Source: an uncultured Thermoleophilia bacterium
GTDB taxonomy: Bacteria; Actinomycetota; Thermoleophilia; UBA2241
Reading direction: 5' to 3'
NCBI GenBank assembly: GCA_963702475.1
Contig: CAVPCT010000001.1
Coordinates: 32,001-96,000, forward strand
Length of the DNA: 64,000 bases
Of the stretch, positions 1 to 64,000 are shown one piece after another. The position numbers and the translations under genes are program-made. The notes beneath the pieces are model-generated. The model saw only the letters and a list, made by a program, of their open reading frames with translations, was not told the origin of the DNA and made no database searches. The number at the start of each line of letters is the position of its first letter. The stretch's first letter is position 1.

Positions 1-16
1 TCTCGAGAACGTCCAA
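1..16 (-). CDS. 5' end of a gene running off the left edge (MDVLE...)
   Basis: On the minus strand a strong RBS AAGGAGGAG (21-29) precedes TTG GAC GTT CTC GAG. Only 5 codons are visible. Confidence 0.4.
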
Positions 17-199
17 GATGCTCCTCCTTGCTGGCGTGCCGGCCACGCCGTCATGGTACACGAGCGCGGTGCGTGGCAGACCGGCTTGGGCAGGCACGCC
101 GTGGGCGGGGAGGTTTGTGTACTCCTGCCCAGGTCTGTCTCGACCACATTCAAGAGGCAGCGAGAGGCCGGATGATTGATGCATATGACCCGCTCCGCC

Positions 200-290
200 G
201 GCCCAGGTATGCGTTCCCGCTCCCCGCTTGGTCGAGGGCGACCAGCATGAAGCCGTAGAGCACGGCCGTCAGGAGCGCGAGCCCAGCCGT
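200..290 (-). pseudogene. EamA/DMT transporter remnant (internal fragment)
   Basis: TAGLALLTAVLYGFMLVALDQAGSGNAY aligns by eye with SAVLLAVLATGCWGFMLLALGTSGKDHPY of the intact EamA at 46386-47219. It has no start codon. Confidence 0.55.
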
Positions 291-438
291 GTGGCCCCGA
301 CAGGTGCGTTGCACCTCAGGAAGCGGCTCCGGTAGCCGGGTCACACCCCTGACCGCCTGAAGCCGACGGCAGCCCGCCCGAACACGCGGTGCAGGGGCTT
401 CCCCTGCTGGGGACTCGCCGGCAATGCGTCAGGCGAAC

Positions 439-453
439 ACCCCATCTCCACCC
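439..453 (+). repeat. 15-bp direct repeat ACCCCATCTCCACCC, copy 1 (copy 2 at 5501-5515)
   Basis: Exact match seen at both positions. ATGCGTCAGG also occurs upstream of both copies (424-433 and 5384-5393). Confidence 0.8.
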
Positions 454-577
454 TTGTCCCGTTGTCGCGCCCTGGACCCCGCAGTAGCATCGGGCGTGCA
501 CGTCGTCAGGCCCCTCGGGCCGCCTTGGCTTGCCGCACGTCGCCGGAGGGGCGATGGATCGTGGTCGAGGAGGGCCC

Positions 578-2113
578 ATGCATCCGCGTCGTCTGTCGCC
601 GTTCATCTGTGTACTGGCGATACTGCTCATCCTGGCGCCGGCCGCGGCCGCCGACCAGATCCTGGTGACCGGGATCAGTCCCAACTCCGGCGCGCCCGGC
701 ACCACCGTCTCGTGCACGGTGTATGGGTTCTTCTTCTGCCCCACGAACCCGGCCGTCTACGAGTTCGAGCCCTACTTCAACCTCGTGGGCCCGGGCGGGT
801 ACGACATCTCCGGCACGCCTCTGTCATTCGACGAACAGCAGGGCGCCTGGGCGCGTGTGAGCTTCGCCATCCCCTCTGCGGCTCCCAGCGGTGCCTACGA
901 TGTCGTTGCCAACCAGTGGTGGGACCTGTACGCGTACGGCGCCTCACGGCCCGGCGCCTTCAGCGTCACCGCCGTCACACCGGCCGTGACCGGCATCAAC
1001 CCTGCGTCCGTCACGGCCGGGAGTCCCGCATTCACCCTGAGCGTCTCCGGGACGAACTTCGCCACCGGCTCCGACGGGGCGGTGGTGCGCTGGAACTCCA
1101 GCGACCTGAGCACGACCCGCATCTCATCGACGACGCTGACCGCCGCGGTGCCTGCGTCGCTGGTGGCGACCTCCGGAACGGCGACCGTCTCCGTGCGTAA
1201 CGGCTCTGGGCTCTGGGCGCCGGTGTCGAACTCGGTCACCTTCTCCGTGGTCGCCGCTGCGCCGGTCGTGTCATCCCTCAGCCCCACGTTCGTGTGGGGT
1301 GGTTGCGTGCGCACCGACCTCGTCCTCACGGTGACGGGCAGCAACTTCGTCTCCGGATCGCGCATCGTGATCAACGGCGGGGAGAAGACCAACACAGCCT
1401 TCGTCACTGCGACGCAACTCTCGGTCCCGCTGACAGCGGCAGACATGGCGTTGCCGGTCACGAGCTTGACGATCAGCGTGAAGAACCCGCCGTTCCCGGG
1501 GGGGGCGGCGAGCGCCGGCAGCCTTCCGCTCACGATCCAGCCGGAGACCACCTACCCGACGGTGACCATCGCCGGGGCGGACAGTGCCTGGCACAACACG
1601 TCGGTGACGCTGACGTTCGCGGCGTCCGACACGCAGTCGGGCGTGCAGAGGGTGGTGTACATGTCCGCTCCGACGGTGCCCTCGTGGACCGACGGGACGT
1701 CGTACACGGTGCCGACCAGCGCCCAAGGTGCCGTCACCGTGAACGTGCAGGCGCTGGACTGGTGCAACAGGGCTGGCACCGCGACCGCCACCGTGTACAT
1801 CGACACTACCGAGCCGGGCACCGAGACGCTCGGCAACGTGACGGTGAAGAAGGGCAAGACGGCGCGGCTCCGGTACCGCGTCACCGAACCGGCCGGGCTC
1901 AGCCCCAAGGCCGACGTGTCCATCAAGATCGAGCGGAGCAGCGGCTCGACGGTCAAGAGCTTCACCGTGGATGCCGTGTCCGTGAACACCGATCTGACGA
2001 AGAGCTTCACGTGCTCGCTCGCCAAGGGCAGGTACACCTGGTACGTCTACGCTACCGACCTGGCCGGCAACACCCAGAAGAACGTGGCGCGCGCGAAGCT
2101 CGTGGTGAAGTGA
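578..2113 (+). CDS. Secreted IPT/TIG (Ig-like) domain surface protein
   Basis: RBS GAGGAGG before ATG 578, signal peptide ending APAAAA, repeated IPT-type segments (VTGISPNSGAPG, VTGINPASVTAG, VSSLSP) and a beta-rich C-terminal domain. Confidence 0.8.
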   Translation: MHPRRLSPFICVLAILLILAPAAAADQILVTGISPNSGAPGTTVSCTVYGFFFCPTNPAVYEFEPYFNLVGPGGYDISGTPLSFDEQQGAWARVSFAIPSAAPSGAYDVVANQWWDLYAYGASRPGAFSVTAVTPAVTGINPASVTAGSPAFTLSVSGTNFATGSDGAVVRWNSSDLSTTRISSTTLTAAVPASLVATSGTATVSVRNGSGLWAPVSNSVTFSVVAAAPVVSSLSPTFVWGGCVRTDLVLTVTGSNFVSGSRIVINGGEKTNTAFVTATQLSVPLTAADMALPVTSLTISVKNPPFPGGAASAGSLPLTIQPETTYPTVTIAGADSAWHNTSVTLTFAASDTQSGVQRVVYMSAPTVPSWTDGTSYTVPTSAQGAVTVNVQALDWCNRAGTATATVYIDTTEPGTETLGNVTVKKGKTARLRYRVTEPAGLSPKADVSIKIERSSGSTVKSFTVDAVSVNTDLTKSFTCSLAKGRYTWYVYATDLAGNTQKNVARAKLVVK

Positions 2114-2288
2114 CACGCGCCGGCTCGCGGCCGTCGCGAGCCGGCGCGAGCGGCCGGGGCGGGCCGGCGGTTCCGCGACCCGCCCCGGCCGGCCATGCGT
2201 CTCGGAGGCCGTCGGCGTACGTGCGGTCGTATGATGTGGGTGGTGGAACGGCCGGTCACATGGAGCCCACGAGGATCCGGGAGCGGAC

Positions 2289-3221
2289 ATGGTCGCAGGC
2301 GGGGACGAGCTGACCATCGGGGCAGGGGGCACGGCTGAGCCGGGACTCCGGACCGACGGTGACGGCGTCGGCACCGGGGACCTCGCCATCGAGGTCCAGG
2401 ACCTCAGCAAGCACTACGGCGAAGTGCGCGCCGTCGACGGCATCTCCTTCACGGCGCGGGCCGGCGAGGTCCTGGGCTTGCTGGGCCACAACGGCGCCGG
2501 CAAGACCACGACCATCAGGATGCTGACCGGTCGCGCGCGCCCGACCGGCGGCCGCGCGCGCGTCGCCGGCTACGACGTGGTCGAGCAGCGCGAGCACATG
2601 AAGCCACTCATCAACCTCGTGTTCGAGGAGCAGAACCTCTACGAACGGCTCACGGGGCGCGAGAACCTGCAGCTGTTCGCCGAGCTCTACGACGTGCCTC
2701 GCGCGCGCGTCGACGAGCTCCTCACGGCCGTGCGCCTCAGCGAAGCCGCCAGGCGCAAGGTCAAGACCTACTCCAGCGGCATGAAGCAGCGCCTGCTGGT
2801 GGCGCGTGCTCTGCTCAACGAGCCGCGCGTCCTCTTCCTCGACGAGCCTACGCGCGGCCTCGACCCGACCTCGGCGCGTGAGGTCCGCGAGATGGTCCGC
2901 GAGCAGGCCGCACGCGGCACCACCGTGTTCCTCACCACGCACTACATGGAGGAGGCCGACGAGCTCTGCGACCGCGTCGCCTTTCTCTCGGCCGGCAGGA
3001 TCGTCGCCCTCGACACGCCGCGCGAGCTCAAGCTGCGCTACGGCGAGCGCACGGCGCTGGTGCTGCTCGACACGCGTGAGGAGGTCCGTCTGCGCCTCGA
3101 CGACCCCGCGGACGGCGCCCGCCTCGAGGCGTGGATGGCCGAGGGCAAGGTCCTCACTGTGCACTCCCAGGAGGGCACGCTCGAGGACGTGTTCGTCAAT
3201 CTCGCCGGGAGGCCGCTGTGA
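2289..3221 (+). CDS. ABC-2 type transporter ATP-binding protein
   Basis: Walker A GHNGAGKTT, signature YSSGMKQR, Walker B VLFLDEP, H-loop TTHYM. Confidence 0.95.
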   Translation: MVAGGDELTIGAGGTAEPGLRTDGDGVGTGDLAIEVQDLSKHYGEVRAVDGISFTARAGEVLGLLGHNGAGKTTTIRMLTGRARPTGGRARVAGYDVVEQREHMKPLINLVFEEQNLYERLTGRENLQLFAELYDVPRARVDELLTAVRLSEAARRKVKTYSSGMKQRLLVARALLNEPRVLFLDEPTRGLDPTSAREVREMVREQAARGTTVFLTTHYMEEADELCDRVAFLSAGRIVALDTPRELKLRYGERTALVLLDTREEVRLRLDDPADGARLEAWMAEGKVLTVHSQEGTLEDVFVNLAGRPL

Positions 3222-4327
3222 TGGCGGGTCTCACCTGGCGCCGCCTGCGCGCCATCTACCGCAAGGACATGCGTGACGCGATCCGTGACAGCCGGGTGCT
3301 CACGGCGCTCCTCATGCCCCTGGCCCTGGGTCTGCTGTACTCCTTCATGTTCTCCGACGAGAGCGTGCAGGTGCAGAAGGGCACGGTCGGCATCGTCGCC
3401 GCGGGTCCGACGCAGCTCCAGCAGGCCATCTCGCAGCAGGTGAAGGGGAGTCTGCTGCGCTTGAGCTTCGTCAGGTTCTCCGACGTCGCCGCTCTGCAGC
3501 GGCAGGTGCGGCAGGAGGAGATCGACGTCGGCCTCATCGTACCCGAAGGGTTCGACGAGGCGGTCGCGATGGGTGAGGCGCCGACGCTCACCATCGTCCT
3601 TCCGACTTCGCCCAGGTACGACACCGGCTACGTGCGGGCGGTCATCGACCGCAGCGTCGCCGCCATGGCGGGGCGCGCGCCGCCGGCGACGATCGTCGTG
3701 CGCACGCTGCCGCCGGAGGCGGGTGGCAGCACAGCGGCGATCGACGTGCTCGGGGCGCGCAAGGACTTCATCATCATCTCCATCGTCCTGCTGTTGTGCA
3801 TGGTCGCCGTCTACGCCGTGCCTGCGGTGCTCGTCGAGGAGTTCGAGAAGAAGACGATGGAGGCGCTCAGCCTCATCGCCTCGGCCGCCGAGGTGATCGG
3901 CGCGAAGGCCCTGTTCGGCATCACCCTGAGTGTGGTCTCGGTGCCGATCCTGCTGGCGATCACGCGCGGCCGGCCCGCCGACCTCGTGGCCCTGGCCGCC
4001 GCGGTCGTCGTGTCGGCCGTCGTGCTCGTCGGCATCGGGCTGCTCTTCGCCGGCCTGATGAAGAACCAGCAGCAGATCAACACGTGGAGCGGCGCCCTGC
4101 TGCTGCCGCTCCTGGCCCCGGCGATCGTGGTCGGTATGCCGGCGCCCGACGCCGTGAACCAGGCCCTGGCCTTCATCCCCACCGCCCAGAGCTTCCGCCT
4201 GATGGCCAACGCCTTCGCCGGCCGCACGCTGTACCCGGACGAGGTGCTGTCGTACGCCGTGCTCGTAGCGTGGGGGGTGGGAGTCTACGCCCTGCTGTGG
4301 TGGCGGCTGTCGCGGCAGGAGGCGTAG
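3221..4327 (+). CDS. ABC-2 type transporter permease
   Basis: Start overlaps the ATPase stop. N-terminal TM, large extracellular loop, EEFEKKTMEAL motif and several C-terminal TMs. Confidence 0.9.
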   Translation: MAGLTWRRLRAIYRKDMRDAIRDSRVLTALLMPLALGLLYSFMFSDESVQVQKGTVGIVAAGPTQLQQAISQQVKGSLLRLSFVRFSDVAALQRQVRQEEIDVGLIVPEGFDEAVAMGEAPTLTIVLPTSPRYDTGYVRAVIDRSVAAMAGRAPPATIVVRTLPPEAGGSTAAIDVLGARKDFIIISIVLLLCMVAVYAVPAVLVEEFEKKTMEALSLIASAAEVIGAKALFGITLSVVSVPILLAITRGRPADLVALAAAVVVSAVVLVGIGLLFAGLMKNQQQINTWSGALLLPLLAPAIVVGMPAPDAVNQALAFIPTAQSFRLMANAFAGRTLYPDEVLSYAVLVAWGVGVYALLWWRLSRQEA

Positions 4328-4389
4328 CGCGGAGGTCCGGCCGGGCGCGTTCGCGACCCGTGGCGATCTGCCTCCGGGGCGCGGCGCCT

Positions 4390-4833
4390 CTACCCGGAGA
4401 GGCTCTTGACCATGCGCACCGTCGTGCCGCGGCGGCCGGACTCGACGCTGACCGAGTCCATCATGGTCTCGATGAGGAACACCCCGCGGCCGTGCACCCG
4501 GCGCAGGTCGGGCATCGGCCGCCGGCCCGTCCCGGGCAGGGTGAAGCCGGTGCCGCCATCGCGCACCTCCACGGCGGCCGCGCTCTCCGACACGCACGCC
4601 GAGACGCGGATCCGGCCGTCGCTGCCGGCGTGCGTGACGGCGTTGCTGAACGCCTCGTCTGCTGCGAGCACCACCTGATAAGCGACGGCCGCGTCGACGG
4701 CCTGTCGCGCAAGGTACGCGCGAAGCGCCGCGCGCATCCGGGCGGCGGCCGCGCGGCGCGATGGGTAGACCTCCGCCATCTGCTCGTTTCGGCACCGCGC
4801 GACTCGCGGACCCCCTTCACGCACTGTCGGCAT
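4390..4833 (-). CDS. RsbW-like anti-sigma factor / HATPase_c protein (start may be 4779)
   Basis: GHKL boxes EAFSNAVTHA (N), EVRDGGTGF (G1), GRGVFLI (G2) and GTTVRMVK. Confidence 0.85.
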   Translation of the reverse strand: MPTVREGGPRVARCRNEQMAEVYPSRRAAAARMRAALRAYLARQAVDAAVAYQVVLAADEAFSNAVTHAGSDGRIRVSACVSESAAAVEVRDGGTGFTLPGTGRRPMPDLRRVHGRGVFLIETMMDSVSVESGRRGTTVRMVKSLSG

Positions 4834-4934
4834 CTCCCGCACGCCTGCCCCTTCCACTCGCGCCTTTCGGCGCCGTAGCCGGGCTTCCATCATGTTTATC
4901 GGCACACGGGCGAGGCTGATTCTGGGACGAACGT

Positions 4935-4956
4935 CTAGTGTCCTGGATCGGAACTT
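4935..4956. mobile_element. Possible solo IS630-family terminal remnant
   Basis: CTAGTGTCCTGGATCGGAACTT. The reverse strand reads ..SSDPGH-stop, resembling the ends of actinobacterial IS630 elements as I recall them. It abuts a 5'-truncated gene. No transposase or second end is seen. Confidence 0.3.
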
Positions 4957-5296
4957 CCCGCCGACGCCCTTGGCGTCGCCTACGAGCCGGGCGCGGTCAG
5001 CCACATCGTGACCTGCACGCAGGGTTACCCGTACTTCCTCCAGGAGTACGGACACATCGTGTGGGACGAATCCTCGGACTCGCCCATCTCCGAGGACGAC
5101 ACGAGGCCGGTGCAGCCCATCGTGGAGGAGCGCCTCGACGAGTGCTTTTTCAGGGTCGGGGCCGAGCGCACGATGGAGCTGGAGCTGCGCTACCTGTTCG
5201 CGATGGCCGAGCTCGGACCGGAACCGCATCGGGCCACAGTGGTGGCGCGACGCAATGGGCGCACCGTTGAGCTGGCGGGCCCCCTGCGGTCTCAGC
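4957..5296 (+). pseudogene. Internal fragment of an AAA+ ATPase with C-terminal winged helix
   Basis: PADALGVAYEPGAVSHIVTCTQGYPYFLQEYG...LDECFFRV...ELRYLFAMAELGPEP...GPLRSQ matches the post-ATPase part of this family. Walker motifs and the C-terminus are missing. Confidence 0.7.
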
Positions 5297-5385
5297 AGCC
5301 CGGCAGCCACCGGGATGACCACCTGGACGGCGAGGACCGCGGAGACGACGCTCATCGTGCCGATGGCGAGCAGGGCCGCGAGCAT
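5293..5385 (-). pseudogene. EamA/DMT transporter remnant (N-terminus with internal deletion)
   Basis: MLAALLA joined directly to IGTMSVVSAVLAVQVVIPVAAGLL, corresponding to residues 1-7 and about 85-108 of the EamA at 46386-47219. Confidence 0.7.
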
Positions 5386-5500
5386 GCGTCAGGTCTTCGG
5401 GCGCAGGCGGGTCGGGCTCCGATGCCGAAGCGCACCGCCGTCGGCCTGCTCCATCGGAGCGACACTGCTCGCCCACGGCGCCTCTCGGCCTTGGTCCATG

Positions 5501-5515
5501 ACCCCATCTCCACCC
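5501..5515 (+). repeat. 15-bp direct repeat ACCCCATCTCCACCC, copy 2
   Basis: Exact match to 439-453. Confidence 0.8.
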
Positions 5516-5566
5516 AGCGCACCCCGGTCTCGCCGCCTCAGGCAACGGACCCGATGGGACGAAACG

Positions 5567-5575
5567 TGCTATGCT
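5567..5575 (+). promoter_or_regulatory. Extended -10 promoter element for cspA
   Basis: TG-C-TATGCT about 120 nt upstream of the cspA ATG. Confidence 0.5.
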
Positions 5576-5608
5576 CTCGGAGCGCGGGCCATCCCGGCTC
5601 GTGGGACT

Positions 5609-5655
5609 GCGACGTGACGCACCGCATTCTGGCGGTGAGGCTCACGTCGCTTTTT
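5609..5655 (+). terminator. Intrinsic-terminator-like hairpin in the cspA leader
   Basis: GCGACGTGA/TCACGTCGC outer stem, ACCGC/GCGGT inner stem, followed by TTTTT. Confidence 0.6.
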
Positions 5656-5693
5656 CGGTTTGTGGCCCCGTGGGGCGAGAGGATGAGACTGAA

Positions 5694-5897
5694 ATGGCAG
5701 AGGGCAAAGTCAAGTGGTTCAACGCAGACAAGGGGTACGGGTTCATCGAGCGCGAGGGCGGCGACGACCTGTTCGTGCACATCTCCGAGATCCAGGGCGA
5801 CGGCGTGAAGAACCTCGTCGAGGGTCAGGCCGTGTCCTTCACGGAAGCCACCGGCCAGAAGGGCAAGCCTGAGGCGACGCAGGTGACCCCGCTCTAA
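5694..5897 (+). CDS. cspA: Cold-shock protein
   Basis: [15 protein letters not shown] (RNP1) and DLFVHIS (RNP2); 67 aa. Confidence 0.97.
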
Positions 5898-5913
5898 GAG
5901 CGCTCACGCAGAC

Positions 5914-5955
5914 GCAAGGCGCCGGGCGGCTGTCGATGCCGCCCGGCCCGCTTGC
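5914..5955 (+). terminator. Hairpin downstream of cspA
   Basis: GCCGGGCGGC/GCCGCCCGGC 10-bp stem with outer GCAAG/CTTGC pairing. Confidence 0.55.
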
Positions 5956-6012
5956 TCACACGACGCGCACCCTCCCGGTCGCCAGACGGGCCGGCCGACC
6001 AGATTGGCGGAC

Positions 6013-6753
6013 ATGGAGCTGCTCCTGCTCTCGAACTCCACCAACTACGGCGGCACCATGTTCTCCCATGCCGCGCAGGCATTCTCCGCCGTCTCGGCCG
6101 GTAGCGTCGTGACGTTCATCCCGTACACGCTCGCGGACTGGGACGACTACGCAGACAGAGCCATTTCGGCGCTCGGATCCTTCGGCATCGATGCCGTGTC
6201 GGCTCACCGTTCCGGCGCTCCGGACCGGGCGATCCTCGAGGCCGAGGTCGTGATGATGGGCGGCGGCAACACGTTCCGGCTGCTCGACTCGCTGTATCGC
6301 CTCGGCGTGGTCGAGGGGCTCGGCGCCCGGGTGCGCGCCGGCGCCACCCGCTACGTGGGCGCCTCCGCCGGCACCAACGTCGCCTGCCCGACGATCCGCA
6401 CCACCAACGACATGCCGATCTGCCGGCCCCCCAGCTTCGCGGCGCTCGGGCTGGTGCCGTTCCAGATCAACCTGCACTACATCGACGCCGACCCGGCCTC
6501 GACCTTCATGGGCGAGACACGGGAGGAGCGTATCGCGGAGTTTCTCGAGGAGAACGACTGCGCCGTGCTGGCGCTGTACGAGGGCTCCTGGCTGCGTGTC
6601 AGTGGCGAGTCCGCGGTGGTCACCGGCCGCGGGCGGCTGTTCGAGCGCCAGGACGTCGGCACGTTCCACCAGGGCCTCGACGTCTCCGGGCTCCTCGGGC
6701 ACACGCCGCGCTTCGACGGCGGCAGACGACCAGAGCCGGGAGGTTCATCATGA
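6013..6753 (+). CDS. pepE: Dipeptidase E (alpha-aspartyl dipeptidase, peptidase S51)
   Basis: MELLLLSNST, GGGNTFRLL, catalytic GASAG, PTIRTTNDMPI, FQINLHY, GETREERI. Confidence 0.95.
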   Translation: MELLLLSNSTNYGGTMFSHAAQAFSAVSAGSVVTFIPYTLADWDDYADRAISALGSFGIDAVSAHRSGAPDRAILEAEVVMMGGGNTFRLLDSLYRLGVVEGLGARVRAGATRYVGASAGTNVACPTIRTTNDMPICRPPSFAALGLVPFQINLHYIDADPASTFMGETREERIAEFLEENDCAVLALYEGSWLRVSGESAVVTGRGRLFERQDVGTFHQGLDVSGLLGHTPRFDGGRRPEPGGSS

Positions 6754-7838
6754 TGGGCAAGTCCGCGGTCGTGTACTCCGAGGCGTTCTTCGGCACCCCC
6801 GACGGCAAGACCGCCAACGGCCTGGTGCGGCACTCGGAGAAGTACGAGGTGCTCTCGGTGATCGACAGCACGAAGACGGGAGTCGACGCCGGCGCCTATC
6901 TGGACGACGTCCCCAACGGCATCCCGATCTGCGCCGACCTCGCGGACGCCATCGCTCTCGCGGGCCGCGTGCCCGACGTCTTCATCATCGGCGTGGCGCC
7001 CCTCAGCGGCCTGCTCTCTCCGCACCAGCGCGGCGTGGTGCTCGACGCGATGCGCCGCGGCATGTCCATCGTCAACGGCCTGCACGAGTTCCTGAACGAG
7101 GACCCGGAGTTCACGGTGGCCGCGGCGAAGTACGGCGTCCTGATCGACGACGTGCGCCGTCCGCGCGCCAAGAAGGACCTGCGTATGTTCACGGGCGGCA
7201 TCGATGAGGTGACCTGCCCTCGCATCGCCGTTCTGGGCACAGACGGTGCCATCGGCAAGCGGACGACCGCGGTCATCCTCACTCGCGCGCTTGTCGAGAG
7301 AGGCATCAAGGCGGTGATGGTCGGCACCGGACAGACCGGTCTCATCCAGGGCGCGCGCTACGGCATCGCGCTCGACGCCATCCCCTGCCAGTTCTGCTCG
7401 GGCGAGATGGAGGCAGCCGTCATGGAGGCGTTCGAGGGCGAGCATCCGGACGTCATCGTCATCGAGGGGCAGGGCGCGCTGAGCCATCCCGCCTACTTGT
7501 CGTCGACCTTCATCCTCAGAGGCGCGCGGCCCGACGCCGTCATCCTGCAGCACGCGCCCGCACGCCGCATGCTGGGCGACTTTCCGGACGTGCGCACTCC
7601 GACGCCCGCCAGTGAGATCGCCCTGCTGCGGGCGTTCGCCGGCACGCCGGTCATCGGCCTGGCCATCAACCACGAGGACATGACCGACGCCGAGGTCAGC
7701 GCGGCGATCATCCTGTACGAGCTCGAGCTCGGCATCCCGGCCACGGACGCGCTCACGCGGCCGGCCGGCCGCCTGGTCGACATGGTGCTGGCGGCGTTCC
7801 CGGCGCTGGAGGCGAGGCTCACGCTCGGCGTCGCCTGA
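6750..7838 (+). CDS. DUF1611 family protein (DgcN-like)
   Basis: GKTANGLVRH, NGLHEFL, GTDGAIGKRTT, GTGQTG, IEGQGALSHPAY. ATGA overlap with pepE. Confidence 0.9.
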   Translation: MMGKSAVVYSEAFFGTPDGKTANGLVRHSEKYEVLSVIDSTKTGVDAGAYLDDVPNGIPICADLADAIALAGRVPDVFIIGVAPLSGLLSPHQRGVVLDAMRRGMSIVNGLHEFLNEDPEFTVAAAKYGVLIDDVRRPRAKKDLRMFTGGIDEVTCPRIAVLGTDGAIGKRTTAVILTRALVERGIKAVMVGTGQTGLIQGARYGIALDAIPCQFCSGEMEAAVMEAFEGEHPDVIVIEGQGALSHPAYLSSTFILRGARPDAVILQHAPARRMLGDFPDVRTPTPASEIALLRAFAGTPVIGLAINHEDMTDAEVSAAIILYELELGIPATDALTRPAGRLVDMVLAAFPALEARLTLGVA

Positions 7839-7878
7839 CCTCGTTCTGACGACGCGCGGCGGCGCGCGGCGCTACGCC

Positions 7879-8892
7879 TCAGGCGCCCTCTCGCACCAGC
7901 CGGGCCAGCGCCTGGCCCTGCTCCTCCGGATCGTCGCTCTCTTCCGGGCGGGCGATCCGGTGCACCTCGACGCCCTCGAGCTCGAGCCCGCCGAGGGCGT
8001 CGATGTGCTCGGCGGGCAGAAAGCTGTAGACAGCCGCCACCCCGCTGCCGGACACGTAGGAACGAAGCACATCGCCGAGGCCGTGCTCGCGCCACCAGCG
8101 GCTGACCGGCTGCCCGTCGGGCAGCCGGGTCTGCATGGTCACGCCGTGCTCGCGGACCGGCTCCGTGGCCGTCAGCAGCCCGTAGAGCCCCGAGACGACG
8201 AGGCAGCACCGGCGCATCGTCTCGCGGTCGGCCGCGCTCCAGGAGCCCACCTCGGCGGCCGCGTAGAGCGAGCCTGTGTAGCGCTCGAGCGCCGGCAGGT
8301 AGGCGCGCCGGTTGCCGTCGCCGCCCAGATCGGGGCCGGCCGCCTCACCCACGAGCTCGGCGAGGGTCCTGCGGGCCTCGCCGAGCCGCGCTCCGGCATC
8401 GCCCAGCAGCGCGAGCGCCGTCGACTGCCGCCGCCACGTGGGGTCGCCACCTTGTCTCATCTGAGCGGAGTCCGGGATGAGGATGAGACCAGACACGAGG
8501 CCTCTCCCGGGGCCGCGGCCCGGGGTCTTCGCCGGCGTCTTCCGCGCGGCAGCCGGCTTCGCGGCGGCCGCGCGCGGCTTCGTCTTCACACCGCCGCGGG
8601 CGCTCTTGGCGGGCGTGTCCCTGCGAAAGGTCACGGTCTGCGCCCGCCGGTCGGTCCTGACGAACGACCAGCCGGCGTCGCGCCAGCCGCGGGCTTGAGG
8701 ATGGCCGCTTGCCTCCCGCCACCATTCGGCGTGGTTCGACGCCGCGGCCGGCAGCCGGAATCCGAGGATGTCTGCGAGCTGGTCGAACGTCAGCGTCACA
8801 CTGCTCGCATCCTGGCCCTTGAGATAGGCCGTCAGGGGTCCGTACCTGCCGGGCCCCGGCGGGTCCTTCGTCGGCTTCGCGCCTGGCGTCAT
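7879..8892 (-). CDS. Fusion of a DUF7662-like N-terminal domain, a basic linker and a YaaA (DUF328)-like domain
   Basis: N-terminal RYGPLTAYL..VTLTFDQLADILGFRLP..WW..QARGWRDAGW..VTFRR; C-terminal PALERYTGSLY and VVSGLYGLL. RBS AGAGGAG. Confidence 0.7.
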   Translation of the reverse strand: MTPGAKPTKDPPGPGRYGPLTAYLKGQDASSVTLTFDQLADILGFRLPAAASNHAEWWREASGHPQARGWRDAGWSFVRTDRRAQTVTFRRDTPAKSARGGVKTKPRAAAAKPAAARKTPAKTPGRGPGRGLVSGLILIPDSAQMRQGGDPTWRRQSTALALLGDAGARLGEARRTLAELVGEAAGPDLGGDGNRRAYLPALERYTGSLYAAAEVGSWSAADRETMRRCCLVVSGLYGLLTATEPVREHGVTMQTRLPDGQPVSRWWREHGLGDVLRSYVSGSGVAAVYSFLPAEHIDALGGLELEGVEVHRIARPEESDDPEEQGQALARLVREGA

Positions 8893-9034
8893 GGCGATCT
8901 CCTCTGTCAACGGGGGCGCGACGGAATGCGCTCCCACAGGTCCCAGCGATTGAGACGCGTTCCGTCGCCCTGCTTCACACTGGCGGCGCGTCATGCCGGC
9001 CGAACCCTATCTGACCGATCCTCATGCGATCACC

Positions 9035-9961
9035 TTAGTCCAGGTCGAGGACGCTGCCGGCGCCGGCTGTCACGAAGGCATCGCCGAAACGGTCGCGCAG
9101 CCGGTCCTTGCCGCGTTTGCCCGTGCAGTGGACGGGAGCGACGAGACCGACGCCGGCGCGTTCGAGGGCGTCGCAGGTGGCGTCGAGCCTGGCAGGACCG
9201 GCGTGCAGCAGGTGCATGCCGCCGATGACGGCGCGCACGCGCGGCAGACCGTCGACGGCGAGCGGCAAGCGTCGTCCGGCCGCCGCTGCGGCAGCATTCG
9301 CGGCCACGTCCGCGGCGGCCTCCCGCACCGCAGCCAGCGTGTTCACCACGCCGGCGTGGGCGCAGCCGAGCACGATCACCAGGCCGGACGCAGTGCTCGT
9401 CCACAGCGCCTGGTCGTCCACGACGTGGTCGCGGACGGTGCAGTCGCGGTCCAGGAAGAAGTTGCGCTCCGGCTCCTCGAGGTGCTCGCGGCGTGCGACC
9501 GGCCCGCTCGCCCACACGCCGGGAGCGACCTCAACGGGGCCGACCGCCCACGTGGCCCGCGCGGCCGCGGCGCGCAGCGCCGCGAGCGCCGGCCCGGGCA
9601 GGCCGATGGGATCGACCTTGCCGGTCCGCCCGAGCCAGTAGCGCGGCACGAGGGCGCCGGGGTGGAGCACCAGCCTGGCGTCCGGCGCGGCGGCGGTGAC
9701 CTGCGGCAGACCGCCGCCGTGGTCGCCGTGCCCGTGGCTCAGCACGACGGCGTTCGCGGCGGCGAGCGGCACGCCCAGCGCCGCCGCATTGCGCGCCACC
9801 AGCGTGTTCGCCCCACTGTCGAGCAGCACCCGGGCACCCGCCTTCTCGACCCACGCGGCGAAGCCCCACTGCGCGCGGACCCCGGGCACGGCCCGCTCGT
9901 TGTCGACCAGCAGGGTGACGCGCACCCGGCCGGGCTCCACACTCCGCCGCTCCGTCGTCAC
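9035..9961 (-). CDS. MBL-fold metallo-hydrolase
   Basis: LLDSG, SHGHGDHGGG, DDQAL, GCAHAG, GGMHL, HCTG. Confidence 0.9.
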   Translation of the reverse strand: MTTERRSVEPGRVRVTLLVDNERAVPGVRAQWGFAAWVEKAGARVLLDSGANTLVARNAAALGVPLAAANAVVLSHGHGDHGGGLPQVTAAAPDARLVLHPGALVPRYWLGRTGKVDPIGLPGPALAALRAAAARATWAVGPVEVAPGVWASGPVARREHLEEPERNFFLDRDCTVRDHVVDDQALWTSTASGLVIVLGCAHAGVVNTLAAVREAAADVAANAAAAAAGRRLPLAVDGLPRVRAVIGGMHLLHAGPARLDATCDALERAGVGLVAPVHCTGKRGKDRLRDRFGDAFVTAGAGSVLDLD

Positions 9962-10126
9962 GTCTGCGTCTCCCTTCGCGATGAGCCGGCATCGTCAGTG
10001 TACCGGTGCGCTCACCGGAGGCGGACCTTCTTCGGACCCCGTCGCGGGAACTCCGCCTCCATCGGCCGCTCCGGCTCGCCGGGGAGACCGCTCGGAAAAG
10101 GCATCACGGCCCGGGTGCGCCCCCCG

Positions 10127-10507
10127 AGCGCCGCCCTGTTCAGCGGCGGCGGCATCGTCATCCAGGACTTCGCGACGCTCTCCGGCAGGGTCTCGATCTA
10201 CTCCACGTCCGACGACTGCGGCGGCGCGGTCACGGCCAATCCCACGGTGCCCGAGGACTACACGGGTGTGGTGCGCGAGCGGGTCGTCGTGGGTCACCAC
10301 GTCGTTATCGGCGCCGGGACCGTGCTGCTGCCGGGGGTCACCATCGGGGAGGGCGCGGCCGTCGCCGCTCTGAGCCTCGTGACGGAGAGCCTGCAGTCGT
10401 GGACGACCTGCGCCGGAGCTCCCGTGCGCCGGCTTTTTCGCCGGTCCCGCGATCTGCTGGCGCTCGAGTCGGCCCTACGTTCGCGGGAGGACGAGGCGCG
10501 TCCGTGA
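10127..10507 (+). pseudogene. 5'-truncated hexapeptide-repeat (sugar O-) acetyltransferase
   Basis: DFATLSGRVSIYSTSDD..NPTVP..HVVIGAGTVLLPGVTIGEGAAV..AGAP. The N-terminal part and a convincing start/RBS are missing. Confidence 0.7.
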
Positions 10508-10520
10508 GGGGCGAGGTCAT

Positions 10521-10616
10521 GCCGAGGTGACCATGCACGGCGACCCCGGCAAGCTGGCCGAGCTCGAGGGCCTGCTCGGCCACTTCGGGTTCTGGTTTGA
10601 CCTCGTGACGCTCTAG
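10521..10616 (+). pseudogene. C-terminal tail of an alkyl-sulfatase (SCP2-like domain) gene
   Basis: AEVTMHGDPGKLAELEGLLGHFGFWFDLVTL-stop resembles the GD...L..L..LLD.F...F.IVTP terminus of SdsA1/YjcS-type enzymes. Confidence 0.5.
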
Positions 10617-10741
10617 GCCGGGCGGCGGGTGCCGTCAGCTCGCGCCCGGCTCCCGGGTTCGACCGCGGGGCCGGGCGCCGGCCTATCGGACGTCCGCGCG
10701 GGCCACGAGGTCGTCGCGGCTGCGCGCGAGATCGCGAAGCC

Positions 10742-10850
10742 TCAGGCCGCCGCGCCGGACCACGGCTTGATACGCGCGAGCTCGTCCGCCAGCGCCTCCT
10801 GGGCGACCTCGGTGTCATAGGCGGCCGGGATCAAGCCGTCATAGCGGACA
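10742..10850 (-). pseudogene. Possible C-terminal gene remnant of unknown family
   Basis: RYDGLIPAAYDTEVAQEALADELARIKPWSGAAA-stop has coding-like codon usage but no RBS or start. Confidence 0.3.
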
Positions 10851-10963
10851 GCGTGCGCGCAGCCGGGGGCGAAGACCGGAGCGGGGCGGCTCTGGTCTTG
10901 CCAGGACGGGCACACTGTGAGCATGTGTCGCGTGTCGAAACGGTCCGAGACAGGAGGGTGTGT

Positions 10964-11176
10964 ATGCCGGATGTGCTCATTGCGGCGACGTTCTGGACGT
11001 TCCTTTGGTGGATCATCGCAGTCGTCGTCTGGGTGCTCTTCATCTACTTCACGTTCCTGCTCGCCGCGAGCAAGGGGCGCAGTCCGTTCCTCTGGGTGAT
11101 CCTGGCGATCTTCTTCCCGCTGATCACCATCATCGTGCTGCTGATCATCCCGTCCAAAGCCAGGCCACCGGTCTGA
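10964..11176 (+). CDS. Small two-TM membrane protein (70 aa)
   Basis: RBS AGGAGG; LAASKGRSPFLWVILAIFF motif; paralog at 52575-52772. Confidence 0.8.
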   Translation: MPDVLIAATFWTFLWWIIAVVVWVLFIYFTFLLAASKGRSPFLWVILAIFFPLITIIVLLIIPSKARPPV

Positions 11177-11192
11177 CCGAGGCGCAACGGTT

Positions 11193-11235
11193 GCGAAGAG
11201 GCCCGCCGCCCGGAAGGGGTGGCGGGCCTCTTCGC
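11193..11235. terminator. Long hairpin terminator
   Basis: GCGAAGAGGCCCGCCGCCC / GGGTGGCGGGCCTCTTCGC. Confidence 0.75.
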
Positions 11236-11285
11236 GTCGCCGGTCCGGCGCTCCTCCTCGCGTCGCCGGCTCACCTCCCTCTCAC

Positions 11286-11327
11286 TTGACAGTGCCGCTG
11301 GTGTGCGGTAGTTATCGTGAGATAACT
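11286..11327 (+). promoter_or_regulatory. Sigma70 promoter with overlapping palindromic operator
   Basis: TTGACA-N17-TAGTTA; perfect inverted repeat AGTTATC-gtga-GATAACT at 11310-11327. Confidence 0.75.
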
Positions 11328-11349
11328 GTTTGCGAGTGAGAGACACCTT

Positions 11350-11853
11350 GTGTCGCAGCGTACCGAGGATCTCAGCCGCCTGATGCCGCTGCTGCGGCAC
11401 GCCATCGCGCATCTCGGCGTCGAGCAGACGACGACCGGCAGGGCGCTCGGTCTGACCAACGCGCGGGTCATCGCCATGGATGCTCTCGACGCCGAGGACG
11501 GCTGCTCGATGGGCGAGCTCGCCCGCCGGCTCGAGCTGCCGTCCCCGCTGGCGACCCGGGTCGCGGACGAACTCGTTGATCGAGGGCTGGCGCTTCGCGG
11601 CGGAGACCCCCGCGACCGGCGCCGGGTCGTCGTGCGCCTTACCCCTGAGGGCCGGGGGGCGCTCAGGGCCATCCATCGCGAGGCCGAGGAGCTCGTCTCC
11701 ACCGTGCTCCTTCGCATGTCCGAGGAGGAGACGGCCTCGTTGCTCGTCGGCCTCAGGGCGTTCCTCCGCGCGCTGCACGCACCCAGCGAGGACGGGACTC
11801 CCGCGGCGCTTCCCGACCACGACCACACCTTCGCCACCGGGCGAGACCGATGA
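11350..11853 (+). CDS. MarR family transcriptional regulator
   Basis: SMGELARRL..ATRVADELVDRGL..DPRDRRRVVVRLTPEG. Confidence 0.93.
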   Translation: MSQRTEDLSRLMPLLRHAIAHLGVEQTTTGRALGLTNARVIAMDALDAEDGCSMGELARRLELPSPLATRVADELVDRGLALRGGDPRDRRRVVVRLTPEGRGALRAIHREAEELVSTVLLRMSEEETASLLVGLRAFLRALHAPSEDGTPAALPDHDHTFATGRDR

Positions 11854-12743
11854 ACCAGGCGAGCTCCCCCGTGTGGGAGCACGACCACTCCTTCGGGCAG
11901 GAGCTGCGGCGGCCCGGCGAGCGGCGGACGCTCGTCGTCATAGCGATCACCGCCGCCATGATGGTCGTGGAGGTCGTCGCCGGCCTGGCGTTCTCGTCGA
12001 TGGCCCTTCTGGCGGACGGCCTGCACATGGCCTCGCACACCGTCGCGCTGAGCATCGCGGCCTTCGCCTACATCTACGCGCGCCGTCACGCCCACGACCG
12101 CAGGTTCAGCTTCGGGAGCGGCAAGGTGAACGCGCTCGGCGGGTTCACCGGGGCCGTACTGCTGGCGTCGTTCGCCGCGTTCATGGCCGCGGGAAGCGTC
12201 GAGCGCTTCGTGCATCCGGCCGCGATCCGCTACGACTCCGCTATCCTGGTCGCCGTGGTCGGACTGGTCGTCAACGGCGCCTGCGCCGTGATCCTCAACG
12301 TGAAGGACCCCCACCACGACCATCACGACCACAACCTCCGCTCGGCCCACCTGCACGTGCTCGCGGACGCGCTCACCTCCCTGCTGGCGATCGTGGCATT
12401 GCTCACGGCCAAGTACGTCGGCCTCACCTGGATGGACCCGCTCATGGGCATCGTCGGCGCCGTGCTGGTCGGGCGCTGGTCGTTCGGCCTGATGCGCGCA
12501 TCTGGCCGTGTGCTGCTCGACAGGGAGGCGCCGGAGGAGCTGCGACGCCGTCTCGTGCGCTGCATCGAGGAGGGTGACGTCGCCGACGTCGCCGACCTTC
12601 ACCTGTGGTCGATCGCGCCGGGCATCTACGCCGCGGAGCTGGTCGTCGTGTCGCCCGAGCCGCTCGCGCCCGACGCCTACAAGGCGATGCTTCCCGCCGC
12701 CCTCGGTCTCGGGCACGTCGCGGTGGAGGTCCACCGCCGCTGA
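11850..12743 (+). CDS. dmeF: CDF family Co/Ni/Zn efflux transporter (DmeF-like)
   Basis: HDHSFGQ, SMALLADGLHMASH, His-rich loop HHDHHDHNLRSAHLHVLADA, DLHLW. ATGA overlap with the MarR gene. Confidence 0.85.
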   Translation: MNQASSPVWEHDHSFGQELRRPGERRTLVVIAITAAMMVVEVVAGLAFSSMALLADGLHMASHTVALSIAAFAYIYARRHAHDRRFSFGSGKVNALGGFTGAVLLASFAAFMAAGSVERFVHPAAIRYDSAILVAVVGLVVNGACAVILNVKDPHHDHHDHNLRSAHLHVLADALTSLLAIVALLTAKYVGLTWMDPLMGIVGAVLVGRWSFGLMRASGRVLLDREAPEELRRRLVRCIEEGDVADVADLHLWSIAPGIYAAELVVVSPEPLAPDAYKAMLPAALGLGHVAVEVHRR

Positions 12744-12939
12744 AGACGGCGCCGCGTCGGTCCGGCGCGCCCGGCGGTTGCTGGCGGCGCGGCCGTCTGT
12801 CGACGGCACGTTTGGTCCGGACTGCCCCTGAGGCCGGGTCGAGGGTACGATGGCAGCGTCGGCCGGGTCCCGGCGGGGCGTGCCGGGGCCGGGATCCTCG
12901 CGACGCCCGGCGTCGCGTCCGCGTCTGTGGAGGTGTTCC

Positions 12940-14178
12940 GTGCGCAAGGCTGCAAGCGTGTCGGTTCTCGTGGGACTTCTCGTCGTGCTGTGCTCACTCG
13001 TGCCGGCGGTCGCCGCCGCGGGGGGCTGGGAGAGTCAGGCCTCGGGTACGACGCGGTCGCTGAAGGCTGTCGCCTTCGCGGATGCGACGCACGGCTGGGT
13101 CGTGGGAGAGGTGGGGGCCATCCGTGCGACCGGTGATGGCGGTTCGACCTGGAAGGCACAGGCCTCCGGGACCGATCAGGAGCTCTACGGCGTAGCGTTC
13201 GGCGACGCGAAGCACGGGTGGGCGGTCGGCGAGGGTGGCATCCTCGTCGCCACAGCGGACGGCGGCGCGTCGTGGGCGCCGCAGATGTCTGCGGCGCAGA
13301 ACGCGCTGTTCGGTGCGGCGGCGACCGACGCGGCCCACGCCTGGGCCGTCGGACTCGGCGGCACGATCGTCGCGACGACCGACGGCGGAGACCACTGGGC
13401 GGCCCAGACGTCGGGCACGAACGTGCCCCTGAGCGCCGTCGCCTTCGTCGACACGTCTCGCGGGTGGGCCGTGGGCTCCGGAGGTGCGATCCTCGCTACC
13501 TCCGACGGCGGAGTCCGCTGGACCCCGCAGGCCTCGGGGAGCACGGCGGACCTGCGGGCGGTCGCGTTCGCAGACGCGTCGCACGGCTGGGCCGTCGGCA
13601 ACGACGGGGTCGGCGGCGTCATCCTCGCCACGAAGGACGGCGGAGCCACCTGGGCGCCCCAGAGTCTGGGCGCCTCGTACAAGGTCGCGTGGCTCACCGG
13701 CATCGCCACCGCGGGCGCCTCGCGCGCCTGGGCGGTGGGCAACTGGGGCTCCATCCTCGCCACCGGCAACGCCGGCGATACCTGGTCGGCGCAGAGCTCG
13801 GGGAGCAGCGACAACCTCACCGGCGTGTGCGTCGCCGACGCGTCGCGCGGCTGGGTCTGCGGCTGGAACGGCACTGTTCTCGCTACCGCGAGCGGGGGTC
13901 AGGAGCCGCAGCCGTCAGCCGCGCCGGTCATCACCGGCCTCAGCCCGTCCTCGGCCAGGCGCGGCGCCGTGGTCACCGTGAAGGGCCGGGACTTCGGCGC
14001 CGCGCGCGGCGCCGGCACGGTGCGCTTCGGCGCCGCCGTGTGCACGGCGTACGTCTCGTGGAGCGTCTCGGCGATCCGCTGCAAGGTGCCTGGCAAGGCT
14101 GCCATCGGCGCCGTCAAGGTCACGGTGACCACTGCCTCCGGCACGAGCAACGCCAAGAGCCTGCGGGTGAAGAGGTAG
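12940..14178 (+). CDS. Secreted YCF48/BNR-repeat beta-propeller protein with C-terminal IPT/TIG domain
   Basis: RBS GGAGG, signal peptide, about 7-8 repeats of AVAF.D..HGWAVG..G.I.AT.DGG.TW..Q.SG, then ITGLSPSSARRG IPT domain. Confidence 0.88.
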   Translation: MRKAASVSVLVGLLVVLCSLVPAVAAAGGWESQASGTTRSLKAVAFADATHGWVVGEVGAIRATGDGGSTWKAQASGTDQELYGVAFGDAKHGWAVGEGGILVATADGGASWAPQMSAAQNALFGAAATDAAHAWAVGLGGTIVATTDGGDHWAAQTSGTNVPLSAVAFVDTSRGWAVGSGGAILATSDGGVRWTPQASGSTADLRAVAFADASHGWAVGNDGVGGVILATKDGGATWAPQSLGASYKVAWLTGIATAGASRAWAVGNWGSILATGNAGDTWSAQSSGSSDNLTGVCVADASRGWVCGWNGTVLATASGGQEPQPSAAPVITGLSPSSARRGAVVTVKGRDFGAARGAGTVRFGAAVCTAYVSWSVSAIRCKVPGKAAIGAVKVTVTTASGTSNAKSLRVKR

Positions 14179-14223
14179 CGGCGGACTCGCCGGCGCAGGC
14201 GTTCGTCGGAGGAGGGCCGCTCT

Positions 14224-15216
14224 GTGTCGCTCGTCGTCGTGACCGGTGCTTCCGGGCTCGTGGGGGCCAATCTGGTGCGGGACCTCGTGCGTGAGGGGAG
14301 GCAGGTCCGCGTGCTGGTGCGCGCCGACACGCGCGCCGTGGATGGGCTCCCGGTCGAGCTGGCGCGAGGCGACCTGCGTGACGCGGCGGCCGTGTCGAAG
14401 GCGGTGGCCGGAGCCGACGCGGTGTACCACATGGCCGGTTCCATCAGCGTCGGGCAGCTCCCGCCGGCGTACGTGCACGCCGTCAACGTCGGCGGCACGG
14501 AGAACGTCGTCCGGGCTTGCACGGCGTGGGGCGTGGGGCGGCTGGTCTACTGCAGCTCCGTCCACGCTCTCGACCACCGGCCGGACGAGGTGCCTGTCGA
14601 CGAGCAGCGCCCGCTGTGGACCGACGACCGGCACTGCTCGACCTACGACTTCTCCAAGGCCACCGCGGAGCGCGTCGTGCTCGGCGCCGTCCGGCAGGGA
14701 CTGCACGCGGTCATCGTCAACCCGACTGCCATCGTCGGCCCCTGCGATTTCAAGCCCTCGTGGATCGGCCGGTTCCTCCTCCGGCTGGCTCACGGCCGCC
14801 AGCCGGTGCTGATGGACGCGGGCTTCGACTGGGTGGACGCGCGCGACGTGGCCGCAGGGGCGCGGGCCGCCGAGCGGCTCGGCCGGGCCGGGGAGCGCTA
14901 TCTGCTCTCCGGCCACTGGTGCTCACTGCCCGACATGGCGGCCCTGGTCGCTCGGGCTACGGGCCGGACCCTGCGCAACATCACGCTCCCGGTGGGGTGG
15001 GCGCAGGCGCTGGCCCGCCCGTACGCGTCCGCGAACCGGCTGGTCGGGAGGGTCACGCCGATCACGCCCGAGGCCGTGGAGGCCACACGTCACTGCCGCC
15101 TCGTGAGCCGCGCCAAGGCGGGCGCCGAGCTCGGCTACGCGCCGCGGCCGCTGCCCGAGACGCTGGCCGACACCGTCGCCTGGCTGGACGGCCGCGCGCG
15201 ATACACTCCGTCCTGA
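14224..15216 (+). CDS. NAD-dependent epimerase/dehydratase (dihydroflavonol-reductase/HpnA-like)
   Basis: TGASGLVG, NVGGTENV, YDFSK (YxxxK), VDARDVA. Confidence 0.92.
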   Translation: MSLVVVTGASGLVGANLVRDLVREGRQVRVLVRADTRAVDGLPVELARGDLRDAAAVSKAVAGADAVYHMAGSISVGQLPPAYVHAVNVGGTENVVRACTAWGVGRLVYCSSVHALDHRPDEVPVDEQRPLWTDDRHCSTYDFSKATAERVVLGAVRQGLHAVIVNPTAIVGPCDFKPSWIGRFLLRLAHGRQPVLMDAGFDWVDARDVAAGARAAERLGRAGERYLLSGHWCSLPDMAALVARATGRTLRNITLPVGWAQALARPYASANRLVGRVTPITPEAVEATRHCRLVSRAKAGAELGYAPRPLPETLADTVAWLDGRARYTPS

Positions 15217-15218
15217 CG

Positions 15219-17222
15219 ATGGACGCGAGCGACTTCAAGACATCGGCCTCGGGGCGCGTGGTCACCTGCCCGGAGGGCTACGCAGCCTTCGTACCGGCGC
15301 CGCTGCCTCCGCGGCTGGCGTTCACGCGCGAGCTGGCCGTCGCCCTCTCGCGCGCCGACGCCGCCCTCGGCGTGCTCTCCGGCCTCGGCGGCGAGCTGCC
15401 CGACCCGGCGGCGCTGGCGGCGCCGTTCCTCCGGCAGGAGGCGCTCTGCTCGTCGCGCATCGAGGGCGCGGACGTGAGCCTCACGGAGGTGCTGCTCGAT
15501 GAGATCGCCGCGGCGCCGCCGGGCTCCCGCGCCGACCAGCTCGCCGAGGTGCGCAACGCCCTGGCGACGCTCACCTACGGTGTCGAGGCCGTCGTGCGGT
15601 GGCCGCTGGACCTCGCGCTGGTCCGCAGCCTGCACGCTCGCCTGCTCCGCGGCGAACCCGCCACGGCGCGGGCGCCCGGTGAGTTCCGGACCACCCAGAA
15701 CTGGATCGGACCGCCCGGTGTGACGCCTGCGGAGGCCACGTACGTCCCGCCGCCGGTGCCGGAGATGCTCGGCCTGCTCGAGCAGCTCGAGGCCTTCGTG
15801 GCGGAGCGCGACCGGCTGCCCGACCTCGTGCAGTGTGCCATCGCCCACGCGCAGTTCGAATCCCTGCACCCGTTCGTCGGCGGCAACGGGCGCCTCGGCC
15901 GCATCCTCATCTTGCTGTTCCTCGTCGGGCGCGGCCGGCTCTCCCGGCCGCTGCTGTATCTCTCCGCGTACCTCGAGGCGCACCGCCGCGAGTACTACAC
16001 GCTGCTGCAGCGCGTGCGTACCCGCGGTGAGTGGCGGCCGTGGCTCCTCTTCTTCGCAGAGGGCGTGCGCGAGACGGCGGAGCACGCCCACGTGCAGGCG
16101 CGCGAGCTGCTGCGCCAGCGCGCCCTGTACCGCGGACAGGCGGAGGGCACTGGCCTGCGGCTGGTGGATGAGCTCTTCATCTCGCCGTTCGTGGCCGTGC
16201 GCGAGGTGCGGCGCACGCTGGCGGTGAGCGACGGGACCGCGCGCCGCGCCGTGCTCGACCTCGAGAGGCGCGGGCTCCTCGTGCCCCGGGAGGGCACGAC
16301 CCGCCCGCGCGTCTGGGTGGCACAGCCCATCCTCGACGCCGTCGAGGAGCCCATCGACGCCCTTGTGGGTGAAGCGGGTGAGGCTCCGGAGGGCGAGCCG
16401 CTCAAGTCGCTGCTCGGCTGGGACAGGCGCCCGCGGCGCCTGGCCGACCGCCTCATGACCGAGGCCATGGCCATGGTCGACGTGGCGCGCAGCGCCGGGG
16501 TGGACGTGCGGCTGGTCGGCGGCCTCGCGGTGCGCCGCCACTGCATCGACCTGCGGTTCGCGGACCGCGAGTACTCCGACGTCGACCTCGTCGGCCTCTC
16601 GTCCCAGGGCGAGGCGCTGCGCGAGGTCTTCGCCGGCCTCGGCTACGCCGAGAACCTCTACGTGAGCCAGGCCACCGGCGGGCGGCAGCTCCAGTTCGTC
16701 AAGAAGGAGGGCGTCCACGCCCGCCCTCTCGTCGACCACGTCGACGTCTTTCTCGACGTGATGCGCATGGATCACGACGTCGACGTCCGCGACCGCCTCA
16801 CGCTCGACGACTACGCCATCTCGCCCGTCGACACGCTCATCGCCAAGGCCCAGATCGGGACGATCAACCAGAAGGACGTGCACGACATCATCGCCCTGTG
16901 CAAGGATCTGCCGCTGCGCGAGACCGACGACGACCTCTCGATCTGCGTCCCGTACCTCGCCGAGACGTGCGCGTGGGACTGGGGCCTCTACACCGACCTC
17001 ACGGCCAACCTCAGGATCGTGCTCGACTGGCTGGACGATTTCGGCCTCACCGAACGGGAGAAGGCGCGCGTGTACGGCCGTGTCACCGCGGCCCTCGAGG
17101 CCATCGAGGACGAGGACAAGCCGCTCGGCTGGCGGCTGCGGGCGCGCGTCGGCAGGCGCGTGGCGTGGCGGCGCGAGGTGGAGTGTCAGGACGAGACTCC
17201 CGTCGTTACTCCGCTGGAGTAG
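15219..17222 (+). CDS. Fic-domain protein fused to a C-terminal nucleotidyltransferase-like domain (667 aa)
   Basis: AFVPAPLPP, inhibitory-type SSRIEG, PGEFRTTQNWIG, HPFVGGNGRLGR and a winged helix, then VGGLAV..REYSDVDL..HVDVFLD..KDVHD..DWGL in the same frame. Confidence 0.85.
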   Translation: MDASDFKTSASGRVVTCPEGYAAFVPAPLPPRLAFTRELAVALSRADAALGVLSGLGGELPDPAALAAPFLRQEALCSSRIEGADVSLTEVLLDEIAAAPPGSRADQLAEVRNALATLTYGVEAVVRWPLDLALVRSLHARLLRGEPATARAPGEFRTTQNWIGPPGVTPAEATYVPPPVPEMLGLLEQLEAFVAERDRLPDLVQCAIAHAQFESLHPFVGGNGRLGRILILLFLVGRGRLSRPLLYLSAYLEAHRREYYTLLQRVRTRGEWRPWLLFFAEGVRETAEHAHVQARELLRQRALYRGQAEGTGLRLVDELFISPFVAVREVRRTLAVSDGTARRAVLDLERRGLLVPREGTTRPRVWVAQPILDAVEEPIDALVGEAGEAPEGEPLKSLLGWDRRPRRLADRLMTEAMAMVDVARSAGVDVRLVGGLAVRRHCIDLRFADREYSDVDLVGLSSQGEALREVFAGLGYAENLYVSQATGGRQLQFVKKEGVHARPLVDHVDVFLDVMRMDHDVDVRDRLTLDDYAISPVDTLIAKAQIGTINQKDVHDIIALCKDLPLRETDDDLSICVPYLAETCAWDWGLYTDLTANLRIVLDWLDDFGLTEREKARVYGRVTAALEAIEDEDKPLGWRLRARVGRRVAWRREVECQDETPVVTPLE

Positions 17223-17277
17223 GGGGGCCGGCCGGGGTCGCGCCTGCCCCGTCGCGGGCCCCTCGCCGTTCGCGACC

Positions 17278-18279
17278 TCAGAGCGGCTTGACCGGTACGC
17301 AGATGTCCACCACGGACTTGTGCTCGGGGTGCTGCGCCGGGTCGTTCAGATACTGCTCGTAGCACACGCCGTCCGCCGGCTGGTAGCCGCTGTCGGGCAG
17401 CCAGCCGCAGAACACGGCGTCCCACGCCGCCGCGTAGTCGTCGTCCGTCAGCTCGAACCCGGCGACCGCCCAGGTCCCTCCGGGGATCACCATCGTGCCG
17501 ATCTCGCCGTCCACCTGCGTGTCGTCCGGAACGCTTACCCCGACGCTCACGCGCAACTTGTCGGGTTCCGTGAGCCCGGGGTCGTCGTGGTACACCGCCA
17601 CGACCCTGGACTGGGGTCCCAGGAGTCCGCGCGCTCCCGCCCACAGCATGATCTTGCCAAAGAGCCTTCCGAAGAGTTCGGCGTCGCCCGCGTACGGGCC
17701 GGTGTGCCGGACGTAAGCCAGCGTGAACGCCGGCATCTCCCTGACCTCCACCCGCGCCTCGATGTCGCCTTTGCCTGGGCCGCCTGCCTGCTCCTCGCGT
17801 GCGTGCTGCTCCGTCATCGTCACCCTCCACGTGGACCGTTGCCGTGCGGCTTCACTGTGGATCGGTGTGACCTGCCAGTCTTTGCGCAGCTTGCCGAGTG
17901 CTTGACGATCCTTGCGGTCTTGCGCGCCGGCCCGGCCCATCGTGCGCCGCCACTCGCTTGCGCTCACGCCGAAGGTCTCCTTGAAGGCGCGGGCGAAAGG
18001 AGCCGAGCCCGAGAACCCGCAGTCCAGGGCCACGGCCGTGATCGGCCTGCGTGGCGAGGCCACGAGCTGCCGGGCCGCCCGCTCCACGCGCAGTCTGCGC
18101 ACGTACTGTGCGGGCGTCTCGCCGACCATGGCGGCGAAGATGCGGTGGAAGTAGAACGGCGAGAAGGCCGCCACCCGGGCCAGTTCCTCCAGCGTCAACT
18201 GGTCGCCGAGGTGCTCGTCGACATGGTCCATCACCCGGTTGATGCGGGCGACGTACTCCGCGCGCGCCGGCCGCGGCAT
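17278..18279 (-). CDS. AraC family regulator with GyrI-like effector domain
   Basis: FSPFYFHRIF, VALDCGFS..FARAFK; C-terminal LAYVRHTGPY, YHDDP, WLPDSGYQP, YEQYLNDP. Confidence 0.93.
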   Translation of the reverse strand: MPRPARAEYVARINRVMDHVDEHLGDQLTLEELARVAAFSPFYFHRIFAAMVGETPAQYVRRLRVERAARQLVASPRRPITAVALDCGFSGSAPFARAFKETFGVSASEWRRTMGRAGAQDRKDRQALGKLRKDWQVTPIHSEAARQRSTWRVTMTEQHAREEQAGGPGKGDIEARVEVREMPAFTLAYVRHTGPYAGDAELFGRLFGKIMLWAGARGLLGPQSRVVAVYHDDPGLTEPDKLRVSVGVSVPDDTQVDGEIGTMVIPGGTWAVAGFELTDDDYAAAWDAVFCGWLPDSGYQPADGVCYEQYLNDPAQHPEHKSVVDICVPVKPL

Positions 18280-18303
18280 GAGTCCTCCCTTCGCGCCCAG
18301 TCG

Positions 18304-18855
18304 TTACTGGTACATGCGCTCCAGGAGGGCGTTCGCCAGCCGCGCGCCGAGATCGGCCGGGTCGTCCGGGTACACCGCAGGGTCCCAATCCACGCGGATC
18401 ACGGCGTCGCCCTTGCGCACGATGATGCCTGCGCGCCCGTCCGAGAACTTGACTATCGCGGCCTGGTCGCCGACGCCGCTCACCTCCTGGACGGAGCCGG
18501 CCTCTGCGTAGGAGAGCATGTCGTCGTAGCCGGCCTGCCCGCCGGCCACGTTCACGCCGAAGTAGATCTTCGAGCCGTCGACGCCCGAGGCGATGAAGCC
18601 GCCGGCCGGTTTGCCGTCCTGGGCCGCCGAGGACGCCTCGGGAAAGGCCTCCATGGTCTTGCCGGTGACGGCGCCGACGTCCGCCGGTGTGAGAGCGTCC
18701 TCGAGCGTCCAGCCGTCCGCAAGCGTGATGACCGCAGAGGACTCTGCGTCGGCCGCCGCCGCCGACGTGTCGCTGCTCTCCTCGGACGAGCCGCAGCCGA
18801 CGGCCGCTAGCGCTCCGACGATGACCACCACGCCAAGGACGATGACCCGTAGCAT
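18304..18855 (-). CDS. Lipoprotein of unknown function
   Basis: Hydrophobic signal ending LAAVGC, Ser/Ala linker, VSGVGDQA motif. Confidence 0.8.
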   Translation of the reverse strand: MLRVIVLGVVVIVGALAAVGCGSSEESSDTSAAAADAESSAVITLADGWTLEDALTPADVGAVTGKTMEAFPEASSAAQDGKPAGGFIASGVDGSKIYFGVNVAGGQAGYDDMLSYAEAGSVQEVSGVGDQAAIVKFSDGRAGIIVRKGDAVIRVDWDPAVYPDDPADLGARLANALLERMYQ

Positions 18856-19116
18856 GTGTGCCCCCCTCTGGTTCGACCCCGTTGACCGCCGTGCGGAGCC
18901 TACCACGGGGACAGCCCGTCGCCGGCGACACGGCATCTCGCCGCCGCGCCGCCACGCGACGCGCAACGCGCAACGGTGCTCTCCAGCGCTCTCCGCGGGC
19001 AAGGTCATGGTGTGCATCCATCGGCGGGGAGGCGGGACTGCTCCTCGTCTGTCGAGGGCGCCGGGACGGTGCCGGCACGAGCGTCCGCCGGCCACGCCGC
19101 GCCCAGAGGTGAGACG

Positions 19117-19461
19117 ATGAAGACCACGGTAGTGAAATGGCTCGCGCATCTCGCGAGTCTCGCCGGCGTAGCACTGCTCGTGCTCGCCGCCGGTGTCCAG
19201 ACGGCGTTTGCAGCCGTCCTCGAGGGGGCCGGCGGCTCGGTCGGCCCCGTGACCGCGGTGCCGGCGGCGGGCTCGTCGAGCGCGCTGTCGGTCACCGGGT
19301 GGATCGTCGTGGCCGCGATCGCCGCCGCTGCGGCGCTCGTTGGTGCCTGGGCGGTCCTCCGCGGCCGGCGGCGGCGTGCGCCGGCGGCCGCCGCGAGCGA
19401 CGTCCCGTCGCTCGACACCTTCTGCGCGTACAATCCGACGAGCGCGCTCTGCGGACCATGA
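19117..19461 (+). CDS. Small exported, membrane-anchored protein with C-terminal Cys pair
   Basis: RBS GAGGTG, signal peptide (..TAFA), TM helix, RGRRRR stop-transfer, FCAYNPTSALC. Confidence 0.65.
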   Translation: MKTTVVKWLAHLASLAGVALLVLAAGVQTAFAAVLEGAGGSVGPVTAVPAAGSSSALSVTGWIVVAAIAAAAALVGAWAVLRGRRRRAPAAAASDVPSLDTFCAYNPTSALCGP

Positions 19462-19482
19462 ACGCCGCTTGAGGCGTCATGA

Positions 19483-19519
19483 GCACGGGCGGCGGCGTGG
19501 TCCACACCGCCGCCCGTGC
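19483..19519 (+). terminator. Hairpin after the small protein gene
   Basis: GCACGGGCGGCGG / CCGCCGCCCGTGC 13-bp stem. Confidence 0.6.
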
Positions 19520-19615
19520 AGCAGCGCCCGACCGCGGCGGTGCGGTCGTGACGACCGCGGCCCCATGGTAGTGTCGGGGACCGGCGGAGACAGCGGCGGT
19601 GACGGAGCGTAGGTG

Positions 19616-20912
19616 ATGCGTACAGTGACTCCCGGCGACACCGGGTCGAAGCTCCCGGCCGGCCGGGGTGCCATTCTCGTCTTCACCATCGCCTGTGCCT
19701 TCCTCGCGCTGCACATCGTGGTGGACGGCTTTGTCGCTCCGCGGCCGGGGACCGGGCCGCTCGACCACCTCGTGCCGGTGCTCGTCCCGCTCGCCCTCCT
19801 GGCTGCGTCCGCGCTCGTGTTCCCGCGCCTGCGCCCGGGGTGGCGGGCCGCCCTGTCGCTGGTCCTCGGCGCGGTGACGCTCGTGGGAGGCGCGGTCACC
19901 CTGCAGAGCCTGCTCGGCGGCCTGAGCGGCAACGCCGTGACGGGCGTCCTGCTGGTGCCGGCGGGGCTCGTGCTGGTCGGCCTCGGGGTCTGGCTGCTCT
20001 GGACGGCCAGGCGCCGCGGCGGCCGCCGGCTTCTCCGCGGCGCGCTGCTGGTCGTGGCGGTGGTCCTCGGCGCCTACATCGTCGTGCTGCCGATCGCCAT
20101 GGCCATCGTGGCCACGCAGCGCCCGGCCAGGGCGGTGCCCGACATCGCCGCCGTCGACCTGGGCAGGCCGGCGCGGGCAGTCGCGGTGCACACCGCCGAC
20201 GGCCTCACGCTGCGCGGCTGGTACGTGCCCTCGCAGAACGGCGCAGCGGTGCTGACGTTCCCTCGCGAGTGGACGGCGGACCAGGCCCGCGTGCTCGTCG
20301 AGCACGGCTACGGTGTGCTGCTGCTCGACCCACGCGGGTACGGCGACAGCGAGGGCGACCCCAACGCCTACGGGTGGGGGTCGGTCGCGGACGTGCGCGC
20401 CGGCCTCGACTTCCTGGAGCGGCAGCCCGACGTGCACGAAGGTCGCCTCGGCGGGCTGGGCCTCTCTGTTGGCGGCGAGCAGCTCATCGAGGCCGCCGCC
20501 GCCGACCCGCGCCTCAAAGCGGTCGTGTCCGAGGGCGCGGGCGAGCGCTCGGTGCGCGAGGCGCTCGTGCGCGGCGTGCGGGGATGGCCGGCGCTCCCGA
20601 GCATGGCCGTCCAGACCGCCGCCGTGGCGGTGCTCAGCGGGCACGCGCCACCGCCGTCGCTGCGCGACCTGGTGGCGCGCATCGCGCCGCGCCCGGTCTT
20701 CCTCATCCACGCGGAGAACGGCGGCGGCGGCGAGGAGCTCACCCCCGAGTACTACGCCGCCGCAGGTCAGCCCAAACAGCTCTGGAGGGTGCGCGGCGCA
20801 GGGCACACCGGCGGGCTCGCCGCGCAGCCGGACGAGTACCGTGACCGCGTCCTTCGGGTTCTTCGACGAGGCCCTGCTCGGCGAGCCGGCCTCCCAGCAG
20901 GCGGGGGAGTGA
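19616..20912 (+). CDS. Membrane-anchored alpha/beta hydrolase with an apparent 1-nt insertion near 20853
   Basis: About five TMs, GWYVPSQNGA, DPRGYGDSEG, nucleophile GLSVGG, AGHTGG. The natural-looking end (GFFDEALL..stop 20912) is in another frame. Confidence 0.75.
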
Positions 20913-21368
20913 GCGCGAAGCCGAGGCGGCGGGACGTGCGCTCTCCGGTGGGCGTCGTCGAGAAGACCCGGCTGACCGTCAACGGCACGCAGCAGGGCAT
21001 GCTCGTGGCCGGAGGGGACGCGCGCAAGCCGGTGCTCCTGGAGGACGCGGGAGTACAGGTTGCGCGAGAGGGCCGACATGTGGCGCGGCAAGGCGCGCTC
21101 TCGTCGCCTGCTCTGGAACAGCTTCCTCACTACCGACCTGACGGCCCGGGTCACGGAGCTCGACCTGCCGGTGTACATCTGCCAGGGCAGGTACGATCTC
21201 ACCGCCTCCTACAGCGAGGCGAGGTCCTACTTCCAGAAGATCGCGGCGCCGGTCAAGGGCTTCTACACGTTCGCGGGGTCGGCCCACAGCCCCCTGTTCG
21301 AGGAGCCGCAGAAGATGCGCCGCATCCTGGCGGAGGACGTGCTCGCGGGCGCCGTGGCGCTGGCCGAC
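20909..21368 (+). pseudogene. Alpha/beta hydrolase (proline-iminopeptidase-like) with large internal deletion
   Basis: N-terminal EKTRLTVNGTQQGMLV..KPVLL joined out of frame at 21035-21040 to C-terminal EYRLRERADMWRGK..LPVYICQGRYD..SAHSPLFEEP. The HGGPG and GxSxG region is absent. Confidence 0.75.
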
Positions 21369-21446
21369 CGCCGAACCGGAGGGGCGGACATCGTCGCACG
21401 TAGGCCCGGGTTCCAGGAGCGGCGGACCGCGCGAAAGGAGCGCAAG

Positions 21447-22283
21447 ATGACGGGGACCGGCAAGGACTGGAACGCGGAGTGGATGCGACTGAGCGACGAG
21501 CGCGAGACGCCGCACGACGCCGCGTTCTGGGACCGCCGCGCCGCGGACTTCCGCGGCGGGGACGAGTCCTCGCCGTACGTCGCCGGCTTCATCGCGCGCA
21601 TGCGCCTGCTGCCCGGCGAGAGCGTGCTCGATGCCGGCAGCGGCTCCGGCACGCTCGCGCTGCCGCTGGCGCGCGCCGGCCACCCCGTCTGCGCCCTCGA
21701 CTTCTCGCAGGGCATGCTGGCCGTGCTGCGCGAGCGGGCCGCGGCGGAGGGCCTGAGCGGCGTGTGCACGGTGCTGGCGAGCTGGGACGACGACTGGTCC
21801 GCCTGCGGCGTCGCGCCGGCGGACGTGGTGGTCGCGTCGCGCTCCCTGGACGTGCGCGACCTGCGCGCCGCGTTCGCCAAGCTCGACGCCCTCGCGCGCC
21901 GCCGCGTGTGCGTGACGGTCCCGGCGGACGGACTGCTGTACCCGGGACTGCTGGCGCACGCGGCGGTCGGACGCCCGTACCGCAGGCGGGGCGACGGCAC
22001 TCTCGCGGCGCGCGTGCTGGCGGACATGGGGATCCGCGCCGAGGTCGACTGCCTCGCGCACGCCAGCGTGAGTCACTTCGAGAGCCCCGAGGCCGCGCTG
22101 GAGTCCCTGCGCCGCGTGATCGCCCCGCTCGAGGGGGAGGAGGAGCGGGCGCTCGAGCGCTACGTCGCCGGGCAGCTCGTGCAGACGATCGCGGGCGACG
22201 GCCGGCGTGTGTGGACGCTGGAGCCGGCCATCGCCGTGCGCTGGGCCTTCCTCTCGTGGGACAAGGGCGGCAGATCCGGTTGA
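21447..22283 (+). CDS. Class I SAM-dependent methyltransferase
   Basis: RBS AAGGAG; FWDRRAADF, VLDAGSGSG, LDFSQGML, DVVVASRS. Confidence 0.9.
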   Translation: MTGTGKDWNAEWMRLSDERETPHDAAFWDRRAADFRGGDESSPYVAGFIARMRLLPGESVLDAGSGSGTLALPLARAGHPVCALDFSQGMLAVLRERAAAEGLSGVCTVLASWDDDWSACGVAPADVVVASRSLDVRDLRAAFAKLDALARRRVCVTVPADGLLYPGLLAHAAVGRPYRRRGDGTLAARVLADMGIRAEVDCLAHASVSHFESPEAALESLRRVIAPLEGEEERALERYVAGQLVQTIAGDGRRVWTLEPAIAVRWAFLSWDKGGRSG

Positions 22284-22307
22284 CACTGTCCGGCGCCCAT
22301 GGACAAT
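22280..22307 (+). promoter_or_regulatory. Sigma70-type promoter of acyl-adenylating enzyme 1
   Basis: TTGACA-N16-GACAAT; same layout at 53571-53598. Confidence 0.65.
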
Positions 22308-22350
22308 GACCGCAGGCTGGAGAGCAGCGCCTGATGGCCGAAGGGGGCGC

Positions 22351-24312
22351 GTGACGGGCACATCGCCGGGAGTCGAGACCGTGACGGCGGGCGCGACCCT
22401 GCCGCGGCTCTTCGCGGGCTGGGTCGCGGAGTACCGCGACGAGCTCGCCCTCAGTGCCCGCGCCGGCGGGGCGTTCAGCGCCATCACGTACGAGGAGCTC
22501 GACCGGCGCGCGAGCCTGCTGGCGCTGGCGCTCGCGCGCACCCTCGGCGTGCGTCACGGAGAGCTCGTCGCCCTCGTCTGCGACAACCGGCCGGAGTGGA
22601 TGGTCTGCAGCCTGGCGATCCACTTTCTCGGCGCCGCGGACGTGCCGCGGGCCGCAGACACGCCGCACGACATCCTTGAGGCGATCCTGCGGCACGCCGA
22701 GCCGGCGGTGGTGATCGTGGAGCGCGCCGGGCTGCTTCCGCTGGTGCGTGAGGCGCTGCCCGGCCTGCGCGCGGCGGTCGTCATCGAGCCGCCGCGGAAC
22801 GGCGGCGGGCCGGCGGCCGCGGGCGCCGCCGCCGGCGCGCAAGCGGACGGCGTGTGCGACGTGTACCGGCTGGACGAGCTCCTGGCGCTCGGCGAGGAGG
22901 CCTGGCCACAGGCCGGCGCAGACGTCGCGCGCCGCCGTGAGGCGGTCGCCCCCGACGATCTCGCGACCATCATCTACACGTCGGGCACCACCGGCGCGCC
23001 CAAGGGCGTGGCTCTGACGCACGGCAACTACGAGCTCAACCTGCGGGAGCTGCCGCGTCTGCTCAAGGTCGAGCGCGTGCCGGTGCTCAGCGTCCTGCAG
23101 CCCTGGCACGCCTACGAGCGTCAGATGCAGCTCATGTACTTGAGCAAGGGATGCTGCATCCACTACAGCACCGTCCTGCACCTGCGCGGCGACCTGCCGG
23201 AGGTGCGGCCCGTCGTCATGGCCACGGTGCCGGAGCTCTGGGTGAAGCTGTACAAGGGGGTCATGCTGCGCATCGACGGCCAGAAGCCGGCCCGGCGCAG
23301 TCTGGTGCGCTGGCTGGTGGCGCGCGCTCTGACGTCGGCGCGCGCGCGACGCGTGCTCGACGGCCGCGAGCCGGAGCTGCGCCCGCGCGGCCCTGTGCGT
23401 CGTGCCGCCTCGCGAGTGTGGGCGCGCACCGTGGCCGCCGTCCTCGCGCCGTTCCACGCCCTGGCCGACCGCCTCGTCTTCCGCGAGGTGCGCGCAGGGC
23501 TGGGAGGGCGGCTGCGCTTTCCCTGTGTCGGCGGCGGCCCCCTGCCCGATGCCGTGGACGAGTTCTTCGACGCCGCCGGCCTGCCGCTGCTCGAGGGCTA
23601 CGGGATGACCGAGGCCATCGTGGTGATGGCCATGCGCGACCCGTTCCGGCGCCGGCTGCGCACGGCCGGCCACATCATCGGGGGGATGGAGTATCGCCTG
23701 ACGAACGAGGCCGGGCGGCCGTGCGGGCCCGGCGACGTGGGCCGCCTGCGGGTGCGGGGGCCCAACATCATGCGCGGCTACCACAAGGATCCGGAGCTCA
23801 CCTCCCGCGTGATCGACGACGAGGGCTGGCTCGACACCCACGACCTCGCGCTCGTCCACGCCGACGGCAGCCTGCGCGTGCTCGGCCGCCTGGACGACAC
23901 CCTGGTCCTCACCAACGGCGAGAACGTCAACGCGCCGTACCTGGAGAACGAGCTCTGCGCCAGCGAGTGGATCGACAGGGCCGTGGTGGTGGGTGAGGGA
24001 CGGCCCTACGTGGCCGCCTTCGTAGTGCCCAGCCGGTCCCATCTGGAGAACCTGGCGCGCAGTCTGGGGCTCCCGGTGGACCAGCCGGCAGCGCTGATCG
24101 CCGACGACCGCATCGTCAAGCACTACCGTCACCTCGCGAGCATGATCAGCGGCGACCTGCGCCGCTTCGCGCCGTACGAGCGCGTGCACAGGGTGCGCCT
24201 GTGGCTGGAGGAGTTCCGCATCGGCCGCGAGCTCTCGCAGACGCTCAAGTTGCGGCGGCAGGAGTTCCTGCGCCGCTACTCCTGCGAGATCGACGAGCTG
24301 TACGCGCCCTGA
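22351..24312 (+). CDS. Long-chain fatty acid--CoA ligase-like AMP-binding enzyme, paralog 1
   Basis: IIYTSGTTGAPKG, WHAYER, EGYGMTE, GPNIMRGY, GRLDD, TLKLRR. Confidence 0.92.
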   Translation: MTGTSPGVETVTAGATLPRLFAGWVAEYRDELALSARAGGAFSAITYEELDRRASLLALALARTLGVRHGELVALVCDNRPEWMVCSLAIHFLGAADVPRAADTPHDILEAILRHAEPAVVIVERAGLLPLVREALPGLRAAVVIEPPRNGGGPAAAGAAAGAQADGVCDVYRLDELLALGEEAWPQAGADVARRREAVAPDDLATIIYTSGTTGAPKGVALTHGNYELNLRELPRLLKVERVPVLSVLQPWHAYERQMQLMYLSKGCCIHYSTVLHLRGDLPEVRPVVMATVPELWVKLYKGVMLRIDGQKPARRSLVRWLVARALTSARARRVLDGREPELRPRGPVRRAASRVWARTVAAVLAPFHALADRLVFREVRAGLGGRLRFPCVGGGPLPDAVDEFFDAAGLPLLEGYGMTEAIVVMAMRDPFRRRLRTAGHIIGGMEYRLTNEAGRPCGPGDVGRLRVRGPNIMRGYHKDPELTSRVIDDEGWLDTHDLALVHADGSLRVLGRLDDTLVLTNGENVNAPYLENELCASEWIDRAVVVGEGRPYVAAFVVPSRSHLENLARSLGLPVDQPAALIADDRIVKHYRHLASMISGDLRRFAPYERVHRVRLWLEEFRIGRELSQTLKLRRQEFLRRYSCEIDELYAP

Positions 24313-24533
24313 CGGCCGGCGCCGGCACGCCCGCGGCGGAGGCCGGCGCACGCCCCGCACGCCGGCCCGGCCCGCGCCAGGCGGTTTGCCGCCGTCCGGC
24401 CACCGCGCTACTCTCATTCGAAGCAGTCACCCCAGCCCGGCCGCCGGGCGTGCAGTACACGGCGTGTCCCTTCCCGCGACCGCGGTCCCCCAGGGCCGCG
24501 GAACCCACAGCCCCCGAGCAGCGCGAGGAGCAG

Positions 24534-25514
24534 ATGCAGACAGGCACCCCTGACCCCGCATCCCAGGACGGCGAGATGAGGGAGGTGGCCGAGCGCGCGC
24601 GCCGCATCGCCGCCAACGTCTCCTCGGTCATCGTCGGCAAGGACGAGAGCGTGGAGGCGTGCGTCGTGGCGCTTCTCGCTGCCGGGCACGTCATCATCGA
24701 GGACTACCCCGGCGTGGGTAAGACGCTTCTCGCCAAGGCCCTCGCGCGCTCTGTCAACTGTCGTTTCGCACGCATCCAGTTCACGCCCGACCTGCTGCCC
24801 AGCGACGTCACCGGGGTGAGCGTGTTCGACCAGAAGGCGGCGCGGTTCGAGTTCCGCCCCGGCCCCGTGTTCGCCAACATCGTGCTCGCCGACGAGATCA
24901 ACCGCTCGTCGCCCAAGACCCAGGCCAGCCTGCTGGAGTGCATGGAGGAGCGGCAGGTGACGATCGACAACGTCACCCACACGATCGTCGCCCCGTTCAT
25001 GGTCGTCGCCACGCAGAACCCCATCGAGTACGAGGGCACGTACCCGCTGCCCGAGGCCCAGCTGGATCGCTTCATGATGCGGCTCAGTCTGGGCTATCCC
25101 GATCGCGCGGCCGAGGACGCGCTGCTGGAGGCCCAGACCTCGCGCGACCCGCTCGCCGACCTCGTCCCGGTCGTAGATGCGGCTGAGGTGCTGGCCATGC
25201 AGGACGCGGTCACTCGCGTCGTCGTGACCGCTTCGCTGCGGGGGTATGTCCTCGACCTGCTCGCGGCGACGCGCACGAGCAGGGAGATCTACCTTGGCGC
25301 CAGCCCGCGCGCCGGCATCGCCCTGGTGCGCGCGGCCAAGGCCCTGGCCGTGCTCCGCGGGCGGGACTATGTGGTCCCGCAGGACGTCAAGGACCTTGCC
25401 GCCCGCGTGCTCGGGCACCGCATCATCCTGTCGCCCGACGCCCCTCTGGGCGGCGACGCCGAGCAGGCGGCCGTCACCCGGATCCTCGCGACCCTGCCGG
25501 TGCCGTCCTCGTGA
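24534..25514 (+). CDS. moxR: MoxR family AAA ATPase
   Basis: EDYPGVGKT, RIQFTPDLLPSD, LADEINR, ATQNPIEYEGTYPLPEAQLDRF. Confidence 0.95.
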   Translation: MQTGTPDPASQDGEMREVAERARRIAANVSSVIVGKDESVEACVVALLAAGHVIIEDYPGVGKTLLAKALARSVNCRFARIQFTPDLLPSDVTGVSVFDQKAARFEFRPGPVFANIVLADEINRSSPKTQASLLECMEERQVTIDNVTHTIVAPFMVVATQNPIEYEGTYPLPEAQLDRFMMRLSLGYPDRAAEDALLEAQTSRDPLADLVPVVDAAEVLAMQDAVTRVVVTASLRGYVLDLLAATRTSREIYLGASPRAGIALVRAAKALAVLRGRDYVVPQDVKDLAARVLGHRIILSPDAPLGGDAEQAAVTRILATLPVPSS

Positions 25515-26755
25515 GCGCGGCGCGCCCCACGGCCCGCGGTGTGTCGCTGCTCTGCGTCGCCGTGCTCACGTACGTGGCGGCGCGGACCCTGGGTACGTGG
25601 GAGCTGTACTTCCTGGCGGTGGCCTTCGCCGCCGCTCTGGGCGTGTGCTGGGTGCTGGTGGCGGCGTCGGCCGGGCGCGTGGAGGTGAGCCGTACCGTGG
25701 ATCCCGGCACGCCCGTCGGCGGAGACCCGCTGACGCTCACCCTGCACGTGAAGAACGGCTCCCTGCTGCCCGGGCTGCAGGTCTCGCTGGACGGCGCCGT
25801 CGGCACGCTCGCGGCGCCCGAGGGGCTCCTGGACGTGGAGACCCTGGGGCCGCGAGGCGAGCGCCGGGTCGTCTCGGGGCCGTGGCCCGCACGGCGCGGC
25901 GTGCACCACCTGCCGGCCATGACCGTGGTGGCGGAGGACCCGCTCGGCCTCGTGCGTGCGCGGCGCACCGCCGGCGAGCCTCTCACGCTCACCGTCCCGC
26001 CGCGCCTGGCGCACCTGGCGACGTGGGAGGTCACGGCCGGCGCGGGCACGCGCGGCGCCGGCCGCAGGCGCCGTCCCCCGACGGTCGATGCCACCGAGCT
26101 CCGCGGCATCCGGCCGCACAGCCCGGGCGAGCCGCTCAACCGCGTGGACTGGAAGGCCACGGCCAAGACCGGCAGCCTGATGTTGCGCGAGCTCGAGGAC
26201 GCCAGCGACGGCGACGTGGCCGTGCTGTTCAACGGGCCGGTCCGCGGCGCTGCGGACGGACGGTCCGGCGACGTCTTCGAACTCGGCGTGGAGGTCGCCG
26301 GGTCCATCGCCGACTGCGCCCTGCGTGGCGGGCGCGGCGTGACGCTGCTGGTAGCCGCCGAGGGCTGGCGGCCGCTCCGCCTGTCGCCGGCGGCCGCCGA
26401 CCGGCGTCGTCTTCTTGCGCTGCTGGCCGGGCTGCAGCCCGGCGGGCTGCTGCAGCTCGGACCGTCGCTGCGGACGCTCGTCGCCGGTCCGCGCACGCGT
26501 GCCCGCTTCCGCAGCCTCACGCTGGTGGTGCTCTCCCTGGACGCCGCCCTCGCGCGCGCCGTCGCGGCCCTGCGCGACGAAGGGCTGCCGGTGTGCGTGG
26601 TGCACGTCTGCGGACCCGTCGAGACCGAAGACGACGGCGATCGCAGGCGCGCGCTCGCCGCGGCCGGCGTGCGCGTGGTCGCCGTGCGCGCGGGCGAGGA
26701 CCTCGGCCGGGCGCTCGCCTCGCCGTCCGCGCCGCGGAGGGCGCTGGCGCGGTGA
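25511..26755 (+). CDS. DUF58 domain protein
   Basis: RRG..DPLGL, LRGIRPHSPGEPLNRVDWKATAK; directly follows moxR. Confidence 0.9.
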   Translation: MSAARPTARGVSLLCVAVLTYVAARTLGTWELYFLAVAFAAALGVCWVLVAASAGRVEVSRTVDPGTPVGGDPLTLTLHVKNGSLLPGLQVSLDGAVGTLAAPEGLLDVETLGPRGERRVVSGPWPARRGVHHLPAMTVVAEDPLGLVRARRTAGEPLTLTVPPRLAHLATWEVTAGAGTRGAGRRRRPPTVDATELRGIRPHSPGEPLNRVDWKATAKTGSLMLRELEDASDGDVAVLFNGPVRGAADGRSGDVFELGVEVAGSIADCALRGGRGVTLLVAAEGWRPLRLSPAAADRRRLLALLAGLQPGGLLQLGPSLRTLVAGPRTRARFRSLTLVVLSLDAALARAVAALRDEGLPVCVVHVCGPVETEDDGDRRRALAAAGVRVVAVRAGEDLGRALASPSAPRRALAR

Positions 26756-29115
26756 GTACCGCGGTGGACACCGCGGGCGGAGCGGCCGCCGGGACCGCCG
26801 GCGAAACGCGCGCGGGCGTGCCGGGCGGCGCGCGCGCAGGCCGGGCGTGCGGCGCGCGCACCGCCCTGTACTTCACCGGCTTCACCGCGCTGGCGGCCGC
26901 GGTCGCCCTGGCGCTCTCGCGCATCGCGCAGCCGGGCCTCGCCGGCGTTTTTCTGCTCGCCGCCCTGATGGCCTGCTTCGCCGGCGCCCCCGGGCTCGTC
27001 CGCCGGCGCGCGTGGCCCCTGGCGCTCGTCCTGCTGCCGCTCGGCGCCTACCTGCTCGTGCGCGTCCAGATCGACGTGCCGGGGGACGCGCACGGCGTGG
27101 GCGGCCACCTCGCCGCGCTGCTCGACGAGTTGCGCGAGGGCGCACGCACGTACGCCCACGAGCGCTTTCCCCTCGACCACCGCCCCGGAGACGGCCTCGC
27201 CGTCCTGCTCTCGCTGGCCGTGTACGCGCTCACGGGCCTGGCGGCCTTCCTTGCGCTGAGCCTGCGCCTTGCGGTCCCGGCGATCGCCGTCCTGCTCGTC
27301 GCCCTGGGTTTCGCCCTCACCACCGACAACATCGACCGCCTGGTCTGGGCGCCGCTGGCCTTCCTCGTGCTCGCGGGGTGCACGCTCGTCCTCTCACGCT
27401 CCCTGCGCCGTGAACGGTGGCGCGCCACCGACGCGCTCGCCGGAGCCGTCACCGGGACGGTGGCCGCCGTGCTGGCCCTCTCACTGCTGGGGGCGACCTC
27501 GGTCGCGGCCGGAGCGCCGCTCTGGGACTGGACGAAGTGGGGGATCGCCGGCCCGGGCGACGCTCACGTCGGCTTCGACTGGATGCAGAGCTACCTGCGG
27601 CTGCTCGACGAGCCCTCCGACGCCGAGGTGCTGCGCGTGCGCTCGCCGCTCGCCTCGTACTGGCGGGCCAACGCTCTGACGGCGTTCGATGGGGACACCT
27701 GGTTCAACGGGTCGTCCTACATGGAGCTCACGCCGGCCACGGAGCCCGGGTCCGTGGCCTTCGTGGTACCGTCGCGGCCGCCGGAACCCAGTGGCCGGCT
27801 CGTCACCCAGTCCTTCGAGATCGTCTCCACCTACACCGACCACCTCTTCACCGGGGGCGCGCCGCGCACCGTGCTGCTGGAGGCATCGGAGACGTATCTC
27901 TGGGTCACGGACGCGCAGGCACTGCAGCTGAGCCGCCCGCTGGGGCCCACGCTGCGCTACGCTGTGACTGCCGTCGTGCCGCAGGTCAAGCCCGCCGACC
28001 TCGTCGGCCGCGGCCGCGAGTACCCCGCGGACGTGGCCCTCGGCTCGACCGGCCTTCCCTTCCCCGCTGTGTCGCAGCCCGCCGGACGCATGGCGGAGGC
28101 TGACTGGGAGCGATGGGTGGCCGGGAGCGCCCAGAACAGGCAGTGGCTCGGTCTGTACCGGCTGAACGAGGAGATCGTGGACGGCGCCGACGATCCCTAC
28201 CGGATCGCCCTGCGCATCGAGGACTTCCTGCGTACGCGGTACACGTACTCGCTGGACCCGCCGGCCAGCTTCATGGAGTCGCCCTACGCCGCCTTCCTCT
28301 TCGACACGCGGACGGGGTTCTGCCAGCACTTCGCCGGCGCCATGGCCGCGCTGCTGCGCTTCAACGGGGTCCCCTCCCGGGTGGCCCTGGGTTTCACGGC
28401 CGGCGACAAGGGTGCCGACGGGAGATTCGTGGTTACCAGAAAAGACGCGCACGCCTGGGTGGAGGCGTACTTCCCCGGCGTGGGCTGGGTACCGTTCGAC
28501 CCCACGCCGGGGAGGACGCTCCCACAGCCCGGCGGGTCGTCGGCGAGCGCCGGCTTCGTCGACCCCGAGGAGACGACGAGCACCGCCGACGGCGCCGTGG
28601 CGAGCCCGGGCCCCACGGCGCGCGGCGCCGACCCGGGTGGGGCGTCTCCGGGCGCCCGGCGCGAGCCGCTCCCGGGGGCGGGGCCGGCGGCCGTCCCGTC
28701 CGGGACCGTCCCCTGGCTGCCGCTCGCCGTCACGCTCACGCTCGCGCTGGTCGCATGGCCGGTCGCTCGCCTCGTCCGCCGCGCCGTGGCCGTGCGGCGC
28801 GGAACGTGCGGCCGGCAGCTGCGCACGTCCCTCGAGCTCCTTCGCGCAGAGCTCCACGACCGCGGCGTGGCGGTGCCGGCGTCGCTGACCCTCGACGAGA
28901 CGGCCCGGCTCCTGCACGGCTGCTACGGCGTGGACGCCGCGGCCGTGCTCGGCCGGGCTCAGGCCGTGCTCTTCGGCGGGCGCGACGCCACACCTCACGA
29001 CGTCGCCGCCGTGAACGCCCTGCGCCGCGAGGTCCGGCGCGCCGCGCGCGCCGGCCGCGGCCGCGTGCGCGCCTGCCTGGCGCTGTACGGCGTACGGGCC
29101 GACGCGAGAGCCTGA
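26752..29115 (+). CDS. Membrane transglutaminase-like protein (TgpA type)
   Basis: Multi-TM N-terminus, YWRANAL..FDG, GFCQHFA, HAWVEAYFPGVGWVPFDPTP. Confidence 0.92.
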   Translation: MSTAVDTAGGAAAGTAGETRAGVPGGARAGRACGARTALYFTGFTALAAAVALALSRIAQPGLAGVFLLAALMACFAGAPGLVRRRAWPLALVLLPLGAYLLVRVQIDVPGDAHGVGGHLAALLDELREGARTYAHERFPLDHRPGDGLAVLLSLAVYALTGLAAFLALSLRLAVPAIAVLLVALGFALTTDNIDRLVWAPLAFLVLAGCTLVLSRSLRRERWRATDALAGAVTGTVAAVLALSLLGATSVAAGAPLWDWTKWGIAGPGDAHVGFDWMQSYLRLLDEPSDAEVLRVRSPLASYWRANALTAFDGDTWFNGSSYMELTPATEPGSVAFVVPSRPPEPSGRLVTQSFEIVSTYTDHLFTGGAPRTVLLEASETYLWVTDAQALQLSRPLGPTLRYAVTAVVPQVKPADLVGRGREYPADVALGSTGLPFPAVSQPAGRMAEADWERWVAGSAQNRQWLGLYRLNEEIVDGADDPYRIALRIEDFLRTRYTYSLDPPASFMESPYAAFLFDTRTGFCQHFAGAMAALLRFNGVPSRVALGFTAGDKGADGRFVVTRKDAHAWVEAYFPGVGWVPFDPTPGRTLPQPGGSSASAGFVDPEETTSTADGAVASPGPTARGADPGGASPGARREPLPGAGPAAVPSGTVPWLPLAVTLTLALVAWPVARLVRRAVAVRRGTCGRQLRTSLELLRAELHDRGVAVPASLTLDETARLLHGCYGVDAAAVLGRAQAVLFGGRDATPHDVAAVNALRREVRRAARAGRGRVRACLALYGVRADARA

Positions 29116-29218
29116 GGCCGGGCGGCCGGCGGCCCGGCCCGGCGTCGGAGACCGGCGCCCGTCGCTCGCGATTCGGCACGCCCGTGTCGATAACCACCCG
29201 AGCCGGCCCGGATCCCAC

Positions 29219-29787
29219 ATGTCCGCACACGCCCCGAAGACACCGCTGAAGCTTCTCGTCATCGTCGCCCTCGTGGCGGCGAGAGCGATCGCGCGCGCGA
29301 TCGCTCTGGGGCCGGCCATGGGTTCGCTGCACCAGAAGACGCTGCGCGCGGACATCTCCGAGGTCAGCGATCCGACTCGGGCCGGCGACTATCACCTGAA
29401 CGTCCTCCTGAAGACGGTCAGCGTGGACCTCGACCAGGGTCCGTGCGGCTGCAGCTCGGGTGCATCCTCGTCGGCGAGGACCTGCTCGACCACTCAGTCT
29501 GGCCCGCCGAGGTGAAGTACCCCATCACGCTCAGTCTCGGGATCTCGAAGCACGGGACGCAGCAGACCGAGGTCTTCGCCGACAGGCGCGTGGGCGGCAT
29601 CACGTACGTGGACCTCGACCTGGACGGCAACGTGGAGGACCACCCCCGCGACCGGCACTCCACGACGCTGTGGCTGAGCGCGTACAGGGAGGCGTTCTTC
29701 GGCACGCTGCTGTTCGCCATCGTGGCCATCGGGGTCGTGGCCGCCGACTACCTGTGGCGGCGGGCAAGGGACGCGCGGGTCGAGTGA
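29219..29787 (+). pseudogene. Frameshifted, internally deleted membrane protein (DUF4436-like)
   Basis: Coding signal switches frame near 29440 (CAG GG|TCC GTG CGG). GNVEDHPRDRH resembles the G...YPFD.Y motif and jumps straight to a terminal TM. Confidence 0.55.
29282..29307. repeat. Perfect 26-bp palindrome
   Basis: AGAGCGATCGCGCGCGCGATCGCTCT equals its own reverse complement. Confidence 0.9.
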
Positions 29788-29799
29788 CGGGGGGCGGCC

Positions 29800-30432
29800 C
29801 TACGAGCGCCGCTCGAGTGCCAGCTTCACGCCGAGGCCGATGAGCACGATGCCGCCGCAACGCTGGATCCAGCGCTGCACTGCCGGCCGGGCGCGCAGCC
29901 ATGTGGAGAGCAGGCCGGCGCCGAGGCCGACCGGCCCTTTGACCATGAACGTGAGCGCGGCGAACGTCAGTCCCAGCACCAGGACGATGAGTCCCGGCCG
30001 CCCGGCTGCGGGGTCGATGAACTGGGGCAGGAAGGCGAAGTAGAAGATGGTGATCTTGGGATTCGAGATGTTGGACAGCGCGCCGTCGACGAACAGCCTG
30101 CCCAGCGAGCGCTCCGGCCGGCGGCCTGTGGGCAGCGTCACCCCGCGCGCGCGGAGCATGGTGATGCCGAGGTAGACGAGGTAGGCGGCACCGGCGAGCT
30201 TGACGGCGAGGAACAGCGGCTCGGAGGCGCGGAGGAGCGCGCCGAGGCCGAGGGCCGAGAGGAACGTGTGGCCCACGAGGCCGGTGCTGACGCCGGCGGC
30301 CGTCGCCACGCCGGCCCGCGCGCCGTGCGCGATGGACCGCGACATCACGAGCAGCATGTCCTGTCCCGGCGTGATGATGAGCACCAGCGAGGCCGCCACG
30401 AACAGCGGCCACTGCACCTGCGACACCGGCAC
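29800..30432 (-). CDS. LysE/RhtB family translocator
   Basis: IITPGQDM, GAAYLVYLG, NISNPK..F.AFLPQF. Confidence 0.93.
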   Translation of the reverse strand: MPVSQVQWPLFVAASLVLIITPGQDMLLVMSRSIAHGARAGVATAAGVSTGLVGHTFLSALGLGALLRASEPLFLAVKLAGAAYLVYLGITMLRARGVTLPTGRRPERSLGRLFVDGALSNISNPKITIFYFAFLPQFIDPAAGRPGLIVLVLGLTFAALTFMVKGPVGLGAGLLSTWLRARPAVQRWIQRCGGIVLIGLGVKLALERRS

Positions 30433-30536
30433 CCCCTTTCCCGGCCGACGACCTCAGGCCCGTGCGCGCAAGGATATGCCACGGTCGCGGCGTAGCACAC
30501 AGCGTCGTACGGCCCGGCTCGGGCGCCGGCCGCGTG

Positions 30537-31826
30537 TCACGCGGCGTTCGCCTTACCGCGGGACTCGGCCGGGTCGCGGGGGCCGGCCGACGTCTCGGCG
30601 GGCGCCGCGGGCTTCGCCCGTTCCGCCCGCCGCGCCGCCCCGTACAGCGGCACCTGGACGATCTGCGCCGCGCCGCCGACCAGCCAGGCGAGTGGGATCG
30701 AGAAGGTCTGCGACAGCCAGCCGAGCCCGACCTGCCCCACCGTCGAGCCGGCGTCGCCGAACAGCGCGTCCAGGGAGATGATGGTCGCGCGCTGCTGGGA
30801 CGGGATGCGCGCGTTCAGCCAGCCCTGCTTGACGGGGAAGGAGACGCCGAAGGCCAGCGCGGAGACGAGGTACAGCGGCACGGCGATCCAGAAGTCCTGC
30901 ACCAGCGCGGCGCCCACGATCGCCGCGGTCGAGACGCCGGCGCTGACCATCAGGATGCGGCCGCGGTCGGGCCACCGCGCCGTGATGCGCCCCACCAGCG
31001 CGTTCCCGAGGATCTGGGTGAGCCCCACGAGGGCGGCGATGACACCGGTCACCCACACCAGGTCCTGCCCGAGCAGGTCGAGGAAGTACTTCTGCCACGA
31101 GTAGAAGCCGTACATGAAGAACACGCCCTGCACGAGCGAGGCGAACATGATGAAACGCACCGTGCGGTCCCCCAGGCCGAAGATGACGCCCGCCCGGGCG
31201 ATGCGCCTGGTCTCGTGCGCGAAGCTGGAGGCCGTCAGCGGCCGTCCTTTGAAGCCGAGGTCACGCATCACCAGCAGGCCGAGCAGGAACGCCGGCACCA
31301 GGATCGCGGCGCGCAGGGCGTAGGGGATCCACAGGTCCACCTGTCCGAGGAATCCGCCGGCCGTGGTGCCGATCAGCATGAAGATCCCGAACACCATGCC
31401 GTACCGGGCGAAGACCGGCTCAAGCTTGCCCCGGTAGTCCACCGAGTGCAGGGCGTCGACCATCCAGGCGTCCACGGCGCCGGTGTAGAAGGTGTAGCCG
31501 AGACCGAGCAGCGCCGAGGCCAGCGCGAACGGCCACACTCCCAGCCCCGCCAGCCCGAACCACAGGTACAGCAGCGTCGACACCATGATGATGCCGACGG
31601 CGAGCAGGTACGAGACGCGCCGGCCGACCGTGTCGGCCACGACCCCGGTCGGCACCTCGAAAAAGGCCTGCGAGACCGTGTACGCGGCGTTCACCAGCAT
31701 CACCTGGTAGATGTCGAGCCCGACGGACAGCAGGAACAGGGTGTTGACGCCCCAGATGAGTGACTGCGCCAGCGTCGTGCTCGCCGCGATGCCGAGGTAG
31801 GTCCGGATGATGCCTCGCGAGGTCAT
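30537..31826 (-). CDS. MFS transporter
   Basis: FEVPTGVVADTVGRR motif A; about 12 TMs. Confidence 0.92.
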   Translation of the reverse strand: MTSRGIIRTYLGIAASTTLAQSLIWGVNTLFLLSVGLDIYQVMLVNAAYTVSQAFFEVPTGVVADTVGRRVSYLLAVGIIMVSTLLYLWFGLAGLGVWPFALASALLGLGYTFYTGAVDAWMVDALHSVDYRGKLEPVFARYGMVFGIFMLIGTTAGGFLGQVDLWIPYALRAAILVPAFLLGLLVMRDLGFKGRPLTASSFAHETRRIARAGVIFGLGDRTVRFIMFASLVQGVFFMYGFYSWQKYFLDLLGQDLVWVTGVIAALVGLTQILGNALVGRITARWPDRGRILMVSAGVSTAAIVGAALVQDFWIAVPLYLVSALAFGVSFPVKQGWLNARIPSQQRATIISLDALFGDAGSTVGQVGLGWLSQTFSIPLAWLVGGAAQIVQVPLYGAARRAERAKPAAPAETSAGPRDPAESRGKANAA

Positions 31827-31938
31827 GGTTCGATGTTCCCACGCGCGTTGAATCAGTACCGTGGTAGTCCTGTTTATGTGGCCATGCGCGCGGCCGCCGG
31901 ACGGTAGAATCGGGCGGCCGACGAACGGAGGGACCGAC

Positions 31939-33447
31939 GTGGACGACGAGCAGGGCCCGGTGCCGGAGCCGCTGGCGCCGGGCGCAGCGGGGGAGGAGAC
32001 GCTCGACCCCGCCGACTGGGCCTCGATGCGGGCGCTGGGCCATCGCATGCTGGACGACGCCCTGGACTACCTCGAGTCTCTCCCGCAGCGCCCGGCGTGG
32101 GAGCACGCGCCGGCTGCGGTGAAGGCGCGCTTCTCCGGCGGCGTCCCGCGCGCCCCCCAGCCGGCGGAGGACATCTACCGCGAGTACGTCGACCTGGTGC
32201 AGCCGTACCAGCTCGGCAACGCCCACCCGCGGTTCTGGGGGTGGGTGGTCGGCTGCGGGACGACCATGGGGGTCCTGGCCGAGATGCTGGCCGCGACCAC
32301 CGACGCGGTGAGCGGCATCTACTCGTTCGTCAGCAACAACTACGTCGAGCTCCAGGTGCTGGATTGGTGCAAGGAGCTGCTGGGCTACCCGCGGAGCGCG
32401 AGCGGCCTGCTGACGAGCGGGTGCTCCGCCTCCAACCTTATCGCCCTCGCCGTCGCACGCCACGCCAAGGCGGGCTTCGACGTACGCAAGGAGGGCCTGA
32501 CGGCGGCCGGCGCCCGGATGACGGTGTACTGCTCCGAGGAGGCGCACTCGTCGCTCACCAAGGCCGTCGAGCTGCTGGGGCTGGGCCGGGACTCCCTGCG
32601 CAGGGTCCCGGCCGACGAGACGCGCCGCATCGACGTGGCCGCGCTCCGTGAGGCCGTGGCGCGCGACCGGCGGGACGGCCTGCTCCCCATCTGCGTCGTC
32701 GGGGTCGCCGGCACCACCGCCACCGGCGCCGTGGACGACCTGCACGCGTTGGCCGACCTCTGCGCCGAGGAGCGCCTGTGGTTCCACGTGGACGGCGCCT
32801 TCGGCATCTGGGCGGCGATCGCTCCGCGCTCGGCCCACCTCGTCTCCGGCATCGAGCGCGCCGACTCCCTCGCGTTCGACCTCCACAAGTGGATGTACCT
32901 CACCTACCCTGTGGGCTGCGTGCTGGTGAAGGATGCGGAGGAGCATCGCCGGACCTTCTCGCTCACGCCGCAATACCTGGCCCACGGGGAGGGCGACCGC
33001 GGCCTCACGGCCGTCGACGCACCCTGGCTCTCCGACTACGGCTTCGAGCTCTCCCGCGGCTTCCACGCGCTCAAGGCGTGGATGTCGCTCAAGGAGCACG
33101 GCGCCGACAAGTACGGCCGCCTGATCCAGCAGAACATCGACCAGGCCCGTTACCTGGCCGGCCTGGTCGAGGCGTCGACCGACCTCGAGTTGGCGCTCCC
33201 GGTGTCGCTCAACGTCGTCTGCTTCCGCTACGTGCGCGCGGGGCTGGGCGATGCCGCGCTCGACGAGCTCACCAAGGCCATCGAGGTCGAGCTGCAGGAG
33301 TGCGGCATAGCCGTGCCCTCGGTGGTGAGCCTGCGCGGCCGCACGTGGCTGCACGTCGCCGTGACCAACCACCGCAGCCGGCGCGAGGACTTCGACCTGC
33401 TGGCCCGCGAGGTCGTCCGGCTCGGGGCGGAGCTGGCCTCGCCCTGA
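31939..33447 (+). CDS. Group II PLP-dependent (aromatic/glutamate-type) amino acid decarboxylase
   Basis: HPRFWGWV, AHSS, AGTTATGAVD, HVDGAFG, DLHKW (PLP lysine). Confidence 0.93.
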   Translation: MDDEQGPVPEPLAPGAAGEETLDPADWASMRALGHRMLDDALDYLESLPQRPAWEHAPAAVKARFSGGVPRAPQPAEDIYREYVDLVQPYQLGNAHPRFWGWVVGCGTTMGVLAEMLAATTDAVSGIYSFVSNNYVELQVLDWCKELLGYPRSASGLLTSGCSASNLIALAVARHAKAGFDVRKEGLTAAGARMTVYCSEEAHSSLTKAVELLGLGRDSLRRVPADETRRIDVAALREAVARDRRDGLLPICVVGVAGTTATGAVDDLHALADLCAEERLWFHVDGAFGIWAAIAPRSAHLVSGIERADSLAFDLHKWMYLTYPVGCVLVKDAEEHRRTFSLTPQYLAHGEGDRGLTAVDAPWLSDYGFELSRGFHALKAWMSLKEHGADKYGRLIQQNIDQARYLAGLVEASTDLELALPVSLNVVCFRYVRAGLGDAALDELTKAIEVELQECGIAVPSVVSLRGRTWLHVAVTNHRSRREDFDLLAREVVRLGAELASP

Positions 33448-33498
33448 GCCGGCCCAGCCGAGCGGGCCGGATCGCCGCCTCCTGCGCCCGCGGCGGTC

Positions 33499-34182
33499 TC
33501 AGACGCCCGCGAAGAAGGGCGCGTGCCGGCTCCGGCAGAACGCGCGCCAGTCGCCCAGGAACTCGAAGTCGGCGAAGTCGATGCGGTCCACGGCCCGGCG
33601 GTGCTTGACGAGCTGGGGGTTCGCCTCGTTGAGGCGGCGCACCAGTTCGGCCTCTTCGCCGCTGAGCGGGCTGACCACGGCGCCGAGGTGCACAGCCCAC
33701 AGCTCCGCGGCGCCGGCGTCGAACTCGGGCGGGACGAAGACGTTGTCGAACGTCACGGCGCCGCCCTCGTACCGGTGCTCGGCCCCGGCCACGCCGCCGG
33801 GACCCGCCGTCACCGTCGCCGGCAGGATCATGTGCGCGAGCAGGTAGCGGGAGATCGACGAGACCTGTCGCGACTTGTGCGGCAGCGTCTCGGCGGCGAG
33901 CCCCCAGTGATACCCCGACGCGTTGCAGCGCAGCACGTGGTGGCGCTCGATGGTCGGGTCCGACGGGTCCGGCGCCATCCACTCCGTGAACGCGGCCAGG
34001 CCGTGGAACGGCGTGTCGTCGGAGCTGAACGTGGCCAGCACCGGCGCGTAGTCGGCGATGTCGCCGCCCTCCAGGTCGCGGAGGTAGGCGAACACGGCCA
34101 CTTCTTCCTCGTGCGTCACTGCGCACGGACAGCTCAGCACGATCCTGAACGCCAATTCCAGGGCGCTGCCCCTGATCTTCAT
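33499..34182 (-). CDS. Hypothetical protein
   Basis: RBS AGGAGGG and coding-like composition; no confident family. Confidence 0.75.
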   Translation of the reverse strand: MKIRGSALELAFRIVLSCPCAVTHEEEVAVFAYLRDLEGGDIADYAPVLATFSSDDTPFHGLAAFTEWMAPDPSDPTIERHHVLRCNASGYHWGLAAETLPHKSRQVSSISRYLLAHMILPATVTAGPGGVAGAEHRYEGGAVTFDNVFVPPEFDAGAAELWAVHLGAVVSPLSGEEAELVRRLNEANPQLVKHRRAVDRIDFADFEFLGDWRAFCRSRHAPFFAGV

Positions 34183-34419
34183 CTCCGCCCCTCCTGGTGT
34201 GTGCCGGCCGCGCCCTGCGCGCCGCCTCTGGCGCGGTCCGGTGACGAGTGCCCTTGCGGGGCGCCCCCGTCGCTCAGCCCGCTGCGTAGCTCAGTCTACC
34301 GCTCCGTGCCGCTCCCGTGTCGCCTGCCCTCGCCGGCGAACGGTTCGCCGGCGCCTCCGGCCGGGCAGGCTGAGCACGTCGCCGCTGTCGGCGGTCACGC
34401 TATACAGGGAGGTGCCTCG

Positions 34420-35097
34420 GTGGAACAGTCGACGATCGACCTCGGCAGAGAGCAGCGGGCCACGAGGGAGCGGCCGCGCTACGAGTACTCCGCGGCCGCC
34501 CGCGGCTTCTTCGGCTCCATGGATGCCCTCGCCGGCGAGCGCACCACACTCCACAAGGTGAAGCTCATCGAGGCGCTGGCGCCCGTGCCTTACCGGGCCT
34601 GGGAGAATCGCCAGTACGGTCTCCTGACCCGGCACTACGACGACCAGTCGCGGGTCGCCGAGGCCCGCGCGCTCGTGGAGTGGTCGCGGGCGGCCCAGGA
34701 CAACGAGTACTGGCACCTGCTCGTCGTCAACGAGAAGCTCAGGGAAGAGGGTGAGCCCGAACCCAGGTACCTGACGGAGCCACTGCCTTCTCTCATGGTC
34801 GCGTCCTACGCCTCGCTCGCGTGGACGATGGCCCGCGTCGGCATCCGCAGGGCTTTTCTGCTGAACGCCGAGTTCGAGGACCACGCCGAGCACACCTACG
34901 CGGAACTGGTGGACGCGCACCCCGAATGGGAGGACCAGCCGGTGACGAGTCCCGTGGTGCAGCAGTACGGGTCGTTCGGCTGCTGGGCCGACGTGTTCCG
35001 TCGCATAGGCTTGGACGAGCGCGACCACATGAACGCCAGCTTCCGCTTCGCCGGCAGGCCCGAGCGTGTGGCCGGCTACGAGGGCATGCCCTCCTGA
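34420..35097 (+). CDS. Alternative-oxidase-like ferritin-fold diiron protein
   Basis: E(ALAPVPY), DNEYWH, EFEDHAEHTY, DERDHM ligand pattern; RBS GGAGGT. Confidence 0.8.
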   Translation: MEQSTIDLGREQRATRERPRYEYSAAARGFFGSMDALAGERTTLHKVKLIEALAPVPYRAWENRQYGLLTRHYDDQSRVAEARALVEWSRAAQDNEYWHLLVVNEKLREEGEPEPRYLTEPLPSLMVASYASLAWTMARVGIRRAFLLNAEFEDHAEHTYAELVDAHPEWEDQPVTSPVVQQYGSFGCWADVFRRIGLDERDHMNASFRFAGRPERVAGYEGMPS

Positions 35098-35200
35098 GGG
35101 CCGGCCGCCGGCGCGCACGCGTGCCGGGTCGGCAGCGGGATGAGCCCGCGCGCGGGCAGGCGGTATCCTCTCGGTGCGGAGCCGCGACGGGGAGGGTGTG

Positions 35201-35671
35201 ATGACTGGGAGCCTGCGCGAGCGCCTCATCGGCGCCTGGGAGCTGATCGACGTTGTGGAGGAGCCGGTGGACGGGTCCCCGCTGCGCCACCCGCTCGGCG
35301 AGCATCCCTGCGGCCTCATCGTGTACACCGCCGACGGCCACATGTCGGTGCAGATCATGCAGGAGGGGCACGCCGGCCGGGCGGCGGACGACCCGTACGG
35401 CCGCACGGGCGACGACTACGCGCGCGAGGCCCGGACGTACTTCGCCTACGCCGGTACCTACAAGGTCGACGAGGTCCGCGGGGTGGTCACGCACGGCGTG
35501 CGACTGTCGCTGTTCCCGGGCTGGGTGGGCCAGGACCAGGAGCGCGTGGCGCAGCTGGATGGCGTCGTGCTGCAGCTGAGCGGCGTCGAGCCCTCGCTCT
35601 CGGCGGGGTTGCTGGTCCGGACGCGGCTCAGGTGGAGGCGCGCCGGCGGGCCTGCGGCCTCCGGCGCCTGA
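35201..35671 (+). CDS. Lipocalin-like domain protein
   Basis: LIGAWEL, GLIVYTADGHMSVQ, YFAYAGTY, FPGWVGQDQER. Confidence 0.85.
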   Translation: MTGSLRERLIGAWELIDVVEEPVDGSPLRHPLGEHPCGLIVYTADGHMSVQIMQEGHAGRAADDPYGRTGDDYAREARTYFAYAGTYKVDEVRGVVTHGVRLSLFPGWVGQDQERVAQLDGVVLQLSGVEPSLSAGLLVRTRLRWRRAGGPAASGA

Positions 35672-35741
35672 CGGGCGGGACGGGCGTTGCTGTGCCGGGC
35701 TCCGTGTCCGGCGCGTCCCGCCTTCGGCCGTTCTCCAGCCC

Positions 35742-37019
35742 TCACCAGAGCGTCAGAGACTCCGTGAAGAGGCGTCGCAGGTCCTCTGTGCTCGCCGGCC
35801 GCGGCGAGAGCTTGGTGACGGTGTGCTGGGGCAGAGTGCCGGCCACGAGGTCGTCGAGGTCTTCGGGGCCGTAGCCGACGGCGGAGAGGCCGTTGGGCGC
35901 GCCGATCCGGCGCATGAGGCCGACCAGGTGGCCGGCGAGCGCCCCGCCCACCTCGTCGTCCGGCACGCCGCTCATGTCGACGCCGACCAGCTCGGCCGCG
36001 TGGCGGTGCCGGACGGGATCGGCGGCGGCCGTGAAGCGGAACACGGCGGGCGCGTTGAGCGCCACCGACATGCCGTGCGGGACGAGAGGGTGGTCTTCCG
36101 GATAGCCCTCAACGCGATACTCGCGCACCATGCCGGACACGGGGTAGGACATGGCGTGGCAGAGGTGCGTGCCGGCGTTGGCGAAGCCGATCCCGGCGAA
36201 CGTGGCGGCCAGCATCATCTGGCCGCTCGCCGCTTCGTCGCCCGGGTCGGCGAGCACCTTCTCGAGGTTGGCCGAGCCGAGCTGCGCGGCGCGCGCCGCC
36301 CAGATGTCGCTGATGGGGTTGGAACCCTGGTAGGCCGGCCGGTGGTCGGGGTCCTCCGGGGCCGGCCGGCGGTGGTAGGGGAGAGCCGTGAGCGACTCAA
36401 GCGCATGGCAGAACACATCCAGGCCGCTGCACACGGCGACCATGGGCGGCATGGTCAGGGTGTTCAATGGGTCGACGATGGCCAGAGAAGGGCGCGCCGC
36501 GCGCTGCCGGATGGCCGTCTTGGCGCGCATCTCCTCCAGGTCGAACACGATGACGCCGGTGCACTCACTGCCCGTCCCCGCGGTGGTGGGGACGGCGATG
36601 AGCGGCGCCATCCGGCCCTGCACCGGCCTGCCCTCGCCGATGGGCGGGTTCACGTAGGCCATGAACCCGGCCGGGCAGGAGGCGTACAGGTCGGCGGCCT
36701 TGGCCGTGTCCATCACGGAGCCGCCGCCGACGGCCACGTAGCCGTCGAAGCCGCCGTCCTGCGCGAACCCTATGGCGTCGTGCAGGGAGACGTCCGTGGG
36801 CTCGACGCGGGCGCGATCGTACAGCACGGCCTCGATACCCGCTTGGCGGAGCGCCTCCAGGGTCACGGCGACGGGACGGCTCTCCGCCAGGCGCACGTCG
36901 GTGACGACCATCACCCGCGTGCCGCCGAAGCGGCGCATGTCCCACCCCAGCTCGCGGGTCACGCCGGCCCCGTACTTGATGCTCGAGGTGTCCATGGTGA
37001 AGGCGGTCTCGAAGGTCAT
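35742..37019 (-). CDS. Hydroxyacid-oxoacid transhydrogenase (Fe-ADH family)
   Basis: [57 protein letters not shown]. Confidence 0.9.
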
Positions 37020-37155
37020 CACGGCTCCTTTGTGGCTGCACGGCAGCCTATCACCCGCATCGCGGCGCGCCGGAACGCTGCCGGCGCGGACGGCCACAGC
37101 GGGCTCTGCGCCCTGTCGGGGTGCCGCACCGCGCCGCCCGTGGGAGGATGGGCGC

Positions 37156-37656
37156 ATGGACCTCGACGTCGTCGTCACCGTCATCGCGGGAATCCTCCTC
37201 GTCGTGGCCGCCGTCGGCACCGTCTATCCCGTGCTGCCCGGCAGCCCGGTCGCCATTGTCACCCTGATCGCCTGGGCGTGGATCCTGGGCTCGGCCATCA
37301 GCTGGACGGCCGGCATCGTCGGAGCGCTGCTCGCCGCGGTCGGCTGGTCCGCAAGCGCCGTGCTCACGGGACGCCAGCTCAAGCGGCACGAGGTCCCCGG
37401 ACGTTCCATCCTGGTGGCTGTCGTGGGCGCGCTCATCGGCATGTACTTCATCCCGGTGGTCGGCGTGTTCGTGGGGTTCGCCGTCGGACTGCTGGTGAGC
37501 GAGCTCGTCAGGCGGCGCGACCTGAAGGCCGCGCTCACGGCCAGCGCCGCGGCCCTCAAGGCGACGGGGATCGGCATCCTCGTGGAGTTCACGATGGTGT
37601 GTCTGGCCGGGTCGGTCTGGGCGCTGGGCGTGATCGCCCACTTCTGGCTCCGCTGA
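37156..37656 (+). CDS. DUF456 family membrane protein
   Basis: GTVYPVLPG, FIPVVG..VGF..G...SE; RBS GGAGG. Confidence 0.88.
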   Translation: MDLDVVVTVIAGILLVVAAVGTVYPVLPGSPVAIVTLIAWAWILGSAISWTAGIVGALLAAVGWSASAVLTGRQLKRHEVPGRSILVAVVGALIGMYFIPVVGVFVGFAVGLLVSELVRRRDLKAALTASAAALKATGIGILVEFTMVCLAGSVWALGVIAHFWLR

Positions 37657-37729
37657 AACGGCACGGGGCGGCCCCGTTGCCGGCGTCCGTGCCGGCGTTC
37701 GATGGCCCGCCGGCGGTCTGACCGGCGGC

Positions 37730-38653
37730 CTACCCGCCGTGCTCCAGGCCATCCTTCCCGCCGGCCTCCGCGGCGTTCTCTCCCTCCCCGTCCTCCTTCG
37801 GCTTCATCGACGGGGCTGTGGCCAGCACGGAGCCGATGAGGATCAGCGGCGTGGCGATGGCGATGCCCAGTGTGATCGGCTCGCTCAGGATGACCACGCC
37901 GAGCAGCACGGCGACCAGCGGGTTCACGTAGGTGATGATGGCGCTCCGCGACGGCCCGACCTCCCGCAGGAGGGCCATATAGATGACCATGGCGAGCGCC
38001 GTGCACAGCACCGCGAGGATGACCACCGCGATGACGGTGTCGCGCGAGACCGACTCCGGCCAGCCGGCGGCGGCCAGCGGGGCGAACGCGATGGTGTTGA
38101 CCCACAGCGCCACCATGGCGACGCTCACACCGGAGAGGCCGCCGAGGCGCTTCACGACGACGATGGGCGCGATCGCCCAGCAGAGGTCGACGATGAGGAG
38201 CATGACGACGCCGACCAGATCCCCATTGCCCACGTTCACGCCGACGAGCGCCACGATGCCGGCGAGGCCGCAGGCGAGGCCGGCCACGTGGCGCGCATCG
38301 AAGTCGTACCTCTCGCCCATCACCCGGTAGAGGCCGACGCCGATGAGCGGCATCGCGCCGATGAGCAGTCCTGCGAGCGAGCTCGTGAGCCGCTGTTCCG
38401 CGGTGGCGATGAGCAGCCAGGGGAGCGACATCTCGAGGAACGTGAAGGCGAGCACCCACGGCCAGTGCGTGAGCAGGTCGCGGACGCCGCCGGCCCGCAG
38501 GACGAACGGGGTCAGCGTCACGGCCGCGAGCAGCGTGCGGAAGAAGACCAGGGTGGACGGCTCGAGCTCGCGCACGGCGATCCTGACCATCAGGTACGGC
38601 ATGCCCCAGATGAGGCACAGCGCGACGAACATGATCCACCCTTTGCGTGACAC
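37730..38653 (-). CDS. EamA/DMT family transporter
   Basis: IWGMPY, AEQRLTSSLAGL, ITYVNPLVAVLLG..LSE. Confidence 0.92.
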   Translation of the reverse strand: MSRKGWIMFVALCLIWGMPYLMVRIAVRELEPSTLVFFRTLLAAVTLTPFVLRAGGVRDLLTHWPWVLAFTFLEMSLPWLLIATAEQRLTSSLAGLLIGAMPLIGVGLYRVMGERYDFDARHVAGLACGLAGIVALVGVNVGNGDLVGVVMLLIVDLCWAIAPIVVVKRLGGLSGVSVAMVALWVNTIAFAPLAAAGWPESVSRDTVIAVVILAVLCTALAMVIYMALLREVGPSRSAIITYVNPLVAVLLGVVILSEPITLGIAIATPLILIGSVLATAPSMKPKEDGEGENAAEAGGKDGLEHGG

Positions 38654-38829
38654 CGGATCTGGACTCCCCCGTGAGCAGCGGCTGAAGGCCGCCACAGTGT
38701 ATGCGCCGCGTCGACCCCGGAGGAGTGCGCCTGTCGCCGAGTCCCAGAGTGTGGAAGGCGCCTGCGGCTTCGGGGCGGTCGCCTGAGGGTCGGTGGCCGG
38801 GCCCTGCTCGAGCCGGTAGGGTGCAAGGG

Positions 38830-40098
38830 ATGGCGGACCAGTCCACCCTGAGCGACCTCACACGCGGCCGGCGGACGGCGCTCGTCGCGACCCTCGGCGG
38901 CCTCTGGACCATCGGCCCGTTCTCCATCGACCTGTACCTGCCCGCCCTGCCGACCCTGGGCGGCGACCTGGGCGCCTCACAGCAGCAGGTAGCGGTCACC
39001 GTGACGGCCTTCTTCCTCGGCCTGGCGTTCGGCCAGGTGCAGGCCGGCGCCCTCAGCGACACGTACGGCCGCCGCCGGCCGCTGCTGGCCGGCCTGCTGC
39101 TCTACGCGCTCGCGAGCCTGGGCTGCGCGCTCGCGCCGACCATCCAGCTCCTGGTCGTCGCCAGGTTCCTGCAGGGCCTGGGCGGCGCGGCGGGCATGGC
39201 CATCTCCAACGCGGCCGTGACGGACTACGCCCGCGGCCGGGAGGCCGCGCGCCTGCTGTCGCGCCTCGCCATGATCGGCGGCGTGGCGCCCATCCTCGCC
39301 CCGCTGGCCGGCGCCCAGCTGCTGGGCGTCATGTCCTGGAGAGGTCTCTTCGTCGTGCTCGCGGTGGTCGGGATCGCGCTGTTCCTCGCTGTGCTCTTCG
39401 GGCTCCCGGAGAGCCTGCCGCGCGAGCGCCGTTCCTCCGCCGGCCTCGGCGCCCTGCTCGGGAGCGTGCTGGTCCTCTCCCACGACGTGCGCTTCGTCGG
39501 CCTCGCGCTCACCGGCGCGTTCAGCTTCGCGGGCTTCTTCGCCTATCTCGCCGGCTCGTCGTTCGTCTACCAGGAGGTCTACGGTGTGTCTCCCGCCGCG
39601 TTCAGCGCGCTCTTCGCGGTGAACGCCGTCGGCATGCTGGGGGCGAGCGAGCTGAGCCACCGGCTTCTCGCTCGCTTCACGCCGGCGCAGCTGCTGGCGG
39701 CGGCGCTCGTGATCGGTGCGCTCGCCGGCGTCGCCGTCCTGCTGGTGCTGCTCGCCGGCGATCTCGGCCTGTGGGCGCTGGCCGTGCCGCTGTTCGTGCT
39801 CGTCGCGAGCATCGGTCTCGTCATCCCCAACTCCACCGCGCTGGCCCTCTCCCTGCACCCGGACCTGGCCGGCAAGGCGTCCGCCTACTTCGGTACTCTG
39901 CGGATCGGGCTCGGCGCCCTGGCGACGCCCCTCGTCGGCCTGGGCGGCGGGCTGGACGGCGTGTCCATGGGCCTCGTCATCGCCGCCGCCGGCGTGCTGG
40001 CGCTGTCGACGTACGGCGTCGTCGCGTGGCTCGACCGGGGCCGTCGGCGCTCGTGCGAGTTGCGGGCCGGGACCTGCGCCGACATGCCGGTGTGCTGA
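38830..40098 (+). CDS. Bcr/CflA family multidrug MFS transporter
   Basis: PFSIDLYLPALP, GALSDTYGRRRPL, PILAPLAG, LPES. Confidence 0.93.
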   Translation: MADQSTLSDLTRGRRTALVATLGGLWTIGPFSIDLYLPALPTLGGDLGASQQQVAVTVTAFFLGLAFGQVQAGALSDTYGRRRPLLAGLLLYALASLGCALAPTIQLLVVARFLQGLGGAAGMAISNAAVTDYARGREAARLLSRLAMIGGVAPILAPLAGAQLLGVMSWRGLFVVLAVVGIALFLAVLFGLPESLPRERRSSAGLGALLGSVLVLSHDVRFVGLALTGAFSFAGFFAYLAGSSFVYQEVYGVSPAAFSALFAVNAVGMLGASELSHRLLARFTPAQLLAAALVIGALAGVAVLLVLLAGDLGLWALAVPLFVLVASIGLVIPNSTALALSLHPDLAGKASAYFGTLRIGLGALATPLVGLGGGLDGVSMGLVIAAAGVLALSTYGVVAWLDRGRRRSCELRAGTCADMPVC

Positions 40099-40176
40099 GG
40101 CGCCTGCGGTCCGCGCTCGACGCCCCGGTCGCGGGCCGCAACGTCTTGGCCCGGTGCCGCGTCGGATCCCCCGCTC

Positions 40177-40887
40177 TCACTCCTCCCAAGGCAGCGGCTC
40201 GGCCGCGCCGCCGACAGGGTCCTGCGTCCGGGCCTCGCCGGGCGGCGGGGTGATGGGGACGCGGTCGCGCTCGTCGAACGCCGCCGCGTGCGTGTGCCGG
40301 TGAAGGCGCGCGTAGAGCGGGGAGAGCAGACCGACGACGACGGCCCACGCGACGAAACACGCGAGGAGGAGCGCCTGGGCGGCGAGCGGCCCGGGGCTGG
40401 ACGCCCCGGCCTCCGCGCCGCCCCACACCAGCGTCTGCGCGATGAACGCCAGTACGAGTGAGGCGGCTGCGGCCACCGAGTAGTCGAGCGGCAGGCGCCA
40501 GCGCCAGCGCGAGTGCCACCACACCGCCCCCGGACGGAACCGGCGCCATCCGTAGGCCGGGTTCAGCAGGAACCAGAGGAAGTCCCACAGCGCGCTCCAC
40601 GCCACCCAGGCGGCCAGCACGGTGAGCTCGGCAACGGCCGTCCACGGCGTCCCGAAGGCGAAGGGCAGATGGAAGGCGACGAGTGTGGAGGCGAACATGA
40701 GCAGGTTGTAGCCCGTGAGCGGCTTGCCGCCCAGGACGGTGCCGAAGACCCGGGCCACGGGGCCGCTGACCCGGTACGGGGTGGGCAGCTTCTCGGCCCA
40801 GCCATAGGGCCCCTCGATCTCGATCTCCACCGCCGCGAGCAGGAAGGCGAAAACGCAGAGAAGCGGTGCGGCGACGGCGAGGGTCAT
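40177..40887 (-). CDS. Uncharacterised membrane protein
   Basis: EIEIEGPYGWAEKLPT, DFLWFLLNP; 4-bp overlap with the upstream glycosyltransferase. Confidence 0.8.
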   Translation of the reverse strand: MTLAVAAPLLCVFAFLLAAVEIEIEGPYGWAEKLPTPYRVSGPVARVFGTVLGGKPLTGYNLLMFASTLVAFHLPFAFGTPWTAVAELTVLAAWVAWSALWDFLWFLLNPAYGWRRFRPGAVWWHSRWRWRLPLDYSVAAAASLVLAFIAQTLVWGGAEAGASSPGPLAAQALLLACFVAWAVVVGLLSPLYARLHRHTHAAAFDERDRVPITPPPGEARTQDPVGGAAEPLPWEE

Positions 40888-42122
40888 GCCGGCTCGCCGT
40901 CGCTGGGCTCCGCTGCTCCCGGCCTCTCACCCGACTCGACCGACTCGGGCGGGTCTGCCGCGGTGCCCGGCTCCGCGCCCGGCCCGGCCGCCTCCCGCGC
41001 CTCGACGGCGGCCGTGGCCGCGGCCGCCAGGGCGCGGCGGCCGCGCCGCGTGCCCGCGCGCTCGAGCGCCACCAGCGAAAGCTGTTCGCGCAGCGCCGCG
41101 AGCGCCTCGTTGTTACCGTCCTGCCGGTACCCCGCCAGGGCGCGCTCGTGGGCCGGGAGGTGCTGGAGGAACGCGCCGATCGCCTCCGGCGTCGGCGCCT
41201 CCGCGTACTCGCCGTACCCCAGCTCCTGCAGGTACCGCGCGTTCAGCACCTGCTCGAACTGCCCGGTCACGGGGATCGAGAGCACGGGTTTGTGCAGGTA
41301 CACGCACTCCGACAGCAGCGAGAAGCCGCCGCCGGCGATCACGGCCCGGGCCGTGCGCAGGTCGTCCAGGAACACGGTCTCGCTGAAGGGACGGTACACG
41401 AGCGCGCCATCGACGAGGTCCTCCGTCAGGTCGCGGCGCACGCCGTACAGGCGGCACGAAAGGCCGGTCGCGTGTAGAGCCGCCACCAGCGTCTCGCTCC
41501 CCTGCGCCGTCTGGTAGACGAGCAGGTGCTCGCCCTGCTCCGCCGCGGCGGCGAGCACCGCCTCCCGCAGCACCGGCGCCACGAGCGTGGTGTTCCTGCG
41601 TCGCAGAGGGGGCCGGAAGAAGGTCGGCACGATGGCCCAGTGCAGGCCGGGCGCCTTTGTGCGGGCGATCTGCCGGGCCAGCTCGAAGTCCAGGATATCG
41701 TCGCCGATGAGCTCCGCGTCGTGCACGCAGCGGTCGAGCATCATGATGTTGTCCACGCTGATGGCCGGCACCCGCCGCCGGCGCGCCACGGTGAGCACGA
41801 ACGACTCGAAGTCGCTGATCACCACGTCGGGCTCGAAGTCGCTGGCCACTTCGTAGAACGACCGCACCTGCGCGGGCCAGCGGCTCACGGCGCCGCGCAG
41901 GTTCTGAGCGACCGTCTCCCAGCGGCGGATGGCGTTGTCCCCGTAGGCGAGCGAGAAGCCGAGGATCTCGCGCACGTGGGGAAAGCGCTGCGCGAGATAG
42001 TCGTGGGCGCGCCCGGAGGCCACGATGAGCACGTCGTGCTCGCCGACCAGGTCCGCCAGGAACGCGTGAGAGCGGGTGGCGTGGCCCATGCCTTCGCCGG
42101 CAACGCCGTACAGGATGCGCAC
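40884..42122 (-). CDS. GT-B glycosyltransferase (MJ1255/VC2487-like)
   Basis: MRILYGVAGEGMGHATRS, VISDFE, GGFSLLSE, KPVLSIP..GQFEQ..NA. Confidence 0.9.
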   Translation of the reverse strand: MRILYGVAGEGMGHATRSHAFLADLVGEHDVLIVASGRAHDYLAQRFPHVREILGFSLAYGDNAIRRWETVAQNLRGAVSRWPAQVRSFYEVASDFEPDVVISDFESFVLTVARRRRVPAISVDNIMMLDRCVHDAELIGDDILDFELARQIARTKAPGLHWAIVPTFFRPPLRRRNTTLVAPVLREAVLAAAAEQGEHLLVYQTAQGSETLVAALHATGLSCRLYGVRRDLTEDLVDGALVYRPFSETVFLDDLRTARAVIAGGGFSLLSECVYLHKPVLSIPVTGQFEQVLNARYLQELGYGEYAEAPTPEAIGAFLQHLPAHERALAGYRQDGNNEALAALREQLSLVALERAGTRRGRRALAAAATAAVEAREAAGPGAEPGTAADPPESVESGERPGAAEPSDGEPA

Positions 42123-42273
42123 AGCCGAACCTCCTCACCCGGTCGCGGGACTCTTCTGCCCTGACTGTACTGCGCCGGCGCGCGCGCTTCACGCCCCGCC
42201 GGCGCGCCGCATCCTTGCCAGGCGTCGCGCGGCGCCTCCATCATGTCGCAGGACCGGCTGCAAAGGAGCGCGC

Positions 42274-42612
42274 ATGGACGTGGTCAAGACCTTCGCCATC
42301 TACATCGTCGCGGCGATCGGCGAGCTGGGAGGTACATACTGCTACTGGCGGTGGCTCAAGGGTCACGGCCCGTGGGGTCTGGCGATCCTCGGCATCGCCG
42401 CGCTGGTCGGCTACGCGGTGATCCAGACATACCAGCCCGAGGTCAAGTACGGGCGCGTGTACGCCGCCTACGCCGGCGTGTTCCTCGTGGGGGCCATGCT
42501 CTGGGGCTGGCTGCTCGACGGCGCCACGCCGGACCGCTTCGATGTGACAGGCGCGGTGGTCGCTATGGCGGGCATCGTCATCGTGCTGTACGGCCGGGTC
42601 ATCTTCGCCTGA
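42274..42612 (+). CDS. ynfA: YnfA (UPF0060) small membrane protein
   Basis: ELGGTY..W.WL, GRVYAAYAGVF, PDRFD. Confidence 0.9.
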   Translation: MDVVKTFAIYIVAAIGELGGTYCYWRWLKGHGPWGLAILGIAALVGYAVIQTYQPEVKYGRVYAAYAGVFLVGAMLWGWLLDGATPDRFDVTGAVVAMAGIVIVLYGRVIFA

Positions 42613-42680
42613 CGCCTCCGGGCGGGCGCCGGCCGCTCACGACCGGCAGGTGAGCGGCGCCCGAGGGTGAACTCTGACGG

Positions 42681-43493
42681 GTGGCCCAGAGCACCCCCGA
42701 CGCACCGCCCAGGCACAAGCAGCAGCCCCAGCTCAGCAACGCCTACGAGCTGTTCATCCTGTTGCTCACCTTCCTGTCGCTGGCGGACATGGTGCTGCTC
42801 GTCCTGCCCCGCATCTCGTCTGAGACCGAGCAGCTGCTGCAGACGTACGACCTCATCTTCTGCCTCGTGTTCCTGTGCGACTTCGGCCTGCGCCTGAAGC
42901 GTGCCCCGTCGCGCCGTCGCTACTTCCTCCGTCAGGGTGGCATCTTCGACCTGCTGGGGTCGGTGCCCAGTCTGGGGTTCTTCAGGTTCACCGCCCTGTT
43001 CCGCCTGGCCCGGATCAGCCGCGTCGTCCGGGCCATCCGCATGCTCAAGCAGCAGAAGAAGGAAGGGCTGTGGAAGGACGTGCTGGCCAACCGCGGGCGG
43101 TACGCCGGCTTCATCACCATCGTCCTGGCTGCCACCGTGCTCGGCGTGTCCAGCGTGCTCGTGCTCCAGAGCGAGAGCAGGGTGGCCGCGGCCAACATCA
43201 CCACCGGGGGCGACGCCGTGTGGTGGGCGATCGTCACGATCACCACCGTGGGCTACGGCGACCAGTACCCCGTGACCGCGATGGGGCGCGTCGTCGGCGT
43301 CTTCGTGATGTTCGCCGGCGTGGGCATCATCGGTGCGCTGGCCAGCATCCTGGCCAGCGTGCTCATCCCGCAGCCCAGCCGGGCGGTCGACCCCTCGTCG
43401 GAGCTGCGACAGGTCAAGGCCGAGCTGGCGGCGGTCCGCGGCGAGCTCGCCGCCCTCAACCGGAGGCTGGCGCCGGACGAGGTGCGCGAGTAG
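42681..43493 (+). CDS. Six-TM (voltage-gated type) potassium channel
   Basis: S4-like [13 protein letters not shown]; selectivity filter TTVGYGD; C-terminal coiled coil. Confidence 0.93.
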
Positions 43494-43505
43494 GGGCGCA
43501 CCGGT

Positions 43506-43549
43506 CCCGCCGGCGCCCGCGCACCAGCCCGCCGGCGCCCGCGCACCAG
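43506..43549 (+). repeat. Two exact tandem copies of a 22-bp unit
   Basis: CCCGCCGGCGCCCGCGCACCAG at 43506-43527 and 43528-43549. Confidence 0.9.
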
Positions 43550-43606
43550 CCAGCGGGAAACCGTATGCTTCGCGGGCCGGTGCTGTTCGGCGTCTCCTGG
43601 AGTCCC

Positions 43607-44995
43607 GTGTCCCGACGCGTCTCATACGCCTGGTGGGTGCTCGCCGCCTCCTTCACGATCCTGTTCCTGAACAGCGGCGCCCGCCTGATGATCGGCGTGA
43701 TGGTCAAGCCCATCATCGCCGACTTCGGGTGGAGCCGCGCCCAGGTCTCGGCCGCTGTGTTCGTCAACATGGTGGTGTTCTCCGTGTCGATCCTCGTCGC
43801 CGGCCGCCTCCTCGACCGCTACGGCCCGCGCTGGACCGTCCTCGTCTCCGGCGTGGTGTTCTCGGGGGGACTGCTCCTGATGACGGGCATGACCACGCTG
43901 TGGCAGTTCATCCTGTTCTACGGCGTGGTCTCCGCCGCCGGGCTGGGCGGGCTCACCAGCGCCCTGTTCGGCGCACTGCTGGCGAAGTGGTTCGAGCGGC
44001 GCCGGGGTACGGCGATCAGTCTGGCGATCGCCGGCAACTCCCTCGGGCAGTTCGCCCTGGTGCCGCTGTTCAGCAGCCTGCTGCTCGCCGACGGGTGGCG
44101 CGCCACGATGGTGGTCGTGGGCCTGCTGTGCCTCGTCGTCAACGTCCTGCTCGCCTGGTTCGTCCTGCGCGGCGACCCCGAGGCGCTCGGCAAGACGCCC
44201 TACGGGCACGTCGAGCCGGGCGCGGGACCCGTGGCCGCGGGATCCACAGGGACGGCGGCCACGGCAGACCACCGGACTGCGTCCGCCGCCTCGCCGCTTC
44301 GGCTCGAGCCGCGCTCGCTGAACCTCCGCGAGGCCATGCGCACGTGGTCGTTCTGGCTCTTCACGGGGGCCATGTTCGTGTGCGGCGCCGGCGACTTCCT
44401 GCTCACCACCCACCTCGTCGCCATGGCCACCGACCACGGCGTGCCGACGACCACGGCCGTGTCGATGCTGGCCTGGTTCGGCCTGCTCAGCCTGGGCGGC
44501 GTGCTGCTCGCCGGGCCCATGTCCGACGCTGTCGGCGACAAGATCCCCATCGCCGGCGCCTTCGCCCTGCGCGTCGTCCTCTTCCTGCTGGTGTTCTGGT
44601 CGCAGTCGGTGGTGTCGTTCTGGGCCCTGGCCCTGGGGTTCGGCTTCACCTTCCTCATCACGGCGCCGCTCACCACCACGCTCATGGGGAGGATGTACGG
44701 CTTCGCCAGCATCGGCGTGCTGAGCGGGTTCATCACCACCGTGCACCACATCGGCGGCGGCTTCTGGGCCTACATGGGCGGCGTGGTCTTCGACGCCACC
44801 GGCAGCTACACGGTCGCGATGCTGGTCTCGGCGATCGCCTCCGGCGGCGCCCTGGTCTGCGCGCTCCTCATCAGGGAGGTGCGGCACGTGGCGCCGGACG
44901 ACCCTGCGGGCGCCGGCGCCGAGACGCACCCCGACTGGCGCCTGGGCCGCGTCCTGCGGGACGGCCCTGCGGCGGTCCCACGGGCCGAGCCCTGA
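43607..44995 (+). CDS. MFS transporter (OFA/MCT-like)
   Basis: YAWWVL, FGWSR, GRLLDRYGPR, KWFERRRGTA, DATGSY. Confidence 0.92.
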   Translation: MSRRVSYAWWVLAASFTILFLNSGARLMIGVMVKPIIADFGWSRAQVSAAVFVNMVVFSVSILVAGRLLDRYGPRWTVLVSGVVFSGGLLLMTGMTTLWQFILFYGVVSAAGLGGLTSALFGALLAKWFERRRGTAISLAIAGNSLGQFALVPLFSSLLLADGWRATMVVVGLLCLVVNVLLAWFVLRGDPEALGKTPYGHVEPGAGPVAAGSTGTAATADHRTASAASPLRLEPRSLNLREAMRTWSFWLFTGAMFVCGAGDFLLTTHLVAMATDHGVPTTTAVSMLAWFGLLSLGGVLLAGPMSDAVGDKIPIAGAFALRVVLFLLVFWSQSVVSFWALALGFGFTFLITAPLTTTLMGRMYGFASIGVLSGFITTVHHIGGGFWAYMGGVVFDATGSYTVAMLVSAIASGGALVCALLIREVRHVAPDDPAGAGAETHPDWRLGRVLRDGPAAVPRAEP

Positions 44996-45212
44996 GTCCG
45001 GACCGGCCGCGGAGTCTACCGTGCCGGGGCGGGTGGCCGCCGGTGCGCCGCGGTCACGCTCGGAGCCTTCGGGCGAAGCTGCAGAAGCCATCGCCCGCTC
45101 ACCTCTGCGTGTCCATGTGACGATACTGGTACTGAACGTCCGGGGCGGTCACGGCCGGCGATGGCCGGAGGGTGGCGCTCCCGGGTATCCGGCCGACCGA
45201 GGAGACTTGGAC

Positions 45213-46376
45213 ATGCAGCAGCGCGTGAGACACCATACAGGAGCCGGGAGCGGTGCCGCGGCCGTCGCAGTCGTTCTCGCCGTAGTCGCGATGCTGCTGA
45301 CCGTCGCCGGCGCCGCGCTCGCGAGCGCCGGCGCGACGCAGTCGGTGCTGACGCTGCGCACGGACGGCGACCACGACGGGCTGTGGCTGCTGCCGCCGGG
45401 CGGCGGCGAGGCCACCGCGGCCGGCGTGCTGCCCGGCGTCGCCGGGCAGGTGGCCGTCTCCCCCGACGGGGCCACCGCCGCGTACCTGCCTGCCCTGGGC
45501 AAGCCGTTCGTGTGGATCGGCCACGGGCCTCTGGCCCCCAAGACGATCTCGCTGCAGGCGGCGGGCATCAAGACCGTCACGAGCATGACCTGGGTCTCCG
45601 ACGACGAGCTGCTGGTCTCGGGATCGAAGAAGGCGAACGACGGAGGCGGCTACAACGACCGTCTCTACACCGTGGACGTGAAGAGCGGCGCCGTCGCCCC
45701 CTTCCGCAACCTCGCCGGGACCCAGCCCAGCGCCGCCTCGGACACCGGCCAGATCGTCTACGTGCAGTTCAAGAAGCTCGACAACGGGAGCGTGAAGAAC
45801 GATCACACGCCGAGGTACCGCGAGAGCCTCAAGCTGACCGCGCTGACGGGGAGCGGCTCCGGGCGGACGCTCGGCTCCCGTGAGTACCGGCCGCTGGCCT
45901 ACTACCGCGCCTGGGCGGCGCCGCAGCTCGCCCCCGGTGGCAGGTGGATCATCGCCGGCGAGCTCGGCAGCGACGTGCGCGTCACCTACACCATCTCCTA
46001 CGTCGACCCGGACTACTGGACGCCGTGGCTGACGACGCTCCAGCCCACGCCCATGGCGATGGCGTGGTCTCCCGACGGCCAGAGGGTGGCGTTCGGCGGG
46101 GCGGTCACCGGCCTCGATTCGAGTACCACCTGCGTCTACGTCGCCGACGTCGCCGCAGGGATGTTGCTGCGCACCGGTCCGGAGCTCATCAACAAGGCAG
46201 CCGCCTTCTGGGCGATGGACATCGCCTGGTCCGACGGCGACCGGTTCGTGGTCGACGCGGTGGACCAGAGCGCGAGCACCGTCGACGACGAGCTCCGCGT
46301 GCTCGTGATCGACGCGAGCGACCTGGGCAAGCTCACAGATCTCGGCAGCGGGCACCTCTCCGTGTGGGTGCTGTGA
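45213..46376 (+). CDS. Secreted TolB-like beta-propeller protein
   Basis: RBS GAGGAG, signal peptide, VSPDG and WSPDGQRVAF repeats. Confidence 0.75.
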   Translation: MQQRVRHHTGAGSGAAAVAVVLAVVAMLLTVAGAALASAGATQSVLTLRTDGDHDGLWLLPPGGGEATAAGVLPGVAGQVAVSPDGATAAYLPALGKPFVWIGHGPLAPKTISLQAAGIKTVTSMTWVSDDELLVSGSKKANDGGGYNDRLYTVDVKSGAVAPFRNLAGTQPSAASDTGQIVYVQFKKLDNGSVKNDHTPRYRESLKLTALTGSGSGRTLGSREYRPLAYYRAWAAPQLAPGGRWIIAGELGSDVRVTYTISYVDPDYWTPWLTTLQPTPMAMAWSPDGQRVAFGGAVTGLDSSTTCVYVADVAAGMLLRTGPELINKAAAFWAMDIAWSDGDRFVVDAVDQSASTVDDELRVLVIDASDLGKLTDLGSGHLSVWVL

Positions 46377-46385
46377 GCGGGCGGT

Positions 46386-47219
46386 CTACGCCGACAGCAG
46401 CACGATACCGGCGAACACGGCGAGGTAGCCCGCCCACTGGTGCGGGGCCAGCCGCTCGCCCAAAAGGGCGTGGGCGTACGCGGTGACCACGACCGGCGAC
46501 AGCGACCCCAGGATGGCGACCACGCTCAGGTAGCCGATGCCGGTGGCCAGCGTGAAGAGGATGTTGGCCACCGTGAGCAGCCCGCCGATCGCGACCATGG
46601 CGGGCAGGTTCTGCCCGCGCAACCGCACCCCACGCCGGGTGACGACGAGGAAGACGAGCACGACGCAGATCGACGTGAGGCGCACGTCGAACACGGCCCA
46701 GTACGGGTGGTCCTTGCCGCTCGTGCCCAGGGCCAGCAGCATGAACCCCCAGCAGCCGGTGGCGAGCACGGCCAGGAGGACGGCCGACCTGTGGGCGTGG
46801 TCCCTGGCGCTGCGCTTCGCCCAGGCCACGAGCACCACGCCGCCTATCGTGCAGACCATGCCGAGGTACGCGGTCAGGCCGGGCCGCTCACCGGTCAGCA
46901 GGCCGTACGTGACCGGCACCAGCACGTTGGCGGCGATGATCGGCGAGACCACGCTCATGGTGCCGATGGCCAGGGCACGGTAGAAGGCGACGATCCCCAC
47001 GGTGGTGGCCACGCCGGCGAGCAGCAGGATCAGCGTGTCGGCGAGGCCGGGAGGGCTCTGGCGGGCGATCAGCACGGCTGCACCGGCCACGATCGCCGCG
47101 AACAGCTGGCTCAGGGCCGTCACCTGCCACACCGAGCGGCGCCGGCTCTCGATGCCTGCAAGGTAGTTCGACGAGCCCCAGGTGAAGCTCGCGGCCAGGG
47201 CGAGAAGGGCGGCGAGCAC
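46386..47219 (-). CDS. EamA/DMT family transporter
   Basis: FYRALAIGTMSVVSP, GERP, LGSLSPVV..LLGERL; about 10 TMs. Confidence 0.92.
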   Translation of the reverse strand: MLAALLALAASFTWGSSNYLAGIESRRRSVWQVTALSQLFAAIVAGAAVLIARQSPPGLADTLILLLAGVATTVGIVAFYRALAIGTMSVVSPIIAANVLVPVTYGLLTGERPGLTAYLGMVCTIGGVVLVAWAKRSARDHAHRSAVLLAVLATGCWGFMLLALGTSGKDHPYWAVFDVRLTSICVVLVFLVVTRRGVRLRGQNLPAMVAIGGLLTVANILFTLATGIGYLSVVAILGSLSPVVVTAYAHALLGERLAPHQWAGYLAVFAGIVLLSA

Positions 47220-47332
47220 GGTCAGGGGCGGGGGTGGCGGGACATCGCGTCTGCAAGCCTACCGGAAGCACGGGCCACGCTGCGCCGGGGGATGTAGGCT
47301 ACGACAAACGTCCTGCGGGTGAGGGAGGAGCC

Positions 47333-47653
47333 ATGCCGAAGTTCCTGTTCGTCGCCACGTACAGCGCGGAGGGTATGAGAGGCCTGTTGCGGGAGGGCGG
47401 CAGCGAGCGGCGCAAGATGATCGCCGACATCGCCGGCAACCTCGGCGGCGAGCTCGAGTCCTTCTACTACGCGTTCGGCTCCGACGACGTGTACAGCATC
47501 GTCGACCTGCCCGACAACACGACCGCCGCGGCGATGGCCATGCACATCTCCGCCGGGGGCATGGTCAAGACCAGGGTGACGGTGCTGCTCACCCCGGAGG
47601 ACGTCGACCAGTCCGCGCGGACCAAGATGTACTTCCGGCCGCCGGGGGCCTGA
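47333..47653 (+). CDS. GYD domain protein
   Basis: YSAEG..GLLREGG..LGGELESFYYAFGSDD..FRPPG; RBS GGAGGAG. Confidence 0.88.
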   Translation: MPKFLFVATYSAEGMRGLLREGGSERRKMIADIAGNLGGELESFYYAFGSDDVYSIVDLPDNTTAAAMAMHISAGGMVKTRVTVLLTPEDVDQSARTKMYFRPPGA

Positions 47654-47668
47654 CACGAGAGGAACGGC

Positions 47669-49079
<1,411 letters not shown>

Positions 49080-49102
<23 letters not shown>

Positions 49103-51578
49103 GATCCGGCACCTCCTGACGGGCGCCGGTCTCCCAGAAGCCCGTCCACGGGTCGGCGCGGCCGCGGGTCGCCCGCCGCGCCACGCGTTCCAGCGTCCAG
49201 ACGCCTCCGCCGGAGGTCCGCGTCAGCACGTTCCAGCCGATGGGCAGGGCGACCGGGGCGCCGGGCCGGGCGCGTAGCGAGTACGGCGCGGCAGACGTCG
49301 CCCCGCGCCCGTTGCGGAAGTGGTCGATGAACACCTTGCCGCCGCGCCCGGCCTTCGCCATGGTCGCGGTGTACCTGTCCGGCTCGCGCTCGACGAGTGC
49401 CTCGACCACCTCGCGCGTCCACGCGCCCACGCGCGGCCAGGACGGGCCGGGGCGGACCGGGACCACAACGTGCAGCCCCTTGCCGCCGGACGTCTTCAGG
49501 TAGCTCGTCAGGCCGCGACGCGCGAGCTCGTCGCGCAGGGTGCGCGCCGCCTCCCGCACCCGAAGCCACGGGACGTCCGGCCCGGGGTCCAGGTCGAAGA
49601 CCAGGACGTCGGGGCGCTCCAGCGTCTCCGTCCGCGAACCCCACACGTGGAACTCGATCACCCCGTTCTGCACCAGGGCGAGGAGCGCTTCGGGGGTGTC
49701 GACCACGGGGTAGACGATCAGTTTGCCGTCGGCGCCCCGCACGGTGACCCGCGACACGTTGCGTGGCACCGACGGGGTCACGTGTTTCTGGAAGAAGCAG
49801 CCCTCGGTCACGCCATCCGGGCAGCGGATCAGCGTGAGCGGGCGCCGGGCCAGGTAGGGCACCATGAGCTCGGCGACGGTGTCGTAATACCGCGCCACAT
49901 CGAGCTTCGTGAGTCCCGCGTCGGGGAAGACCGGGCGCTCCGGGTGCGTGATCCCGACGCCGCGGATCTCGGCATCGCCGCCGCGGCCTCCCGTTCGCGT
50001 GAGCCGGCCCCCCGCCCGTCGCCCGTCGCCGGCAGTCGCCGGCTCTTCCCTCACGACCTCGCTCGCCGCCTTGTCCTCGCGCAGCCCCCGGAACACCGGC
50101 TGCCTCAGCCGCCCGTCGGCGGTCCACTCCGTGAACGAGACCTCGGCGACGAGCTCCGGCTCCACCCAATGCACGCCGCGGGCGTCCGCGCCCCGGGGCG
50201 CATCGACGAAGGGCGGGTCGGCGCGCTCCAGAGCGGCCAGGCGCCCGGCCAGCCGCCGCAGCGTCGCGTCGTCGAAGCCCGACCCGACGCGACCCGCGAA
50301 GCGCAGCGCCCGGCCGTCGTACACGCCCAGCAGCAGCGCGCCGAAGCCGGCGCGTGACCCGGAAGGCTCGGTGAAGCCGCCGATCACGAGTTCCTGGCGG
50401 CGTCCGCACTTGATCTTCTGCCAGGAGGTGCTGCGCCGTCCGGCGTAGCGGTCGCCGGCGCGCTTGGAGACCACGCCCTCGAGGCCGCGACGGCAGGCCT
50501 CCTCGACCACCTCCGCGCCGCCGCCTTCGATGTGGTCGCCGAAGCGCACGACGCCTCCGGGCGGCCGTCGGCGACCGTCCAGCAGTCGCTGCAGACGCGC
50601 CTTGCGCTCGCGCAGCGGCAGCTCCCTGAGGTCATCGCCGTCTTCGAAGAGGAGGTCGAAGACGACGTAGGTGAGGCGCGATGAGGAGGCCGCAGAAGAC
50701 TGCTGCAGGGCGTGGAAGTCGCTGACGCCCCGCCCGTCGAAGACGACCACCTCGCCGTCCAGCCACGTCCCGCCGAGACCGAGCTCCGCTACGGCCTCGG
50801 CGACGGGCGCGAACCGCTCGGTCCAGTCCTTGCCGGTGCGTGACTGCAGGCGCACGTCGCCACCGTCCACGCGTGCCGCGATGCGGTAGCCGTCGTACTT
50901 GACCTCGTGGAGCCAGTCGTCGCCGTCCGGCGGCTCGCGGACGAGGGTCGCGGCGGCGAGCGCTACGGTGGCCGGCAGGGCGGTCGCGGCGCCGTCGGCT
51001 ATCTCCGCCATGGTCCGTCCGCTGGCCACGCTGCGGTCGTCAGGCCCCCAGGGATCCGCCGCGCCGGGACGCGCCTCGTCGTCGCGCTCCTTGATGAGCA
51101 GCCACTGGCGAGCCCGGTCCGGCTCGTCACCAGGGCGCCCGGTGCGCACCAGCACCCAGCCGCCGCGCAGCCGCTTACCGGAGAGGCGGACTTTCAGCTC
51201 GCCCTTCTCCAGCCCCTGGCGCGGCTCCCCCACCGGCTCCCAGGAGCCGGTGTCCCACAGCATGACGGTGCCGCCGCCGTACTCGCCTCGCGGGATCGTG
51301 CCTTCGAAGGTGCCGTACTCGAGCGGGTGGTCCTCGACCTCCACGGCCAGGCGGCGGACTCGGGGATCGTAGCTCGGGCCCTTGGGGACCGCCCAGCTCT
51401 TGAGCGCGCCGTCGAGCTCCAGTCTGAAGTCCCAGTGCACCTGCCGCGCGGCGTGCTTCTGCACGCAGAGCAGGCCGCCCTTCTCGGCGGCGCGCCGCCG
51501 CGACCCTGCGGCCCCTTGCGGTTCGTCCGTCTTCGTGAAGTCGCGCTTGCGGCGGTACTCGCGCAGGCCGGCCATCAC
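49080..51578 (-). CDS. ligD: NHEJ DNA ligase D (phosphoesterase-ligase-polymerase)
   Basis: PE domain RDFTKTDEP, QKHAAR..HWDFRLE; ligase EVKYDGYR, EGVVSKR; polymerase FDLDPG, KTSGGKGLH. Confidence 0.96.
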
Positions 51579-51640
51579 GTCACCTCCGCCTTCCGGAGGC
51601 CGCGACGCGGGCGGTGAAGCCTCGCGGCCCGGCTGGGCCG

Positions 51641-52462
51641 TCAGCTCGCCCTTCGTTTGCGGCCCTTCGCCTTGCGCTCCCGGGCCTGGCCCACGCTCTT
51701 CTTGAGCAGCTCCATCATGTCGATGACCTCGGCCTCCGCCCCGGCCGGCTCCGCCGCGCGCTCCGGGGAGCGGCCGGTGCGCGCCTTCTCCCCAATGAGG
51801 GCGAGCAGGTCGTCACGGTAGTCGTCGTGGAACTCCTCCGGCCGCCACGGCCCGTCCAGCGCGGCCACGAGCTGTTCCGCCAGCTCGAGCTCCTTGGACC
51901 TGATCTCGGGGGCCTCGAGCGCGGCGCCGGTCTCGAGCGCGTCGATCGTCTTGATCTCGTGGGCGAAGTGCAGCAGCTCCAGCAGGATGACGCGCTCGTC
52001 CGCGAGCAGGGCCGCCAGATGCTGCCTGCCGTGCATCACGATCGTCGCCACGGCGGCGCGTCCGGTGCGCTGCAGCACCTCGCGCAGGATGTGGTACGGC
52101 TTGACGCCGGTCTTCGTCGGCACCACGTACAGCGGTCTGTCGAAGTACTCGGGCGGGATGATCTCGCGCGGCACGGCCAGGGCGATGTCGATGGTCTCGC
52201 TGGCCTTGACGTTGGCGCGGGTGAAGTCGTCTGGCTCCAGGACGACGAAGGCCCCCTCCTCGTACTCGTAGCCCCTGACCACGTCCTCCCACGGGACCTC
52301 CCGTCCGCTCTTCTCGCTCACGCGCTTCTCGCGGACCACGGAGTTGTCGCGGCGGTCGAGCTGGCGGAAGCGGAGCTCGTCGCGGCGCGTGGCCGAGTAG
52401 AGCTGGACGGGGATCGTCACCAGTCCGAAGCTGATCGCGCCTTTCCAGAGTGGCCGGGCCAT
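51641..52462 (-). CDS. ku: NHEJ Ku protein
   Basis: WKGAISFGLVTIPV, VRGYEY, YFDRPLY, DMMELLKKS and a basic tail. Confidence 0.97.
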   Translation of the reverse strand: MARPLWKGAISFGLVTIPVQLYSATRRDELRFRQLDRRDNSVVREKRVSEKSGREVPWEDVVRGYEYEEGAFVVLEPDDFTRANVKASETIDIALAVPREIIPPEYFDRPLYVVPTKTGVKPYHILREVLQRTGRAAVATIVMHGRQHLAALLADERVILLELLHFAHEIKTIDALETGAALEAPEIRSKELELAEQLVAALDGPWRPEEFHDDYRDDLLALIGEKARTGRSPERAAEPAGAEAEVIDMMELLKKSVGQARERKAKGRKRRAS

Positions 52463-52574
52463 GAGAGACAGGTGCCCGCGGCACGGCCGCTGCTAACACG
52501 GGTGTCGCGGGGCGGCCCTTCCGGTCGCCCCGCAGCACCTGCCGGGCAGTCGGTCCGCAGCCCCGCCCGGCGCG

Positions 52575-52772
52575 TCAGTACGTGCGCCGCAGGTTCTTGT
52601 CCGGGAGTACCAGCACGACGATCAGGGTGATGAAGAAGAAGAAGAACCCCAGGATCCCGAACAGGACTGGGCTGTAGCCCTTGCGCATGGCCAGCGTGGC
52701 GCACAGCCAGGCGCAGAGGATGTCGACGATGAGCCAGATGACGTAGTACCACCACGCGATCTCGACCGGCAT
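52575..52772 (-). CDS. Small two-TM membrane protein (65 aa)
   Basis: RBS GAGGAGG; LAMRKGYSPVLFGILGFF; paralog of 10964-11176. Confidence 0.8.
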   Translation of the reverse strand: MPVEIAWWYYVIWLIVDILCAWLCATLAMRKGYSPVLFGILGFFFFFITLIVVLVLPDKNLRRTY

Positions 52773-52871
52773 GGCGCCTCCTCAGCAGTTGACGCCGACG
52801 ACCTTCTGCCCGCGGCTCCGGAGTCCTGCCCGCGTTGCCGGCGCCCTCGCCCCTTGGTCCGTCCCGTGCCC

Positions 52872-53408
52872 TCAGCCGGCGAGCAGCTCCAGCACCAGCT
52901 CGCGGAACCTGTCGAGGGAGGCCGGTACGATCTCGACCGGCGTCTGCGTGAAGTCGAAGAGCTCCAGCACGGCGATGTCGTCGATGGGCTCGAGGCCGAA
53001 ATCCAGCACCACGATGACATCGTACCTGCCGAAGTTGATACGCCCGTCGATCTCGTCCCAGCCGAGCGTGTCGACGTAGACCGCGCGCCAGTCGCGCAGG
53101 AGCGTGGGGGTGATGATGAAGGCGCGGTCGCCGAAGGCAGCCCGCTCCTCGGGCGAGAGGAAGGCCTCCACGCAGTTCCGCACGGACAGCCTGCGGCCGC
53201 CGTGCCGTGCCAGCAGCGCATCGATATCGGGAGAGCAGGCCCCGTACAGGCAGGCGGTGCCGGACTCTCCGTCCAGCGCCTCGGACAGGGCCTCGTCCAG
53301 CCCGCCGGGCACGACATCGAGCCGGCTCGGCAGCCACTCCACCTCGAGGGTGTCGTCGAGCACGTGCTCGAGCTCCGCGCGAAAGACGCTGCAGCCGATG
53401 ATCTTCAC
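52872..53408 (-). CDS. DUF1638 domain protein
   Basis: KIIGCSVFRAE, LYGACSP, NCVEAFL, F.ITP..LRDW, VVLD.G; RBS AAAGGAG. Confidence 0.8.
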   Translation of the reverse strand: MKIIGCSVFRAELEHVLDDTLEVEWLPSRLDVVPGGLDEALSEALDGESGTACLYGACSPDIDALLARHGGRRLSVRNCVEAFLSPEERAAFGDRAFIITPTLLRDWRAVYVDTLGWDEIDGRINFGRYDVIVVLDFGLEPIDDIAVLELFDFTQTPVEIVPASLDRFRELVLELLAG

Positions 53409-53461
53409 GGGCTCTCCTTTTTCTTGGCCGGCCCGACGGCGGCCGACGGTCACAGTCTGGC

Positions 53462-53489
53462 AGTGTACCCCATAGGGTATGCATGTCGG
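53462..53489 (-). promoter_or_regulatory. DUF1638 promoter with CsoR/RcnR-type operator
   Basis: Minus-strand -10 TACACT (53462-53467) overlapped by TACCCCATAGGGTAT (53466-53480); weak -35 CCGACA. Confidence 0.65.
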
Positions 53490-53570
53490 CACCGCGGCGA
53501 GTGCCGCCCTCAGCGGCGCCGCGGCCGCATGCCGACGGTGGGACACTGCAGAGGGACCCGCGGCGGAGCG

Positions 53571-53598
53571 TTGACACGGCGCCCCCCCCGTGGACAAT
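53571..53598 (+). promoter_or_regulatory. Sigma70-type promoter of acyl-adenylating enzyme 2
   Basis: TTGACA-N16-GACAAT, same layout as 22280-22307. Confidence 0.65.
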
Positions 53599-53639
53599 GG
53601 CGCACACCGGCAGGGAGATGCGGACGAGGAGGGACGGAC

Positions 53640-55583
53640 GTGGGCGAAGCGACGATGGGCGGCGGCGCTCCCGCCGACGGCGTCACGACCCTGCCGCGGC
53701 TGTTCGCCGGGTGGGCGGCCGCCTACGCGGACGAGCCGGCGCTCAGCAGCAAGACCGGCGGTGTCTTCACGCCGATCACCTACCGTGAGCTCGACCGGCG
53801 CGCGCAAGCGCTGGCGCTCGCCTTCACAGAGGTCCTCGGCCTGCGCAAGGGCGAGCTCGCGGCCCTCATCTGCAACAACCGCCCCGAGTGGATGGTGTGC
53901 AGCCTCGCCATCCACCTGGCCGGGGCGGTGGACGTGCCGCGCGCCTCGGACACGCCGCCCGATATCCTCGACGCCATCCTTCGGCACGCGGAGCCGGCGG
54001 TGGCCATCCTCGAGAACCCCGCGCAGCTGGAGAAGGCACAGGGTGCCCTGCCCGCGCTGCGCGCGGCGGTCCTCATCGACGTCCCTCCGGGCGGCGTGGG
54101 GGACGTCGGCGCAGCCGGCGGGTCGTGCGCGCTGCACACCCTGGCCGGCCTGCTCGCCCGCGGCGAAGCGCTCCTGGGCGAGCGACCCGACGAGGTGGAG
54201 CGGTTGCGCGCGCAGCTCGGGCCGGACGACCTGGCGACCGTCATCTACACGTCCGGCACCACCGGCACGCCCAAGGGCGTCGCGCTCACGCACGCCAACT
54301 ACCTGCTCAACATCCGCGAGATCCCCAAGCTCACGCAGATCGAGCGTGAGCCTGTGCTCTCCATCCTGCAGCCCTGGCACGCCTACGAGCGTCAGGTCCA
54401 GCTCATGTGCCTCAGCCTCGGCTGCTGTCTGCACTACGGCGGCATCCTCTCGCTGCGCGGAGACCTCAAGGCCGTCCGTCCGGTCGCCCTGGCCACCGTC
54501 CCCGAGCTGTGGGTGAACGTGTACAAGGGCGTCTTGCAGAGGATCGACGCCGAGAAGGACTCGCGGCGCCGCCTGGCCCGCTGGCTCATCGCACGGTCGC
54601 TCAGCTCGGCGCGGGCGCGCCGCATCCTGTCCGGCCGCGAGCCGCGGCTGCGCGAGGTCGGCGCCGGCGGTCGCGCCGCGGAGACCGTCGCCGCTTTGGT
54701 CAAGGCCGCGGTGCTCTGGCCGGTCCACGCGCTCGCCGACCGGCTCGTCTTCCGCGAGGTCCGCGCCGGCTTCGGCGGCCGCCTGCGCTATCCCGTGGTC
54801 GGGGGCGGCCCGCTCCCGGACGCCGTGGACGAGTTCTTCGACGCCGCGCGCCTGCCTTTGCTCGAGGGGTACGGCATGACGGAGGCCATCGTCGTCATGG
54901 CCCTCCGCGAGCCACAGCACCGGGTGCTCAAGTCCACCGGGCGCATCATCCACGGCATGGAGCACCGCCTGGTCGGCGAAGGCGGGCGGCCTTGCCGGCC
55001 GGGCGAGACGGGACGCCTGTACGTGCGCGGCCCCAACATCATGCAGGGCTACTACAAGGATCCTGCCCTCACAGGCGAGGTCGTCGACGCCGACGGCTGG
55101 CTCGACACCGGCGACCTCGCGCGCGTGTACACCGACGGCGGCATCCGCGTGCTCGGCCGCCTCGACGACACGGTCGTGCTGTCGAACGGCAAGAACGTCA
55201 ACGCGCCGTACCTGGAGAACGAGTTGCGCGCCAGCGAGTGGGTGGAGCGGGCGGTCGTCGTGGGCGCCGGCCGGCCCTACGTGGCTGCCTTCGTGGCGCC
55301 CAGCCGCTCCCACCTGATGGAGCTCGGCCGCAAGCTGGGCCTGCCGGCGGCCGAGCCCGAAGAGCTGGTCGAGGACGAGCGCATCAAGGCGCACTACGCC
55401 GCGCTCGTCAACGGCATCAGCGCCGACGCGCGGCGCTTCGCGAGCTACGAGCGCGTGCAGCGCGTGCGGCTGTGGCTCGAGGAGTTCCGCATCGGCCGCG
55501 AGCTGTCGCAGACCCTCAAGCTGCGGCGGCAGGAGTTCTCGCGCCTGTACTCCGCCGAGATCGAAGCCCTCTTCGAGGGCTGA
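53640..55583 (+). CDS. Long-chain fatty acid--CoA ligase-like AMP-binding enzyme, paralog 2
   Basis: RBS GAGGAGG; VIYTSGTTGTPKG, EGYGMTE, WLDTGDL, GRLDD, TLKLRR. Confidence 0.92.
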   Translation: MGEATMGGGAPADGVTTLPRLFAGWAAAYADEPALSSKTGGVFTPITYRELDRRAQALALAFTEVLGLRKGELAALICNNRPEWMVCSLAIHLAGAVDVPRASDTPPDILDAILRHAEPAVAILENPAQLEKAQGALPALRAAVLIDVPPGGVGDVGAAGGSCALHTLAGLLARGEALLGERPDEVERLRAQLGPDDLATVIYTSGTTGTPKGVALTHANYLLNIREIPKLTQIEREPVLSILQPWHAYERQVQLMCLSLGCCLHYGGILSLRGDLKAVRPVALATVPELWVNVYKGVLQRIDAEKDSRRRLARWLIARSLSSARARRILSGREPRLREVGAGGRAAETVAALVKAAVLWPVHALADRLVFREVRAGFGGRLRYPVVGGGPLPDAVDEFFDAARLPLLEGYGMTEAIVVMALREPQHRVLKSTGRIIHGMEHRLVGEGGRPCRPGETGRLYVRGPNIMQGYYKDPALTGEVVDADGWLDTGDLARVYTDGGIRVLGRLDDTVVLSNGKNVNAPYLENELRASEWVERAVVVGAGRPYVAAFVAPSRSHLMELGRKLGLPAAEPEELVEDERIKAHYAALVNGISADARRFASYERVQRVRLWLEEFRIGRELSQTLKLRRQEFSRLYSAEIEALFEG

Positions 55584-55661
55584 CGCCCGCAGACGGCTCA
55601 GTCGCCGCAGCGCTGCTGAGCCGCGCCTGGCCCGCAGGGCCCCGCAGGCGCGGGAGCAGCC

Positions 55662-55913
55662 TCAGGCCGGCGGGCCGGCCAGCCCGGCCTCGATCACGTC
55701 CACCGCGTCGCCGACGCGCTGGATGCCGAAGAGTGCCTCGTCCGAGATCGTCACCTTGAACGCCGTCTCGGCGCTTGTGACGATCGCCATGAGCTGGAGC
55801 GAGTCGGCGCCGATGTCCTCGATGAGACGCAGGTCGTCGGTCACGTCGCCGCGGTAGGCTGTCTCTTTCCCTATGATGCCCGCGAGCCTGTCGCGGATCT
55901 CGTCACGTGTCAT
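55662..55913 (-). CDS. acpP: Acyl carrier protein
   Basis: DIGADSL phosphopantetheine site, E..F.V.ISDE, VGDAVD; 83 aa, acidic. Confidence 0.9.
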   Translation of the reverse strand: MTRDEIRDRLAGIIGKETAYRGDVTDDLRLIEDIGADSLQLMAIVTSAETAFKVTISDEALFGIQRVGDAVDVIEAGLAGPPA

Positions 55914-56034
55914 GGGCGCCCCGGACCTCCGTGTCGCTGAAGCCAGCAGACTACCACGGCCGGTGACCGGTGAGGCCGGTGACTCGCACGGGGGCCGTGA
56001 CTTGCAGGTGCAGCCCGGCCGGAGCGGCGGCGCC

Positions 56035-57543
56035 TCACAGCAGCCGCGAGAACAGCCGGTACACGGAGTTGCGGAACTTCTGGCCGCCGGTGAAGCTGTC
56101 GAGGTACTGCCAGGTGACCTCCTCGCAGTCCCCGATGTCCTTCTCGTACTGCGCCGCGTAGTCCCGCGCGATCTTCTTGTCGTAGAAGATCGACACGACC
56201 TCGTCGTGAAGGATGATGCTGCGGATGTCCCAGTTGCAGGTGCCCATGAGCGCGAACTCCTCGTCCACGGTCACCGTCTTGGCGTGCAGGAAGCCGGCCT
56301 TGTAGAGGTAGACCTTGACGCCGGCGCGCAGGAGCTGAGGGTAGTAGGCGTGGGCGGCGTAGAAGGGGATCTTCTTGTCGGGCACGCCGGTCATCATGAA
56401 GCGCACGTCGATGCCGGATGCGGCGGCCGCGCACATGGCCGTGATCAGCGGTTCGTCGGGGACGAAATAGGGCGACTGGATCCAGATGCGCTCGCGGGCG
56501 CCCAGCAGCGACGTGATGAACACGTCGCGGATGGCCTTGAACGTGGTGCCCACGCTGGAATGCAGCACCTGCACCGGCGTGCCCTCGCCGGGGGCGCACG
56601 AGTGCACCGGAGGCAAGTAGCCGCTGACGAGGTCCTCCGTGCCCCCGTTGAGGATCCAGACGGCGCCGTAGAGGAGCAGGTACGGGATCACCGCCGCCCC
56701 GCTCAGCCGGAACGAGGTGTCCCTCCACACCGCGAAGCGCGGCCCCCCGTCGATGTACTCCTGGCCCATGTTCATCCCGCCGGAGTACACGCTCTTGCCG
56801 TCGATGATCACCATCTTCATGTGGTTGCGGTAGTTGAACTGCGGCAGACGCTTGTAGCAGGGCACGACGGTGGCGCCGGCGGCGGCCAGCTTCTTGAGCT
56901 CGTCCTTCTTGTAGCTGATGCAGGAGAGCCAGTCGTAGATGATGTGCACCTCGACCCCGGCCCTCATGCGCTCGAGCAGCACCTCGGTGACCTTGGCCGT
57001 GAGCTCGTCCTGCTCCCAGATGAGGTACATGAGGTGGATGTACTTCTCGGCCGTGGCCATCTCGGCGAGCAGGGCGGGGAACTTCTGCGAGCCGGCGGTG
57101 TAGATGTCGACGGAGGCGGAGGGGAGGACGGCGGAGCCCTCCTCGCGCAGGGCGGTGGACTGCACGCGGTGCGCGGCGGTGCCGGTGGTGGCCGCGACCG
57201 CCGCCTCGGTGAAGGCCGCGTTGGCCTCCTCCACCGGGGTCAGCGAGACCGCCCGCAGCTGCTGCGTGCGGGCGAGCATGGCCCGGCGCTTCTTGGAGTC
57301 GCGCCGGTAGTTGCGCCCGATGAAGAAGTAGGCGACGAGGCCGAGCACGGGGAAGAGCAGGACGACGAACATCCACGCCAGCACCGTGCTGGGGTCCCTG
57401 TCGTCGGTGGCGAGCACGACGACCACACCGGCGATGGCCAGCAGCAGGAGGATGTCGATCACCCAGAAGCCGAGATTGAAGATGCTGCTGTTGAGGAGGG
57501 CGACGGTGCTCATCGCCTCCAGCGTGCTGCCGAGTGTCGTCAT
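56035..57543 (-). CDS. cls: Cardiolipin synthase (PLD type)
   Basis: N-terminal two-TM PLDc_N region; HKD motifs NHMKMVIID and LHAKTVTVD; SPYFVPD. Confidence 0.94.
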   Translation of the reverse strand: MTTLGSTLEAMSTVALLNSSIFNLGFWVIDILLLLAIAGVVVVLATDDRDPSTVLAWMFVVLLFPVLGLVAYFFIGRNYRRDSKKRRAMLARTQQLRAVSLTPVEEANAAFTEAAVAATTGTAAHRVQSTALREEGSAVLPSASVDIYTAGSQKFPALLAEMATAEKYIHLMYLIWEQDELTAKVTEVLLERMRAGVEVHIIYDWLSCISYKKDELKKLAAAGATVVPCYKRLPQFNYRNHMKMVIIDGKSVYSGGMNMGQEYIDGGPRFAVWRDTSFRLSGAAVIPYLLLYGAVWILNGGTEDLVSGYLPPVHSCAPGEGTPVQVLHSSVGTTFKAIRDVFITSLLGARERIWIQSPYFVPDEPLITAMCAAAASGIDVRFMMTGVPDKKIPFYAAHAYYPQLLRAGVKVYLYKAGFLHAKTVTVDEEFALMGTCNWDIRSIILHDEVVSIFYDKKIARDYAAQYEKDIGDCEEVTWQYLDSFTGGQKFRNSVYRLFSRLL

Positions 57544-57612
57544 CGAGTCTCCTTGCTTCGCCGAGCGCATACTCTCGCACGTCCGGCGGACGCGCGTCCA
57601 CTCGGCTCACCG

Positions 57613-57643
57613 AAAGGCGACCCAGCGAGGCGGCAGGGTCGCC
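57613..57643 (-). terminator. Intrinsic terminator downstream of the 57751-58980 gene
   Basis: GGCGACCC/GGGTCGCC stem followed by TTT on the minus strand. Confidence 0.5.
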
Positions 57644-57750
57644 CAGGCAGCGTACGGTCGAGGGAGGCGCGGGCGCGGCCGGCCGTCTCCTCGCTCCGCG
57701 GCGGCTCCGGCTGCCGCGTCCGGCGGCGTAGCCCCGGCCGGGGCGTCCGC

Positions 57751-58980
57751 TCAGCCCTTGAACACGAAGGTGGCGGCGCAGCGGTCGGCCAGACCCAGAC
57801 TGTCGGGCGCCGCGGACGGGACGGTGAAGTCGAGCGAGCAGGTGTACGGCGGCTGCATGAAGACGTACTGCACGATGTGGATGCCGCGAGGCCCGTGCGG
57901 GAAGCCGGCGCGCGTCTCGGCGACGATGCGCGACGCAGGCCTGCCGGCAAGTCGGCCGTAGGCGACCGACTCGATGAGCCCTGTCTCGCCCAGACGGCGC
58001 GCCAGGTCGTCGGTGCGCCCCTGCAGCGTGATCGCGCTGTGCGCCGCGTCGAGCTCCTGGCGGAGGAGCACCCCGTACGCCGCATCGTCGAGGGTGGCTG
58101 CTCCGGCATCCACGGCGAACAGGAGCGCGGCCAGCTGCCCGCGGCTGCTGGCGTACATGGTCGTCAGCGGTGCGAGCCACTCTCCGGCCCACGCCGCCCA
58201 GTCGGGGCCGCGTACCTGCAAGGCCGCCGCCGCAGCTGCGCCGGCGGTCTCGGGGGCGCCGCCCATCCAGCCCTGGGGTACCGCCATGGTCGCCCAGGGA
58301 GCGTCGACCGGATCCCATCCCGGGGGCGGCGGAGGGGCCGCGGCAGCTCCGTCTTCGAGCAGGGCGGCGTCGGGGCCGGTCCAGACGGTGTGGACCTGCC
58401 GGCCGTCGCGGCCGTAGAGCGTCAGGGCGCGGCGAGTCTGCTCGGACGAGGCAGCCGGGAAGTCCCAGCAGATGCAGCGCGCCGCGCGGGCGAGGGTGTC
58501 TGCGCCCGGGTCGCCCGCGGCGCCGAGCACGGCAAGCACCCGCGCATCGAAGTCCAGGTACCGGGCGCGCCACATGTCCTGGACCATGGTCGCCGCCGGC
58601 TCCGCCTCCTGCGCCATCGCCTCCTGCGCCACCGCGGCCGGGCCGGCTGTGAGGGAGCCGGCCTCCGCACCCGGCGGGCCCGCGGTGGCGGACGCCGCCG
58701 CGGGCGTCTGGGCTTCACCGGCCGCCACCGGCAGGGGAGTCGTCGCCTGCGGGGACGGCGCCTGCATCGTGACCGCGGGTGCAGCAGCGGGCGGCGGCGC
58801 CAGCGAGTACGCCCACTCCCGAAGACCGTCGTAGGCCCATGTCAGGTGGCCTTGCCGGTCGTACTCGAGCACGTCGTGGGCGGTCACGAGACCGTGGCCC
58901 TCGAGCGTGAAGCGCCCTTCGTAGTACGTGATGGTCCTGCCTGCCCACCCGGTCGTGGGCCCGAAGGTGGCGACGAGCAT
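57751..58980 (-). CDS. Hypothetical modular protein
   Basis: RBS GAGAGGAG; compact aromatic-rich N-terminal domain, Ala/Pro linker and C-terminal alpha/beta domain. Confidence 0.75.
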   Translation of the reverse strand: MLVATFGPTTGWAGRTITYYEGRFTLEGHGLVTAHDVLEYDRQGHLTWAYDGLREWAYSLAPPPAAAPAVTMQAPSPQATTPLPVAAGEAQTPAAASATAGPPGAEAGSLTAGPAAVAQEAMAQEAEPAATMVQDMWRARYLDFDARVLAVLGAAGDPGADTLARAARCICWDFPAASSEQTRRALTLYGRDGRQVHTVWTGPDAALLEDGAAAAPPPPPGWDPVDAPWATMAVPQGWMGGAPETAGAAAAAALQVRGPDWAAWAGEWLAPLTTMYASSRGQLAALLFAVDAGAATLDDAAYGVLLRQELDAAHSAITLQGRTDDLARRLGETGLIESVAYGRLAGRPASRIVAETRAGFPHGPRGIHIVQYVFMQPPYTCSLDFTVPSAAPDSLGLADRCAATFVFKG

Positions 58981-59112
58981 GGTCACTCCTCTCACGCGGC
59001 CGGCGGGACGCTGTCTCCGGGGGTCATCTTCGCCCCCAGGGCGTCGGCGGTCCAGAGCGCACCCTCGGCGGGTCGTTCGAGGCGGCAGGGCGAAGCCCCC
59101 GCCGGGCCGGGA

Positions 59113-59757
59113 TCAGTCCGCGGCCACCTGCCGGCGGCGCAGGTAGCGCACCGCCCACACGATCGCGCCGGGGGCGGCCGAGAGGCACACGGCCACGACC
59201 AGGGCGACCGCGAGGTAGTCCTGTACCCAGGGGACGTTGCCGAACAGGACGCCGGCGCCGAAGAAGATGGTCACCCATGAGGCGGCGGCGACCGCCGCGT
59301 ACAGCACCATCTTGTGCATCTCGAGACCGGCCACGCCCGCCACGAAGGGGGCCAGGGTTCGCACGATCGGCAGGTACCGCGCCAGCACGATGGCCAGCCC
59401 GCCGTGGCGCTCGTAGAACTCGTGGGCCCGCGCGATGTGCTCCGGCTTCAGATGCTTGCGCGGCTTGTTGAGGATCCGTCCGCCGATCCAGCGACCGATC
59501 AGGTAGTTGACCATGTCGCCGAGGAAGGCCGCGGCGAAGAGCAACGGCCCGAGGACGACCACGTCCAGCACCCCGGCGCCGGCGAGCGTGCCGCTGGCCA
59601 GCAGCAGGGACTCGCCGGGGAGGAACGGCGCCACCACGAGGCCGGTCTCGCAGAAGATGACGGCGGCGATGGACACGTACGACCACGGACCCAGCACGCC
59701 GATGAGCTGTGCCAGGTACTGGTCGAATTCGAGGATGTAGTGCAGGAGCTGGTCCAC
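59113..59757 (-). CDS. dedA: DedA/VTT family membrane protein
   Basis: FCETGLVVAPFLPGESLL, LGDMVNY.IGR, ARYLPIVRTLAPFVAG. Confidence 0.93.
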   Translation of the reverse strand: MDQLLHYILEFDQYLAQLIGVLGPWSYVSIAAVIFCETGLVVAPFLPGESLLLASGTLAGAGVLDVVVLGPLLFAAAFLGDMVNYLIGRWIGGRILNKPRKHLKPEHIARAHEFYERHGGLAIVLARYLPIVRTLAPFVAGVAGLEMHKMVLYAAVAAASWVTIFFGAGVLFGNVPWVQDYLAVALVVAVCLSAAPGAIVWAVRYLRRRQVAAD

Positions 59758-59874
59758 TGTCAGGGTGACGTGCGCGCGGGCGTTGCAGTTCGGAGGGCGC
59801 GGGCTACTCTGCTGTCACCCGCGCCGGTCCTGCCGAGTATGACGCGGTCCGGCCGGGGCCGCGACCGCGTCGTG

Positions 59875-61083
59875 TCAGGCCGGGCCCGGCGAAGCCTGCG
59901 GCCCGGCCTGACCGGGCTCCGCCTCGGATGCGGCCTTCTGCTGCTCCGGGTGCTTGTGCAGCCGGCGTGCCTTGTACACCACGCGGTAGCGGTCGTACAG
60001 CACGATGATGAGCGTCAGCAGGTACGCGAAGAACAGCGTCTGCACGAACGGCGTGCGTGCGTCGCGGACGCCGAGCACGCGGTCCAGGAACTCCAGCACG
60101 AGCATGATGCCGAGGTTCACCACGAGCATCGTCACGAGCTCGCCGGCCGTACGCCTCCAGCTGCGGCCGCGCGTGGCCATCCAGTGACTCACGGCGGCGT
60201 TGACCACGGTGAACACCGCGACGCCGATGGTGATGCGCACCGGGTGCGCGGAGCCGCCGCTGAGCATGCTGGCGAAGATGATGCTGAGGATCGCCGTGAG
60301 GGCGATCTTCTCCCAGAGCGCCCAGTCGAGAAGGCGCGAGCCGGCTTTGACCAGGCGGAACGGCTCGGCGCCGTGCAGCTCGGGGGGCAACGCATCGGCC
60401 GCGAGGTGGGGGCCGTGGTCGAACTTCGGCGCCTTGCGCGTGACGATCCAGTAGGCGATGAAGCCGAGGGCCGCGAAGAAGGCGATCATCGCCACGAGCA
60501 CCCACGGCCGGTTGGCGATGGCCTCGCCCCAGCTCGAGTCGGCGGTCACGCCGAACAAGGTCTCCTTCATGAAGTCGGTCACGTCGAGCTGGGCGATGTG
60601 GATCCACCACTCCTGCGGGAGCTTGATGAAGATCCAGATGCCGGCGGCGGCCAGGATCACCGTCCACTTGCCCATGTGGCTCCAGTTCCAGCCCAGGCGC
60701 ACGGCCTCCACGAACAGCCAGAAGTACTCGAACGTGTTGGGGAAGATGAACAGGATCGGGCGCCACTGCGTGAGCTCGAACGAGACCACGCCGACCATGC
60801 GGTAGTAGAAGAGGAACTGGGCCGTGCGGAAGGCGATCTGGTTGGTCCAGTTGCGCAGCGTCGAGAGGTAGGCGACGGACAGGTAGTAGACGTCCAGCGC
60901 TTTGTCGTATGACTGGTACCCCTCCAGCGGGATGGCCGGGAACTTCTGGAAGATGCTCTGGTCCGCGGAGTCGAGGACCATACAGGCGACCAGGGCGGGC
61001 ACCGGGTAGTACGGGATCAGGAGGGGCAGGAGCAGGCGTGCGCCGATCACCAGCACCACGACGGTCCACTCCACCGTTCCCAC
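59875..61083 (-). CDS. Uncharacterised integral membrane protein
   Basis: RBS AGAGGAGG; LDSADQ, YQSYDKALDVYY, FPNTFEYF, KLPQEWWIH; many TMs. Confidence 0.8.
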   Translation of the reverse strand: MGTVEWTVVVLVIGARLLLPLLIPYYPVPALVACMVLDSADQSIFQKFPAIPLEGYQSYDKALDVYYLSVAYLSTLRNWTNQIAFRTAQFLFYYRMVGVVSFELTQWRPILFIFPNTFEYFWLFVEAVRLGWNWSHMGKWTVILAAAGIWIFIKLPQEWWIHIAQLDVTDFMKETLFGVTADSSWGEAIANRPWVLVAMIAFFAALGFIAYWIVTRKAPKFDHGPHLAADALPPELHGAEPFRLVKAGSRLLDWALWEKIALTAILSIIFASMLSGGSAHPVRITIGVAVFTVVNAAVSHWMATRGRSWRRTAGELVTMLVVNLGIMLVLEFLDRVLGVRDARTPFVQTLFFAYLLTLIIVLYDRYRVVYKARRLHKHPEQQKAASEAEPGQAGPQASPGPA

Positions 61084-61254
61084 ACACGCCTCCTCTACCG
61101 GGCCCCCCCGGGATGCTATCATCCTGACCGCCCGGCAAGGGCGGCAGCCGTCGTCGACGCCATCATCGTGTGGGGTCAGGCGGCGAGGTGCGTGTGCGCA
61201 GCGCGGGCGTAGTAGAGTCCGCCCACAGGCAGTCGACAGAATCGGAGAGTGCGT

Positions 61255-61779
61255 ATGAGCGAGATGATGGTCCTGGGCTTCGAGAACGAGCTGGAGGCCG
61301 ACCGCTTCGGCCTCAAGCTCGCGGAGCTGCAGCAGCAGATGATCGTGCAGCTCGGCGACGCCGCCGAGGTGATCCGCGACCCCGACGGCAAGCCGCACGT
61401 CAAGCACGGCGACCACATCGTCGGGGCCGGGGCCATGGGCGGCGCCTTCTGGGGCATGCTCTTCGGCCTGCTCTTCTTCATGCCCTTCCTCGGTCTCGCC
61501 ATCGGCGCCGGCATGGGCGCCCTCTTCGGCAAGATGGGCAAGACCGGCATCGACAAGCAGATCCTCGAGCAGATGGGCGACGCCATCCCCCCCGGCAAGG
61601 CCGGCTGGTTCCTCATCATCGACCAGATGACCGAGGACAAGTTCCTCGCCGCCGTCGAGGGCACCAACGCCAAGCTGGTGCGCTCCAACCTCACGGCCGA
61701 GCAGGAGGAGCAGCTCAAGCACGCCTTCGGCGCCAAGCACCACAAGAAGGACAAGGCGGCTCCGGCGGAGACCGCCTGA
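61255..61779 (+). CDS. DUF1269 domain protein
   Basis: DAAEV.R..DGK, GAFWGMLFGLLF..P.LG.AIGA..GAL.G, GID, SNL..EQE. Confidence 0.88.
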   Translation: MSEMMVLGFENELEADRFGLKLAELQQQMIVQLGDAAEVIRDPDGKPHVKHGDHIVGAGAMGGAFWGMLFGLLFFMPFLGLAIGAGMGALFGKMGKTGIDKQILEQMGDAIPPGKAGWFLIIDQMTEDKFLAAVEGTNAKLVRSNLTAEQEEQLKHAFGAKHHKKDKAAPAETA

Positions 61780-61806
61780 GCTTCGGCGGCTGAGCTTCAC
61801 CACATG

Positions 61807-61846
61807 GACGCGGCGGGGCGGCCCTCCCCGGCCTCCCCGCCGCGTC
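61807..61846 (+). terminator. Hairpin between the DUF1269 and TMEM175 genes
   Basis: GACGCGGCGGGG / CCCCGCCGCGTC 12-bp stem. Confidence 0.55.
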
Positions 61847-61867
61847 TCTCCATCCGGAGGGTCACCA

Positions 61868-62509
61868 GTGAGTCCGCGCCGCCACAGGAAGGAGCACAAG
61901 AAGGGACGCCTGGAGGCGTTCAGCGACGGCGTGTTCGCCATCGCCATCACGCTCCTCGTGCTCGAGATCACCGTGCCACACGTCACCGGCGACAAGCTGC
62001 TCGGCGAGCTGTGGCACGAGCGCCAGATGATCCTCGCCTACTTCGTCGCGTTCATGACCATCGGCGCCGTGTGGATCGAGCACAGCGCCCTGGTGGACGG
62101 GCTGGAGAAGGTGGACAGCGTCTTCATGCGCCTCAACCTTCTCCTTCTGCTCTTCTGCGCGCTGCTCCCGTTCCCCACCAGGCTCATGGGTGAGTACGCC
62201 GGCGACAAGCCGGGCGAGCGCGTGGCGGTCGTCTTCTTCGGCATCGTCCTGCTCATGCAGACCGTGATGCTGTACGTCCTCGCGCGCCACGCGGAGAAAG
62301 AGGGGCTCTACGGCTCGGACCTGGCGGACGAGGAGAATGAGGAGTCGCGGCTCAGGTACCAGCTGGCGCCGAGCCTCATCTTCTACGCCGTGGCCCTCGG
62401 TCTCGGCTTCATCTTCCCCTATCTCAGCCTCGTCCTGTACCTGCTGGTGGCCGTGTATCTCGCGGTCCCCGTCAGCACCGTGCGCAGGCTCTTCCGGCGT
62501 TCCGCCTGA
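61868..62509 (+). CDS. TMEM175 family potassium channel
   Basis: RLEAFSDGVFAIAITLLVL, W.EH, LNL..L....LLPFPT. Confidence 0.92.
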   Translation: MSPRRHRKEHKKGRLEAFSDGVFAIAITLLVLEITVPHVTGDKLLGELWHERQMILAYFVAFMTIGAVWIEHSALVDGLEKVDSVFMRLNLLLLLFCALLPFPTRLMGEYAGDKPGERVAVVFFGIVLLMQTVMLYVLARHAEKEGLYGSDLADEENEESRLRYQLAPSLIFYAVALGLGFIFPYLSLVLYLLVAVYLAVPVSTVRRLFRRSA

Positions 62510-62589
62510 GTCCGGTCGTCCGGGAACCGGCGGCGCGGCGCCGGCGCCGGCCTCGTCCGGTGCCCCTGTGGTAAGTAAGCCCCCACTCC

Positions 62590-62641
62590 TGCTATAAGGA
62601 TGCGATCAACGAGGGGGCCGCTTCGCAACACCCCTCGTTGA
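62590..62641 (+). promoter_or_regulatory. Possible extended -10 element followed by a 5' leader hairpin
   Basis: TG-C-TATAAG (62590-62598); TCAACGAGGGG/CCCCTCGTTGA 11-bp stem (62606-62641). Confidence 0.45.
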
Positions 62642-62679
62642 GCCCGCTACGTCGCTTGATGGTCATCGGGGAGGTCGGC

Positions 62680-63978
62680 ATGTCGCGCAGGGGCTGGATC
62701 GTCGTCATCATCGTTCTGGCGGTCGTCGCGGCGGCCCTCGTGGGGGTCCTGCTCGCCACCGCCGGTGGCGGGGCGGCCGTCCCGGACGTGACCGGCCAGA
62801 CGCAGGAAGAGGCGGCCGCGGCGCTCGAGGCGGCCGGTTTCGTGGTCGGCGACGTCACGGAGGCCGCCGACGACGCCGTCCCGGCGGGCTCGGTCGTGAG
62901 CCAGGACCCGGCGGGCGGCGTGACGGCCGACGAGGGCGCCGCCGTCGCGCTCACCGTGTCCGCGGGGGCCGAGACCGTCGAGGTGCCCAATGTCATGGGC
63001 CTTGGCGTCGTCGAGGCGGAGGAGATGCTCGCCGACGCCGGCCTCGCCTCCGAGACCGCCTACGAGTACGACCTCAGGGCTCCTGCCGACCAGGTCCTGG
63101 GGCAGCTGCCCGCGCCGGGCGCGCAGGCCGCACCAGGGTCGAGCATCGGCCTGCTCGTGTCCAAGGGAGTGCCCACCGAGACCACCGTGCCCGAGGTCAC
63201 CGGTCTGAGCGAGGCGCAGGCCACGCGCAAGCTCGCCGAGGCCGGGCTGAGAGCAGTGCCGGCCGAGGCCTACAGCGACACCGTCGCCGAAGGCGTCGTC
63301 GCCCATCAGGACCCGGCCGCCGGGGAGGTCGTTTCCCCGCTTTCAGACGTGCTTATCGAGGTGTCGCTCGGAGAGGGCACCGCGACCGTCACGGTGCCCG
63401 ATCTCGTGGGCCTCACCAGGTCGGACGCCGCCGACGAGCTCGAGGCGCTCGGCCTGTCCGCCGAGATCGCCCAGGCGTACAGCCCGGACGCGAAGAAGGA
63501 CGTGGTGATGGGTCAGGAGCCGCGCGCGGGCGTGGAGGTCGAGCCGGGGTCGAGCGTCGGGCTGCTCGTCTCGCTCGGCCCGTCGCCGAGCCCGAGCCCG
63601 TCGCCGTCGAAGACCCCTTCGGCCTCGCCCACTCCGACGCCGGAGCCTACGAAGACGGCGACACCGACCTCCTCGGCCACGCCTTCACCCAAGCCCACCG
63701 CTTGGCCGCCCGAGATCGAGCCGCCGCCCGACGTGGGGGTCGACTACGTCAAGGTGCCCGACCTCACCGGCATGACGGTGAAGGATGCCGAGGAGGAGCT
63801 GGAGGAGCTGGGGCTGGAGTCTTACGTGGTCCGGCAGCCGAGCGAGGAGTATGCCGAGGACCTCGTGATGGACCAGCTGCCGGAGGCGGGCAGGCGGCTC
63901 CCGCAGACGTACGCGGTCTTCCTGCTTGTCTCCACCGGGCCCGAGTACGAGGTCTCACTGACGCTCGCGGACGAGTGA
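62680..63978 (+). CDS. Membrane-anchored protein with five PASTA domains and no catalytic domain
   Basis: N-terminal TM, four VP.V.G...A...L...G..Q.P..G..VS.G repeats, a Pro/Ser/Thr linker and a fifth PASTA domain. Confidence 0.9.
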   Translation: MSRRGWIVVIIVLAVVAAALVGVLLATAGGGAAVPDVTGQTQEEAAAALEAAGFVVGDVTEAADDAVPAGSVVSQDPAGGVTADEGAAVALTVSAGAETVEVPNVMGLGVVEAEEMLADAGLASETAYEYDLRAPADQVLGQLPAPGAQAAPGSSIGLLVSKGVPTETTVPEVTGLSEAQATRKLAEAGLRAVPAEAYSDTVAEGVVAHQDPAAGEVVSPLSDVLIEVSLGEGTATVTVPDLVGLTRSDAADELEALGLSAEIAQAYSPDAKKDVVMGQEPRAGVEVEPGSSVGLLVSLGPSPSPSPSPSKTPSASPTPTPEPTKTATPTSSATPSPKPTAWPPEIEPPPDVGVDYVKVPDLTGMTVKDAEEELEELGLESYVVRQPSEEYAEDLVMDQLPEAGRRLPQTYAVFLLVSTGPEYEVSLTLADE

Positions 63979-64000
63979 CGCGGTGACGCGGCGGCGCCGG

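Follow-up and report, generated by a model that had tools for sequence, protein, structure and literature searches.

Why would a bacterium hold a Fic domain and a second nucleotidyltransferase on one polypeptide, with a glycine in the Fic motif at the position of the usual metal-binding acid? This question is raised by a gene in the window, the stretch of 64,000 nucleotides of DNA that was analysed here. Bacteria attach nucleotides to proteins, RNAs or small molecules mainly by two kinds of enzyme, Fic enzymes and minimal nucleotidyltransferases (NTases), which have been studied separately, chiefly as toxins, effectors and resistance enzymes. Full-text literature searches on a Fic-nucleotidyltransferase fusion found this architecture nowhere described. 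Here the two have stayed joined throughout a family of bacteria, with two or three paralogs, and this offers a first functional approach to a large NTase family that is uncharacterised.

Domain architecture of the fusion protein

As the preliminary description had claimed, the gene translates as a single reading frame, free of internal stops (Table 1), and its start is backed by the N-terminus MDxSEF..., which is kept across alignment A1. The inhibitory-type SSRIEG and the Fic motif with Gly at the acidic position, both read from the DNA letters in that description, were recovered at the expected places, and profiles, AlphaFold modelling and relatives agree with its assignment of a winged helix, an acidic linker and the GG/DxD/D layout of Pol-beta-type nucleotidyltransferases.

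Table 1. Coordinates of the fused gene and of the features of its product within the window.
Feature	Residues	Nucleotides	Strand	Basis
Whole ORF P0001, in the order Fic_N, Fic, wHTH, linker, nucleotidyltransferase	667 aa	15219..17222	+	
Fic_N domain with inhibitory helix	42-123	15342..15587	+	Pfam PF13784, 7.5e-16
Inhibitory motif SSRIEG, with Glu82	78-83	15450..15467	+	Translation
Fic core domain	129-235	15603..15923	+	Pfam PF02661, 2.3e-15; PDB 7cb8, SoFic
Glu146, candidate relocated metal ligand	146	15654..15656	+	Carboxylate specific to acid-less subfamilies
Fic motif HPFVGGNGRLGR	217-228	15867..15902	+	Translation, alignment
Winged helix-turn-helix (wHTH)	311-367	16149..16319	+	AlphaFold secondary structure, pLDDT about 90; SoFic alignment
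Acidic, variable linker	376-405	16344..16433	+	pLDDT <50 at 385-405; variable A1 columns
Catalytic NTase subdomain	408-522	16440..16784	+	Conservation in 114 relatives; AlphaFold; fold matches
Helical C-terminal subdomain	536-655	16824..17183	+	Conservation, AlphaFold

The N-terminal half is of the SoFic type. Its Fic core scores 57.6 bits against PF02661 (cutoff 24), its PDB matches include 7cb8 (5e-40) and SoFic (2e-36), and the PADLOC SoFic model matches end to end over residues 20-376 (2.8e-94); the NCBIfam SoFic model (NF046030) aligns to residues 36-367 with 123.4 bits, below its equivalog cutoff of 550. Since SSRIEG lies inside Fic_N, ahead of the Fic core, the protein falls into class II, and E82 of this motif is present in 84 of 84 rows of the Fic alignment. 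In the motif HPFVGGNGRLGR the residues His217, Asn223, Arg225 and Arg228 are retained, and Gly221 (nt 15879-15881) stands where a metal-binding Asp/Glu is usual. Among 29 aligned fused proteins H217, N223, G224, R225 and R228 are invariant, while Glu82 and the segment PGEFRxxQNWIGPPG before the motif are invariant or nearly so. The winged helix is modelled as helix-helix-helix-hairpin, with a weak match to a GntR profile. AlphaFold confidence is poor precisely at residues 147-178 and 219-222, so the geometry of the Fic active site cannot be read from the model.

SoFic, the protein adenylyltransferase of Shewanella oneidensis (PDB 3eqx/3zcn), and the unnamed Fic protein 7cb8 share with the window protein the SxxxEG inhibitory helix, the Fic core and the C-terminal winged helix, but both have Asp where the window protein has Gly, and the window protein carries an additional 290 residues of nucleotidyltransferase. 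SoFic forms dimers and uses its wHTH to bind the promoter of its own gene, as stated in the consulted part of bioRxiv 10.64898/2026.07.09.737422. In contrast, the window gene has no intergenic promoter region of its own: from the end of the upstream epimerase gene (15216) to the ATG (15219) there is just the 2-nt gap noted before, which makes co-transcription of the two genes possible. As this adjacency was seen in none of the 63 related loci, it carries no functional signal. Promoter and terminator scans of 11500-18500 returned zero promoter-like sites and three terminator-like matches, the latter at chance level and two of them inside the ORF. One sequencing run guessed to be RNA carries contigs of parts of the window; contigs as such cannot show transcription.

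The C-terminal half is modelled with a pLDDT of 91, and the order of its strands and helices fits the Pol-beta superfamily. The hG[GS] and [DE]x[DE] motifs and the third carboxylate of this superfamily are all present, as G434-G435 (nt 16518-16523), Y452-S453-D454-V-D456 (nt 16572-16586) and D509 (nt 16743-16745). Both D454 and D456 are found in all 114 relatives, G434 in 112 and D509 in 110; R526 and G645 are invariant in this set, as are K543, W588 and R641 of the helical subdomain, where D553 (111/114) and D556 (113/114) are nearly so. Every fold match with a VIA Z of at least 8 is a nucleotidyltransferase, namely MenT1 (8an4; Z 12.7, rmsd 3.4, 172 residues aligned), ANT(2'')-Ia (12.2), LnuA (10.6), TglT/MenT3 (10.0) and MenT4 (8.7) among them. 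The catalytic set is intact, and from its conservation the NTase half is probably catalytically active. In the full-length AlphaFold model (pTM 0.53) the orientation of the domains to each other is unreliable, and a complex prediction of the Fic-wHTH part (residues 1-380) with the NTase part (residues 400-660) gave a score of 0.00, an uncontrolled value that is uninformative either way.

The window's own NTase domain has no Pfam match even at E<=10, PF08843 included. Of its 114 relatives, 56 match the uncharacterised nucleotidyltransferase model PF14907 (NTP_transf_5) at E<=0.01 (best 7.6e-08), with the matches viewed individually lying below the 31.2-bit gathering cutoff; PF08843 (AbiEii) matches one relative, at E = 0.0095, and PF10706 (Aminoglyc_resit) two. 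In the PDB the family profile finds only weak sequence matches, with E-values of 0.015 for ANT(2'')-Ia and 0.11 for a lincosamide nucleotidyltransferase. PF14907 is also assigned to 15% of the members of a neighbouring ESM Atlas cluster, 'Nucleotidyltransferase family protein'. The family of the C-terminal half consists mostly of standalone proteins of ~250 aa; clustered at 50% identity, it has at least 1401 representatives. By these profile comparisons the C-terminal half is a member of a large, unnamed family near Pfam NTP_transf_5.

Age and distribution of the fusion

The preliminary description had cautioned that the fusion could be recent. That it is an artefact or a recent accident, with two genes joined by the assembly, by loss of a stop codon or by a deletion between them, is hardly credible in view of its distribution. 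Among the matches listed, 115 of 119 relatives carry both halves (the Fic motif and the DxD...DxFxD pattern), and 216 stretches in species genomes, kept as 63 loci from Thermoleophilia/Actinomycetota MAGs, include the fusion in frame in each of three subfamilies, A, B and C. Three MAG loci, L069, L070 and the second copy of L068, are split into two or three frames, as expected for an accident; the L068 break, however, falls within five consecutive G, and the frames on either side of it follow the family consensus, a pattern typical of an assembly error. At the locus itself, a DNA contig from public run X1, possibly the window's own source sample, covers 15447-17374 with 10 substitutions and crosses the linker without indels. 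The 12 X1 variants within the ORF lead to five amino-acid changes and no stop, and the natural variants in two runs (12 and 16 substitutions) include neither stops nor indels. The search for homologs covering both domains returned fused proteins from many genomes, and the linker is free of the stop codon that would have spoken for two genes.

The carriers belong to a lineage of uncultured actinobacteria from soil and sediment. In a 301-genome sample of the class, the both-half matches, among the matches listed, all fall into one family (f1), in which 49 of 55 genomes have a match. Fused paralogs of up to three subfamilies occur there in two to three copies per genome; the window's own genome encodes a second one, 60% identical, and the same query found no further SoFic-type Fic in it beyond the two fused copies. 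A gene that is near-universal in one family, with two to three paralogs, looks vertically inherited and not mobile. In quick trees, with support given by SH-aLRT only, a single clade (100) takes in all fused Fic halves and arises from within the standalone relatives that bear Asp; all fused NTase halves likewise group together (99), with standalone members of the NTase family as their sister group. Judged from these trees and from the distribution, the fusion arose once and is old, vertically inherited and lineage-specific, which refutes the earlier caveat.

[quoted passage not shown]

Asp is kept at the acidic position in 83 of 83 complete standalone relatives; their motif positions 5-6 read DG in 83 rows and GG in two, and both GG rows are truncated fused proteins. 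In 128 fused proteins the same positions read GG (111), DS (12), GA (3), AG (1) and RG (1). Subfamily C, the third of the fused subfamilies, keeps Glu, with HPFLEGNGRLGR in frame with the NTase at five of five loci. Judging by the alignments and trees, Gly is the derived state here, and a specific one. It does not occur by itself: the acid-less copies carry V76L, L77C, T84A and V146E alongside D/E221G. Position 146 is acidic in 44 of 45 acid-less fused copies (E 42, D 2), as against none of 28 canonical copies (V 25, G 3). The acid may have been lost once or twice, as the trees conflict over subfamily C: it is sister to A+B in the Fic tree (support 98) and groups with B in the NTase tree (88, unstarred).

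The effect of such a loss can be gauged from EfFIC, in which the acidic motif residue binds the catalytic metal and the E115A variant impaired deAMPylation, according to the excerpts consulted of bioRxiv 10.1101/323253. The window protein has the same inhibitory Glu and the same motif framework as the bifunctional, Glu-bearing EfFIC and FICD, but the acidic residue, which in the same excerpts is a required part of their metal switch, is missing. This weakens the idea, one of three put forward in the preliminary description, that the protein both writes and erases an NMP modification. More broadly, two active halves may share a target or pathway, either writing and erasing NMP or relaying it in two steps; the Fic half would then use Glu146 or Glu82 in place of the missing metal ligand, or a donor that needs no metal. 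The (near-)invariance of His217, Asn223, Arg225, Arg228, Glu82 and the pre-motif segment in the 29 fused proteins, together with the carboxylate at position 146 that tracks the loss of the acid, is consistent with such an arrangement; from the parts of the two reports cited above, Glu-bearing Fic enzymes are bifunctional (bioRxiv 10.1101/323253), and EF-Tu is both AMPylated and deAMPylated by SoFic (bioRxiv 10.64898/2026.07.09.737422). However, the residue changed in E115A is also the one that holds the AMPylation metal, the AlphaFold pLDDT around Glu146 is below 50 and no structure places this residue near the site, and a shared target is nowhere indicated. We regard two active halves as unlikely, if less so than a toxin restrained in cis or a small-molecule enzyme.

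The strict conservation of the remaining Fic active-site residues, of the inhibitory Glu and of the pre-motif segment exceeds the needs of a scaffold and fits a catalysis that is retained or altered. Gained together with the loss of Asp/Glu221, Glu146 could replace the metal ligand and leave the Fic half fully active.

Genomic context and coupling of the two halves

In the window the gene is accompanied by genes for a cation-efflux protein, a BNR protein, the epimerase and, downstream, an AraC/GyrI regulator. A Pfam scan of the neighbours brought up neither defence nor mobile genes, the surroundings showed no sign of a defence island, a mobile element, a partner antitoxin or an operon kept among relatives, and with the window's own flanking genes as queries none of the 63 related loci was found to share them. 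Around subfamily B the chromosomal synteny is conserved. Subfamily A has transporters (EamA, MFS), metabolic genes and GyrI-like small-molecule-binding proteins as neighbours, without synteny. An all-against-all clustering of flanking ORFs was polluted by spurious long, high-GC ORFs and was usable just for this comparison of A and B. Standalone NTase relatives had no antitoxin-like partner in six loci, with the neighbours scanned in five.

These neighbourhoods, metabolic or transport-related and in the Pfam scan free of defence or mobile genes, leave the second of the earlier ideas, a fused toxin-antitoxin or defence protein, without contextual support. A MenT/AbiEii-like NTase toxin would here act on translation and be restrained in cis by the Fic-wHTH part, for example by modification of Tyr452, which stands two positions before the DxD like the phosphoacceptor Thr39 of MenT1. 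The toxin MenT1 is the best structural neighbour, with TglT/MenT3 and MenT4 also listed. Like MenT1 and MenT3 of Mycobacterium tuberculosis (DUF1814/AbiEii), the window protein combines a minimal NTase core and its DxD with a helical subdomain in which one Lys and two Asp are conserved, a parallel in spacing that is derived from residue numbers in the consulted part of PMC11375011. In the same part, MenT toxins are neutralised via modification of T39/S78 beside the DxD; Y452-S453 is invariant in the 29 fused proteins. The end-to-end PADLOC SoFic match adds to this, and the abstract of PMC12249575 describes EcSofic as toxic, as acting by abortive infection and as having a small antitoxin. On the other hand, the window protein differs from MenT in having Tyr and not Thr/Ser at the position in question and in lacking an antitoxin gene, and membership at the sequence level is absent, as the single AbiEii match among the relatives illustrates. 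Defence or mobile genes were found by the Pfam scan neither beside the window gene nor in subfamilies A and B, the standalone relatives have no antitoxin-like partner in the six loci, and the gene is near-universal in its family, in several copies. Tyr452 was rejected as a family-wide acceptor, since Tyr is found at -2 in just 61 of 114 members of the wider NTase family. A toxin held in check in cis is thus more doubtful than two active halves.

With MenT1, ANT(2'')-Ia and LnuA scoring about equally, the fold search gives no decision between an enzyme that modifies RNA and one that modifies small molecules. Net charge was rejected as a clue to RNA binding: the NTase family is mildly acidic (median -4, 114 sequences), which leaves charge as no argument for an RNA substrate. 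An ANT(2'')/Lnu-like enzyme acting on an antibiotic or metabolite, with the Fic-wHTH half as sensor or transcriptional regulator, is to be weighed as well. The negative charge of the family agrees with it, ANT(2'')-Ia and the lincosamide nucleotidyltransferase are the sole PDB matches by sequence, aligned over GG...R..DxD, their folds reach the Z values given above, and transporters and GyrI-like proteins lie near subfamily A, as does an AraC/GyrI regulator in the window. The E-values are weak, however, Aminoglyc_resit matches only the two relatives, and the neighbouring genes are not conserved. The window protein further differs from ANT(2'')-Ia and LnuA in its larger helical subdomain, and a resistance context was not found. 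The about 20 (near-)invariant NTase residues, in a family of this size, suggest one common conserved substrate and not varied xenobiotics, and among the functional readings a small-molecule enzyme appears the least probable.

The best explanation, at a probability of roughly 45%, follows the third of the earlier ideas, an NTase under the control of an altered Fic/DNA-binding module, and would have the catalytic output come from the NTase, with the Fic-wHTH half turned into a module for regulation or targeting whose chemistry is weakened or altered. The C-terminal half, as a minimal nucleotidyltransferase, would transfer NMP from NTP onto a substrate hydroxyl. The SoFic-type Fic and winged-helix half may descend from an active fused ancestor, as one fused subfamily still has Glu; the window's subfamily has lost the metal-binding carboxylate and kept His, the anion hole, both Arg, the pre-motif segment and the inhibitory Glu. 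It is this loss, with the rest of the Fic site kept, that makes a regulatory or targeting role most likely for the Fic half. AMP transfer by this half would be weaker or of another kind, and the half is predicted to dimerise, to bind DNA and a ligand or target, and in this way to gate or aim the nucleotidyltransferase. Against this explanation stand the strict conservation of the rest of the Fic active site, the new Glu146 and a clade that has regained Asp.

A bolder proposal is that the Fic half has been re-engineered, having either shifted its metal ligand to Glu146 or turned into a reader of residues modified with NMP, and forms an intramolecular switch with the NTase. A nucleotide mark written by one fold would be read, relayed or erased by the other; it could be placed on Tyr452 in the active site of the NTase itself or on a common target in translation (SoFic modifies EF-Tu, and MenT enzymes modify tRNA ends). 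Such a switch is improbable, ranking behind a toxin restrained in cis and ahead of a small-molecule enzyme. If true, it would couple two unrelated nucleotidyl-transfer chemistries in a single chain and would be a natural case of a Fic enzyme whose catalytic residue has migrated.

Standalone Fic proteins with Asp, fused ones with Glu and fused, acid-less ones with a co-varying new Glu form an evolutionary series, a ready-made natural test of the role of the acidic motif residue and of Fic repurposing. The series also includes a reversal, as Asp has been regained in one clade of the window's subfamily (HPFVDSNGR), where the 10 DS rows of the Fic tree are monophyletic with an SH-aLRT support of 99.

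A Fic protein joined to a nucleotidyltransferase

The gene at 15219-17222 (+) encodes a single 667-residue protein without internal stops in a window of 72% G+C. The features listed in the preliminary description (SSRIEG, the start of the Fic motif, winged helix, acidic linker and a GG/DxD/D layout) were all found on the translation.

Motifs and domains of the fused protein and two genes near it
Feature	Window position	Strand	Residues	Remarks
SSRIEG			78-83	
Fic motif HPFVGGNGRLGR	15867 (first nt)		217-228	
Winged helix			311-367	
Acidic linker			~376-405	
C-terminal domain			G434-G435, D454-V-D456, H507-V-D509-V-F-L-D513	
AraC-HTH + GyrI-like small-molecule-binding regulator	17278-18279	-		Convergent to fused gene
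442-aa protein	12850-14178	+		BNR/YCF48-like beta-propeller repeats, C-terminal IPT/TIG domain

In the N-terminal half, Pfam detects Fic_N (7.5e-16) and Fic (2.3e-15), the NCBIfam SoFic equivalog aligns to residues 36-367 with 123 bits, and the PADLOC SoFic model matches residues 20-376 (2.8e-94). The nearest solved structures, PDB 7cb8 (5e-40) and SoFic (2e-36), carry Asp where the window protein has Gly221. The agreement of these matches points to a class II (Glu-inhibited) SoFic-type Fic including its winged helix. This half derives from SoFic-type Fic proteins and would function in their manner. Of the features that define the catalytic motif, the window protein lacks one, and its score stays under the equivalog cutoff of 550. 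According to excerpts of a preprint (bioRxiv 10.64898/2026.07.09.737422), SoFic uses its N-terminal helix to dimerise, is a binder of its own promoter, and both AMPylates and deAMPylates EF-Tu. Another article (PMC12249575) describes an E. coli Sofic that is toxic, acts in abortive infection and is counteracted by a small protein encoded downstream.

The C-terminal half, searched alone (P0002, 287 aa), gave no Pfam match at E<=10 and no PADLOC match at E<=1. A full scan of 1.84 billion cluster representatives detected 1401 relatives (E<=0.001), of which 826 reach E<=1e-10; among the 150 listed the majority are standalone proteins of ~250 aa. Residues D454, D456, R526, K543, W588, R641 and G645 are present in 114/114 aligned relatives, and G434, R450, D509, H519, Q545, D553, D556, K634, W638 and W650 in 110-113. 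NTP_transf_5 (PF14907) matches 56 of the 114 at E<=0.01, the ANT(2'') family two and AbiEii one. The top PDB matches of the family profile, ANT(2'')-Ia (E 0.015) and lincosamide nucleotidyltransferase (E 0.11), are all weak, their alignments covering GG...R..DxD. ESM Atlas neighbours fall in clusters from Actinomycetota and Chloroflexota that are unnamed or called 'nucleotidyltransferase family'.

An AlphaFold model built with the family alignment (pLDDT 91, pTM 0.86) was compared with 48,161 chains by VIA-align. All eight chains at Z>=8 are nucleotidyltransferases, which bears out the Pol-beta-type assignment proposed earlier: MenT1 (8an4; Z 12.7, rmsd 3.4, 172 aligned), ANT(2'')-Ia (12.2), a Paracoccidioides NTase-like protein (11.6), LnuA (10.6), TglT/MenT3 (10.0), JHP933 (9.7), MenT4 (8.7) and TM1012 (8.6). 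These chains also head the Foldseek ranking. Residue conservation and fold matches together make the nucleotidyltransferase assignment sound, with an intact and strongly constrained catalytic set. The family of this Pol-beta-superfamily nucleotidyltransferase has no name and lies near PF14907; its fold is similar to those of MenT toxins and antibiotic nucleotidyltransferases, yet by sequence it belongs to neither group. The fold does not discriminate among RNA, protein and small-molecule substrates, and a small-molecule nucleotidyltransferase carrying a fused sensor or regulator appears very unlikely.

The NTase family is also fused elsewhere, to AhpC peroxiredoxin, a MarR-type wHTH and a phosphoribosyltransferase (P0163, P0201, P0208). 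In relatives, a variable Ala/Pro/Glu-rich low-complexity insert of up to ~75 residues lies between two strands of the NTase core (columns 525-600 of A1, our alignment of fused proteins; window ~16727-16733); it is absent from the window protein and its 88%-identical relative. The window's own genome holds two standalone homologs, L066 (G000:C2:24816-25607) and L067 (G000:C3:618846-619571), 36% and 32% identical to the C-terminal half. A DeoR-type regulator immediately precedes one of them, whose match includes a TGA; upstream of the other is an ORF that weakly matches metallophosphoesterase.

Spread and age of the fusion

In a word-index search, 116 of the 119 listed relatives are at least 600 aa long, and the Fic motif occurs together with DxD...DxFxD in 115. 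When each species was represented by one genome, 216 stretches were found to encode the fusion; they were kept as 63 loci, and the MAGs concerned are nearly all titled Thermoleophilia, Actinomycetota or Actinomycetes. Two loci, L054 and L063, belong to MAGs with the titles Deltaproteobacteria and Gemmatimonadales, which could reflect mis-binning or transfer; the other titled loci are all Actinomycetota. In a class sample, 145/301 genomes had some match, and among the matches listed those spanning both halves were all in one family (f1), of which 49/55 genomes match. The own genome (4.3 Mb, 9 contigs) encodes a second fused paralog, 60% identical (L065, G000:C3:914890-916926), likewise with HPFVGGNGRLGR; searched with this query, it yielded no further SoFic-type Fic.

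Three related loci (L068, L069, L070) read as split, with one or two frame changes. In L068 the break (~6750-6790) falls in five consecutive G, and the next frame carries on with the family consensus; the changes in L069 and L070 are of similar kind. These copies are probably MAG assembly errors and not natural split genes. A 1928-nt DNA contig of the public run X1 covers 15447-17374; it differs by 10 substitutions and is free of indels. As X1 could be the sample from which the window comes, the contig is not necessarily independent. The variants seen in two runs (12 and 16) alter 5 and 6 amino acids and introduce no stop codon.

A quick maximum-likelihood tree built from 84 Fic halves groups every fused copy in a single clade (SH-aLRT 100), nested among standalone Asp-bearing proteins. 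A quick tree of 71 NTase halves likewise gives one fused clade (support 99), which takes in two short rows resembling fragments and is sister to standalone NTases from the same genome family. Both halves thus support a single fusion event. The single-chain Fic-wHTH-NTase is conserved, and the fusion is real and old; the earlier suspicion of a recent origin did not hold, given the fused listed relatives, the 63 loci and the own-genome paralog.

[quoted passage not shown]

Positions 5-6 of the Fic motif are GG in 111 of 128 fused proteins, DS in 12, GA in 3, AG in 1 and RG in 1. The nearest standalone relatives (51-56% identical, n=85) have DG in 83 and GG in two, both truncated fused proteins marked 'partial'. 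Subfamily C (L071-L075 and L068:5604-7635) has EG, with the motif HPFLEGNGRLGR in five loci and a frameshifted copy in genome G226, and is in frame with the NTase in 5/5 loci. This query did not recover it from the window's genome; in several same-genus genomes it lies in tandem, ~3 kb apart, with acid-less copies of subfamily B, that of L065. The Fic tree places C as sister of B and the window gene's subfamily A (support 98) and the DS variants as one clade within A (99), while the NTase tree places C with B (88, unstarred). Judged by the Fic half, the acid may well have been lost only once, the NTase tree placing C differently. The non-canonical site is a derived, lineage-wide trait, the Fic site having lost its metal ligand alone after fusion and kept the remaining site.

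According to passages of bioRxiv 10.1101/323253, the acidic residue is a ligand of the phosphate-stabilising metal, and EfFIC E115A, altered at this residue, is impaired in deAMPylation. We infer, with a probability of about 0.45, that the NTase would provide the catalytic output, and the Fic-wHTH half would be a dimerising regulator that binds a ligand or target, its AMP transfer weakened or altered. Acid-less copies share V76L, L77C, T84A, adjoining the inhibitory EG, and V146E along with D/E221G. Residue 146 is Glu in 42 and Asp in two of 45 acid-less copies and acidic in 0/28 canonical ones. The main uncertainty of the mechanism is whether Glu146 or the inhibitory Glu82 restores metal binding, in which case both halves would be active; we consider this rather unlikely.

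Genomic context and the toxin-antitoxin reading

As previously claimed, an epimerase gene (Pfam Epimerase, 4e-34) directly precedes the fused gene, with its stop at 15216 and the ATG at 15219. The neighbours encode a metallo-beta-lactamase-fold protein, a cation-efflux protein, the BNR/TIG protein, the epimerase, the convergent AraC/GyrI regulator, an S15 peptidase-like protein, a methyltransferase and an AMP-binding enzyme; they adjoin the fused gene in 0/63 related loci. Subfamily B, including L065, keeps its synteny: its copies are preceded by a nitroreductase and followed by a PD40/NlpC-P60 protein. Around L065 lie nitroreductase, cupin and PD40-repeat genes, of which nitroreductase and PD40 recur beside subfamily B elsewhere. 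Subfamily A has almost no common flanking-gene clusters across its 13 loci, and in eight of them, 20 flanking ORFs scanned with Pfam include EamA and MFS transporters, MTTB methyltransferases, NIF3-RNase H and a GyrI-like protein, besides other metabolic genes. Standalone close NTase relatives adjoin NAD synthase (2 loci), metallophosphoesterase (1 locus) and others, and no Fic or antitoxin-like partner lies beside those inspected.

According to passages of PMC11375011, MenT1 and MenT3 lose their activity when the residue at position -2 from DxD is modified; in the fused family this residue is the invariant Tyr452. By analogy, the protein might be a cis toxin-antitoxin or defence switch, but only 61/114 of the wider NTase family have this Tyr and gene context lends no support, the contexts examined showing no sign of a defence island, mobile element or two-gene toxin-antitoxin ancestor; we regard this as quite unlikely. 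MNT-HEPN fused systems, reportedly under oligoAMPylation control (PMC13000451), are a loose analogy.

Full-text literature searches found no description of a Fic-NTase fusion. We rate it as a variant built from known kinds, a SoFic-type Fic and a Pol-beta-superfamily nucleotidyltransferase; its importance would rise if the Fic half had a relocated catalytic carboxylate or acted on the fused NTase. In the window, the BNR/TIG gene lies between the epimerase and cation-efflux genes, upstream of the former. A GyrI-like protein also follows the fused gene in one related locus (L003:8227-8739).
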